From contig NC_043001.1 of the NCBI RefSeq assembly GCF_006345805.1, positions 76,508,001 through 76,572,000 on the forward strand: 64,000 bases of DNA, in the 5' to 3' direction. A program made the translations under genes and the position numbers. How positions within the stretch are numbered: the stretch's first letter is position 1; each line of letters begins with the position of its first letter. Source of the stretch: Octopus sinensis. Taxonomy: Eukaryota. Of this stretch, positions 1 through 64,000 are shown piece after piece. The notes beneath the pieces are model-generated. The model was not told where the DNA came from, searched no databases, and worked only from the letters and a program-made list of their open reading frames with translations.

Positions 1-60
1 CTGTCGAATGAGACATTTCAAATCTCGTTTTTAAGTGTATGCATGTTATGTGTGTATAGG

Positions 61-120
61 TATGTATGTATGTATGTATGTATGTATGTATGTATGTATG
101 TATGTATGTATGTATGTATG
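61..120. repeat. (TATG)n microsatellite
   Basis: Perfect tetranucleotide run; source of the spurious MYVC ORF at 35..349. Confidence 0.97.
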
Positions 121-814
121 TACACACACACATACACATATATGTGTATTATCGATCCATTTCAGCCGATCTTACCAATTAGTTTCACATTGGGTATTAG
201 ATAACTGGATATTAGATAACGCGGTTAACAAACACAACGTGCTCCTTCAAGGCGACAATATATGGATGTATTTATGTTCAAATATATGTGTGCGACAATT
301 TATGTTATTCATGTGTGGGTCTGTGTGTTATGGATTTATGTATGTGTAAACATGTTTGTATAGCAATATATGCGTCATACATAATGTATAAACACCATTA
401 ATAAATAAGTTGCCGCGGTTTTCATCCGATAAAGGGATTTCTTATAAACGTGCTGTGTTAAGAACAAAATATCGGAGGGAGATGAAAATCCTGTTTCCCG
501 TGTCCTCTGAAAGGTGGGCTTGGCATGCCATAGTTACTGATGAGCAGACACGCGTTAAGGCTGCATCACTTGTAAATATTCTTTAACGGTGAACAGATTT
601 GGTCTCCGCTTATAAGACACGCTCATCTTTTTGATGGAAATACAGTCTTGGCTCATGAAAAGATCAAGATTGGTTGTCCGGAACGCGGAATGTCATCAGG
701 CGCTCACCACCCTCTACAAGTCGGGCAATGCGATCGTTGAAAGTTTCACTTTTGCAATATATATATAGAACTTATGGTGCGGAAGAGCGTCGACGTTTTC
801 GGGGAAACGCTAGG

Positions 815-1062
815 CGTCGCTGAGGTTAACTTTCCCTTTTATAAATCGGGGATCGATAAAATAAAGTACTAATCAAGTGCTGGGTTTGATGTGATCAATT
901 AACCACCTCCTCTAAAAGTTAGTGTCTTTGGGCGAAAATCTGAAATCATTGTTATTGTTAGGTGGCGAGCTTACAGAATAGTTAGAGCGTCAGACGAACT
1001 GCTCAGCGGCATTTTTTCCGGTTCTTTACATTCTAAGCTCAAATTCTGTCAAGACGTGGACG
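815..1062 (+). mobile_element. Degenerate fragments of SINE family A (core at 815-920, tRNA-like head at 960-1062)
   Basis: GCTGAGGTTAACTTTCCCTTT..CGGGGATCGATAAAATAAAGTAC and AGGTGGCGAGCTTACAGAATAGTTAG match the cleaner copy at 36772-36993. Confidence 0.55.
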
Positions 1063-1232
1063 CTTTTTCTTGGTTACTGATACTTCTGTACTTTCTAGCA
1101 CCATACGCCTATACGAGATGTTTTCTCAAGACAAATATCGCAGTATATGGTGTTCTTACAGTAAATTAACATTTAGTAGAATGTACAGATTGCCATCGGT
1201 ACTAAGTGTTCTCGTCGCAAATTTTATATATA

Positions 1233-1266
<34 letters not shown>

Positions 1267-1299
1267 TCTTTATTGTCTATATAAACGACCATGCTAGTG

Positions 1300-2055
1300 T
1301 CATAAAGCAGCAAAGTGAAAATATTCGCTGATGTCTCTAAGCGCCAGAAAATTATCAATGAAGAAGACCAAACTGAACTCCAGTCTGATCTACATGCTGT
1401 GGGTCAATGGATACACAAAAACAAAATGCAATTACACGAGGGAAAATTTGAGCTGATGCATTTTAGAAGAAAGATTATGCTAAACCAGCCATACTCTTTT
1501 CCTTCAAGGGAACCGCTCACAACATCTAATAATATCAGAGGCCTAAGACTAATTGTTGACAACAATCTCAGCTGAAGTGCCCGCATAAACAATAAGGTCG
1601 ATATAACTCGCAGGATGAGCTCCTGAATCCTAAGAACATTCCGGTCCAGCGAAAAAAGTGTCATCATTCCTCTTTGCTTCTCCTTTGTACGGCCACACCT
1701 CGAATACTGCTGCCTCCCTGTGGTCTCCCCATACAAAACAAAACATTTTGAAAAACTGAATCACCCCAGAGGTCGCTCACTAAAAGAACAAGGGCATGAC
1801 TGATCTCGAATATTTAGACCACCTTAAAGCATTTAAACCCAATTCCCTCAGGCGCCGCCGTGAGCGATACATCATTTGCACAATGTGGAGATTATACCAC
1901 CAGCATTGCCCAAACGACCTCAACATTAGCTTCAAAATTCATCCCAGGCTAGGACCAGGGACCATACGTCCCCTACTCAATTAAGGATCACAACACATAA
2001 ATACACTGCAACACAATTTCTTTTCCTCAACAGGCGCTGCCCTATTTAACATTGT
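1300..2055 (+). pseudogene. CR1-clade LINE, 3' RT/thumb fragment, decayed
   Basis: Translated pieces KIFADVSK (YADD-like), LQSDLHAVGQW..KNKMQLHEGKFELMHF, ILRTF, VRPHLEYC, SLRRRRERY; frameshifts and stops present. Confidence 0.85.
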
Positions 2056-4097
2056 TATATATATATCAACCGAATGAGCCAGAAAGATGGAGAGAGAAAG
2101 ATGGAGAGAGAAAGAGGGAAAGACAGAAAGAGAAAGAGAGAAAAATAGAGAGTCTAGATGAGAGTTTAATTAATAACTTTAATTGCAAAATTTTCAAGAG
2201 GTAAACGGCATCATTTTCTTAGAACACAACCGTCAAAAGTGAAAGTATATTGCAATACAAATGAAAAGGGAAGACAGCCCCATAATTTCGTAAAGGGAAT
2301 ATAAAGTGAACTGGTGAAATCCTTTAATTTCATTAACACGACTCTGTCACTATTCTGCAATCACAAGCACCTACTTATATAGTATCCTCAGAAATAATAG
2401 CTGAGGTACACTGTTCCTATGTACTTTACTCAACACCGAACTCCACTGCGAAGGCAATTGGATGGTTTGTATGTCGACACACGATAGCCATATAAAATAT
2501 TCGTACAGTTGTCGTGTTATATAAAATGTATGTACGTTCTATACATTAGGTATGTCATAGACAACGCTTACATGAAATTATGTGGTGTCACTGTCATCAT
2601 TTCCGGTCAATTTACTTCCGCTTTTTTAAAGATACTAAACTGCATGTTAACCAAAGTCTGTAGATACTGTCGATAGACCAGTGTTTAGGTGTTGACTGAT
2701 TAAACAGACACCGTATATAAATACTAACTGCATATACATTGTGTATTGATAGATGTTGACTAGATAGCCCATACACTCATTTTTTTTTGTTCAAACTAAC
2801 TGATGTGCGATCTATAGCATTGGCAGCGTCTCAGAGTAAAAAAGTTGGCTCTAGGCCAGGCGCAACTGCTATACACTTGTTTATTATAAATGTGACTTTT
2901 ATCATAAACTCAGTACAGTACTTTATAGAAAGTAACTATTCGAATTCACGCTTTCTAACGCAATATATATGGGAAGCAGACATAAATCGTCTCACAGCCG
3001 ATTGATGCGTATTCCTTGATTGTTGGGCATTGTTAGAAGCATGTACTCAGTCTATCGCATAGTAAAACAAAATCTGTCGCTTTCGATATAGGAAAATAGT
3101 GAATGAATAATTACTGATGTTGCAAATAGCCGCCTGGCTGAATAAAAATTCGTTGTATGCAACACTATTGGCAACACCAGTGATTGCTATTCACAGTTTT
3201 CCGATATCGATAACGACAGATTTTTATCTTAGCATGCAGTAAGTTGTGAGCACATGCTGCTGACAAAGCCAACGAGGTAGGAAATGCATTTAGCATTCTC
3301 ACCGCAGTTGCTGGATGTTTTTCGTCTGTTATTGATATATTTGCCTTTTTAAACACAGCACGTCTACACGAGATATTATCTAAGGACGAATACCGTAGTA
3401 AATTTGCATTTTCGCAAAGTATTTACACTAGGTATGAAAGACGAAAGTCCTCATTACTTCCATCACCAAATGAAGGCACTTCAATGTGGTAAATCATCTG
3501 GACTAGAAATAGTAGCCAAATTTTTGTCAATTCTCACCCAGCTGTCTTCAAACGATATCTATAATACATTATATAATGTAATCTTAGATAAAATATTTGG
3601 ATCTTTACCTTTTGACCGACAGATTTAAAAAATAATTTTTGTAACTAAACAATATCAAACTTCGGACACTGGTAGAATGTGTCATATAAAACATCTTTTA
3701 CTCTTAGCATTTTTGAGAAAAAAAACTTATATTTACGAAGTTATTTCACGTTAAAGTTCTCGTATTTCAGTAATTTCAACCAATCAATGACGTGTATTCA
3801 GCTGAATAAAATTACTGCTGTTGTTTGTCAACAAGAACTTCCGGCGGTGGATATTAGAGTAAAAAGTTGACTGTCACAAGCATCACTGACCTGGGGTTAA
3901 ATAAACATGCACGCACACACAGATATACATATATGGCGACAACCATCATCAAAACTATTATTATAATCGTCATCACCATCGTTGTCGTCAAGGTCAAGAT
4001 GACTTTAACCATAAAATATTCAATCGCTAAACGGCATCACTTTCTTAGAACACAAGCATCAAACCATTTTCGTTTGCTGCCATTGATTCAGTTACCT

Positions 4098-4810
<713 letters not shown>

Positions 4811-5024
4811 GTGAATGTCTGTGTGTCTTCAAGTATAAGTGTGTTTGACTGGTCAAAGGCCTCGCCAGACACCCTAATCTAACTATGCGCTCTGCAGCTT
4901 TGATCAGTAGCTGACTGGTCTACACATCATAATACATAGTTACTCCTGACACATATCGATCTATCGATCTACTAATCAGTCAATCAGCGAGACGGAAAAT
5001 ATTTGGGCAGTGTAGGATTAAATT

Positions 5025-5406
5025 ATATGTATGTATGCATGTATGTATGTATACATGTATGTATATATGTTTGTATGTATGTATGTATGTATGTATGTAT
5101 GTATGTATGTATGTACGTATGTATGTATGCATACATATGTATAAATATATACATACATACACACATGCATATATATATGCATACATATATATATACATAT
5201 ATACATACATCCACACACACATATATACACATATATATATATGTATACAGATATAAACAAATACATAAATACACACGTATACACGTGTATACACACACAT
5301 ACGCATATGTATAGCTGTATATATACACATACATACACATCCATATATATATATATATATACATATGTATACATAAACACACACACATATATGTGCGTGC
5401 GTGTTA

Positions 5407-5439
<33 letters not shown>

Positions 5440-5490
5440 TGTATGTATGTATGTATGTATGTATGTATGTTGTATGTATGTATGTTTGTA
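5025..5490. repeat. Compound (TATG)n/(TA)n/(CA)n microsatellite
   Basis: Direct reading. Confidence 0.95.
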
Positions 5491-6242
5491 TGTATTTATG
5501 CCTAAACTCGGAGTTTCATATACGTAAATATCCATGTAATAAAGAAACATTATGGCGGGCAAGCTATTCTTGTAATACGGGTAGGATATATGAGAACTTT
5601 ATACTTAAATAATTATTTTCGAAAATCACAAAGCGAAATACTGAGTGCATCAAAAAACCAAAAAAAAAAAAAACCCCCCCAAAAAACGTTTTTCCACCAT
5701 TTTGGATAAAAGTTTCAACACCAAACGCATGATCTGCACAAGTTCAAATCATAATGATAACTAAAAATAACAACGGTGAAACATTAGCTATATGAAGATA
5801 TTATTACCACCTGCCTAACTTCAATAGTACGACATCAATGGCTGTGTAAAATATGAGCGATTTTTCTATTTCAACCTTATACGTAGTAGCAAGCCTCTAA
5901 CTGAATTTGAGACCGACACGCAAATTCAATCAAACGTTTTTTGATAGTTAACTGGACGTATGAGATAGACTGATGTCAGATAGAAGCTCACTTCTAGCAT
6001 GTTTCAATAGCACATGATCAAATAAACTAATGGTATCATCATTAAGGTTACTAATTGCGAATTTGTGAGTCATAATATAAGGTTGATTATTAAGGCACAG
6101 TAGAAATGAGAAAAGAGAAATGAGCAAAGCCAAACGTTGTAGTTGGTCGCGGTTCAGCTATCAGTTGTTTGCTTAGACCAGAGGTCGGCGAACCGGGGTA
6201 AATTACCCTAAGTGGAGTAACTGATTAGACTCATTCGACATA

Positions 6243-7192
6243 CCGTATTTGACGGCATATTAGACGCACTGGCATATTAGACGCACCCTCATTTCAGCAG
6301 GTCAAATTCAGGAAAAAAAGTTTTAAGTGTATTTAAGCATATATTGTTGAAAGCAGTCTAGCAGCACATTACAAAATCAGAAAACATTGCTGTATAAAAG
6401 CAAGCATACAAAAGGAAAGCATACAAATTACAATAGTAATCATCTTTAATCATCTTTTTAACCAGAAAACTCTTCATCATCTTCTACACCAGAAAAGTCT
6501 TCATAATCAGCAGGCTTTTTTTGTGCAATGGATGTTTTTGTACGCATTGATAAACCCTTCCGTTTCATAAACCTGTAACACCAACCTTCTGTTCATGCAA
6601 AGTTCTGTATCCCTCGTTGTTCTGATACTCTCATGGCCTCATGAATTATCATTTTGGTAGATACACTTCTCCCTGAGTTTCTCTCATCAAGCACCCACGT
6701 TTTTATATCATCCTCAAGTTCTGGCCAATGTGGGGCTGGGCAACGAAGGTTATGTTTACCTTTCTGTGCTCTCATCAGCTGCTCTTCTTGCTGTCGCCAG
6801 ACACGTATCATTTTTTCTGTAGGTGGTGGCCCAAAAACCCTTGCTGCTGCTCTATTTCCATGCTCCTTGGCATAATCTACCACTCGTAGTTTGTAGGAGA
6901 TTTTGTAGCTTGATCTTTTTGCTTCCATAGCTGTGAGGGTGCTTGTACTGTTGTAGTGTGTTTTGTTATGATCATAAATTTTGTTGTACCAAGATATCCA
7001 ACCTACCTCCGTATATACACGAACTCGCAACGATCATGTGCATTCCGTAGTTTTACTCCTCACCGTCAGATGGCATCGAGTTAGGGTTCCGATCAGCTGA
7101 TATTAGTAAACGTGTATCATGGATCGCAGCCTAACAAATTACGGTAGATTGCTTTGATTTTTACGATAATTCGTATTTTAAAGTAATAATAC

Positions 7193-7244
<52 letters not shown>

Positions 7245-7447
7245 AGCAATAAAATAATGATGCATGAGTACGGAAAATATCATTAAGGCGTTAGCGTAGG
7301 TAGAAATACTTATCGTAAGCTCGGTTAGTGAGCGTCTGGGAGAAGATTAGCCTACGGGAGGGTCTTGACTTAGCATATTAGACGCAGGGCGATTTTTTGA
7401 GCCAAACATTTTGGAAAAAAGTGCGTTCTATATGCCGTCAAATACGG
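6243..7447 (-). mobile_element. pogo-superfamily (POGK/Passer-like) DNA transposon, internally deleted, 1.2 kb
   Basis: TIRs CCGTATTTGACGGCATATTAGACGCAC and GTGCGTTCTATATGCCGTCAAATACGG; TA at 6241-42 and 7448-49; subterminal GCATATTAGACGCA repeats at ~6272 and ~7373. Confidence 0.93.
6458..6928 (-). pseudogene. pogo transposase N-terminus (Brinker-type DBD plus CENP-B HTH) fused to the acidic C-tail; DDD domain deleted
   Basis: MEAKRSSYKISYKLRVVDYAKEHGNRAAAR...WPELEDDIKTWV..ERNSGRSVS..FA*TEGWCYRFMKRKGLSMRTKT, then directly DFSGVEDDEEFSG*. Confidence 0.88.
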
Positions 7448-8638
7448 TAAGTAAAATTACATAAAAAATGTTCCTTGTTACGATAGAAATTTTTCTTCAC
7501 TGCATGTGTCCAATGTAATCGATGTGTTCAAATGTCACGTCATTTTCTGCTACAAACAATTTGGTTGCTAAAGCGTTGCCAAGTGACTAAACAGATGTTA
7601 TTTTTCAGTTGTCTATTACCCACCTTAAACTTATTTTTTGATATACGTGGTTTTGCTTTGTTTAAGTATATTTAAGTAGTTATTCAATTCAACCCTTTAA
7701 CAATATCGACTGGACCCCGAAGACTGTATTCAAATTGCTCTGGCATCAAAATGCCCCAACTTTGATGTAATTCTAACAAAAAGGAAACATCATTTCTCCA
7801 AAATCTGAAATGAAAATGTTTCTAGAAAAATCCTTTTGTTTCATAACGAGGATATTAATTTATTTCATTACATTTGTTTTATGATTCTTTTATATTTATA
7901 ATTGTATTCTCTATATAAATTGATTCAATAAACCTTTTGAATTCAAAGAATCTATGATTTTTTCCCTTTCAAATCAAGGGGTGTAAAGTCGGCGTAAATA
8001 AGTATATTTTGGAGTAATTGATTTAAAAGTTCCTCGATTCCTGGCTTAGACAGTTAGGTGTGTTAACAATGAGATTTTGCACCATGGACAATCTGAGTTG
8101 CTATCAACTTTACTATGGTAGAGGACATTCGCAATCCACTCATTCTTTCATTTTCTCTGACTCTGTCTGTCTGTCTCTGCCTCTGTCTGTCTGTCTCTGT
8201 CTCTCTCTGTATCTGTCTGTCTGTCTGTCTTTCTTTCTCTGTATGTATTTCTCCCCCCCCCTCTCTCTCTCATTTTTACGTCCTTGCATTAACTGGCTAA
8301 GTCAAATTGACTACAATCGCCTACTAAGCATAACTATAGAACTAATCAACAATATCAATGTATGGAAAAGGAATTTATATCCTTCTTCCCCCTTGTTCTC
8401 TAACGAGCCGTCATGTCCAATATGCTGTCTTTACCAGCATATAAGATGCATTACTATTTTACAAGCATACTTTGTGAAAAAAAGAAAAAACGTGTTTCAT
8501 CATACATATGTTGAAAAACTTTTTTAAAGGGTATTGCTGGGGAAAATGTAGAACTTTGTTCGTGTAAATGCTTTGTGACAGTATACTGAAATAAAGTATG
8601 AAACTATAAATTTATTATAAATAAAATACGTTATAGGA

Positions 8639-9122
8639 CTACTGTGTCTCAAGTTTATCTTCCTTCAGATCAAATGTAAGGTTATTTATACTCTGGTCAA
8701 GTGAATTGTCAAACAAGATGTGGGACTCGTATTTCTGGTGCTGATACATTATATAACTGCTATTGGTCGTTGTCATCCATTCATTGCGAGTAGCTAACAA
8801 GTAGGTGCAAGTGTATTAGGATTCCTTTCATCTTTAATGAGAATTTTTCCCTTTCTTAAAAGTAATACAGTTACTAAATAATATAAGACACCTATCAAGT
8901 ATGGGTTATGTATTCTGAGACAGGAGGTATACTGAGAAGTTGTAACCTACCCATATAACTGTCGACGTATCGTAAGCAAATTTTCGTACTTTTGCGCTGA
9001 CAGTTTATGATAGTTTGGCTCATTTTCAATATTTTATCATTCGTAACAAATATTGCGCCTAACGGATTAATGTTCATCCGGCTCTGTAGCCTACAATACT
9101 CAGTCCCCCATCCATTGTACGG
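8639..9122 (-). CDS. Possible pair of terminal coding exons (9122-8951 and 8793-8639) of an unknown gene
   Basis: Pyrimidine-rich acceptor ending TTGCAG, open frame, G|GTAGGT donor, 157-nt intron, TTGTTAG acceptor, matching phase 1, stop TAG. No recognisable homology. Confidence 0.25.
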
Positions 9123-9289
9123 CTGCAATTTTGATATATGAAAAAAGAAAGAGCGTCTTACACGCCTACATATACGGTTATCATTTTAAAAATAAGCATA
9201 TTTTGATGAACTGAAACCACGACTCCTCTTACATCTACTTTCAATTCGTCTTATAGTTAAAAACATGACGAGGCCAGAATCTTTGAGGA

Positions 9290-9800
9290 GCATTGGTTAG
9301 TGATGAAATCAACTCCAGTATATGATTAGTATTTTATTTTATCAACCACTAATAAATGAAAGTCAAGGCTGTCTAGGTAGAATTTGAAATCGGAATATAA
9401 AATGTCTGAACAAATATAGCATTTTTCTGGTGTTTTAGCGGTTCTGCTAATCCACTGCCCTAATTTAATAATAATCCCTTTCTTCTATTAGCACAAGGCC
9501 TGAAATTTTGGGGGACGGAACTAGTCGATTACATCGACTAAAGTGCTTGACTGGTACTTATCTAATCGACCCCGAAAAAATAAAAGGTAAAGTCGACCTC
9601 GGCAGAATTTGATCTCAGAACGCAAAGCCGCTAAATATTTTATCAGGCGCTCATGATTCTGCCAGCTCGCCACTTTAGTAACAATAATTTCTGATTTAGG
9701 CACAAGGACAAGTCGATACCATCGACCCAAACTCTTGACCGGTACTTCACTTTATCAACATTGGAAGTTAACCTCGGTCGGATTTGAACTCAAAGCGTAA
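9290..9800 (-). mobile_element. Cluster of ~3 degenerate SINE family A copies
   Basis: Repeated AGTCGATTACATCGAC..CTGGTACTT..ATCGACCCCGAAA..AAAGTCGACCTCGGCAGAATTTGA, separated by short AAT tracts. Confidence 0.8.
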
Positions 9801-9849
9801 AGTAACGGAACAAATAGCAGAAAATGAGTAAATGAACGCTACACAGACA

Positions 9850-9955
9850 CATTGAGAAACAAAACACTTCCCTTCAAGTTGCTCCAGTCCACTCAGCTGC
9901 AAACGTGTAACTCTGCGACGGACTGGCGTTTCCGTTCAGAGGGATTGTCGGCCTG
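9850..9955 (+). mobile_element. SINE family C core fragment
   Basis: GTTGCTCCAGTCCACTCAGCTG..GCGACGGACTGGCGT matches 12400-12460. Confidence 0.7.
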
Positions 9956-10019
9956 CCTGCCTAACTAATGAGATGACGTCATACAAAAGCCACAACTATG
10001 CAAGGAAGCATAGTTAGTA

Positions 10020-10574
10020 GAGGTTAGTGCTCAAGAAAAACTTTTACGGAAATGTACTTATAAAAATTATCTTAAAATAAGTTATCTTTATATGCCGTGT
10101 TTGCAATTCTCCATATAGATGATAGGAAAGTGTGTATCAAATGAAATGAAAATCTTGGTTCAGTGACAGATCGATCAAGTTAGTAAAGTTTTAACGTTTT
10201 TGGTAACAACATATTCTCTCTTCTATAGAAAACAAGAGAAAATGCTACCCTCTCTTTTGCAGGAGAAATTAATTTTGGCAGTAGGAGCTGAACTGATTTT
10301 TTCATCCCCTCCTGAACCTCAAATATTCACATCTATGTCAGTTTTAATGCCAAGTGACAACTTATTTTCGTGTTGTGTTTATATACAAGTTTTAAAAGTT
10401 TAAACTTTTACTGACTTGATCGAACTGTCACTGAACCAGGATTTTAATTTCATTTGATACATACTTTGCTATCATTTATATGGAGAATTGCAAACATGGC
10501 ATATAAAGATAACTTATTTTAATAGAATTTTTATGAGTACATTTCCGTAAATGTTTTTCTTGCGCACTAACCTC
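10020..10574. mobile_element. Foldback MITE with ~180-bp terminal inverted repeats
   Basis: 10020-~10198 is the reverse complement of ~10395-10574 (about 90% by eye); termini GAGGTTAGTG..CACTAACCTC; flanked by TA on the left and CA on the right (possible decayed TA TSD). Confidence 0.88.
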
Positions 10575-11767
10575 CACTCCCACACACACCTGCACATATA
10601 CGCACGCGGATACACATGGATGAAGTCCCATTTTGGAAGTATGTTAAAGATTTTATTATTTTGGAATGAAGGACGCAAACTTAGATGCTGAGCCAGTGAC
10701 TAAACTTGTAGCATCTTGTTGGGGTTAATCCAAGGTATGTAAGAAGTACTTTTCTGAAGCAAAATTTCAATAACACCATACTCGCTAAATACTAACCATA
10801 ATCGTAACCCTAAACCTTAAATTCGTTTACAGCACATCCAATAACATAAAAATCACGCTTCAAAATAGTGTTTAGCGCGTATGGTGTAATTGTAAATAAT
10901 TACCCAAAAATTTCATGATTTTAGCGGGTGCAGAGTTTATCTTTACTTTAAAAAATGTGGAGAGGTGGATGGGTCGTAGATGTATGACGGAGAATTATTC
11001 AATATCGTGTTAGCTTCTATCAGAATCGTTTACCTTTAAAGCGAAAAAACAAAACCGACGTATACGAATAAGTATATAAAACATATTTCTGTGTACTTTC
11101 TCTGTTCATTCGGATTAGGTGTAGAAATTGCTGCGCGTGCGCTCACACAAACACACAAATCTCCAGACATTTAGCTGTTAATTTTAGCATATCGAGTTGC
11201 GTGGTGAGGGCTTCACATGCCGTGATCCTTTTGTTGTTTCACTATAAATCTGCGCATGCGCAAACAATCGTTCATTTTCACCGGGATGGAGTGGCGAGGG
11301 GTGTGTAGACTAATTTTGAAGTTCTTCATAGAAAATTTGAAATTAATTTTTTTTTCTATATTCTTAATCTCTATTTTTCCTCGTAGATTGAAAGAGAAAA
11401 TTTCTAAAAAAAAGTTTAAAATTAAAAATTTGGTGGGAGCAGGAAATTAAAAATTTTGAAAACGTTATTTCTTGTATATTCGGAATCTCCGTCATCGAAG
11501 ACATAGGAATTCGCTGGAAAAAAAATCGCAAAGGTCGGATTTGGTGGGGTGATGGTGGTGGGGTGGTGGTGGTGGTGGGGTGGTGGTGGTGGGGGGGGTG
11601 ACTGTGCCTTATTTCTTATTTGTTTCTATCTAGAAATCAAACGACATGACTTTTATTCCCTTCAAACTTTGCTTTTGTGACTTGGACATCAATGTTTTGA
11701 AACTGAACTATTTTCCATTACATTTCTGACATATTCAACATTGAGTTGAAACAGAAATATCGTTATA

Positions 11768-11934
11768 ACAAATATTCTGCTCAATACCACAGATTTGCTT
11801 GTTAGTTGCTTGACCTTAACCACTTGAGCCATGTCCCTTCGTGTGTAATAATATGTACATCTCTGGTTATGAGCAGGGCTAGTGGGGGTGCAACATAGCC
11901 ATGTGTTGGGAGAGATTTTTTGGGGTTTGAATAA
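11768..11934. repeat. Module shared with orphan element D (26899-27063)
   Basis: TATTCTGCTCAATACCACAGATTTGCTTGT...CATAGCCATGTGTTG...TTTGGGGTTTGAATAA in both copies. Confidence 0.8.
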
Positions 11935-11988
11935 ATATAGCAAAAGCAAAATTCGAAGGAAATATTCATAATTTATAATACTTTCTGT

Positions 11989-12307
11989 GGAAGCGCGTGG
12001 CTTAGTGGTTAGGGCATTCGGCTCATGATCGTAAGGTTGTGAGTTCGATTCCCGGCGACGCGTTGTGTCCTTGAGCAAGACACTTTATTTCACGTTGCTC
12101 CAGTCCACTCAGCTGGCAAAAATGAGTTGTACTTGTATTTCAAAGGGTCAGCCTTGTCACTCTCTGTGTCACGCTGATTATCCCCGAGAACTACGTTAAG
12201 GGTACACGTGTCTGTGGAATGCTCAGCCATTTGCACGTTAATTTCACGAGCAAGCTGTTCCGTTGATCGTATCAGCTGGGACCCTCGTCGTCGTAACCGG
12301 CGGAGTC
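11989..12307 (+). mobile_element. tRNA-headed SINE family C, tail type 1
   Basis: A box TGGCTTAGTGG, B box GAGTTCGATTCC, CORE-like CCTTGAGCAAGACACTT, tail ending ACCCTCGTCGTCGTAACCGGCGGAGTC. Confidence 0.88.
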
Positions 12308-12309
12308 TT

Positions 12310-12545
12310 TGAGCGTGTCAGCACCATGATCGCAAGATTGTGGTTTCGATTCCTGGACCGGGCAACGCGTTGTGTTCTTGAGCAAAACACTTCATTTCAT
12401 GTTGCTCCAGTCCACTCAGCTGGCAAAAGTGAGTAGCGTTGCGATGGACTGGCGTCCCGTCCAGCTGGGGAACACATACGCCATAGAAACAGGGAAACCG
12501 GGCCCATGAGTCTAGTTAGGCTTTAAAAGGGCGCATTTATTTTTA
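12310..12545 (+). mobile_element. SINE family C, tail type 2, 5'-clipped
   Basis: Same core, then GCGATGGACTGGCGTCCCGTCCAGCTGGGG...GGCTTTAAAAGGGCGCATTTATTT. Confidence 0.88.
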
Positions 12546-12954
12546 TTTTATAATACTTTCTAGGGGTAAGCAAATGACAGTTGCTATCCAAGGACAAAAA
12601 TCGTGTAACACAGTGTTGGTATACGTATGTCATATTTTCTTAAAATACCCATGTCGGTAAAAGTATACTTCCAAAGTTGACCGTTTTTATGACGAGTAAT
12701 ATGTTAGTAATTAAAAAAGTAGACACCAGCTGCCTGACTTAAAACTTTAAAAAAGACGACATCGGTAGCAGCACACACCATACCCAACTCTGCTCGATAC
12801 ATTTTTTTTAGTTGTAAAAATACCACAGAAACAGATGAAAGTCTTGCTTAGAATAAAACACAATAGAATGAACTGGAATGCAAGAGGAGTGATGATATTG
12901 AAAATCTATATGTTATTGGTGATATTGAATGCCGATTTCTTATCTAACGCCCTG

Positions 12955-13740
<786 letters not shown>

Positions 13741-14155
13741 CATACACTAAAGCACCTATTTATAAATATACGCTTTTTATGAATCTCGTTTGATCTTCAA
13801 TCGAGTAAAAAAAAATATAAAAAAAAAACGAAACAAAACAAAGCAAAAAAAATGACCTCAGTTATTGGATAATACTGAATATTACTAGATATTGATGATA
13901 GATATTTGAAGACGGCCATACTTGTTTTCTCTTATAAAACGGAGGCCTTAAATATATCATTATTAAGCAAGAAAATTTCTTTGCTATTCTAGGGATATTC
14001 ATGGAATTATTGGCATACATACATGAACAGGCGTTTATTCCCACGCATACATAAACACGTGAACACATATACACACATGCACACAGAGTACATAAAAATG
14101 TGCACAAATTCAAGCGCCTCTGTCTTCGTGCACATTTTTTCAGATGCGTCTCACT

Positions 14156-14256
<101 letters not shown>

Positions 14257-14451
14257 GGGGATGCGTTGGATTCAGGGTCTTAGAAGTAAAAGAGCCCAAG
14301 TTATACTTATCCATAAAGCTACGTTCGACGATTGTTAATTTACCTCTCCCCATTTGGATGGTTCTTCCAAGATATGTGTGAGTGTGTGTGTCTGTGTGTG
14401 TGCATGTGTGTGTGTATGTGTGTGTATGTATGTGTATGTGTGTGTGTGTAC

Positions 14452-14524
<73 letters not shown>

Positions 14525-14547
14525 TGTATATCTGTAACATATGTATA

Positions 14548-15845
14548 CGAGGGTCAGCTGAAAAGTTCATAGGCTGACCAAGATACTCTTATGAAATGTT
14601 ACCAAATGAGGCTTATTTTTCAATATAGTCCCCCTTGAGCTCCCTGCACTACTTCCAATGGTGTTGCAGTGCTTGGATCCCATTGATGAAGAAATTTTCA
14701 TCCTGAGGGTAAAAAGAAAGTTATCAACAGTAGTCATTGAAACCAACGATTTGTGTACTGGAGCATTGTCTTGATGAAACATGATCCCTTTCGTCAGTTT
14801 TCCTAGGCATTTAGTCTTGACAGCCTTTCGTAACTGCCTCAACAAGTTGGCATCGTACTCTCCATTGATGGTGTGGCCTTTTTCAAGTTATTCAATAAAC
14901 GCAATGTTTTTTGCATCCCAAAAAACTGAGGCCATCACCTTCTCTGAATATGAAACGACCCTAGCCTACTTTAGAACAGGTGAGGAAGGATGCCTCCACT
15001 GCATAGATTGTCTGTTTGTCTCTGGCTCAAACTGATGAAGCCAACACTCAGCCTGGGTTAGGAAACGTCCGAGGAAACCAGCTGGATCTGCCTGAAACAA
15101 TGTCAGATTTTCCCATGATGTGATCAAGTGTCAGAAGACGTGGCACTGTTATATCGCAATACTACACAGTGGTTGTGTGAGCTACGAAATCCTCGTCGCC
15201 ACTGTTATGTCGCACATTCGGATGCCTTCTACTCAACTCTACTCTCATCGCTACTCTACTGTGCTCTGTGCTCTCACCGCTACTCTGCTTCTACTCTCCG
15301 ACGCCTAGGCTTCTCCTACTATATCTACGTATTGGGCTAGCCTACTTCATCGTCTGGGGCGTCACACAACAGGCACCCACTGAGATAAACCTTCGTCATG
15401 TCAAGCTCATTGAGCAGAATATTCTCAACTCTCTCATAGGATATACTAACAGCATTGGATATTTTATCTATAGTCAATTGCCTCTCATTGATCACCATGG
15501 GATGAACACAATCAATGTTTTCCTCGGTGGTGACAGTTGCAGAACGTCCAAGACTCTCCCATTTTCTCTTAAATTCAAGTGCCTCCTTTTGCACTGTTGG
15601 TAATCCTGGAGTGTCATCCCTTAATGTAACAACCTTGTCAGTATAAATGTCGTTGGGGGCTGAACCCTTTTCCGACAGGTACTTGATAACATGACGATGC
15701 CAATTTCTGTCCATTTTCAAGAGTCGTTAATAGTTTCTTTTGAGGTGTTCTTTAAACTGTCAGATGTCAGTTTAGCTGGCAAGAAACAATGCAGTTATTC
15801 ATAAGAACTGTTGAAATTAATGCATGCAAGATTTCATAGCTCTAG
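14548..15845 (-). mobile_element. Decayed mariner (CGAGGG-type TIR); one TIR retained; interrupted by a solo LTR
   Basis: TA|CGAGGGTCAGCTGAAAAGTTCATAGG; fragments MKMDRNWHRHVIKYL, WVP/RLLT, SMQWRH, VMASVFWD, HQDNAPVH; YSPDLAP region deleted; second TIR not found. Confidence 0.9.
15147..15371. mobile_element. Solo LTR, 225 bp
   Basis: TGTT...AACA termini; perfect 5-bp TSD GGCAC at 15142-46 and 15372-76; removal restores the mariner WVPRLL motif. Confidence 0.85.
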
Positions 15846-15847
15846 TA

Positions 15848-15968
15848 TCATGGTTCCGGGTTCAGTCCCGCTGCGTGGCACCTTGGCCAAGTGTCTTCTA
15901 CAATAGCCTCGGGCCGACCAAAGCCTTATGAGTGGATTAGGTAGATGGAAACTGAAAGAAGCCCGTCG

Positions 15969-16021
<53 letters not shown>

Positions 16022-16205
16022 TTGACAACCGATGTTGGTGTGTTCACGTCACCGTAACATAGCAGTTCGGCAAAAGAGACCGATAGAATAGGTACTAAGC
16101 TTACAAAGAATAAGTCCTGAGGTCGATTTGTTCGACTAAAGGCGGTGCTCCACCATGGCCGCAGTAAAATCACTGAAACAAATAAAACAAAAGAATAAAA
16201 GAATA
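15848..16205 (+). mobile_element. SINE family B, 5'-clipped
   Basis: B box GGGTTCAGTCCC, CORE-like CACCTTGGCCAAGTGTCTT, internal (TA)(TG) tract, tail GGCGGTGCTCCACCATGGCCGCAG. Confidence 0.9.
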
Positions 16206-16715
16206 TATAGACATATATGTATGTATGTGTATGCATATACACGTATTACATATATGCATATGCACACACGCGTATATATGCATACATATATGTATATACT
16301 TATATAACTGTTCATATACGTATACATTTATGTATATATATCTATAATTATGTATATAATAATGTTCACAGATACTCTTTAACAAATCAATTATTCCTTC
16401 TCTATCAGAACCAGTAAGTTGAGTAATAGTCAAGCAGTTCACTGATCTCTACTGTATCTGACGTACACCTGACCAGAGTTGACTGGACAGGTGACAAGCT
16501 TATGACGAAAGTCTATAACATCAATAGCTAACTAAAATAGGAAATAACTGCGTCATAATTAACAGTGCAGCGATTTCTATTGGATAATTATCAAAAGAAT
16601 GACATTGGCAACGCCGTCTGAAGTGTTTGTTGTTAAAAGTTTGAGATGAACTTCAAACGAAATTCTATCTCTATAAATAACACTTTCTACTGTATATATA
16701 AGAATATAACACTTT

Positions 16716-16868
16716 CTGGTTTGTTTGCTTGTTTGTTAGTTTATTTGTTTGTTTGCTTGTTTGTTAGTTTATTTGTTTGTTTGTTTGTATGTTTGTATGT
16801 ATGTATGTATGTATGTATGTATGTATGTATGTATGTATGTATGTATGTATGTATGTATGTATGTATGT
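16716..16868. repeat. (TTTG)n grading into (TATG)n
   Basis: Direct reading; abuts the 3' end of the R4/Dong element. Confidence 0.95.
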
Positions 16869-19404
16869 CTCTTCTACTTTTTGATTATCATAAATTTTCC
16901 ACTTAAGAAGGAGCCGGTTTCCAACAAAGATACAAGGTTCCATCTCTGGGATGTAGTTAACACAGACAAACTCACATTTGGAACTTAAGAAAAGTCTTGC
17001 ATATTTTTACTGTTTCACTCAGCTTATACTTGAAATGTACGAATCAACCGGTCTATTTCTCTTTCTGAAAACCCCCAGCTTTTCCAGATTCTCCTTTAAG
17101 CATTTACTAACAAAACCTAGTGCTCCAATTATTATTGATACCAGGGGCGGACTGAGCCGTCGGTCAATCGGACACTGCCCAAAGGGACGGAGCTCTGAGA
17201 GGCTCGCACTCTACATGTAAACTCTACTAAAACACACATTCTACGGGGCCCGGTAAATAGTTATGCTCGAGGGCCCTTAATACTCTCAGTCCGTCCCTAA
17301 TTGGTATGAATATGAATTCACAGTCTGGATGCAGAAGCTGAACGTTTCGAAGCAGTTCTGGATAGAGAAGCTGGAGCTTTCGAAGCAGGTGTTTCCGAAG
17401 TAGTTTTTCTTTGATTTTCAAAGAGATATTTATATCTGCAGGGCAGCTGACCTCTATGATGGTACATACCTTTGCTCCGCTGTCCCAAACAACAATATCC
17501 GGCCTGTTATGCTTACATCTGACAGAAGTTTTGATGGAAATATTCCACCAGTATTCCTTGAGTTGATGTTTATGAATGTATTCCATAACAGAGGGATTTT
17601 CAGTTTATTTCAGGGCAGTCTTTTTTGTAGATGGTATTGTAAACTGTTTTAGCAACAACATCGTGCCGCATAAGGAGGTAGTACCGTGACGACATTTTAG
17701 GACAGCTGCTAATCACATGCGTGATATCTTCCACAGAAACATGACATAGCCTACGCATGCGGTTGCAGCTTGAGATTACAAGAGCGTCACTGTCTCGCTT
17801 GTTCACGAGGTACTTTGTGGCAATCTCCTGTACCTGGATTTTAAACGCATAGCCTTCAAAGTGTAATGTGATGTAGTGGTCTTGTGCCCAAGAGAGGCTG
17901 CGTTTCGTGTCAGTTCTACTGTCTTCTTCAAGCTTCCGGGAAACATACCCATGCATAGTCTTTTTTTGTATGCTGAGTGCTTTCCATCCAAGTCTTCTCT
18001 GAGGTGAGAGAGCCCAGCTGTTTTGGGGCTGTACAGGAGATCATCAGGTAGAGAGTGTTTCTTGAGGATCTCACTGCCAACTAGTACAATGTTGCTCACT
18101 TCACTTTTCAGCACTACATTTATATATTTATTTTTGTTGCAGTCGTTTAGCAGGAGTTGCCTTAGTGACACCATACGGCATTCAAAGCCCGTCTGCACTG
18201 ATCTCAGGCCTATACCACCTTCATTTCTTTTTAGGTAGACCCTGTCAACATCACTGTTGCTGTGGAAGTTCCCAGCTGTTGTCAGGATTTTGCAGGTTTT
18301 GATATCTATGGAGTGGATTTCCTCTACAGACCAATCAGGTATCCCAAATGTTGGGATCAACACTGGTACTGTAAATGCATTGTGGAATATTGTTTTGTTG
18401 TAAGGGGAGAGTTCCGACTGCCATATTTTCCTAAGTCTGGTGTAATATTCTCGGGTCTCTCTATCTTTATTAACAGTGCCTTCATATGATACATTTTCGT
18501 CTATGCCCAGGTACTTATAACATTCTTTGTGTGGAATGGGGTAGATAGAGATACCGTTGATGCACAGGTTTTGGGTTTGGGAACTGAGGTTCTGCGATCT
18601 TTAACCAAATATGAACATTGCTTTTGGCCAAATTCCATACCTATATCAGCTGAAAATGTTGCTATAAATTCCAGTTGCTTTTTGGCATTGTTAACACTTT
18701 TAGAATACATCTTGAGGTCGTCTACAAAGAAATTATGAGTTACATTGATATTTCTAGCAGTTGAAGGTCCTAGCATGTAACCATTTATTTTCTGCAGTAA
18801 GAACGATAATGGATTCAGTGCCAAAATGAAAAGAAGAACAGTAAGACTATCTCCCTGGAATATTCCCTTTGAAATGCCTATACTATCAGAAACAATTATT
18901 CTCTTCTCAGTTGTAAGGGTAAGAACTGTTGTCCATGTCTTTGTGAGTTTCTCTATAACAGCAATTAAAGCAGTAGGTACTTTTGCCAGATGAAGGCACT
19001 TCAACAGCCATGAATGAAGGATAAATTCGAACGCCTTTCTATAGTCAAGCCATACTGTCACAAGGTTTCTACGTAGTTTTCTTACTTCAGATAGTACAAC
19101 TTTGTTTATCAAATGTTGTTCGGCACATCCCCATATTCCCTCGTTTCCACCAGCCTGTTCATCAGTCATAATGTTGTTCGACTCACATATCCTTCAAAGT
19201 GTAATGTGATGTAGTGATCGTGTGTCCAAGAGAGGCTGCACTTCGTATCAATTCTACTATCTTCTTCAAGCTTTCGGGCAACATACCCATACATAGTCTT
19301 TTTTGTTTTTTTACATTCTGAGTGCTTTCCATCCAGGTCTTCTCTGAGGTAGGAGAGCCCAGCTGTTCTGGGGCTGTACAGGAGATCATCAGGAAGAGAG
19401 TGCT
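16869..19404 (-). mobile_element. R4/Dong-clade RLE non-LTR retrotransposon, 5'-truncated and frameshifted (ACAT lineage)
   Basis: RT motifs EQAGG..GCAEQHLIN, WLDYRKAF, GIFQGDSL, FFVDDLKMY; RVYLKRNEGGIGL; CCHC finger RRLCHVSVEDITHVISSC..RHDVVAK; RLE NRPDIVVW..IIEVSCP; C-terminus [13 protein letters not shown]; then 3' UTR. Confidence 0.93.
17142..17299. mobile_element. hAT-type MITE (158 bp) nested in the LINE RLE domain
   Basis: TIR CAGGGGCGGACTGAG / CTCAGTCCGTCCCTA; 8-bp TSD ATTGATAC/ATTGGTAT; excision restores FIFIPIIIGALG. Confidence 0.85.
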
Positions 19405-19466
19405 TATGTATGTATGTATGTATGTATGTATGTATGTATTGTATGTATGTATGTATGTATGTATGT

Positions 19467-19746
19467 TATTTCAAGATTTATAACCAATAGAGAAAGAGCC
19501 GGTTTCTAACATAGATTCAAGTTTCCTTCATTGGAATTTCAACATCAACAACAGAGTAATTTGTTTGTATGTATGTATATGTACAGATCTGTATGTTTTG
19601 TTTTATGTATGTATTTTCATGCATATGGATGCCTATCTAGACATGCTCATATGTATTTAAATGATAAACTTTTGGAAGGTTTTACAGATTTTTACAGTTC
19701 CAGTGATGGATTGGATCTGTAGTCTTCGAATTAGCTTACTCCTTTC
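19467..19746 (-). mobile_element. 280-bp 5'-truncated R4/Dong copy (ACAT lineage, second subfamily)
   Basis: [26 protein letters not shown] plus 3' UTR motif GAAACCGGCTC; (TATG)n on both sides (19405-466 and 19747-820). Confidence 0.85.
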
Positions 19747-19844
19747 TGTATGTATGTATGTATGTATGTATGTATGTATGTATGTATGTATGTATGTATG
19801 TATGTATGTATGTATGTATTTGTATACATATATATGAATATATA

Positions 19845-19884
<40 letters not shown>

Positions 19885-19896
19885 TATATGTATATA

Positions 19897-20460
19897 TTGG
19901 GTTGTCCGGAAAGTTTGTGCCGATTTATAGTCGCTTATCTTTCGACTTATTTTAGAAGATGTTTGAGTCCACAAAATAGGATTTGATTACACCTCCATTT
20001 AGAGCACAGTTTAAGCTATCTTTTCGTGGAAGAAAGTTTATGTTCCTATAACCTGTGTTAATTCTGTAACCCTTTAAATTGGTAGATTAGAAAGTTCATT
20101 TTCGGCACTTGATGCTTTGGGAACCAGACAAAAATTGCTGCAGTTCAGCTGGGATGTGTTACCCCACCCTCCATATTCACCAGATATTGCTCCTTCGGAT
20201 TTCCACTTATTCAGGTCTCTGCAGAATAGTCTTAATGGTAAAAAATTTAATTCCGTGGATGACGTAAAAAGATACCTTGATGAATTATTTGCCATGAAAC
20301 CAACTTAATTCTGGGAAGAGGGTATTTTCAAGTTAAAGGAAAGATGGGGATGCATTGTGCAACAAAATGGTTCATATTTGGTTGATTAAAAATGTAATGG
20401 CAAGTATTTATTGACCTTTTCTTTCCTTTAAAATTCGGCACGAACTTTCCAGTCAACCCA
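19897..20460 (+). mobile_element. Internally deleted mariner, 564 bp, inside (TA)n
   Basis: TIRs TTGGGTTGTCCGGAAAGTTTGTGCCGATTT and AAATTCGGCACGAACTTTCCAGTCAACCCA; retains the C-terminal PHPPYSPDIAPSDFHLF..W. Confidence 0.9.
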
Positions 20461-20470
20461 TATATATATA

Positions 20471-20537
<67 letters not shown>

Positions 20538-21056
20538 TATATGTATGTATGTATATATGTATATGTATGTATGTATATTATTAGTTAAATTCAATAGAGC
20601 TTGTTTTGTTTTCGAAAGAATAGAATATAAAAGCTTTCACTTCTATACTAATAACTATGGAAGACTGGTGGGAATATTATCTGTATGGACTTGAAGGGCT
20701 AGGCTGCTATGTAGTTAGATAATTTAGTAGTTAGTCATAGGTTTACTTACAGAATTTTTAATTTACCAACTCTGTGTTTGTACATAAGTTAGATGTGGTT
20801 CCTTTGCTGTAGTTTAATTGATAATGATAGTGCTTAATTCTTCCTAGAATTAAGATTGAATGAATGTGATGATATCTAAGGTATATTTGTTCCCAAACAA
20901 CACTTATTTTAGTCCTGTTGACACCGCCGGATTGAATGGTACTGCCCAGGTGTCAAAACCATAGTGATATCCGTGGGGCAGCTGATGATGGAGAAGTGTT
21001 GGATTGTTGGCATGGCTGTTATTGTATGTGCGGAATAGTTTTATAAGACATTCATT

Positions 21057-21111
<55 letters not shown>

Positions 21112-21113
<2 letters not shown>

Positions 21114-21880
21114 TATGTTATGTTTATGTTTTCCAGTTTCAGCTCTTGAGCTGTGGCCATGCTGGGGCACCGCCATTTGGTGTTGCTACATGATTTTACC
21201 TCACGAATGCTTTTTAGCAACTGCCATTTGGTGCATGAGAGAGTTTGATGCAGCTGCCCTCATCTGCACCTTCTGCCGTGAAGTTGGTTCATCCTGGACA
21301 CCTGACAGGAAGAGATCCAGTCCTACTTTAAAGACATCCGCATCCACCCCATGCATTCGGGAGGATATTGAAGAGCTGTGGGCCTCTGAAGCTCAGGCTA
21401 TCACAGTATCTTGTCCTACATCTTGATGGCAAATTTGGAGTCCTTGGCACCACGCAGTGGCGCCCAGTTCTGGCATTTGTGTAACTCTCGATGCCAAAGT
21501 TTGGGACAATTCCTTCCAGGATCTTCCAGATGTATATTATGGCATATCTTTCTCGCCTACGCTCCAAGGAATAGAGTTTTAATCTCTTGAGTCTTTCCCA
21601 GTATCTTATATGCTGCACAGAGGCTATCTTCTTCGTGTAGCTTCGTTGGATCGCCTCAAGTTCTGTGATCAACTTGACACTGGATGGTGACCATAGCTGA
21701 GAGCAATAGTCAAAGTGGCTTAGGACAAGTGTCTTCCAGAGGACCATCATGGTTTCTTGTTCTCTTGTTCTAAAGGTTCTAAGAATCCATCCCGCCAGCC
21801 GTCTACATTTCATTGCCAGTTTAGCAACATGTACATGAAAGGTTGCGTCATCGCTCATGTAAATACCCAGGTCACGCACT
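21112..21880 (-). mobile_element. CR1-clade LINE 3' fragment with intact 3' tail
   Basis: VRDLGIY..ILRTFRTRE..LSHFDYCSQLWSP..LEAIQRSYT..LKLYSLERRRERY; tail GGCGGTGCCCCAGCATGGCCACAGCTCAAGAGCTGAAAC. Confidence 0.92.
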
Positions 21881-21914
21881 ATATATATGTCATGTATATA
21901 TATATATATACATA

Positions 21915-22171
21915 TTCTTTTATGTGTTTCTGTCATTTGACTGCGGCCATGCTGGAGCATCGCCTTTAGTCGAACAAATCGCTCCCAGGACTTATTCTTT
22001 GTAAGCCTAGTACTTATTCTATTCGGTTTCTTTTACCGAACCGCTAAGTTACGGGGAAGTGACACACCAGCATCGGTAGTCAAGTGATGTTGGGGAGACA
22101 AACACACACACACACACACACACAAATACACCACACACACACACACACACAATACCACACACACACACACA

Positions 22172-22219
<48 letters not shown>

Positions 22220-22292
22220 ACGCACACACACACGCAGTGGGACTGAACCCGGAACCATGTGGTTGGTAAGCCAGCTACTTACCACACAGCCA
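21915..22292 (-). mobile_element. SINE family B with internal (CA)n and a partial deletion
   Basis: Tail at 21915-21965; head ..GGACTGAACCCGGAACCATGTGG..CCACACAGCC. Confidence 0.88.
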
Positions 22293-22527
22293 CACACACA
22301 TTCTTCGGACATATATCTGCATCTGACTCCAAGATAAACAATAACTTGTGAAAAAAAGCGCACACTATGCAGACGTTGGGTATGCTAGTAATAGCAGTAA
22401 AACTCCCAAACTTCATACATCAATACCACAGTAACAACAAATACAGAAGTATATTCTTTATCCAAATAGATTTCGTCTAACCTACACACATAGCCTTGTC
22501 TAAACATATATATTCTTTTTTACTCAA

Positions 22528-24214
22528 TGTACAAAGCCCGAAATTTTGGGGGAGGGGGCCAGTCGATTAGATTGACTCAAGTACGCAGCTGGTACTTAAT
22601 TTATCAACCCCAAAAGGATGAAAGGCAAAATCGACCTCGGCAGAATTTGAACTCAGAACGTAAAGACAGACGAAATACCGCTAAGCATTTCGCCCGGTGT
22701 GCTAACGTTTCTTATTTCTTTACTGCCCACAAGGGGCTACACACAGAGGGGACAAACAAGGACAGACAAACGGATTAAGTCGATTATATCAACCCCAGTG
22801 CGTAACTGGTATTTATTTAAACGACCCCAAAAGGATGAAAGGCAAAGTCGACCTCGGCGGAATTTGAACTCACAACGTAACGGCAGACAAAATACCTATT
22901 TCTTTACTATCCACAAGGGGCTAAACACAGAGAGGACAAACAAGGACAGACAAAGAGATGAAGTCGATTACATCGACCCCAGTGCGTAACTGGTACTTAA
23001 TTTATCGACCCCGAAAGGATGAAAGGCAAAGTCGACCTCGGCGGAATTTGAACTCAGAACGTAACGGCAGACGAAATACCGCTAAGCATTTCGCCCGGCG
23101 TGCTAACGTATCTATCAGCTAACCGCCTTTCTAAACATGTATATTATATAGTCCCTGACCAGCAAGAAACAGTAGGCACATCTCCGGTAAAGCTCACTCT
23201 TCGGTCTGACATGAAGGAACATATATGGAACTAGAAATACTGTGCCTGCAGAAGAGTGGGGTGGTCAGAAATGGAACGTCTATGGTCATATATTTGCTAC
23301 ATCAGTGATTACCTGATGCTATAAACAACAATAATAAGCCTTTCTGCTATTGGCACAAAGCCAGAAATTTTGGGGGTGGGGCTAGTTGACTATATCGAAG
23401 TCTGTGCTTGACAAGTGCTTATTTCATGGACCCCGGAAGAATGAAAGGCAAAGTCAGCCTCGGCGGAATTGGAACTCAGAACGTAAAGACAGACGAAACA
23501 ACAACAACAACAACAACAACAATAATAATAATAATAATAATAATAATAATTCTCTCAACTATAGGTGCAAAGTCTGAATTTTTTTGGTGATGGGACTAAT
23601 CGATTACATCGATCCCAGTGATTAACTGGTACTTATTTTACCGACGCCGAAAGGATGAAAGGCAAAAGCAACGTCGGCGGATTTTGAACTCAGAACGTAA
23701 GTACGAAAGAAATGTCGCTAAGAATTTTGCCCCTACATGTAATCGATTTTGTCAGTTCACCGCCTTGCAAATACTAATAATATTGTTTTCAGATTTTGGA
23801 AGAAGTCCAGCACGTTCTGGGAAGGGGTTAACTCGATTATTTCGACCCAAGTGTTCAAATGGTGCTTTTTTTTTTTTTTACCCTAGAAGGTTGAAATCGA
23901 CCTCGGCGGATTTTGAACATGGAACGTAATGCCGGAAGAAATGACACCAAGCGTTTGATCCAGCGTGCTAGCGATTCTGCTAGCTCGCAGCCTTTGCAAC
24001 AATAATGGCTTCAAATTTTGGCACAAAGCCAGCAATTTTGGGGGAGTGAGTAAGTCAATGACATCGTCCTCAGTGCTCAACTGGTTCTCAATTTATTGAC
24101 CTCGAAAGAATGAAAGGCAAAGTTGACCTCAACGGAATTTGAACTCAGAATGTAAGGACGATACACCGCTAAGTATTTTGCTCGGTCTGCTAAAGATTTT
24201 GCCATCTCGCTGCC

Positions 24215-24215
<1 letters not shown>
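22528..24215 (-). mobile_element. Head-to-tail array of ~7 SINE family A copies with (AAT)n/(AAC)n spacers
   Basis: Core ATCGACCCCGAAAGGATGAAAGGCAAAGTCGACCTCGGCGGAATTTGAACTC repeated. Core resembles the Meta SINE domain (from recall). Two alternative tails are present. Confidence 0.92.
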
Positions 24216-24268
<53 letters not shown>

Positions 24269-24289
24269 TAATAATAATAATAATAATAA

Positions 24290-25396
24290 GTGAATTCCGA
24301 ATACAACAAATTTCGGAATTAGAGATAGACATACAAGAAACAGGCACAGAAAAAGCTAAGCGCATGAAAACCCGTGCCAAATCTGCGGCCTTAGATATTC
24401 TGAATGATAAATGGCAAGAAAAACCTCTCTATGGCAAATACCCAAAGAGAGCAAATAATGCAGATGTTGACAAAGCCCTGACCCATCAATGGCTAATAAC
24501 CTCTGGCTTAAAATCTGAAACAGAGGGGTTTATCATAGCAGCTCAAGATCAATGCCTACCAACAAGAAACTACCAGGCCAACATATTAAAGATCAGAAGC
24601 AGTCCAACGTGTCGTGTATGCCAGCAACAAAATGAAACCATTGACCATGAGGTCTCCAAGTGCAGTCTTCTAGCGCCTACAGATTATCTCAACAGGCACG
24701 ATAGAGCTGCACATAATTCACTGGGTAATCTGCAAAAACCTGGATTTGCCCCATGAAAAAAACTGGTGGGAACACAAACCACCCCCAGTGCTTGAAAATG
24801 ACCACATCTCACTCCTCTGGAACTTCACCATTCAAACTGACAGAAAGATAGATGCAAATAGGCCGACATCATATTGAAGACTTCAAACAAAGAACATGCC
24901 TCCTCATTGATATGACTGTCCCAATCGATATAAACGTATCTGTCAAGACCTACAAAAAACTGAGCAAATATAAAGATCTTGAAATAGAAATAAGCAAAAT
25001 GTGGAACCTGAAGACTAAAACAATACCTGTTGTCATAGGTGCCCTGGGAATGATAGCAAAAGGGGCTGATAGCTACCTAACTCAGATACCAGGAAACCCA
25101 AAAATGGCAGAAATTCAAAAGATAGTGCTCATGGGAACTGCTCATATCCTACGCAAAATACTTTCTATGTAATCTCAAGGTTTAAAACAAACATAATTTT
25201 CGGTTTAAAAAAAAAAAAAATTTATTTATTTTTTTTAATTTTTAGACATTCATTAGTACAACACCAAAAAAACCCCCCCAAATATATGGCACACTAGGCA
25301 TAACAACAACATGAACTTCCAACCTGTTGTCTCTTGAGGTCTCTGGGTGAGACTTGGAGCCAACTTGTACAAATATAAAGCAAAAGTCAAACATAG
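24290..25396 (+). mobile_element. R4/Dong-clade LINE 3' fragment (TAA lineage)
   Basis: GLKSETEGFIIAAQDQ, CRVC..ETIDH..SKC..RHD, LLIDMTVP..KYKDL..PVVIGALG..IQKIVLMGTAHILRKILSM*; (TAA)n on both sides. Confidence 0.93.
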
Positions 25397-25514
25397 AATA
25401 ATAATAATAATAATAACAATAACAACAACAACAGCAACAACAACAGCAACAACAACAACAACAACAACCACACCAACAACAACAACAATAGCAACAATAA
25501 TAATAATAATTGTT

Positions 25515-25676
25515 TTAATTTTTGCCACAAGGCCAGGAGTTTTTCGGGGGAGGGTGCTAGTCAATTACATCGACCCCAGTGTTCAACTGGTACTTAATTT
25601 ATCGACCCCGAAAGGATGAAAAGCAAAGTTGGCCTCGGTGGAATTTGAACTAACGATTCTGCCAGCTCGCCACCTT
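25515..25676 (-). mobile_element. SINE family A
   Basis: Core and head motifs present, with an internal deletion. Confidence 0.85.
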
Positions 25677-25687
25677 TAATAATAATA

Positions 25688-26766
25688 GGCAAATGTACAC
25701 AGGCTCTACATGAAGAGAGGGTGGACGTGGGCTGACTAGCGTACGGGAGTGCGTCAACAGTTATAGAAGAAATATGACAGAATATTTGCCAAATAGCAAA
25801 CAAGCCCTGCTACAGTATGCTGCTAGTGCTTGAGTTAACAAAAATGAACTTGAGAGTGCTCATGAATTCTGATCAAGATCAGCCAACGAGAGAGAAGAAA
25901 CCCTACTCCGTATGGAATCAGATGGTCAGTTCCACCGTGAACCCAATAAATTAAAAGATCAGGAAGCATCATGGAGGTGGCTCAACAAGGGTGACCTAAA
26001 AAAGAATATTGAAAACCTAATCATCGCGGGCCAGGACCAGGCATTGAATACCAGCTCAGTTAAAAAGAATATATACCACACATGTGCATCGGACCTCTGC
26101 AGAATATGTGGAAAGAGGGTTGAAAGTGTAACTCACATTATTAGTGCTTGTGAAAGTCTTGCGCAGAAAGAGTACGAGCGTAAATAGGACAAAGTAGCCC
26201 CAAACCTCCACTGGTTACTATGCCGTAAGTATGGGTATGACGTTACGGGTGCTTGGTACCAACATACATCGGAAAAGGTAATGGACGAAAAGGAGAAGGC
26301 AAAAATCCTTTGGGACTTTGATTTCCAGACAGACAAAGTGTAAGAGCATCGAAGGCCAGATATAGAAACCTTTAGGAAGGACAAACAAGAATGCCTAATA
26401 ATCGACGTAGCAGTGCCAGGAGATCAACACATCATCATGAAAGAGAAAAAGTTGATAAATATGGAGACCTGAGAATTGAGATTGCTAAGATGTGGCAGCT
26501 ATGAGAGTCAAACATAAAGGTTATCCCTGTTGTCATCGGGACACTGGGTTCAATACCACCCAATCTGAAAAAACATCTGAAAACCTTAGAAATACCCTAC
26601 AATCTAGATGTATTGCAAACGTTGGCATTACTTGTAACTGCACGCATATCGCGTAAAATACTGTCTATCTGAGGTCCTCGTGACTTGACAGACAGTACAA
26701 ACCCCCGGTAGAAGCAATATCTTCAATCAACAACCTCACAATATTGTATACTGTGCGATGTCTATG
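25688..26766 (+). mobile_element. R4/Dong-clade LINE 3' fragment (TAA lineage, different subfamily)
   Basis: SWRWLNKGDLKK..LIIAGQDQAL, CRICG..ESVTHIISAC, RRPDI..LIIDVAVP, PVVIGTLG; (TAA)n at 25677-87 and 26767-92. Confidence 0.92.
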
Positions 26767-26793
26767 ATAATAATAATAATAATAATAATAAAT

Positions 26794-27347
26794 GCCCTGA
26801 TGCAGTACCAGGCAGTGGCTCTCATGGCTTCTGATCTTAACTGATTGGAAGTGTTATCATGTACATTGTTTTGTCTTGGTATAAAAGATGGGCTACAGCA
26901 AGTATTCTGCTCAATACCACAGATTTGCTTGTCATTTGTTTGACCTTAACGAGTTGACCAAGTCCCTTAATGGCTGACGATATGTGCATCTCTGATCACG
27001 AGCAGAAGTAGTAGGGGAGCATCATAGCCATGTGTTGAGAGGGATTCTTTGGGGTTTGAATAATTCACCTCTGGAAACATGGGTGGTTCTTTCAACATCC
27101 TTAAACAACCCTTATTCAGGGACCTTTTGAGCGGGATGGGCTACTCAACCTGAAGAAAATTCTAACTGGGCCCCACCTGCAAGGTCATGTGCTGTTTATC
27201 TTGATATGAGATCACCATGTCGCGCACATATGGTTGCGATGCATGTGCCTGGTGTACCCTTATCAGACGGGTAGTCATGATGGGTATATTGGGCTTCGTA
27301 TATTTTACCCCAGTGTCACTTTGATGGCATGAACTGCTCTCTCATTC
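26794..27347. mobile_element. Orphan ~555-bp non-coding interspersed element D, bounded by (AAT)n
   Basis: No ORF, TIR, LTR or tRNA box; central module recurs at 11768-11934. Confidence 0.6.
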
Positions 27348-27388
<41 letters not shown>

Positions 27389-27403
27389 TAATAATAATAA
27401 TAA

Positions 27404-27577
27404 TCCTTTCTACTGGAGGCAAAAGGTTTCAAATTGGTGGGGTGGGGACTAGTCGATTATATCGACCCAGTGTTTCAATGTCGACCTCGGCGGAATTTGA
27501 ACTTAGAACGTAGCGACGGGTGAAATACTGCTAAGCATTTCGTCCAGCGCGCTACCAATCCTGCCAGCTCACCGCCT
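27404..27577 (-). mobile_element. SINE family A
   Basis: Tail CCTTTCTACTGGAGGCAAAAGG, partial core, head GCCAGCTCACCGCCT. Confidence 0.85.
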
Positions 27578-27714
27578 TATTACTACTACTACTACTATTA
27601 CTACTACTACTACCGCCACCACCACCACCATCACTACTACACTACTACTACTACTACTACAGCCACCACCACCACCATCACTACTACTACTACTGCCGCC
27701 ACCACCACCACCAT

Positions 27715-27755
<41 letters not shown>

Positions 27756-28140
27756 ATACTACTACTAATAATAATAATAATGATGATGATGTTGATGAAA
27801 ATGAAGATGTTCTATTTCTTATTATTTCTTCTTTTACATTCTACCCGTAGAGCAATTGCACCGCCATCACCAACAGCAACACCAACTACAAGATCACTAC
27901 CAGCACCAGCACCTCCACGACCAACAACACCCTAACCCCAACACCAGCACCACCAAAAACTACAACACCAACAAGAATGACTCACCGCCATGACCAAGAA
28001 CAACACCACCAACAGCAACACCATCACCACCACCACCACCACCAACAACAACAACAATACTCTAAACAACGGCAGCAACACCATCACCACCACCACCACC
28101 ACCACCACTAGCAACGCCAACACCACCAACAACAATCACA
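27578..28140. repeat. Compound (ACT)n/(ACC)n/(AAT)n/(AAC)n trinucleotide tract
   Basis: Direct reading. Confidence 0.93.
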
Positions 28141-28659
28141 GTAAAAAGGGTTATGTTTGATGTGTAATTCTCTCACCCATTCAGTTAGATAATCAATAAG
28201 AAATATTTAACCCAATATTTTAAACAAAAAAAAAAATTTAAGAAACGAAAGAAAAAGCTGCAAAACAAAAGGATATTTCTTTGCATTTGTAGTCAATATC
28301 TGAATACATTTTGTACAGCTATTATAGTCACCAATATCTGAAAATATTGTATTGGGGTTTCAAAGTACATTTATCTATTGTATTTAGTTGTTCGTGTAAC
28401 GGATTTCATTTGTTTCCATGTAACCCAGAGGTCGTCCAGCATATGAGATATTGAATAGATGCTATCCGCTTACTTAATATCTAAATAACTTGCTAAAAAT
28501 CGAATCAAATATTCGTTATTTTTTTTTATTTTTCTTTTGTATAGAAATCACAAAGGCGGCGAATTAGCAAAGTCGTTAAAGCGTTGGAACAAATGTTTTG
28601 CTGTATTTAGCCCGGCCTTCTACACTCTGAGTTAAAAATTTTACCATGACTAACTTAGT

Positions 28660-28977
28660 CTTTCATCCTTTTCCCTGTCCGACAAAAAGCATTGTGAGTG
28701 GATATGGTAGTCGGAAACTGAAAGAAGCCCATCGTATATATATATATAATATATATATATATATTATATATATATATATATGCGTATAGCTATGTGTGCA
28801 CGTCTTTTTGTTTGTATTTGTACAACCCCACGCGCTACGTGACAACCGATGTCGGCTTGTTTACGTCCACTCAACTTAGCTGTTCGGCAAAAGAAAACCG
28901 ACGGAATAAGCTCCGGGCTCTAAATATAAAAACTGGGATCGATTCGTTCGACAAACGTCACTGCAGTCCAGTGACTG

Positions 28978-29021
<44 letters not shown>

Positions 29022-29110
29022 TGTTTAACCTCACAAACGCTTGAAAACCGGTGCTGGTTTGTTTAGATCCCTGTAACTTAGCGGTTCGACAAAGGACTCG
29101 AAGGACAGGT
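28660..29110 (+). mobile_element. Rearranged SINE family B pieces
   Basis: GGAAACTGAAAGAAGCCC, GACAACCGATG..TTAGCTGTTCGGCAAAAG, and a second partial tail after (TG)n. Confidence 0.75.
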
Positions 29111-29310
29111 ATCAATCTAGGGGGCGAGAAGTTTAGCAGAATTGTTTGAGCGTTAGATTGGGATACATGTCGTATTTGTTTTGGTTCTTTGTTTCTATGC
29201 TCAAATTCTCTTCACTGTGAACGGAGATGGTTCCTTTGATCGTCGAGAAACGCAGCGATGGATAAGTATAAGGGTCAGTTCCGGTTGCGCTGTTGAATTT
29301 ACCAATGGGG

Positions 29311-29567
29311 ATTTACATTATTTACATTTGACGGATATTTGTCCTCATCTTGGTTGTTGTTAACGCAACATTTCGGCTGATATGTCCTCCAGGCTTCATC
29401 AGGTGTCTTGGGGAAATTTCGAACCTGGGTTCTCATTCCTAAGGTATTTTTCGATGTTGTTATTATTATTATTATTATTACTATTATTATTCAGGTCACT
29501 GCTTGGAATGGAACTCGGAATCCTGAGGTGAGTAGCCCGCGCTCTTAACCACTATGCCACATGCCCG
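29311..29567 (-). mobile_element. tRNA-headed SINE-like element (family F) with a hammerhead-bearing tail
   Basis: A box TGGCATAGTGG, degenerate B box GAGTTCCATTCC, (AAT)n spacer, then an HHR motif. Confidence 0.75.
29362..29407 (-). ncRNA. Degenerate minimal type I hammerhead ribozyme (PLE type)
   Basis: GACAC-CTGATGA-A-GCCTGG..TCAGCC-GAAA-TGTT-GCGTT; three point changes away from a canonical fold. Confidence 0.65.
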
Positions 29568-29764
29568 TCAAATGTAAACAATGTAAATAATGTACATAAT
29601 GCCTCATCTCTTAAATAGAGATTTAGTTCTCTGTGTAATAAAGAAGACATCTTCATTTTGCTTCTTAAGATGTCTGTGCTTTCACGTCCACGAGACGTAC
29701 ACATACAAAAACAAATAATGAGGTCTAATATAGTATAAGGTTGTATAGCACGGTATATATGCTG

Positions 29765-30055
29765 GACATTCTGTTGGTTACGACGGCAAGTGTTTCAGTG
29801 TTTGTGAAAGTAACATGTAAGTGGCTGAGCACTCCACAGACATGCGTACCATTAACGTAGTTTTCGGGGAGATTCAACGTGGCACAGAATGTGACAAAAA
29901 ATTTGAATTACAAGTACAACTAATTTTGGACATCCGAGAGACTGGAGTAACGACAAATATAAATACTCAAAAACACAACGCGCCGCCTGGAATCGAACCT
30001 ATGGTTTTACAAACGCGATTCGAATACCCCTAACCACTAAGGAATGCGCCTTCAC
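29765..30055 (-). mobile_element. Degenerate SINE family C, tail type 1
   Basis: GTGGCTGAGCACTCCACAGACATGCGTACC is the reverse complement of the 12200-12230 region; head remnant GGAATCGAACC..CCCTAACCACTAAG. Confidence 0.75.
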
Positions 30056-30074
30056 TATTACAGCATGATATATA

Positions 30075-30670
30075 TTTCTTTATTGCCCACAGGGGGCTTA
30101 ACACAGAGGACAGACAAAGGGATTGAGACGATAACATCGACCCCAGTGCGTAACTTGTACTTATTTAATCGACCTCGAAAGGATGAAAGGTAAAGCCGAC
30201 CTCGGCGGAATTCGAACTCAGAACGTAACGGCAGACGAAATACCGCTAACGATTCTTACTTCTTTATTGCCCACAAGGGGCTAAACATAGAGGGGACAAA
30301 CAAGGACAGACAAAGGTATTAAGTAGATTATATCGACCCCAGTGCATAACTGGTATTTAATTTATCGACTCCGAAAGGATGAAAGGTAAAGTTGACCTCG
30401 GCGGAATTTTTAACTCAGAACGTAGCGGTCGACGCAATACCTATTTCTTTACTACCCACAAGGGGCTAAACACAGAGGGGACAAACAAGGACAGACAAAC
30501 GGATTAAGTCGATTATATCGACTCCAGTGCGCAACTGGTACTTATTTAATCGACCCCGAAAGGATGAAAGGCAAAGTTGACCTCGGCGGAATTTGAACTC
30601 AGAACGTAGCGGCAGACGAAATATCGCTAAGCATTTCGCCCGGCGCGCTAACGATTCTGCCAGCTCGCTG
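30075..30670 (-). mobile_element. SINE family A trimer
   Basis: Three head-to-tail units with tail CCCACAAGGGGCTAAACACAGAGGGGACAAAC. Confidence 0.92.
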
Positions 30671-31105
30671 CTCTAAACAGAGTATTATGATTTAATATAA
30701 GGTTGTATAGCATACTGTGCAGCAGAGCTTAGCTTAGTGTTGAGTATAGTATAATACAGAGTTTATTTTCGTCTATAATGTATTGTAGCATAAATAGCTT
30801 GTCGTCGTCGTCGGCTTTGTCTCGTACTCGAGAATTTATTTTCTTCTTTGCTGAACGCTTCGTTTATGATGGAGTTGATGACGACAATTCTTGCATAGAA
30901 TAGTCGATGGCATAGACTATGTTGGTGGAGGATGAGGTTGATTTTGTCGAGCATTTCTTTCCTGTCGTTTGACATATTCCTTGTAATGATTTTGTATAGA
31001 TAGCTATAGTAATATCCATACTGAAGGGTAGAAAAATGTAGTTAAGTAAATGGCTTAGTGAGAAATAGTGTATTGTGTATTTGTATTTATGTATAACGAT
31101 AAACG

Positions 31106-31423
31106 TCGCCCATTTCAAGCCTAGTCAGGCTCATGGGCCCGGTTTCCCGGTTTCTGTGGTATATGTGTTCCCTCCAGCTGGACGGGACGCCAATCCATCG
31201 CAGCGTAGCTCAAGAAACAGGAAGAGAAAGTGAGAGTAAGTTGTGGCGAAAGAGTACAACAGAAGTCGCCACCACCCCCTACCGGATCCTCGGGGAGTTT
31301 CGAGATGTTTTCGCTCAATTAACACACACAACGCCCGGTCTGGGAATCGAAACCGCGATACCCCGACCGCGATACCCCGACCGCGAGTCCGGTGCCCTCA
31401 CCACTGGGCCATTGCGCCTCCAC
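31106..31423 (-). mobile_element. SINE family C, tail type 2, with a 14-bp internal tandem duplication
   Basis: CATGGGCCCGGTTTCCC..CCAGCTGGACGGGACGCC; ACCGCGATACCCCG repeated at 31352-31386. Confidence 0.85.
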
Positions 31424-31763
31424 GTATTTAAGTATACTATAAGTTAATTTTAGCGGAAGTTAGTAGAGCATGGTAGAGTGAAGTGCAGTATGATATAGTT
31501 AATTGTAGTGTTGTATACTTTGGTACATACTATATTCAACATCACGTGCAATAGACCGTGTGCGGCAAAAACCCCATTACACTCACACTTTTTTGATAAG
31601 CATTTTCAACAGCAAACAGACGGCGTATATTGGTTCCTGCCATGATGGTAACTTTAATAAACAACAAAACATTTGCAACATGAAAATATCATTGCTATTT
31701 GCCTAACTTTATAAGCGTCTCATTAATGGTCGTGTAAAATATGGGCGATTTTTCTGCCGGGCG

Positions 31764-31805
<42 letters not shown>

Positions 31806-32244
31806 GATGTGAGTGCGCACGCGCGTGCGTGTATCCAGTCTAACAGACAATACTACTACAGTTGGTGTATATAATTAAAACCTCAAACGTCGAGTTGTTA
31901 TGAGCAGACATTGATCTTTCAGTTACAGACAGTTAAGTCGTTAATCATTTCTCTACAGTTCAAGTATTTCTCATGTGCACACACACACACACAAACAAAC
32001 AAGTACACAGAAACACAAATAGATACGCACAGATATACATATACACACATACATACATATATATATATACATACACACACACACACACACACACATATAT
32101 ATTCAAATATATACACATAATAATACGTAAAGACTGTGTAAAGATACAGAAATAAAACACACCGAGATTCGGACTCAAACGCAGACAAATATAGATGTAC
32201 AAATATAACAAATTCATAAATATACACATTCACATACAATAATA

Positions 32245-32477
32245 TATTTCTTTACTACCCACAAGGGGCTAAACACAGAGGGGCCAAAGAAGGACAGACA
32301 AACGGATTAAGTCGATTACATCGACCCCAGTGCGTAACTGGTACTTAATTTATCGACCCCGAAAGGATGAAAGGCAAAGTCGACCTCGGCGGAATTTGAA
32401 CCCAGAACGTAACGGCAGACGAAATACGGCTACGCATTTCGCCCGGCGCGCTAACGCTTCTGCCAGCTCGCCGCCTT
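32245..32477 (-). mobile_element. SINE family A, near-consensus full length
   Basis: Complete head, core and tail. Confidence 0.93.
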
Positions 32478-32692
32478 ATATACTTATAATAATAATAAGC
32501 TTATTGTATACAGTGGTCAGGTGCGTGACTCGTTGGAAAAGGGTTAAAAGGAGGAACAAAAAGCAGCCATATATGTCAAGTAAAGAAGGACAGTAATGAA
32601 AGCTAGAAGTACGTGCATAGTACACTGAATAAAACACAAAACAGGAAAGTGAATAGATAAAGAGGGAAGCGTACGCAGGCATATCAGGAGTA

Positions 32693-32930
32693 TTACTCTT
32701 TTACTTGTTTCAGTCATTTTGACTGCGGCCATGCTGGAGCACCGCCTTCAGTCGAGCAAATCGACCCCAGGACTTATACTTTTGTAAGCCTAGTACTTAT
32801 TCTATCGGTCTGTTTTGCAGAACCGCTAAGTTACGGGGACGTAAACACACCACCATCGGTTGTCAAGCGATGTTGGGCGGACAAACACAGACACACACAA
32901 ACACACACACAGACACACAAACACACACAA

Positions 32931-32965
<35 letters not shown>

Positions 32966-33128
32966 CGACGGGCTTCTTTAGGTTTCCATCTACCAAATCT
33001 ACTCATAAGGCTTTGGTCGGCCCGAGGCTATAGTAGAAGACACTTGCCCAAGGTGCCACACAGTGGGAATGAACCCGGAACTATGTGATTGGTAAGCAAG
33101 CTACTTACCACACAGCCACTCCTGCGCC
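32693..33128 (-). mobile_element. SINE family B, full length
   Basis: Head GGCGCAGGAGTGGCTGTGTGGTAAG through tail AAGTAAAAGAGTA, with internal (CA)n. Confidence 0.93.
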
Positions 33129-33422
33129 CTATTGTTGATGAATTTTGGAAAAACTAGAATTGTCGAAGGGGCCAGTGACCAGGCAGCTAAAAACCGATAA
33201 GGTTAGTTTATTTCAATGCTTCGACAATTGTGCTTTAAAAAATGTTTTCGAAAGTTATGAGTGTTGCACTGTTTTTTATTTTTATTTTATAAGCATGACG
33301 ATGAGAGGTAGAGATATTGAAAGAAAAAAGAAACGGTGGCCAAAATTGTTGTTGGAGTAATTGTTGGTGGATAATCTTGTGGGATTCTAACAAGTCAGCT
33401 GCTAGACATCTAAACCTTAGTA

Positions 33423-33754
33423 CAGGGTTTCTCGACTATTTTGATTACTATTTTATTCTGGTGAACCCCCCATAGCTATTTGATGCTTAAAAACTAGTTT
33501 TATAGAAGCTTCTTTCAAAATTTCATTTCTTTCCCCACACATTAACTTGTGTAGGTTGAACTATGTAAAATATTAGAGAAAGAAATCTAGCTGTTTCTTG
33601 CAATACATACCAATACATACATCTTAGGCAAAATTTTTTTTGGGGGCTGTTAGAATATTATTGTAGATTCTTAATTTACTGTTTGGTTGCATGGATCCCC
33701 AAAAGTGTTATATGGACCCTCAGGGGCCATATTGGCCCCGGTTGAGGACCACTG
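33423..33754. mobile_element. hAT (Charlie-like) MITE, 332 bp
   Basis: CAGGGTTTCTCGAC / GTTGAGGACCACTG; 8-bp TSD CCTTAGTA/CTTTAGTG with central TA. Confidence 0.75.
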
Positions 33755-33997
33755 CTTTAGTGTGTCGATATCCAGAGAAGCAGGACATTTTTGCATGCAT
33801 TTACATTTCAAGATATGGTAAGTAACTGGTGGAGAGTATTTGTTACATGTATCTGGACGGCTTCAAGTGGATCGATATTCTGGACAAAACAGGAGTTCCA
33901 TAGAAACTGTAAGAGAAAACGTTACAACAATGTATAGCTTTACACAGATAGACATAGATAATTATCCCCATATAATATAAACGAGCACACACACACT

Positions 33998-34400
33998 TAC
34001 TCTTTTACTTGTTTCAGTCATGTGACTGTGGCCATGCCGGAGCACCGCCTTTCGTCGAGCAAATCGGCCCCAGGACTTATTCTTTGTAAGCCTAGTACAT
34101 ATTCTATCGATCTCTTTTGTCGAACCACTAAGTTACGGGGACGTAAACAGACCAACATCGGTTGTCAAGCGATGTTGGGGGGGGGGACAAACACAGACAT
34201 ACAAATATATACACACACATACATATATACATATATATACATATATACGACGGGCTTCTTTCAGTTTTCGTCTACCAAAACTACTCACAAGGCTTTGGTC
34301 GGCCCGAGGAAGACACTTGCCCAAGGTGCCACGCAGTGGGACTGAACCCAGAACCATGTGGCTGGTAAGCAAACTACTTATCACACAGTCACTCCTACGC
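33998..34400 (-). mobile_element. SINE family B, full length
   Basis: Same motifs as 32693-33128. Confidence 0.92.
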
Positions 34401-34459
34401 TACATTATAAGTTTAGGAATAAATTTTCAAAAACTTTTCTGAATTAAAAAGTTACCTAT

Positions 34460-34462
34460 GTA

Positions 34463-34504
<42 letters not shown>

Positions 34505-34522
34505 ATATATATATAATATATA

Positions 34523-34575
<53 letters not shown>

Positions 34576-34613
34576 ATATTATATATATATATAATATATA
34601 TATATATATAATA

Positions 34614-34657
<44 letters not shown>

Positions 34658-34675
34658 TATAATATATATATAATA
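34460..34675. repeat. (TA)n microsatellite
   Basis: Direct reading. Confidence 0.95.
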
Positions 34676-35104
34676 ATCAGTAGAATAAATCAAAGTGAAT
34701 TCAAACATTTTAAGAATAAAAGGATAAAATATCCAATAAGTCTAAATATATCATATGTAAAGTGTCTTACACTGAAAACTTAAATTTTTTGTTACTATTT
34801 TTATGTTATTTTTCCTTATTTCTTGAATACTGAAGATATTGTTTCGTTTAAATGTCTATAATAAACAACCATCTCATGCTTTTAGTTAATTAACAACAAC
34901 AATCAACAGTTAAAATCTCTTGTTTACCATTTACAAGAGAGGCTGTTCTTTCTCTTGATTTAGTACAGTTTGGCAAAGTTTAAGATACATCATTATAAGT
35001 CATGATTTACAACCGTAGATTTTAGATTGAAATGTAGATAAAAAAAAATATTCGGAATTGCGCTCAAGAATTCTGTGGATATGTTTTTCTCGTATATGAA
35101 CACC

Positions 35105-35185
<81 letters not shown>

Positions 35186-35549
35186 CTTTTTTTCATTGAA
35201 ACTGAATGACTGTCTCGCGACTTCTGTTTCACGCCACTGCAGCCTTCAGGCGAGAGCTTTTGTGCGAAACACGAGTTGCAAGACAAATATTCAGTTTCAG
35301 CTTTAAAGAAACATAAAACATATACTCTACAATGTATATTGAGCACTCCTCATTCATCTGATATAAACTAACGTATGTGTGCAAGTGTCAGTGTGTGCGT
35401 GCGTGTGTGCGCGCGCGCGTGTGTGTACATGCACGCGCATGTCTGCATGAGTCTTGGTGTATGCATGAGTGTGTAGTAAAGTTCAGGTGTATAAGTTTCT
35501 GTATATAAAAATATGTGAACCTATATGTAAGGGTGTTTTGGATTTTCAT

Positions 35550-35676
<127 letters not shown>

Positions 35677-35913
35677 AAATTAAATAATAAGGGTAGACAT
35701 TGATGTTAATCAATTAAAACCAGTGGCTTAACATATTTAAAAAAACCCGAAGATTAAAAATTGCGATACATACAAAATTTAGAGGAATGACCACTAAAGA
35801 AAGTTCTTGAGATACATCTTCGCGGTAATAGCGCTTTGACGTCTATTGTTTAGCATATAGGGTGTTCACTTTAGAGTCATACCTCTAAATTTTGTTATAT
35901 ATATATATATTAT

Positions 35914-35953
<40 letters not shown>

Positions 35954-36771
35954 GATATATATATATATATATATACACATATATATCTCAAAAATTGATT
36001 GAGAACCATACCTAACCATGGGTCTGTTTTGGATAGTCGTTAGTTGTGAGAGTTTTACGAGGTGGAAGTGCAAATCCTACCCCAACCAATTTTAGTCGCT
36101 TTTCACGACACACAGAGGAAAGGTTGGGTCTATTCTTTCATATATTGAACTCCACAGTGCAACATGCTGTTATATAACACTATAATTTCATAATTAGCGA
36201 GGACGGATTAAGTTCAAGACATAAGAACGAATTCTTGGCAGATTTACCTTGTGGTATCTTCAGCCGTTATTAATATTCGAAGACAGAATTACCGAGAAGC
36301 CATATCATACAGAGAAATTGTCATAACCTCCTGCAGAATCTGATCGCGCTCATTTAAAAAAATTTTTGTTTGATTTGCCCACTGCTTTATTTATCGTCGG
36401 CAAAATGTTCTAGAGCATTCTATAAGACATTTGTCAGGAAGATTTCAGCTCACCAGTCGATCTGATTGACTGATCCACAGTCGTGCGAGTTCAATGCCTT
36501 TTACGGAAGCCGTGGTACGAAGCTAGGAAAAATGAATGCGATGGTTGAAGACACATTGCCATTTTACTGCAAGATTTTACACACACACACAAATATACAC
36601 ATATACTCAAATAGAGAAACGGATGCCTACAAACATGTTTCAATCATATACATATAAACCCTTACACACACACACTCTCTCTCCCTCTCTTTCTACATAT
36701 ACACATATATCTACGTGTAGATATATGTGTATATGAGATCTTGCTTTATAGTTCTAAGATAAATTGGTATC

Positions 36772-36993
36772 GGCGAGCTGGCAGAAACGTTAACACGCCG
36801 GGCGAAATGCGCAGCCAGATTTCGTCTGCCGTTACGTTCTGAGTTCAAATTCCGCCGAGGTCGACTTTACCTTTCATCCTTTCGGGGCCGATAAATTAAG
36901 TATCAGTTACGCACTGGGGTCGATGTTATCGACTTAATCCGTTTGTTTGTCCCCTCTGTGTTTAGCCCCTTGTGGGTAGTAAGGAAATAGGTA
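36772..36993 (+). mobile_element. SINE family A, full length
   Basis: GGCGAGCTGGCAGAAACGTT..B box GAGTTCAAATTCC..tail GAAATAGGTAT. Confidence 0.93.
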
Positions 36994-37089
36994 TACCACG
37001 TAGAGCTCTTATTAACTATACCACTCCTACCTGCTGCCGGCATATCCATCAACGCCACCGCCGAGTAACCAACAATAAGCATCAATATT

Positions 37090-37317
37090 ATTTTCAAATT
37101 TTGGCACAAGGCCAGCAATTTCGGGGATGTACCAGTTGAAAGATTAGCACCAGTTGAAAACAGCGATTCAAGTTTTCAACTGGTACTAATTTATTGACCC
37201 CAAAAGGTCGAAAGGAGAAGTTGACTTCGGCGGAATTTGAACTAAGAACGTAAAGACAGACGAAATAGTGTTAAGCATTTCGCCCGGCGTGCTAACGTTT
37301 CTGCCAGTTCGCCGCCT
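37090..37317 (-). mobile_element. SINE family A with a templated-insertion scar
   Basis: Core and head intact; duplicated and inverted ACCAGTTGAAAAC at 37131-37184. Confidence 0.85.
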
Positions 37318-37659
37318 TATATATAACGAATAAATATTAATACCAATGTCAGTAGTAACACCTACGCAACAAATTATACAACCACCAACAACAATAACTA
37401 CGGGACTAATATCACTAGAAACAGTTATATCACCGTAAGTACCAATACCATTATCACTACCACAGCAACCACACCATTACTAATACAAACACTATCACCT
37501 CAACCGTAACAGCCACACCAGCGGCACTAACACGACTACTAATACTACCACTATTATCACGACTACTACTTCCAGCATTATCATCATCGTTATGACCATT
37601 ATAACCCTTATCAATTGCTCTCTTAATATTGTCCCTATGCACACGCGCGCACACACACG

Positions 37660-37708
<49 letters not shown>

Positions 37709-37910
37709 ATGCACATCAGTGTAATTAAGCTAACTTTTTACACTGGCACCATATCAATTCATCTACACACATTTCTATAAATTACATTTGTGTGTGTGTG
37801 TGTGCGTGTGCACCTTTGGTATTTTTCATTTCTAAATGTGCACATCAATATTTTTCTTGATTTCTTTATATGCACATATACTCGCATTTTCACTTGCTCT
37901 CACATAAGTA

Positions 37911-38003
<93 letters not shown>

Positions 38004-38413
38004 GCTTCTGTCTATTTGTCTATGTTTGATATATGTATTTATCTACCATTTTCTTTCTGCCGGATCTCTAAGTTACGAGGACGTAAGCAAACCAACACCG
38101 TTAGTTAAGAAGTGGTGGGTGGACACACACACACACACGCACACCCACACTCACACCCATGAACACCCACATATATACAAATGTATATAGACACATGCAT
38201 ATACACATGTATATAGACATATACATACAAACATATACATATGTACACACATATACATATGTACACACACATACACATATACACTGTATATACATATGTA
38301 TGTGTATGTGCGTGTGTTTATATATATATGTATGTGTGTATAAACATCTATGTATGTTAAATGCCAATATCATCGTCTCTTAGAGGACAGCCACATTAAA
38401 TTGGCTACAGGCA

Positions 38414-38460
<47 letters not shown>

Positions 38461-38597
38461 TGTATGTATGTATGTATGTATGTATGTATGTATGTATGTA
38501 TGTATGTATGTATGTATATTTATATAAGCGAGAAAGAGAGAGGGAGAGAAAGAGGGAAGAGATATACATATGGGGTGAGAAAGAAGAGTGAGAAGGT

Positions 38598-38648
<51 letters not shown>

Positions 38649-39689
38649 AGGAACAAAGAAAAAAAGCAATCAGAACGCGCTTGTGTTTGTATAGAAAACC
38701 ACCAGACATATCTCCCATATCTCCAAGAAGGAACATTCAAAGAAAATACAGCCAGTTTAATTCTAAGAATTATAGCTGATAAAACTATTAACGTGGAAGA
38801 AGAAAGCGACTGACCTTTGGCTAACATATTTGGTTGGCTGGTTAGCAGTTTGGAATGAATGGGCAAAGCTTTTCTGAGATGTCCAGTAGATTTCTTCAAA
38901 TGTCTAACTATATTGAATAAACGGATGTCGTTTTTTTTTGTTTTTTCTTTTACTTGACTGTCCAGAAGGTTTTTGGTGGAGCGGTGGGGTTGAATGTCCA
39001 GTTATATTGGATAAATGACCTGCTGCTTTCTAGTTACTGCTCAATGGTTGTAGTTGAATGTCTATATCTATATTAAATCATTCAAAGACTGATCAATTGG
39101 TTTGTTAGACTGTCCGCTTTCGACGGCATGTCTTTTATCTTTTACACATTTCAGGAATTTTACCACTGCGGCCATGCTGTGACACCGCCTTGAAGAGTTT
39201 TGGTTGAACAAATCAATCCTGGCACTTGTGTTCGTTTTTTCGAAGTTTGGTAATAATTTTATCGGTTTCTTTTTGCTGGATCTCTAAGTTACGAGAATGT
39301 AAACAAACCAACACCGTTAGTTAAGAAGTGGTGGGAAGACACACACACACACATCCTCTACATGATACATTTGTTTCAACACATAAGTTACACACCAGTA
39401 ACCTTGCTAACCAAATACAAATACGAATTGAATAATTTAGTATTACACACACACATATACACACAAACACACACACACACACGCACGCACGCACGCATGC
39501 GCACACACACACAAACACACATACACGCACAAACACACACGCACATGAACGCACACATGCACACACATACATGTGTGTATGCATATATATTATGTATGCA
39601 TGCGCATATGTATGCATGCACACACGTCTTCATATACGCATGTGTACGTTCACACATGTCATGTATGAATGGCATTGCGCATATGTAGA

Positions 39690-40235
39690 TGTAATTACAT
39701 GCTGAACTTCATGAATTTTTTGCATATTTTGACCGTGCCTTTGTCAAAGTGTAGCTGTAATCTTCTGAATAACCGAGTTTTCTTTTTAATGTCTGAAACC
39801 CAGTTAGCAGTGAGGTAGATATTTGCATAGCTAAGATTTCCAATAATTGTTAGTAGAAATCTAAAATTGTAGTCCGGATTGTGTAACAGCAGATTTCTTA
39901 TCAGTTCCACACGTATGCATGTTTTCTTTTTCTGACATCTTCTGGGTAACTGATTTCAACAACTGCTCATAGTTTCTTTTTCAGTTTCGAGTCATGATGT
40001 CCGGTATGTTAGGCTTGCATTTTATTAAAGTTTTGACAACGACATTCCCGCATTATTCTTTCAAGCTGCATGTTGTTATATCCTTCACATCACATTTGCT
40101 TATGTTTGTCTCCTTTCATTTCAATAGATTTCATGATATAATGTTCTAACCACGACATCGTGTCTCAGAAGTAGCTAATACCATGAAGACATTTTCGGGC
40201 AGTTGCTTATGATAGGAGCATCCTGAAATATTAGT
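39690..40235 (-). mobile_element. Old R4/Dong 3' fragment (ACAT lineage)
   Basis: ISNCPKMSSWY*LLLRHDVV, KCKPNIPDI, ELIRNL..NPDYNF, RLFRRLQL..GTVKICKKFMKFSM*; runs into degenerate ACAT/ACAC repeats. Confidence 0.82.
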
Positions 40236-40239
40236 TATA

Positions 40240-40660
40240 AATTTTGGCACAAGGCTAGTAATTTTAGTTTGTGTGTTTGTGTGTGTGTATGTGTGCGTAT
40301 GTGTGTATGGAATGGGGGTCATTTACATCAACCCCAGTGTTCAACTGGTACTTATTTTATCGACCCCAAAAGGATGAAAGGCAAAGTGGACCTCGGCGGA
40401 ATTCGAACATAAAACGTAAGGACGGATAAAATGCCGCTAAGCATTTGCCCAGGATGCTACCGATTCTGCCAGCTTGTTGACTTTGGTTTCAGGTGAAGTG
40501 GTAAGTCGAATACATCGACTGGTAATTAATTTATTGAACCCGAAAGGATGAAAAGTAAAGTGGATCTTGGCGGAATTTGAACTCAGAATGTGAAGATGGA
40601 TGGAATGCCGCTAAGAATCTTGCCCGGCGTGATAACGATTCTGCCAGCTCGCCGCCTTGA
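40240..40660 (-). mobile_element. Two tandem SINE family A copies
   Basis: Core motif occurs twice. Confidence 0.85.
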
Positions 40661-40875
40661 CTTAAACTCTTCAAATAGCTATCGTATGTCATTCACTAGG
40701 ATTGTACCAACCCTTCCGCACTTTTATTCCCCCTTGCCTTGTCTATTACGAACCCCTGTAACTGCCATTTCTATCAGCGTTTCGTTACATCCATCGACCA
40801 ACAAAAATTCGAACTATACATCCAAATGCAGCTACCCAACCAATCCGAAAAAACGTGCAACAAGGACTTCTAAAA

Positions 40876-41009
40876 ACATGTCTTTTATTTTAAGCTAGCT
40901 GTGTGGTTAAGAAGCTCATTCTGTAGCAACGTGATTGTGGGTTCAGTCCCACTGCGCGGTTCCTCGGGCAAGTGAATGAATTTGATAGACGGGAACTGTG
41001 TGGAAGCCG

Positions 41010-41010
<1 letters not shown>
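40876..41010 (+). mobile_element. SINE family B 5' half
   Basis: GCTGTGTGGTTAAGAAG..GGGTTCAGTCCCACTGCG..GGGAACTGTGTGGAAGCCG, then (TA)n. Confidence 0.8.
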
Positions 41011-41076
<66 letters not shown>

Positions 41077-41081
41077 TATAT

Positions 41082-42070
41082 AAAGAACAAATAAATCTCG
41101 GAATACCGACAAATTCCACTGAGTGACATTTAGACTCATGTGCTAAGACTTTAAACCCCAAATTCTATATATTCCCCTTCTACCAATGTAAAGACGAGAT
41201 CACCACACAGGAGAGAATTAACAAGGAGAATCTCTTTATTGAAAAATTCCAAACACAACTTAATATGCAAACTCCTCGTTGATCAAACTTCCTTTCTCTA
41301 CCTCACTCTTCATGGATGGACTAACACAAGTATATAAAGATACATGCATTCATCACTTCAGCTTAAAACTTATATTCTTTAAATATCATTTTTACTATTG
41401 TTGTTATTACTATCATTTTTATTATAAATGATATGACAATTTGAAATGCAATGTCTATGCAGATTATATAATTAGAAAATAATATAAATAAAGTGTAAAA
41501 ATCTGAAAGTTAAGTTAACAAGCAATTATATAAAAAAGATAACGCAAATGAAGCTAAAATGATAATTTTATAATTTGGATTTTATGAAGAACTCAAAAGA
41601 GTGTCTCCCCTACTCACAACACAGGAACTGAAGAACCACAATTACTACTACTTCCTGTCCTGCAAACATGCTGAATTAAACAACACAACACATGCTCTTA
41701 ATCCCTGTGGATCTTAACACCTCAAGGTAATTTTTTGTGAACAACCATAAAACTCAAGATACACAAACGAACTCACAATGTATCGGAGAACTTATCTTTT
41801 AATTTTTGTACATTTTTATCATTATTCTTTTACAAAAAACAATGCAATTTCTTTTTTTCCCCTTTCTAATTTTTAAAAAAACTTTTAAAACATAAATATT
41901 CTTGACAAGTCATACGATGACGAAAACGGTGAAATAAATATATATTTATATATTTATCAATTTCTCATTTTATTTTAAAATTTTCTTTCATTGAGCATTC
42001 TGCATTTTTAAAAAAATTTTTCTTACTTATCATTTCTCCACGTGCGTTCAACACAACCCACATTTATTGA
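41082..42070 (+). mobile_element. Penelope-like element 3' remnant (GIY-YIG C-terminus plus 3' region) between (TA)n tracts
   Basis: KEQI..EYRQIPLS/HLDSC..NPKFYIFPFYQC..QERINKENLFIEKFQTQLN..* (41082-41281); decayed HHR-like CTTGACAA-GTCAT-ACG-ATGAC-GAAAACGGT at ~41901-41930. Confidence 0.72.
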
Positions 42071-42135
<65 letters not shown>

Positions 42136-42738
42136 GTATATATATGTATGTATATGGATATATGTATACATTCTCCTTTTCTCCTCTTCCTTCTTCATAG
42201 TTTTCTATCTGTCTGTCTCTCTCTCGTTACTCACACGTGACCATCGTCCATCTTTTTGTTCCTCACGTGACCATCTTTTCCTGCATGGACGTTTAAAGAA
42301 CGGACGTGTTTCCCTCTCTCTCTCTTCTATCTTTTCTCTTTTTTAAAAATGTTTCTCCCAATGTTCAATATTTTCCATTCGTTCTGGTGTAACGACCCTC
42401 CATGCTTCTTTTCACTCGGTTTCCTTGAATGTCCCCACTGTCATTTTCTTGTTCCCTATTTTGACTCTCCATAAATCCTAAATTTTATTTTAGAATTTAT
42501 GGGAGCAACTGTCTTTGAAGACTCATATTGCCGCTGAATGCTCGAAATGAGAAGTGGATAGACAGCCGAACACTGATGAAGGGTAGTTCTCTGTGTTTAC
42601 TTGTCCTGTTTTCCATTTTTTCTCGTTGTTTACGTATTTCATGTTATTGGGACCGTTGTTGACGTCCTGTACCTATATATGCATATTTGCATGTATATAA
42701 ACACACACACACACACACACCACACACACATATATATA

Positions 42739-43146
42739 TAGGCACAGAAGTGGCTGTGTGGTTAGTAGTTTGCTTACCAACCACATTGTTCCGGGTTCAT
42801 TCCCACTGTGTGACTGTGTGGCACCTTGGGCAAGTGTCTTCTACTATAGCCTCGGGTTATAGTAGTGGATTTGGTAGACGGAAACTGAAAGAAGCCCGTC
42901 GTATATATGTATATATATATATGTGTATGTATATGTTTGTGTGTATGTGTTTGCCCCCCCCCCCCCCCCCAACATAGTTTGACAACCGATACTGGTGTGT
43001 TTACGCCCCCGTAACTTAACGGTTCGTCAAAACAGACCGATAAAATAAGTACTAGGCTTACAAAGAATAAGTCCTGAGGTCGATTTGCTCGACTAAAGGC
43101 GGTGCTCCAGCATAGCCGCAGTCAAATAACTGAAGCAAGTAAAAGA
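42739..43146 (+). mobile_element. SINE family B, full length
   Basis: Head GGCACAGAAGTGGCTGTGTGG through tail GGCGGTGCTCCAGCATAGCCGCAGTC. Confidence 0.92.
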
Positions 43147-43245
43147 GTATATATATATATATATACATACACACAGATATATACATACATATACGTATAC
43201 ATATATATATGTATATGTATATATAAATATATGTTTATATATATA

Positions 43246-44730
43246 CAGGGGGGGGGGGGATATTCGTACACGTCAAAATTCTTTATTTATTTAATTTCTA
43301 ATGAACATAAATGGGATATACCAATACTATATTTGCATACACATGCATAAACTAAGAATATGCAAAAGAAACTAATAAATTATTGTAACTAAGGAATTTA
43401 TATACAATCATAAATATTTAGGGGTAAAAAAAGTATTCGTACAGAATAAATTTATGATTTTCTAAGCCACAAAATACTGTTAAAATAATTTTTTTTTACT
43501 AGAACTTTCTCGTTTGTTCCAATAATCTTATCAGTTGTCATTTTTAAGTGTCAAAATGCTAGCTTCTTCATTCAGCACTGAAACAACATAAAGTAGTATC
43601 ATAATAATGGCGAAAAGTAAAGAACTCAGAAATACAGTGAAAAACTTAATTATTGAACAGTGGAAAGCAGGTAAAAGTTACAGGAAAATATCAGAGACCC
43701 TTTGTATTCCATTTTCTACCATATCTTCATTTATTCAAAGATATAAAAATTGGGAACTGTTGAAAACAGAATAAGATCCAGTGCACCATGCAAGATTTCC
43801 CCGAGATCTTTAAGAAAAATGAAGTGAAGAATCGAAAAAAAAAATGCAATGATCACCAGAAAGGAGTTGCAAGAAGATTTGTTAGCTTCAAGGACTAGTG
43901 TTACACTATGAACAATCAGCAATGAACTTCATAGGAATGAACTGAAGTCACGCTCTCCTAGAAAAACTCCGCTGTTGACTAAAAGGCATAGAGATGCCCG
44001 TTTAAAATTTGTTTATGAACATAAAGATAAACCTGATACATTCTGGGAAAATGTTTTATGGACAGACGAGTCGAAAATTGAATGTTTGGAAGAAATCTCG
44101 CGAGCTATGTATGTTGGAGGAAAGATGGTACTACCTATTCGTCGAAAAACACAATTCCTATCATAAAGTTTGGAGGTGGTAACATCATGGAGTGGGGGTA
44201 TTTCTCTGTAAATGGTACTGGCAATTTACATGTGATAGATGGTAGAATGAATGCAGAGATGTACCAAAATATTTGTGAAGGGTGGGTTTTACAACAGGAT
44301 AACGACTCTAAGCGCACGGCGAAGTCTACCAAAAAATTGATTGTCGATCACAATATAAAATTATTAGAATGGCCAAGCCAGTCGACTGACTTGAGCCCCA
44401 TTGAAAATTTGTGGCGTTATTTGAAAATTAAAATTCATTCAAGAGCTCCAACGTACATTCCAGATTTGAAGAAAATTTGTCAAGAAGAATGGGAAAAAAT
44501 TCCTAAAGAAACATGCGAGTCATTGATTAAAAACTACAAGAAGTGATTGGTTGAAGTGGAACTGAATAATGGTTATGCTACGAAGTATTAAATCAGAATT
44601 ATCAGTTATTTATGTTCTGTACGAATACTTTTTCACCCATAAATATTTATAATTGTATATAAATTCCTTAGTAACTATAATTTATTAGTTTCTTTTGCGT
44701 ATTCTTATACGAATATTTATTCCCCCTCTG
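43246..44730 (+). mobile_element. Tc1 (DD..E) transposon with IR/DR-type long inverted repeats, decayed
   Basis: TA|CAGGGG ... CCCTCTG|TA; left IR ~200 bp, right IR with an internal deletion; TATTCGTAC at outer and inner positions. Confidence 0.92.
43607..44591 (+). pseudogene. Tc1 transposase, frameshifted
   Basis: MAKSKEL..GKSYRKIS, VLWTDESKIE, KFGGGNIMEWG, LQQDNDSK, WPSQSTDLSPIENLW, GYATKY*. Confidence 0.92.
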
Positions 44731-45573
44731 TATATATAATATATATACTATATATATATATATATATTATATATATATATAGATATACGTAATATGTGTG
44801 TGTTTTGTGCTTGTTTAGACAACTGGAGTTGGTTTGTTTACGTCCTCGTAACTTACAGGTTCAGCAAAAGTCATCGATAGAATAAGTACCAAATATATAA
44901 ATATTTACTGTTTAAATGCAAGTACTGGGGGGTCGATTCGTACGACTAAACCCCTCACGACGCCCCCCCCCCATGGATGCATTCCAATAACTGAAACAAG
45001 TAAAAAGAAAACGACAAAAAATATTTAAAAAAAAAAAACAAGAACAAAACAATGAAAAGCAAGATCAGGGCATACATTACTGCAACCAGAAATAGAAACC
45101 AATGACAAATTCAGTACCGTAACAAATTACCACTTATTCAATGATGCAGCCGAGACAGATGCTGCTTGTATGAAACCCCAAGCGAGAACTTCTTATCTTA
45201 CATGCAGCTCACCATGCATATGATGCAATGCAACGCAGTCGCTACACTATCGTTTGTCACTTATATATTTTTTTCGCAATTGGAATTTAGACTAAATTTA
45301 GTTAGGTGTGAAATATTAGGTTTCTTACTTACTTACTTACGCACGTAGACACCTATATGAAGTTTGTATGTATGTATATGTATATGCACGTGTGTGTGAG
45401 TATATATATATACATATATATACATATATATATATATATATACATGTATGTATGTATGTTATATATATATATATATATATATATAATATGTAATATATGT
45501 GTGTAAATATATATACTACACAACACATATGTATATGTATATACATATTATATAGATATTATGTATGTATATC

Positions 45574-45604
<31 letters not shown>

Positions 45605-45885
45605 ATATATATATATATGTATGTATTTATGTATATATATACTATATATATATATATATATCTATATATATATAAGCAGCTAGACCTAGGAAGATAGTTA
45701 TGCATGCATGTATGTATATATATATGTGTATATAAAATTAGCAATGGTTAGGAAAAATCGAAAGTGAATAATGGAAATTTAATCATTAGAATAAAAAAGT
45801 ATAAAGGATGAAAATCGATGAAAGGGAGACGAAAATGCATGTGTATGTCTGTCTTCATGCGTATGTGCTTTTGAGTGTGTGCATG

Positions 45886-45932
<47 letters not shown>

Positions 45933-46294
45933 GGGGGAGGGAGAGAGGACTATTGTGAGGAGAGGGCGAGATAGGGATGTAACTGAAACCTATAGCTAAT
46001 GTATACATTTACAGAACTCTGTGATTTTAATTAAAATCTATTTCAAGTGCACAGAGTGTGATTGGAGACAGAGAAGATGAAAATAGACCTATTTACTTAT
46101 CCACATACATACATACATACATACATACATACATAAGATTTTTTAAAAATTCGATATAACATGAAATATTTTTGTGGGGAACAGTGGATCTCCAAGCATA
46201 TAACGCTACTAAAAATAGCATGTAAGTATTGGGTTACGTGTTTACATACCATATCTTTATAACTTTATGTGCTCCGAGAACGACTGTCCCAACA

Positions 46295-46383
<89 letters not shown>

Positions 46384-46428
46384 GATGTATCTATCTATCT
46401 ATGTATGTATGTATGTATGTAATGTATG

Positions 46429-46459
<31 letters not shown>

Positions 46460-46684
46460 TGTATGGTGTGTGTGTGGTTGTGTGTGTGTTGTGTTGGTGT
46501 GCGTGTAGTGTATATATATATATATATATCATATCAAAGGGAATGGAAATTAATAAAAATTTACATTTCCAGTGGTCTAACGTGTAAAAAATTTATATAC
46601 ATATATATGTATATAAATTGTTGAAAATGTTATGGACAAGGTGTCTAATTTCGGCATAAGAAATTTTTTCAAATTTGCCTATAT

Positions 46685-46732
<48 letters not shown>

Positions 46733-46735
46733 ATA

Positions 46736-46846
<111 letters not shown>

Positions 46847-46864
46847 TATATATTATATATTATT

Positions 46865-47634
46865 ATAATGAGGGAGATAAGTTATATTAATTTTAATATC
46901 AATTTAAAACCAGTAGTCTAGCATACAAAATTCTGAGAAGTCAGAGAAAATTCTAATATATGTGTATATTGGCAGGGCAAGACTGCTAGGTAGTCGGCCG
47001 TATGCTAGAAATAGATCATCAACGATCAAACTACAAAGAAAGTTCTCTAGAGCAAAAATTCAGCGAACACCAGAACCAAATTTGGCGGGCAGGACAGATG
47101 AAAATTTATATAAAAAAACAGAATCAATTGCATACCTCGGTTTCGGCCTTTAACAAAATAATTACTTACATAATTCAAATGTCCGTGGCTTCATCAGTAC
47201 AATCGTTCAGTGTAAATGCAATTTACAAAACTAACCCCAGCTTTCTGTGCCAAGACAGACACGTGCTTAGTTTTACCGATTACATTAGGGATAAAATTTC
47301 AAATGTCTTGGTTTCGGCGCGCTAAGAAATTCCTGAAGCGAAGAACTGCAGTAAATAATTCACTGCGGTTAGTGCTTGCTACTAGAGAACGTATTTATTT
47401 CAATATTTAAATAATGAGGGAGATAAATTAATATTAATTTTAATATCAATTTAAAACCAGTAGTCTAGCATACAAAAAATCTGAGAAGTCAGAGAAAATT
47501 CTAATATATGTGTATATTGGCAGGGCAAGACTGCTAGGTAGTCGGCCGTATGCTAGAAATTTGTAGTTTGATCGTTGATGATCTATTTCTAGCATACGGC
47601 CGACTACCTAGCAGTCTTGCCCTGCCAATATACA
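46865..47634 (-). mobile_element. Non-coding PLE-structured element: ~546-bp unit, 150-bp direct repeat and 75-bp inverted copy, inside (TA)n
   Basis: 46865-47012 matches 47411-47560; 47560-47634 is the reverse complement of 46963-47037; contains an HHR. Confidence 0.82.
47125..47205 (-). ncRNA. Type I hammerhead ribozyme, near intact
   Basis: Stem I CGATTGTA/TGCAATTG; core CTGATGA; stem II AGCC..GGCC (A.C at 10.1/11.1); GAAA; stem III ACC-GA-GGT; GUA site, predicted cut between 47133 and 47132. Confidence 0.8.
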
Positions 47635-47640
47635 ATATTA

Positions 47641-47695
<55 letters not shown>

Positions 47696-47745
47696 CATTA
47701 CAGCCACTACACACATTTTTTTCTCTCCTTGTTTTTTCTGTGTAC

Positions 47746-47780
47746 CTTTCTGTAGAAGAGCGTAGGCTCGAACGTAAAAA
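47746..47780 (+). ncRNA. Variant or degenerate minimal hammerhead-like motif
   Basis: CTTT-CTGTAGA-A-GAGC-GTAG-GCTC-GAAC-GTA-AAAA; A6 replaced and one A of GAAA missing. Confidence 0.45.
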
Positions 47781-47893
47781 CTTTTTTTTATTCCTAAGCG
47801 TTATACTAATACATCTGTTTGTTTGTACACCACCTGTCTTCGTCTTTTGTTTTTTCGTAACTTATATCTATATTATATATATATATATATATA

Positions 47894-47931
<38 letters not shown>

Positions 47932-47932
<1 letters not shown>

Positions 47933-48560
47933 TAGATGTACCCGCCGCGACCCGTTGGTCACAACTTCTCCAAGCTTAAAATGTCGAATGTGCGGTAGCA
48001 AAGGAAAAATATACTAATTCGAACTTCATGCAATAAAATTCTTAAATAATACAGTTTTCCTGCCTTTAGTGTAACAACATAAACATGACCAAATGTTTCT
48101 TCTTTGAAAACGTTCAAATGGGCTTTAACTTCTTTCCTCGCTCTCTTCTTTGTCATTCTTTGTTACCATAGCTCCAATTGAAATACATGAGTACTTCAGC
48201 ATAAAGTAATGTTTTTGCAAAGTCATCATTGATACACAATGAAAAGAATTCTGTCAGTGTTGTTCTCATATGTCGTTTATTGACAGCCATTTTTATATCC
48301 TCATTGTTTCTGAGCAATATTCTTTGTTCATCTGGTAGATGAACTTGCAGTATCTGTACTGCAGGTGCTCTTTCATGAATTGAAAATTCTAAAATGGACG
48401 CAACTGCTGCGAATGATTCACTATCTCTACTCATTAGATTTTGACTAATATCACTGTTTATTTGAACGGCAGCTTGGTCATTTACTTTCAGCGTGTACTT
48501 AGTGACATACTTCACTGACCTCCATCATCGAGGCAACGATTTCAACATTGCAGTGGCATT
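47932..48560 (-). mobile_element. Helitron derivative: RepHel fragment joined to a canonical 3' end
   Basis: EFSIHERAPAVQILQVHL..TTLTEFFSLC..DDFAKTLLYAEV..YYLRILLHEVR; hairpin GTGACC-AACG-GGTCGC 11 nt before the terminal CTAG|T. Confidence 0.87.
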
Positions 48561-48610
48561 TGAATGCTCTTAAATGAGTTTCATTATAAAGTACATATAT
48601 ATATAAGTAC

Positions 48611-48641
<31 letters not shown>

Positions 48642-49143
48642 TGTATGTATGTATGTATGTATGTATGTATGTATGTGTGTGTGTTTGTATTCATATATAT
48701 ATATATTTACATATACATACATACATACATATATATATATATATCCATATATATATATACATATATACATATGTATATATATATATTTCGCTAAAAAATT
48801 GATGACGTTTTTCTTCCGTGGTCAAACTTGTCGTTTTGCTTGGCTGGTTTCCTAAACAGGATACAGTTGGGGGTCTTTTCCTTATAATCGTTGAAGCTCG
48901 GCTTTGATTGGTTTGGAATTATATGACGTCAGTGAACAGTGCCAGAGACCACAGCTACTACTGACTTAACTGATATAAACCCAACAATCACAAGTTGACC
49001 AAAATTACGACAACCAAGAATCACTACAGTTGCTCCCATCGGAACACAAGGTAAAATCTATAATGATCTCCTGCACTACACTTGACAAAACAGTACGGAA
49101 CGACTTACACCTTATAATATATATTTTTCGCCTTTTCAAGAAA

Positions 49144-49254
49144 ATGGATTCTATTGAATGTATGTAACAATTATGAACTATTCCATTATACTTTTTATGT
49201 ATATAGCATGGACTCTATTGAATGTATGAAACAATTATGAACTATTCCATTATA
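49144..49254 (+). repeat. 47-bp direct duplication (period 64)
   Basis: ATGGA(T/C)TCTATTGAATGTATG(T/A)AACAATTATGAACTATTCCATTATA occurs twice. Confidence 0.9.
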
Positions 49255-49399
49255 ATCTTTATTATAAAAAAAATCTTTTTGATAAGGTTCGTTACTTCAA
49301 GAACCGAAACATGTAAAAATTAAAATTTATCTAATATAGTGGCATTTTCAAACTTCTCTTTTACAAATATATACCCACTCGTATACGATCTAATCTTAT

Positions 49400-49475
<76 letters not shown>

Positions 49476-49526
49476 CATATATACATATATATATATATAT
49501 ACATACACGCATACATACATACATGC

Positions 49527-49600
<74 letters not shown>

Positions 49601-49844
49601 CATACACACATACATACATACGTACATACACAAATTTGTGAGTTTTGTTTTGTTTTTCCATAAAGCAAACTGTTTACAATTCTTTAATTCTCCGTAGTTG
49701 CTTTTCTTGTGTATCTAACTTATAGAAACTAGGTTCCACGGGAAGACAAAACAAACAATGAAATAAAGACAATATTCATATAAGACGTTTGGTAAAAATG
49801 CAGTTTAATGCACATGATGGAAAAAAAAAGGAAAAAGAATTCTA

Positions 49845-51132
49845 CGAGGGACGTTCAATAAGTAATGCCTCTGACCCACTTACAGGTGTTTGATCTAGTT
49901 GAAATTTTGCATGTGCAATTACTTATATCTTTATAGAGTAAGTAGCAAATTACAGCTCTGAACTAATTATGGTTTCTGATTTACAGGTGTTTGAACTGAG
50001 TCAAGTGTGAAATGGAGCCTGTTGAGTGTCGAGCAGTGATCCGGTTTTTGTATTTGAAAGGACGCACACCACGGGAGACTTTTGATGAAATGAAAGTAAC
50101 TTATGGTGATGATGCCCCACCATATGACCTTGTAAAACGCTGGCATCGTGAATTCAAACATGGTCGAAACTCTGTGGAAACAGCTCCCAGATCTGGTCGC
50201 ACCCCTACTGCCATTGATGAGGCATCTGTCCGTCAAGTTGAGGCTGCCATTTTGGAAGATCGACGCATAACTATTCGCCAAATAGCCCATGAGGTCAAGA
50301 TTAGTACCGGGTCAGTGGAAACTATCATTCATGACCATTTGCATATGCAAAAGGTGTCTACCAGATGGATTCCCAGGTTGCTCACACCTTTCCAGAAGCA
50401 AGAACGCGTCGAATGCTCGAGGATGAATTTGGAGACGTACCAAGAAGATGAGTCAAACTTTTTCAAAAGACTGATTACACAGGATGAAACCTGGGTCCAT
50501 CACTATGGTCCAGAGACCAAAGCCCAGTCAATGCAGTGGAAGCACCGTGACTCACATCCTCCAAAGAAGGCAAGGGTGCAGCCCTCTGCTGACAAGGTCA
50601 TGCTCACAGTCTTCTGGGACCAGGACGGAGTAGTGATGACAGATTTCCTGGCAAAGGGTACCACAATTACAGGAGCCTATTATGCTTCACTTTTGAGGAA
50701 ATTAAGAGAAGCTATCAAAATCAAGAGGCGGGGCAAGATCAGCGAAGGCATCCTCCTCCTGCAGGACAACGCTCCGGTCCACAACTCGCGTGTCGCCAGA
50801 TCAGAAGCACAGGCGTGCGGCTATGACCCCCCCATCCCCCTACTCTCCTGACCTTGCACCCTCTGATTTTCACCTCTTCCCAGCCATGAAGTTGTTTTTG
50901 AAAGGAAAGCATTTCCCAGATGATGCAGCCTTGATTTCTAAAGTCACGTCGTGGATGGAGAACCAAGCTGGAGTCTTTTACAAAAACGGTCTCCAGAGCT
51001 GGATCAAACGATGGGAGAAATGCCTAACTCTGAGTGGTTCCTATGTAGAAAAAGACCAATAACTGTGCCAAGTTCCGTTGCTCTACTGGTATGGGAAGTG
51101 GGTCAGGGGCATTACTTATTGAACGCCCCTCG
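49845..51132 (+). mobile_element. Near-intact mariner, 1288 bp
   Basis: 37-bp TIRs CGAGGG(A/G)CGTTCAATAAGTAATGCC(T/C)CTGACCCACTT; TA TSD at 49843-44 and 51133-34. Confidence 0.96.
50012..51062 (+). pseudogene. Mariner DD34D transposase with a single frameshift near 50825-50840
   Basis: WIPRLL, ITQDETW, LLQDNAPVH, YSPDLAPSDF; net ~5 nt missing in C-runs. Confidence 0.93.
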
Positions 51133-51684
51133 TATGTATATAATCAACCATAAAAGATTCATGCTAAATACGTAATATTTAAATCAGATGCAGGGAAACG
51201 AAACCCTGTTACTATTTGTAATCCCTTCAAATGATCTGCTTGTAATAGATTTGGCCTTTAAAGGCTGGTCTGGGGAACCTCTCAGTTATATATATTAACT
51301 AAAAGAAGCTAAAATCAGATCATCGTCATTTAGAGGAATATATATCAACTGTGAATATGAGAATAAACTGTTCGGGAACAAATCCCTGGTGGCCCTTTTG
51401 GCAAGACCTCGCACCCGGTAACGACCCGAGCCAAGGTTACGTCAAAATCGAGGGATGCAGCATGGCGGATGCGAACTATTTTAGTTAATTGGCTTATTGA
51501 GTTAATGGTCAATATCACAAGATGCTAAGTGGATAGCAGTCAACAAATTGTCAACGGCCAGGGTCAACCAATTCATTTAGCAAACTACTGCAATCATCTA
51601 CGGCATTAATGTCAATCGCGTTCAACAAATAAATTATAATTTGTCTCTGTCTCCCTCTCATTTTTGATCTGTGTGTGTGCCAAT

Positions 51685-52030
51685 TCTTATTTCTTTATTG
51701 CCCACAAACAGGTACTTAATTTATCGATCCCAAAAGGATGAAAGGCAAAGTCGACCTCGGCGAAATTTGAACTCAGAACGTAGCGGCAGACAAAATACCT
51801 CTTTCTTTATTACCCACAAGGGGCTAAACATAGAGGGCACAAACAAGGACAGACAAAGGGATTAAGTCGATTACATCGACCCCAGTGCGTAACTGGTACT
51901 TATTTAATCGATCCCGAAAGGATGAAAAGCAAAGTCGACCTCGGCGGAATTTGAACACAGAACGTAACGGCAGACGAAATGTCGCTAAGCATTTCGCCCG
52001 GCGTGCTAACGTTGCTGCCAGCTCGCCGTG
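51685..52030 (-). mobile_element. SINE family A dimer
   Basis: Junction GACAAAATACCTCTTTCTTTA, as at ~22895 and ~30440. Confidence 0.9.
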
Positions 52031-52075
52031 TACCAGTTCTGTGTGCATACACACATACATACATACATACATACA

Positions 52076-52106
<31 letters not shown>

Positions 52107-53160
52107 TTACATACATACATACATACATACACACACACACATATACACTTATATAAATATATACACACATATATATATATGCACACACATACATATGCAT
52201 GCATCTATATACATAATCATCATGCTGATGATGGTTATTGACCGGGAAACAGGTGTTCGCGAATGTCCTCTTCATGACATGTTAACTTTGGAGAATCCTT
52301 CAATCTTGAGATTATCTCCCCGACTCACATGAAGCTGGTATTAATTGCCATTTGTTAATTATAATATCTTCTAGAGTGGGAGAATGGTGTATGGTACTTG
52401 ATATAATTGTATCTATCTATGTTAATCAATTGCTTATAAGTTTTTCTTAATTTCGAAATATGTTATCATTAAATGGTTTTGTATAATTTCAAAATACAAT
52501 GGAAAATAAAGGTTGTCACAGTTCTTTTCTACCGGTTTCATCTCTAATTAAATGTCTTTAGAATCATTAACTGTTTATCTTTTTAAAATACAATGTCATT
52601 AGATAATTTTGCATAATTCCAAACACAATGCAAAACAATAAGGGTAGTGTTGAGAATGTAAACACGTTAGTAACAATTAGTAACAAGTGACACAATATCA
52701 TTCCATGGGACAAATTTATCTCAAAGGGCGTAATATAATCATAACTTTTGAAAGAATGCATTTAATTTCCGTTGATATATTTTTCTAAAATATAGAAAAT
52801 ATAGAAAGAACACACCACCAGTGTTCTTTCATTATTGTTGTTGAGTCGCAACTCTTAAAAACAAGGAAAATAATCAAATCCAGCTGAACATGCTTTGCAC
52901 AATATCTTAAATGCTGATTCTGTCGAAAATTGTCTTGTTTATGGCTGCTTTATTTGCTATGGATGTTAGATGTTGTATCACTCTTCTATTGAGTGTCAGG
53001 CTAGTTTAACCAATATCATTTCTCAACTACCTTTATTAAAACATTAAATTTTGGGAGCAACATGGAAAACTATTTCTAATTTTAAAAAGACGCTCAATAA
53101 ATCGTTACATTTTTCATAGTTAAGTTGGTTATATTTACTTTCTTTTACATTAAGTTTTGT

Positions 53161-53545
53161 ATGGGCGCAGGTATGATTGTGTAGTTAAGAAGCTTCGTAT
53201 GTAACTACGGGGTTTCAAGTTCGGTCCCATTGCGTACATTGAGCAAGTGTCTTCTACTACTACCGTGGACCGACCAATGCGTTGTAAGTGAATTTGGGAG
53301 ACGGAAGCTGTGAGGAAATCAGTCGCATGTATATATGTGTGTATACATATTTGTGTCTTTGTGTCTATGTTTGTTTCCCTAACCCCATCTGACAATTGAT
53401 GTTGGTTGTTTATCTCCCCGTAACTTAGCAGTTCGGCAAACAAGAGTGTGATAGATTTAAAAATAAATACTGGAGCAGATTTGTCCGCTTTCAATATAGT
53501 GCTCCAGCATGACCGCATTTTAGTGACCGAAACAAGTACAAGATA
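53161..53545 (+). mobile_element. SINE family B, degenerate full length
   Basis: GGGCGCAGGTATGATTGTG through GTGCTCCAGCATGACCGCA. Confidence 0.85.
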
Positions 53546-54702
53546 ACGAACCAGTTTTGCGTCACAAACATTTAATTTTTTTCACTTTTAAATGAATAAA
53601 TATTTTTCTTTAGCTTTTTTTCTTCATCTTTTGATCTCCGAGTGATACAGGCAGGTATTGATCTCAGGCTGATGTAGGTAGGTTTTGACGATTGTTTACA
53701 AAGACTCCGACGTTCTTTGGGTGAAGAGTTGACTCATGCGATATAACATTTTTCGTCTTTGTTTTATGCTTTTCAAAAGTTTCTGAATATCAATTTTTTC
53801 GTTCTTTGAATCCTGTTATTGATTATATTCAAAGAACATTTTCTTTTTTTTCCAGCAGTCTATAATCTTTAATTGAAGTTTTCGAGAATGTTTTCTTTTA
53901 TAACTTTTACTAGTTTCGCTCATTGGACTGCGGCCAGGCTGGGGCACCACCTTCTCATTCGCAGCTTCCCAGCTAGATCAGTACGTCATTTCCTGCAGAA
54001 GACCTGGAACTCAGACAACTGAAGAAAACCACCAAAGAGATAGGCACGGTGGATGAAACTAGCTCAAAGTGGCTATGAGTGATAAAGCGACTGCAAGAGG
54101 GACCCTTTCGAAGATGAAGACTAGTTCAGTCCTCGCTATCCCGCTCAGGTGAGACGAAATATACACGTCATTGATTGGCTGAAATTACCGAATACGACAA
54201 CTTTAACAACAAATAACTTCCAAAATACAGAATTTTCTCAACAACGCCAAGAGTAAAAGATATTTTATGTGACACATTCTACAAGTATACGAAGTTTGAA
54301 AGTGTTTAGTAACAAAAAATTATTTTTTTTAATCTGTCGGTCAAAAGGTAAAGATCTTCATTATCATTTAGCGTCCTCTTTTCCATGTTTGTATGGGTCA
54401 GACGAAATTCATTGTGGCAGATTGTCGACAACCGGATGCCCTTTCTATCACAAACCTTCACCTATTTCCAGGCAAGGTAATCCATGACAGGACTAGTTTC
54501 TCACTGAAGATTGGAGCCAGAATGTGATGCTTGTTTGCAACCATAACATGATGTCGAGACAAGAGGACACACACGTACGACTAACTTCTTCCAGTTTCTG
54601 TCAAACAAATCAATTCACAAAGCTTTAGTCGGCCCGGTGCTACAGTAGAAGTGAGACTGAACACGAGATCACATTGTTAGGCAGAGAGCTTCTTAACCAT
54701 AT

Positions 54703-55655
54703 AGCTCCTGGATGTATTTGACACCGTTCAAGTTACCGTCAATTTTAACCATCATTCTTGAACCATCACATTTTACGTATCCCCAAAGCATCAGACTCTC
54801 ACCCTCAAATTCCACTGTTTTCGTCGTGTAACGTGGATCGTTTCACTTTCTAATAAGTGAGAATTTGTCAGAAAGCCTCCAGGAAAGCGAAACAACCCAT
54901 GTTACACGACGATAACAGTGAAGTTTGGGGCTAAGAGTCTGATGCTTTGGGAATGCGTAAAAAGTGATGGTTCAAGAAAGCTGGTTAAATTTGTCGGTAA
55001 CTTGAAGAGTGCCATATACATCCAGTTGCTGAAGGGCAATTTGATACCAGACTTGGATGAAGGTGAGATTTTTCAGCATGACGGAGCTCCATGTCACAGA
55101 TTGTGTGCAATACAACAGAGTCTTGTTGAAGGTGTTGTCGTATTGAAAGATTGACCAGCTCAGAGCCCTGACTTAAATATCATCGAGAGCAAATGTGTAC
55201 ACTAAAGAGAAGAATTCGTCAGAAGAATCTCACGCAATCTTAAAGAGTTGTGGGAACTCAACCACAGAGAATGGCATCTCATACCTGTGAAGACAGTGAA
55301 AGATTTGTACTTATCTCTTCCCAGGCGCACTGAAGTAATTATTCAAGCTAAGGGAAGTCACACAAAATATTAACAATGTACAGTAACTTCTTGAAATGAA
55401 TATTATGTAAAATAGCCCTTTTTCTGTTTTAAAATACTGTATCTTGATTGGTTTATGTGAGGTGGCTGAAAACCTTTGCACGGCCATTTTTGGTGGTCGT
55501 CTCGCATCTTCCTCTCTCATTCAGAACCCCTACTACAAAATATAATCATTAGGTATGGAAATGGCTCTGTAAAAAACGCAATACGCAACATCCAGTTGGT
55601 AATTAATAGAAATTTCCAATAGTTTAAAGTGGCCGAAGACTTTTGCATTGTACTG
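54703..55655 (+). mobile_element. Tc1 3' half with right IR/DR; its left part is an inverted duplicate
   Basis: KFG..SLMLW, FQHDGAPCH, PAQSPDLNIIE, AKGSHTKY*; end GACTTTTGCATTGTACTG|TA; 54703-54851 is inverted relative to 54882-55030. Confidence 0.88.
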
Positions 55656-56094
55656 TATATATCTGTGTGGGTATGTGTGAATATACACATACTATGTAAA
55701 AGGCCCTTAAAAGGCCTCTTTATTATTAATATATACCGGCCAACATCTGAGGTTGATTGAGCATTATAATGTACATCTCGATCCCCTCGCCCCTATTCTA
55801 CCCATATTTACAACATGCCTCTCCTCAATGATTTGATTATCGCTCATCAGATCCCATGTACCATGTCGACGGTCACGATTCAGGGATCCCAGGATAAAAT
55901 GTTCTACTGCTCTGCCCTTTATACAGTCACCTACGAGGATTATTCCATTAAGCTGAAGTACGTATCTCCGGATAATTGAACACGATTTACTATTATATTC
56001 TGCCTCTTTTATTACGATATTCTCTCAGTTTTGACAAGGGCATATTTTCCTTGTACACGCACGCACTCACGCACGCACACTAGCACACACACAC

Positions 56095-56133
<39 letters not shown>

Positions 56134-56280
56134 CACACACACACACACACACACATACACACACACACACACACACGCACTCACACACAAACGCACACAT
56201 ACACACACACACACACTCACACACAAACACAAACTAGCAAAGATAGTGTTAAATATGTGCGCGTGCTTCTCTTTCCATTC

Positions 56281-56342
<62 letters not shown>

Positions 56343-56562
56343 ATGTATGTATATATATGTACAGTTATATAAACGTGTGCATACACACACGCATATATAT
56401 ATATATATATATATGTCCGTGTGTGTGTGTGTATCTGTCTAAAAAGCCATCTACCTCTTTTGGTTTCTGTGTGTCTGTGTATATATATATATATATATAT
56501 GCACGCAAGCACAAAGACACGCGTGCACATACACATGCTGAGAAACACACACACACACACGC

Positions 56563-56595
<33 letters not shown>

Positions 56596-57029
56596 TTCAC
56601 ATACACTTACGCTTACATGCAAACATACGTCGTACGTCAATGAAGAACCGAACCGAAGATTGAAAGATATGACATGCGGCGTAAGAAATCTTCTATTGTT
56701 GCCGCATGAATTGCTGTGAAATTATTGGAATTGGAGCCAGGATGGCAATATAGAATCTATTGGCAATTAAATGGGAACATTACACGGATTCGTCGAGTTA
56801 ACTGCTTCCATCTCCTCCTTCCCCACACTCATAAACATGATAGCTGCTCAGATTGCCTTCTTCAATTACATTCTCATTTATTATGTATGGATGCAGGCAT
56901 ATACACAGTTTATATATATATATATATATATACATATACATGTGAGTGTGTATGAGTGCAACTGTGGGAGTGTGTTATTGTATATATGTGCATAAAATGT
57001 ATGTATTTATACATGCATTACATATATGC

Positions 57030-57061
<32 letters not shown>

Positions 57062-57116
57062 TATATATATATTATATATATATATATATATATAAATATA
57101 TATATATATATTATAT

Positions 57117-57176
<60 letters not shown>

Positions 57177-57549
57177 TATATGTGCGTACGTATGTGTGTA
57201 TGCATGTATATGTGTGCCTGTGTGTTTATATTTTGTGTATGTGATGCGTGTGTATTCGTTTTCATTTTTGTCTTTGGATTCGTGTGTAAGATTGTATATG
57301 TGCTGTAGAGACACACAAATACATTCATTCATACATACAAGTATGTGTAAATCTGTCATATTTATTATATGTGAATATATGTCAGTTTATGAGAGCTTGC
57401 ATATATATTTTGTTTGTGTGTGTGTGTATGCATATTACGAACACATGATATATATACGCATGCACATCATGTATGTATGTGTATTATCTTTTATGTTTAT
57501 AAATGTGACTATATCACTCTCACCATGAGATTATGTATGTGTATGTATG

Positions 57550-57580
<31 letters not shown>

Positions 57581-57917
57581 TGTGCGCGCGCGTGTGTGTA
57601 TTTTCTTTCTCTCTTCATGTCTCTAAACCAGTTGCACGCTCTCCTACTGCTATTTATTTTCAGTTTGCCTGGAGGACTTTACTTTCTTCATGGCTGCCAG
57701 GGGAGCCGTTGTGACATCTGACGTGACTCGGACGTTTTTAGACTAAGCGGAACCTATCCCTCTTCAGATCGGACCACAGTCGATTTCTTAGAAAAAAGAA
57801 AGATAAATAAACGGAGAGGGTGGGTGGGGGGGAGACAAAGGAAGGGAGAGAAAGAGAATGAGAGAGAGGGGGAGAGAGACGGGGAGATAGAGAGATAGAT
57901 AGATTGATAGATAGATT

Positions 57918-57990
<73 letters not shown>

Positions 57991-58188
57991 ACAGACAGGC
58001 ACATAGTCAGACAGGGAGTGAGAGCGAGTAACGAAGAGATGAAACGACGACAAAACGGGATTGGTATTTTATGTATTGACTCCGAAATGATGAAAAGCAG
58101 ATTTGACCACTCGTGATTTGAACTCTGAACGTTGAGAGCCGGAACATGTACGTACGAGTATGTGTGTGTATGTGTGTGTGTGTGTGTA

Positions 58189-58223
<35 letters not shown>

Positions 58224-58559
58224 ATATGAATATGCACATATGCATTTTATGTATATATGAATACACAATACACGTGCATATATATATATATATATATATA
58301 TACATACAAATACACACACATACACACACACATATATATACATACAAATACATATATATATATATATATATATACATATATCTATATATATATAGATATA
58401 TGTATAGAACACACTCACACACATATATATCTATGTATACGTATATTGTGAGGGTCTTTTGGTCGATAACTGACGAGGAATTAGTAACGTCTTGTTTTCT
58501 GTGTGTATTTTTCGTTTGTTCTTTTATTGTGTTTTCGTTTAAATTCTGTTACATATAAT

Positions 58560-58760
58560 TATACGTAATCCAAACATGAAAACACAAAGAGAAATACAAC
58601 AACGCGAGGACGTGGAACAAGTATAGTATTATTGGACGCTCAGGAAAGAAGGAAAGAAGGAGGGTTTAACGTTTCGAGCGGGGCTCTTTCGTCAGAAAAC
58701 ATAGGAAAAGGGAAGATTCAAAAGAAGGGAAGACGGAGGAGGAAAACAAATCGCCAAGCA
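58560..58760 (-). mobile_element. Short HHR-bearing element between TA tracts
   Basis: HHR, then TTCCTGAGCG, then a pyrimidine-rich tail; same layout as 47696-47870. Confidence 0.6.
58663..58700 (-). ncRNA. Minimal type I hammerhead with palindromic stem III
   Basis: GTTTT-CTGACGA-AA-GAGC-CCC-GCTC-GAAACGTT-AAAC. Confidence 0.68.
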
Positions 58761-58771
58761 CACACGCGGTC

Positions 58772-58860
<89 letters not shown>

Positions 58861-59053
58861 TATATATATAATATATATATATATCTATATATATGTATAT
58901 ATATGTATATATATATATATTATTATTATATGTAGAAAAATGCAAACTGGGACAAGAACGCAAAACACTCAGAAGACGATACAAAAAACACGGACGGGAC
59001 ATTCGAAGCCTCAATCTTCAGTCAAGAACCGGATCATCGTAGCCAATTTCGAT

Positions 59054-59100
<47 letters not shown>

Positions 59101-59202
59101 ATATGATATGTATGCAAAAGATCTAATTACGAAAGTGGAAAAATTAACGGAAAAGCCATTTCTTCATTTTTCCAATACACACACACACACGCACACACAC
59201 CT

Positions 59203-60018
59203 GTGTGTATTGGTTTTTTTCTCTTGAATAGCCGTGTTGAGTCATTCCATGTGTTGAACATAGAGTTCCGCGTTAACCGTTTGGTTCCGTTCAGGAAATT
59301 CGTAATGGATAATCCCTTTCCAGTCCCACCATACGCACAACATCGGTGTCGCTTGTTTACCGGGGCTAAGCCATTCCTTACGCTGCTTCATATTAATGTA
59401 CAGGCACCACTTTTCGTCGCCAGTAACGATTCGGTAAAGAAATCGTTGCTTGTGTCCATGAGCTGAGCGGTGACGAGCAAGCAAAGCAGAGGAGATTGTG
59501 GCTCGTTGATTTTTGTCGTTGTCACTTAAAGCATGCGGAAGCCATGGTCCATACTTCTGAACCTTTCCCATCGAGTGAAGATGCTTTCCTATAGAAGTGT
59601 GGGAGCATTCCATTTTCTCTGCCAGTTCCCTTGTCGTTTGACGAGAATTTTCGTGCAAAAGTTGGTTTAATCGCTCTTCATCGAACTCAACTAGACGGTC
59701 AGAACAAGGTGTGTCTTTGAGGTCAACATTTCCGTTTTTGAATTTGGCATACTAATCACGAGCAGTTCTTTCAGCTATGGGACCCTCTCCCATACATAGC
59801 ACAAATGTCGCGAGCAGCTTTTGCGGCCTTAGAACCTCGATTAAAAGCAAAAAGAGGGAGGTGTCGAAAATGCTCGTTTTTCTTAACTTGACATTCCATT
59901 TTAATGATCTGAAAATAAACAAAAATTAACTAAAATTAACTAGAAAAAAAAAAGATTCAAAAATTTAAAAACGCAATAAATTCCAAAATTTAAAAAACGG
60001 CGGAAACTTAATATATAT
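59203..60018 (-). mobile_element. Mariner 5' two-thirds, decayed
   Basis: MECQVKKNEHFRH (ATG at 59899), WLPHAL, IVTGDEKW, MLCVWWD; truncated at (CA)n. Confidence 0.9.
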
Positions 60019-60020
60019 AT

Positions 60021-60075
<55 letters not shown>

Positions 60076-60581
60076 CGTTTTGCAAGATTCTTGATGTAAT
60101 TCGTGTGTTTTAAACAGACATTGTTGCATTTGGGGATGGTCATGCTGCCAGTTTTGCTTCAGCTTTGTTTTATATTAATTGTATTTCTGACAGAGTTCTT
60201 TCATCACACTTCTGTGACCTTATCAGTGGCCCTTTGCTTTCTTCTGTCTTCTTTGTCTCTCCTTACTAACGATCTGCCATTTTGTATTCCTGTTGTATGT
60301 GTCTTTATTTGTGCATGCGTATATCTCTGTATGTGTCTATGTTTAATAAATGTGTATGTATGAATGTGTATGGTACCTACATTAACAATATCCCCTCTTT
60401 ATCTACGTTCGTTTAATTTACTTTTATTTATTTTATTCCTTTGTTTTTATCAACTTACTTTTTCATTTCTTTCTTTTTTTGTATTAATTTAATTCATTTT
60501 ATTTTGTTTAGGTATATAATTATTTAATTCCACGATATATTAGACAAACGTTTCTAGGTCCAAAACGTTACTTTCAGAAAA

Positions 60582-60681
60582 NNNNNNNNNNNNNNNNNNN
60601 NNNNNNNNNNNNNNNNNNNNNNNNNNNNNNNNNNNNNNNNNNNNNNNNNNNNNNNNNNNNNNNNNNNNNNNNNNNNNNNNN
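60582..60681. other. Assembly gap (100 N)
   Basis: Direct reading. Confidence 1.
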
Positions 60682-61030
60682 TCAAGTCATAGACTGTGAT
60701 CATTCTGGCATACCGGAAGATTTTAGGCGAAAGAATCGACCCCAGTACTCTTTTTTTTAAAGTCTGATATCCGATCGCTTTTACGGGGACGTAAACTCAC
60801 TAACACCGTTTGTTAAGCGGTAGTAGGGAAAAACAAAGACACAAGGATACACAAACACGCATACATACACACTCACTCACATATATGTACGACAGGCTCT
60901 TTCAGTTCCGTCCACCAAATCCAATCTTTGGTCGAAGACACTCACCCAAGGTGGTACGCAGTGAGGCTGAACCCAGGACTATATAGTTGGGAAGTAAGCT
61001 TCTTACCACACTGCCACATCTGCACCTGTA
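60682..61030 (-). mobile_element. SINE family B, degenerate
   Basis: TTACGGGGACGTAAAC..AAGACACTCACCCAAGGTGG..CTTACCACACTGCC. Confidence 0.8.
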
Positions 61031-62687
61031 TATACCGCTTTTTTTTTTACCACTGATATAACCTTGGAGCCTTCGCGCTGACTCCTACGCAAAGCCGCAT
61101 TGTAAAAGAAACATATTTTTAACCCGCACAGAAGGTCATACATTTAGTAGTGCTAAATTAAGTATTTTGCAAAATGAAAGAAAGAAAAAAAAAACCAAAA
61201 CCAAAAACAAAATAATTTTCTTAAAATCCAGTCAGCTACATGATATTTAATGGAAGAATATAGAATTCCATTTGCCAAAGAATTATTAGAAAAACTACAA
61301 AGAGAGAAAATCCATTGTGACATATTGACGCCTCTTCAATTTCCTTTTTTTAATACACAGATATTGTAGACAGATTTTGCTAATAATGTAGGTTATGTCA
61401 AAAACTACAGACGAGAAAAGCTGGAAAACTAAACAAGATTATTAAAGAAAAAAATATTTATTAAAGCTGAACTCTAAAAATCTCTTACTAATCTAGAATG
61501 TATAGAATGCTTGTTAAGGAAAAGAAAGAAGCCTGGTTGAACAATTAGTGTAAACAGCATTTTTATAGCTTTGTATTAATAACATTTTCCACCAAAATAT
61601 TAACTTACGTTATAAGGTGAAGGTAATAAAACTGATCATGTCTGGCTAACTGTATATATGTGTGCATTCATATATATTTTACATGATGTACTTTTTTTTT
61701 ACTGTTTTAATAGTTTTAATCATAGGATACGATATTCAGCAGTTTAGGTTTTCGTATTGGCTCTGGTACTTATTTCATCGATCTTTCTTTATCGGAGATG
61801 GGGCGCTAATTTAACGTTTTTTTTATTTAGAGTAGGCGTCAGCAAACTTCTTCTATCATTGACCCCCTTCATGAAATCATTGATAGCTTATCGACCCCCA
61901 TCATGGGAAATTCTAAAAATGAATGAAAAACTGTTAATTAAAAATAAAAATTAAAAAATTCTCGATTTAAATGCAATTATTCATTCGCCCCCCCCCCCCC
62001 CCAATTCCACATATATATATATATATTTTTTTGTCATTACTGCTTTTTAAGAAATAATTTCAAGAAATTTAATGAAAATACTTAACGAAATTCATAAAGA
62101 ACAATAAAAATACTCAGTGATATTAATACATTGATATAGTCTGAATATTTAATGTGAAATACGGGTTTGGTGAATACTAGCTATTTGTATTGATATTTGG
62201 TTAGAAATGAATGAGTTTTAGCTTTAAATTACCGTACACTTAAGGATTCAGTCCGCTATTAATTCAATACCCTGAAATGCTAAAATATCATTTTAGGTGT
62301 TTACCGGCCCCTTAAATAGCCAGATAGACGCCCAAAGATTAATATTGACAACTTTGCCAAAACCTGTTTTACAGAAGCATGAAACAGATTTACACCGGTA
62401 ACCGCACCCCCCCCCCCCACACACATTTTGTCATACAATGCACTGCACATTCACTAATCAGACAATCTAGGCCAGAGCTTTTGAAAATTTCAAATTGATG
62501 ACACATTTTAAAAATGCTATTTTTCATGACATAAAAAGTTTCGTTGGCAACTATCATATCATGTTTATTTATGAACGGAGTTGTCACATTACAAACGTTA
62601 CATGAGTCAGCTGATACTGAGGTTGGTGTCAAACGAGTGTATCATGCTCTGAAGTAGTGGCTGAGGTCACTAGCTCCCACATACATA

Positions 62688-63207
62688 CCGTAAATCCTCG
62701 AGTATAGTCCACCCTTGAGTATAATACGTATGGGATTTTTAGGGGGCTGTACCTCTGAAAAACCTAAACCTTGTGTATAATACGCACCCCTTCTCTAACT
62801 TCAGTCAAGGAGGTCTATATAACGTCCTTGGTTTGTAAAAATGTATACGCTAACGTCTTTTATTATTATTGTATACATAACATAATGCAAACGTGTAGCT
62901 TTTTTGTGCATTTTGTTTGCAGAAAATAAAGAAATAACAGTAATAACAGTAATAACGTTTAATAAATGTTGCTTACTGCAAGTTATGGATGATTCTTTTA
63001 TGACTTCATTGCTTTCAGGCTTAGCTTAAGGTATTTTCACACCCGACATCACAAAATTCGTCAGAATAAACATTGCCGGACAGCAAATAGAGACTCGGAC
63101 ATTGCTTAGAAAATAATTTTAATTTTTAACCTCGTATATAATACTCACTAGGGATTTTGACCTTTAAATTTTGGGAAAAAATGCGGATTATACTCGAGGA
63201 TTTACGG
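62688..63207. mobile_element. pogo-type MITE, 520 bp
   Basis: Perfect TIR CCGTAAATCCTCGAGTATA; TA TSD at 62686-87 and 63208-09; subterminal GTATAATAC repeats; non-coding. Confidence 0.92.
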
Positions 63208-63312
63208 TATGCACATACATACGCAATACATACACACACACACACATATACATACATACATACATACATACTACATACATACATACATACATACATACAT
63301 ACATACACAACT

Positions 63313-63466
63313 ACATGCATGAGAATAGATATATAAAACAAAACACAAATCTGCACATATACATCTATACATACGATATATATGTAGTTGAAATTCCAAT
63401 GAAGGAGCCTTGGATCTAGATTAGAAACCGGCTTCTTCTCTATTGGCAAAATAAAACTGAATAATG
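63313..63466 (+). mobile_element. R4/Dong 3' UTR-only copy (ACAT lineage)
   Basis: Matches the reverse complement of 19467-19625; (ACAT)n upstream and ACATACAT downstream. Confidence 0.82.
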
Positions 63467-63570
63467 ACATACATATGCACACACATATTTAAGAAAAAAT
63501 GAATACGAATGGTTTTTCTGGTATTTTTTCTGATATTTTTTCCACTTTAATAATTAAAATAATAAATATA

Positions 63571-63817
63571 TGCGCCCTTTTAAAGCCTAGCCAGGCTCAT
63601 GGGCCCGGTTTCTCAGTTTCAATGGCATATGTGTTCCCCAGCTGGACAGGACGCAAGTCCATCGCAGCGTTACTCATTTTTGCCAGCTGAGTGGACTGGA
63701 GCAACGGGAAATGAAGTGTTTTGCTCAAGAACACAACGCGTCACCCAGTCCAGGAAGCGAAACCACAATCTTACGATCATGATGCAGACACCCTAACCAC
63801 TAAACTATGCGCCTCCA
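63571..63817 (-). mobile_element. SINE family C, tail type 2
   Basis: TGCGCCCTTTTAAAGCCTAG..CAGCTGAGTGGACTGGAGCAAC..CCCTAACCACTAA. Confidence 0.88.
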
Positions 63818-64000
63818 CACTAATAATTTGTTGTTTAAAAATCATTTGATAACTAATGATTTGTAGACATCTAATCATTAAAGTGGAAAAAAATGATCAA
63901 ATTAGCCATTCCTATTAATTTTTTTTTCGAATATATATGGTGCTCCGTAAGTTGAAAAAATGTTTGTAATCTTTTCGGCCTTTTAAAGCCCCATTTTTTC

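What the first reader, a model, noticed from the sequence alone, without database searches (positions are those of the whole stretch)
16869..19820. R4/Dong retrotransposon lineage apparently specific for (ACAT)n microsatellites
Seen: four copies (16869-19404, 19467-19746, 39690-40235, 63313-63466). Three with intact 3' ends join the repeat in the same phase: GAAGAG|ACATACAT, GAAATA|ACATACAT and AATAATG|ACATACAT. Two subfamilies are inserted in tandem in one array, each with (TATG)n on both sides. The coding copies share the C-terminus GTVKICK.F.KF, unlike the TAA-lineage GTA.ILRK.L. The 3' UTR folds CCAAT-GAAG-GAGCC..GGCTC-TTTC..ATTGG and is partly conserved in the long copy. Known: RLE elements are often sequence-specific, and Dong targets TAA repeats. 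Inference: a tetranucleotide specificity I do not recall being described, of interest for RLE target evolution and R2-like insertion tools.
Basis: partly seen in the sequence, partly recalled or inferred. Interest (0 to 1): 0.8.

Follow-up and report, generated by a model that had tools for sequence, protein, structure and literature searches.

The report
Dong-like retrotransposon that targets (ACAT)n repeats
The window holds dead copies of a Dong-type jumping gene that inserts specifically into (ACAT)n microsatellites; related elements from other animals do the same or use (ACTT)n, so this branch has retargeted more than once between simple repeats.

Summary

- **Window copies.** Four degenerate copies of one RLE-type non-LTR retrotransposon lie at 16869-19404, 19467-19746, 39690-40235 and 63313-63466. 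All three intact 3' ends run straight into (ACAT)n in the element's sense.
- **Relatives elsewhere.** These share only 38-49% protein identity and come from about ten other assemblies, including Argonauta hians. Wherever a contig reaches an element end they show the same (ACAT)n flank, usually on both sides.
- **Second target.** A second set (L007-L010, L091, L093) is flanked by (ACTT)n, that is (TACT)n versus (TACA)n.
- **Clade.** RT phylogeny against published references puts all of them in the R4/Dong clade (99.5% bootstrap). They form a sister group (91.5%) to classical (TAA)n-flanked Dong, not HERO. (ACAT)n and (ACTT)n users interleave, with two 100%-supported nodes, implying at least two target switches.
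- **3' UTR.** The clade shares a covarying stem-loop that the (TAA)n lineage lacks.
- **Internal control.** Two (TAA)n-lineage Dong copies in this window sit in (TAA)n arrays.
- **Prior description.** No held paper describes this target. Repbase and Dfam could not be checked.

Verdict: a new variant of a known kind, of moderate interest.

The parts
16774..16868 (.). (TGTA/TATG)n array, which is (ACAT)n in the sense of copy A; 3' flank of copy A
   Evidence: TRF period 4, 23.8 copies, 96% matches. The perfect run is 16794-16868. The junction reads GAAGAG|ACAT.
16869..19185 (-). Copy A, main body: a 5'-truncated, degenerate element from RT motifs through linker, CCHC, RLE, C-terminus and 3' UTR
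   Evidence: tblastn to P0004 residues 489-1104. Three-frame translation with at least 3 frameshifts and several stops. RVT_1 E=2.6e-12.
16903..16947 (-). Conserved 3' UTR stem-loop of copy A, ending 34 nt upstream of the 3' end
   Evidence: Covariance model R1 scores 40.4 bits, E=6.6e-7.
17144..17297 (.). Later insertion of a 154-bp MITE-like element with 13-bp inverted ends (GGGGCGGACTGAG / CTCAGTCCGTCCC). It splits ..FIPI | IIGALG..
   Evidence: Read directly from the sequence. The reading frame resumes across it.
17324..17388 (.). 33-bp tandem duplication inside the coding region downstream of the RLE
   Evidence: TRF period 33, 2.0 copies. The peptide LLRK.LQLL is repeated.
19186..19404 (-). 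Rearranged 5' segment: a second copy of the linker region (P0004 residues 875-936) joined upstream of the RT region
   Evidence: 90.6% identical over 213 nt to window 17848-18060. tblastn hit 19375-19184.
19405..19466 (.). (TATG)15 array between copies A and B: 5' flank of A and 3' flank of B
   Evidence: TRF. The junction reads GAAATA|ACAT.
19467..19746 (-). Copy B: the last ~26 codons (..[16 protein letters not shown]) plus a ~190-nt 3' UTR, from the second subfamily
   Evidence: ORF listing. tblastn 19743-19666. Alignment with A, C and D. Stem-loop at 19488-19532, 37.4 bits.
19747..19820 (.). (TGTA)n array on the 5' side of copy B, followed by unrelated sequence
   Evidence: TRF 19747-19897. 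Perfect run 19747-19819.
39690..40235 (-). Copy C: RLE and C-terminal fragment (..GTVKICKKFMKFSM*) with no intact 3' UTR, ending in degenerate CA/CATA-rich sequence
   Evidence: tblastn 40219-40127 and 39934-39698. Sequence. Alignment.
63213..63310 (.). (ACAT)n array on the 5' side of copy D; unrelated sequence lies upstream of it
   Evidence: Sequence. Perfect runs 63248-63307. No stem-loop hit upstream.
63313..63466 (+). Copy D: 3' UTR only, same subfamily as B. The junction is AATAATG|ACATACAT, with only 9 nt of repeat left downstream.
   Evidence: Alignment. Stem-loop at 63398-63442, 38.3 bits. Junction.
24290..25396 (+). Internal control: a (TAA)n-lineage Dong fragment (C-terminus ..MGTAHILRKILSM*) with (TAA)25 on its 5' side and (AAT)n(AAC)n on its 3' side
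   Evidence: tblastn with P0071 at 43% identity. Sequence. TRF. Junction CATAG|AATAAT.
25657..26766 (+). Internal control: a second (TAA)n-lineage Dong fragment ending TCTATG|ATAATAATAA
   Evidence: tblastn. Sequence. Junction.

Best explanation
**What it is.** These are dead, mostly 5'-truncated copies of a single-ORF non-LTR retrotransposon of the R4/Dong clade. They belong to a deep sister branch of classical Dong whose members insert by target-primed reverse transcription into tetranucleotide microsatellites. Here and in most relatives the target is (ACAT)n, equivalent to (TACA)n. In some relatives it is (ACTT)n, equivalent to (TACT)n.

**Shown here.**
- The domain order: an N-terminal three-helix domain, RT, CCHC linker, PD-(D/E)xK endonuclease, and a GTVKI.K.F C-terminus.
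- Clade membership.
- The repeat on both sides of full-length copies, always in one orientation.
- Head-to-tail pile-ups within single arrays.
- A lineage-specific covarying 3' UTR stem-loop 21-41 nt from the 3' end.
- A biased junction phase: element|ACAT, and element|CTTA for the (ACTT)n users.

**Inferred from what is known for R2, R4 and Dong.**
- The protein binds its own 3' UTR hairpin.
- It recognises the repeat duplex and nicks the (ATGT)n strand.
- It primes cDNA synthesis at or just inside the repeat.
- Full-length RNA is probably made by read-through from upstream and trimmed at the 5' junction. Dong and R4 do this with an HDV-like ribozyme; that was not demonstrated here.

**Target history.** The target changed at least twice between (TACA)n and (TACT)n, which differ at one base per unit.
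For: **Architecture.** RVT_1 and zf-RVT are the only Pfam hits. The protein aligns from RT to the CCHC with solved R2 proteins at E=3e-28. D1048, E1063 and K1079 are invariant or nearly so in alignment A1.

**Clade.** BLASTP bit scores. NJ tree: R4+Dong 99.5%, tetranucleotide clade 91.5%, (TAA)n clade including reference Dong 87.5%.

**Target.**
- Window junctions.
- (ACAT)n flanks on L001, L003, L004, L006, L086-L089, L090, L092, L094 (Argonauta hians) and L095.
- (ACTT)n flanks on L007-L010, L091 and L093.
- (AAT)n flanks on 11 or more loci of the GTAHILRK lineage, and on both such copies in this window.
- L090 ((ACAT)n) and L093 ((ACTT)n) come from the same assembly.

**Phase.** 8 of 11 (ACAT)n junctions share one phase, p=0.004. 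All 4 (ACTT)n junctions start at CTTA.

**3' UTR hairpin.**
- 85.5% of cells paired and 9 of 10 pairs covary.
- Covariation score 0.762, against 0.29 in shuffles (0 of 500 reach it) and 0.08-0.16 when the partners are slid.
- RNAalifold predicts the same structure independently.
- The covariance model finds it only in this clade.

**Switches.** L091 ((ACTT)n) groups with the (ACAT)n set L003, L086, P0003 and P0008 at 100%. L009+L010 ((ACTT)n) fall outside a 100%-supported crown clade that holds all other users.

**Ribozyme precedent.** Eickbush et al. 2013, PMC3774820.
Against: - No empty orthologous site could be examined, so pre-existence of each array is inferred, not shown.
- One full-length relative (L092) has no array upstream within 1.7 kb.
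- Junction phase may be inherited from the parent copy through read-through RNA rather than set by the nick. It is therefore weak evidence for precise cleavage.
- The trees are NJ on simple distances, and relationships inside the tetranucleotide clade are mostly poorly supported apart from the two nodes cited.
- Most families are represented by one or two loci, so exclusive use of one repeat per family is not proven.
- No ribozyme family was detected at the 5' ends, and no consensus 5' structure was found.
- The N-terminal domain model has no significant structural match, so its role in DNA binding is conjecture.
Confidence: 0.8

Rival explanations
1. The repeat is a self-made tail. The element ends in (ACAT)n that its reverse transcriptase generates or extends, it inserts without sequence preference, and the arrays on the 5' side are tails of earlier copies.
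For: Many non-LTR elements carry simple-repeat tails. Elements do sit head to tail with an array between them, as with window copies A and B and in L095. Empty sites were not available.
Against: - The arrays 5' of window copy D, window copy B, L001, L090 and L094 are preceded by unrelated sequence. The family's 3' UTR hairpin is absent there.
- In L090 the array is part of a compound (GATA)n/(CCAT)n/(ACAT)n microsatellite.
- Eight of twelve large (ACAT)n arrays in the window have no element beside them.
- 5' truncation points differ between copies, yet all abut the repeat.
- No copy with an intact end lies in non-repeat DNA, apart from the 5' end of L092.
Confidence: 0.07
2. The protein recognises a looser (TACW)n-type target, and any family can use either (ACAT)n or (ACTT)n. 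The apparent family-specific targets would then reflect which arrays the host genome offers, not real switches.
For: - (ACAT)n and (ACTT)n users interleave in the tree.
- The third helix of the N-terminal domain is almost the same in L007 ((ACTT)n: KNLRDQASRVHK) and L086 ((ACAT)n: RNLREQANRVHK).
- The window has only one 17-bp (ACTT)n array, so this host offers little choice.
Against: - One assembly holds both an (ACAT)n-flanked family (L090) and an (ACTT)n-flanked family (L093), each with the same repeat on both sides.
- No element has mixed flanks.
- Junction phases differ: |ACAT against |CTTA.
Confidence: 0.12
3. The association arises by chance or by passive accumulation in a genome very rich in microsatellites.
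For: The window is saturated with simple repeats: 267 TRF rows.
Against: - The expected probability for three ends to abut an array in the correct orientation is about 3e-11.
- The same repeat flanks relatives in about ten unrelated assemblies.
- The co-resident (TAA)n lineage sits only in (TAA)n arrays.
Confidence: 0.01
4. The elements belong to HERO, the RLE clade for which microsatellite-specific families have been reported in a leech, and not to R4/Dong.
For: Kojima and Jurka 2015 state that some HERO families target microsatellites.
Against: HERO references score only 62-94 bits, against 260-307 for Dong. They fall in a separate clade, while R4+Dong plus these elements has 99.5% support. 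The RT motifs WLDY.KAFDS, GIFQGDSLS and FVDDLKLY match Dong and R4, not HERO.
Confidence: 0.01

Closest known systems
Dong (Bombyx mori; also DongAg, DongAa, DongBg), R4 clade
   Same: - Single ORF with RT, a CCHC linker and a restriction-like endonuclease, and no N-terminal C2H2 zinc fingers.
- Best reference match by BLASTP and sister clade in the tree.
- Inserts in one orientation into a microsatellite, often in tandem.
   Different: - Dong targets (TAA)n; these elements target (ACAT)n or (ACTT)n.
- The C-terminus is GTVKI.K.F instead of GTAHILRKVL.
- The clade-specific 3' UTR stem-loop is not found in (TAA)n-lineage loci.
- Protein identity to that lineage is about 30%.
R4 (Ascaris lumbricoides / Parascaris)
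   Same: Same clade (99.5% bootstrap) and same domain order.
   Different: R4 targets a specific site in the 28S rRNA gene, not a microsatellite. It branches outside both Dong-type clades.
Waldo (R1 clade: WaldoAg1/2, WaldoFs1)
   Same: Targets (ACAY)n microsatellites, essentially the same repeat (review PMC3812793).
   Different: Waldo has an APE-type endonuclease and two ORFs, belongs to an unrelated clade, and is known from arthropods. The shared target would be convergence.
HERO families of the leech, and Togen (NeSL-related, (TG)n)
   Same: RLE-type elements reported to be microsatellite-specific (Kojima and Jurka 2015).
   Different: They belong to different RT clades. The repeat targeted by the leech HERO families is not stated in any text I could read.
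R2 (R2Bm, R2Tg)
   Same: RT, linker and CCHC are homologous (E=3e-28 to solved R2 proteins). The presumed TPRT mechanism is the same, with a 3' UTR RNA recognised by the protein.
   Different: R2 has N-terminal zinc-finger and Myb domains and targets 28S rDNA. It falls in a separate clade.
'Dong-R4' LINEs annotated in octopus genomes
   Same: These are probably the same families. Dong-R4 is listed as abundant and recently active in Octopus vulgaris, with 5 families and 1129 recent insertions (PMC13282606; PMC8967140).
   Different: Those papers classify and count the elements. They say nothing about insertion into microsatellites or about two lineages with different targets.

Membership tests
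R4/Dong clade of RLE non-LTR retrotransposons | RT domain groups with R4 and Dong references in phylogeny | tested here: met
   NJ tree on 448 columns with 200 bootstraps gives 99.5% for R4, Dong and these elements together. BLASTP bit scores are Dong 260-307, R4 183-230 and all other clades below 140.
R4/Dong clade of RLE non-LTR retrotransposons | Single ORF with RT followed by a CCHC motif and a PD-(D/E)xK restriction-like endonuclease | tested here: met
   Full-length relatives are 1083-1162 aa. Pfam finds RVT_1 and zf-RVT. They show CRLCK..VEDI.HVIS.CP, RPDIV..(13-15 aa)..E.SCP..EK..Y. Window copy A keeps degenerate versions of these motifs.
R4/Dong clade of RLE non-LTR retrotransposons | No APE endonuclease and no R2-type N-terminal zinc fingers | tested here: met
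   Pfam finds nothing N-terminal to the RT. The N-terminus has no Cys/His pattern. The predicted fold is a three-helix bundle with mean pLDDT 78.6.
R4/Dong clade of RLE non-LTR retrotransposons | HDV-like self-cleaving ribozyme at the 5' end, shown for R4 and Dong (PMC3774820) | tested here: inconclusive
   No Rfam ribozyme hit at E<=1 and no consensus fold from a poor alignment. A GC-rich hairpin plus an RGACGTGT motif recurs within about 35 nt of the 5' junction.
Dong proper | Insertion into (TAA)n microsatellites | tested here: not met
   All ends of this lineage abut (ACAT)n or (ACTT)n. (TAA)n flanks are confined to the sister clade that contains the reference Dong sequences.
HERO clade | RT groups with HERO references | tested here: not met
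   HERO references score 62-94 bits and form a separate clade.
Sequence-specific (target-specific) non-LTR retrotransposon | Independent copies share the same flanking sequence on both sides, in one orientation | tested here: met
   Three window copies with intact 3' ends, plus 9 (ACAT)n and 6 (ACTT)n loci from other assemblies.
Sequence-specific (target-specific) non-LTR retrotransposon | Empty sites carry the uninterrupted target | not testable with these tools
   No second haplotype or sister-species assembly could be queried by DNA.
Sequence-specific (target-specific) non-LTR retrotransposon | The encoded endonuclease cleaves the target sequence specifically | not testable with these tools
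   Requires biochemistry.

The most novel reading that the evidence does not exclude
Target choice in this clade may be set largely by the RNA rather than by the protein.
- Transcripts would read through into the downstream repeat.
- The (ACAU)n or (ACUU)n 3' tail would then pair with the nicked microsatellite strand.
- A rare mis-insertion into a related repeat would be inherited by all progeny as a new specificity.

This would explain four observations: the repeated (TACA)n to (TACT)n switches, the near-identical N-terminal helices in families with different targets, the seamless junctions, and the fixed phase. It would make this clade a naturally re-targetable RLE retrotransposon.
Probability: 0.2. 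Interest if true: 0.8.

Novelty: new variant of a known kind. Interest (0 to 1): 0.55.

Why it matters
RLE-type retrotransposons are the model for site-specific insertion and the basis of current R2-derived gene-insertion tools. How they acquire new targets is poorly understood.

This clade offers closely related natural variants with three simple, related targets: (TAA)n, (TACA)n and (TACT)n. At least two switches are supported. Some hosts carry two lineages side by side, each faithful to its own repeat. The clade also has a compact, covarying 3' UTR hairpin that is a candidate protein-binding handle. Together these make a tractable comparative system for mapping the determinants of target choice.

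Dong-R4 elements are reported as among the most active LINEs in octopus genomes. If they insert into and perhaps extend (ACAT)n and (TAA)n arrays, that bears on the unusual microsatellite richness of those genomes. It also affects repeat annotation, because copies are bounded by simple repeats that are usually masked away first.

Tried and rejected
- **HERO membership.** I considered it because HERO is the RLE clade with reported microsatellite-specific families. BLASTP scores and the tree reject it.
- **5' ribozyme.** An Rfam scan of eight loci at E<=1 gave only microsatellite artefacts such as mir-297. RNAalifold on nine 5' ends gave no consensus pairs. This is left open, not rejected.
- **N-terminal domain.** The AlphaFold model of 80 residues is a three-helix bundle. 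Foldseek against the PDB gave no match better than E=4.7. I therefore do not call it Myb or homeodomain.
- **3' UTR hairpin in the (TAA)n lineage.** The covariance model found none.
- **Biopython bootstrap with BLOSUM distances.** It timed out. I replaced it with a Kimura-corrected p-distance NJ.
- **Literature.** Six full-text searches found no description of an (ACAT)n- or (ACTT)n-specific R4/Dong element. Kojima's 2019 review is not held. Repbase Reports are not searchable here.
- **L002 and L011.** These contigs end inside the element and gave no junction information.
- **Base-pairing at the 3' end.** The last bases of the elements are purine- and A-rich and show no complementarity to the target. 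Simple pairing of the unextended RNA end with the target is not supported.
Full report
**1. What is in the window**

The window is extremely rich in simple repeats (267 TRF rows). It looks like an octopod cephalopod genome: the best named relative of the element is from Argonauta hians. I did not verify the host.

On the minus strand between 19404 and 16869 the three-frame translation gives, with several frameshifts and stops, the following:
- a reverse transcriptase: ..WLDYRKAF.., GIFQGDSLT, FFVDDLKMY;
- a linker with a CCHC motif;
- a PD-(D/E)xK restriction-like endonuclease: NRPDIVVWD..IIEVSCP..;
- the motif IPI|IIGALG;
- the C-terminus ..[13 protein letters not shown].

Pfam finds RVT_1 at E=2.6e-12. 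tblastn with full-length relatives maps copy A to residues 489-1104 of a 1158-aa protein. It also finds the short C-terminal pieces at 19743-19666 (copy B) and 40219-39698 (copy C). Copy D (63313-63466, plus strand) is 3' UTR only. A, B and C align over the C-terminal codons, and A, B and D align over a 3' UTR block. A 17-nt core of that block occurs exactly three times, against 0.03 expected.

Copy A is clearly dead.
- It carries a 154-bp MITE-like insert with 13-bp inverted ends (17144-17297).
- It carries a 33-bp tandem duplication (17324-17388).
- Its first 220 bp (19186-19405) are a 90.6%-identical second copy of an internal segment, 17848-18060.

That last arrangement looks like a template jump at the 5' end or a later rearrangement.

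**2. The junctions**

The three intact 3' ends read GTAGAAGAG|ACAT.., TTGAAATA|ACAT.. and AATAATG|ACAT.., each continuing into (ACAT)n in the element's own sense. A and B lie head to tail in one array, with repeat before, between and after them. D has about 100 bp of (ACAT)n on its 5' side, and unrelated sequence lies upstream of that.

Perfect (ACAT)n runs of at least 12 bp cover only 1.9% of the window in 41 arrays. Three ends abutting array starts in the right orientation is therefore not a chance event; it is of the order of 1e-11 by my arithmetic. Most large (ACAT)n arrays in the window have no element beside them. These include 36-122, 5026-5129, 5410-5500, 12955-13133, 38431-38517, 46400-46458, 48612-48676 and 52053-52131. 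The repeat is therefore an ordinary microsatellite of this genome and not only an element tail.

**3. Relatives elsewhere**

A protein search returned 87 relatives, the best only 49% identical. Full-length members are 1083-1162 aa and all end in GTVKI.K.F..F.

I fetched their contigs, and a scan of metagenome contigs added 80 more loci. Wherever a contig reaches an element end there is a microsatellite, and which one depends on the lineage.

| Flanking repeat | Both sides | One side only |
|---|---|---|
| (ACAT)n | L001, L004, L006, L086-L089, L090, L095 | 5': L003, L094 (Argonauta hians); 3': L092 |
| (ACTT)n | L008, L091, L093 | 5': L007, L009; 3': L010 |
| (AAT)n | some of the loci below | L012, L014-L025, L057 and others (C-terminus ..LLGTAHILRKVL) |

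Further points from these loci:
- A ladybird protein, P0071, is followed by (A)n(TAA)n.
- In L090 the element sits in the (ACAT)n part of a compound (GATA)n/(CCAT)n/(ACAT)n tract in a 69-kb long-read contig.
- In L086 unique sequence follows the downstream array.
- In L095 a second element starts right after the array.
- L090 ((ACAT)n) and L093 ((ACTT)n) come from the same assembly.
- The only exception is the 5' side of L092, where no array lies within 1.7 kb.

The window supplies its own control. Two fragments of the GTAHILRK lineage lie at 24290-25396 and about 25657-26766, and they are bounded by (TAA)25, (AAT)n(AAC)n and (ATA)8.

**4. Which clade**

I took reference RT-to-linker sequences from the supplementary alignment of Mahbub et al. 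2017 (PMC5678591). The set covers R2Bm, R2Dr, R8, R4, Dong of Bombyx and Aedes, three HERO, two NeSL, Utopia and CRE1.

BLASTP bit scores for the (ACAT)n- and (ACTT)n-flanked ORFs are:

| Reference | Bits |
|---|---|
| Dong | 260-307 |
| R4 | 183-230 |
| Utopia | 112-137 |
| R2 | 81-115 |
| HERO | 62-94 |

An NJ tree (448 columns, 200 bootstraps) gives:
- R4 + Dong + all these elements: 99.5%;
- the (TAA)n-flanked loci with both reference Dong sequences: 87.5%;
- the (ACAT)n/(ACTT)n-flanked loci with window copy A, as the sister group: 91.5%;
- HERO, NeSL/Utopia and R2 elsewhere.

The alternative I took most seriously was HERO, which is reported to include microsatellite-specific families (Kojima and Jurka 2015). 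It is excluded.

**5. Inside the tetranucleotide clade**

I built a tree on 779 columns of 31 longer proteins.
- L091 ((ACTT)n) groups with the (ACAT)n set L003, L086, P0003 and P0008 (= L092) at 100%.
- L009+L010 ((ACTT)n) fall outside a 100%-supported crown clade that holds every other (ACAT)n and (ACTT)n user except P0027 (= L095, (ACAT)n).
- L007 groups with P0012 (= L093, (ACTT)n) at 83%.

Other nodes are weak. At least two changes between the two repeats are needed. Written in the same register, the repeats are (TACA)n and (TACT)n, which differ at one base per unit. (TAA)n differs from (TACA)n by one inserted C.

**6. Junction phase**

| Lineage | Phase at the start of the perfect run |
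|---|---|
| (ACAT)n | 8 of 11 start at ACAT; one each at TACA, ATAC and CATA (chi-square p=0.004; p=0.013 after dropping one non-independent copy) |
| (ACTT)n | 4 of 4 start at CTTA |
| (TAA)n | mixed |

The 8:1:1:1 pattern is what a fixed junction would give, with chance extension by the element's own last bases.

One caution applies. If new copies are made from read-through RNA and priming occurs inside the repeat, the junction is copied from the parent and the phase is an inherited character. It is then not direct evidence for a precise nick.

**7. A lineage-specific 3' UTR hairpin**

All eleven 3' UTRs examined share a small structure lying 21-41 nt upstream of the 3' end.

On an almost gap-free MAFFT alignment:
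- 85.5% of cells pair;
- 9 of 10 pairs show changes on both sides;
- the covariation score is 0.762, against 0.29 ± 0.05 in shuffles (0 of 500 reach it) and 0.08-0.16 when the 3' partners are slid;
- RNAalifold predicts the same structure independently.

A covariance model built from the alignment recovers only its eleven training sequences (three of them in the window) among 46 sources. It finds nothing in the (TAA)n-lineage loci. L092, L093 and L094, which were fetched later, show the same structure by eye. By analogy with R2, this is the likely handle by which the protein picks up its own RNA. That is inference.

**8. Other parts of the protein and RNA**

- **N-terminus.** There are no zinc fingers. 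Instead there is a conserved ~70-aa segment..RNRDY...F.WT.EL..DL..CY......GYM.R.K..WD..HPE......L..QA.R.., which AlphaFold models as three helices with mean pLDDT 78.6. It has no significant structural match in the PDB. The (TAA)n lineage has a differently worded version..W...EN...M.CYY....GY..RM...W..........QRLADQRR... I regard it as the probable DNA-binding domain, but this is conjecture. Its third helix barely differs between an (ACAT)n family and an (ACTT)n family, so it may not be what tells the two repeats apart.
- **RT to CCHC.** This region aligns with solved R2 proteins at E=3e-28.
- **5' end.** Full-length relatives share a GC-rich hairpin followed by RGACGTGT within about 35 nt of the junction. 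Dong and R4 are known to carry an HDV-like ribozyme that cleaves exactly at the 5' junction of a co-transcript (PMC3774820). I could not show such a fold here.

**9. Mechanism proposed**

Shown:
- an R4/Dong-clade element whose copies lie in one orientation inside (ACAT)n arrays, often in tandem;
- 5' truncations typical of target-primed reverse transcription;
- a conserved 3' UTR hairpin.

Inferred:
- The protein binds that hairpin, recognises the repeat duplex and nicks the (ATGT)n strand.
- It primes reverse transcription at or within the repeat, and second-strand steps follow as in R2.
- Expression is by read-through and 5' self-cleavage, as in Dong.

The main rival is a self-made tail with non-specific insertion. 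It is disfavoured by arrays on the 5' side that are not tails of upstream copies, by the compound microsatellite in L090, and by the many unoccupied arrays. Only empty sites would settle it.

A second rival is loose (TACW)n recognition, with host array content deciding the outcome. It is weakened by the assembly that holds both lineages, each in its own repeat.

**10. Novelty**

What is already known:
- Microsatellite-specific non-LTR elements exist. The review PMC3812793 lists Dong (TAA)n, Waldo (ACAY)n, Mino (AC)n, Kibi (TC)n and Koshi (TTC)n. Kojima and Jurka 2015 add Togen (TG)n and some leech HERO families.
- Waldo uses essentially the same repeat but is an APE-type R1-clade element, so the shared target would be convergent.
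- Octopus genome papers list 'Dong-R4' LINEs as abundant and recently active. They do not mention microsatellite targets.

I found no description of an (ACAT)n- or (ACTT)n-specific R4/Dong lineage in the held literature. Repbase, Repbase Reports and Dfam could not be consulted, so prior cataloguing cannot be excluded.

I rate it a new variant of a known kind. It is interesting mainly as a natural series for studying how RLE elements change targets.

Noticed in passing
window 24290-25396 and ~25657-26766 (+): Two fragments of a second, classical Dong-type lineage (C-termini ..MGTAHILRKILSM* and ..LLVTARISRKILSI*). They lie head to tail in (TAA)n/(AAT)n arrays, a few kb from the (ACAT)n-lineage copies.
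   Followed up: partly
L007-L010, L091, L093 (other assemblies): Sister families of the same clade are flanked on both sides by (ACTT)n, with all four 3' junctions in the phase |CTTA. One of them shares an assembly with an (ACAT)n-flanked family (L090).
   Followed up: yes
window 17144-17297: A 154-bp MITE-like insertion with 13-bp terminal inverted repeats (GGGGCGGACTGAG / CTCAGTCCGTCCC) interrupts copy A between ..FIPI and IIGALG... Its family and target-site duplication were not determined.
   Followed up: no
window 19186-19405 versus 17848-18060: The 5' end of copy A is a 90.6%-identical duplicate of an internal linker segment, joined upstream of the RT region. This could be a template jump between two RNAs during reverse transcription, or a later rearrangement.
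   Followed up: partly
L003 27-70, L004 69-120, L006 116-160, L007 57-100, L008 101-140, L086 96-140, L093 1491-1520, L095 819-860: Full-length relatives begin with a GC-rich hairpin followed by a conserved RGACGTGT motif, right after the upstream repeat. Dong and R4 carry an HDV-like ribozyme at this position (PMC3774820). Neither Rfam nor RNAalifold gave support here.
   Followed up: partly
window 22713-23080 and 30107-30630; also ~25560-25650, 40310-40450, 63590-63800: A ~185-bp SINE-like unit (..GTCGATTACATCGACCCCAGTG..GGATGAAAGGCAAAGTCGACCTCGGCGGAATTTGAACTCAGAACG..) occurs as short tandem arrays and as dispersed copies.
   Followed up: no
L090 745-1270 and 5170-5380: The (ACAT)n target is part of a compound (GATA)n, (CCAT)n, (ACAT)n tract. 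A ~60-bp unique segment (..CAAGGCTGAGTCTCTACTGGACTACACCTTATGTTT..) recurs on both sides, so the microsatellites may themselves belong to a larger repeated unit.
   Followed up: no
L095 5726-6150: A second, 5'-truncated element of the same family starts directly after the (TACA)n array that ends the first. This is the same head-to-tail arrangement as window copies A and B.
   Followed up: partly
window 17324-17388: A 33-bp tandem duplication lies within the coding region downstream of the endonuclease of copy A.
   Followed up: no
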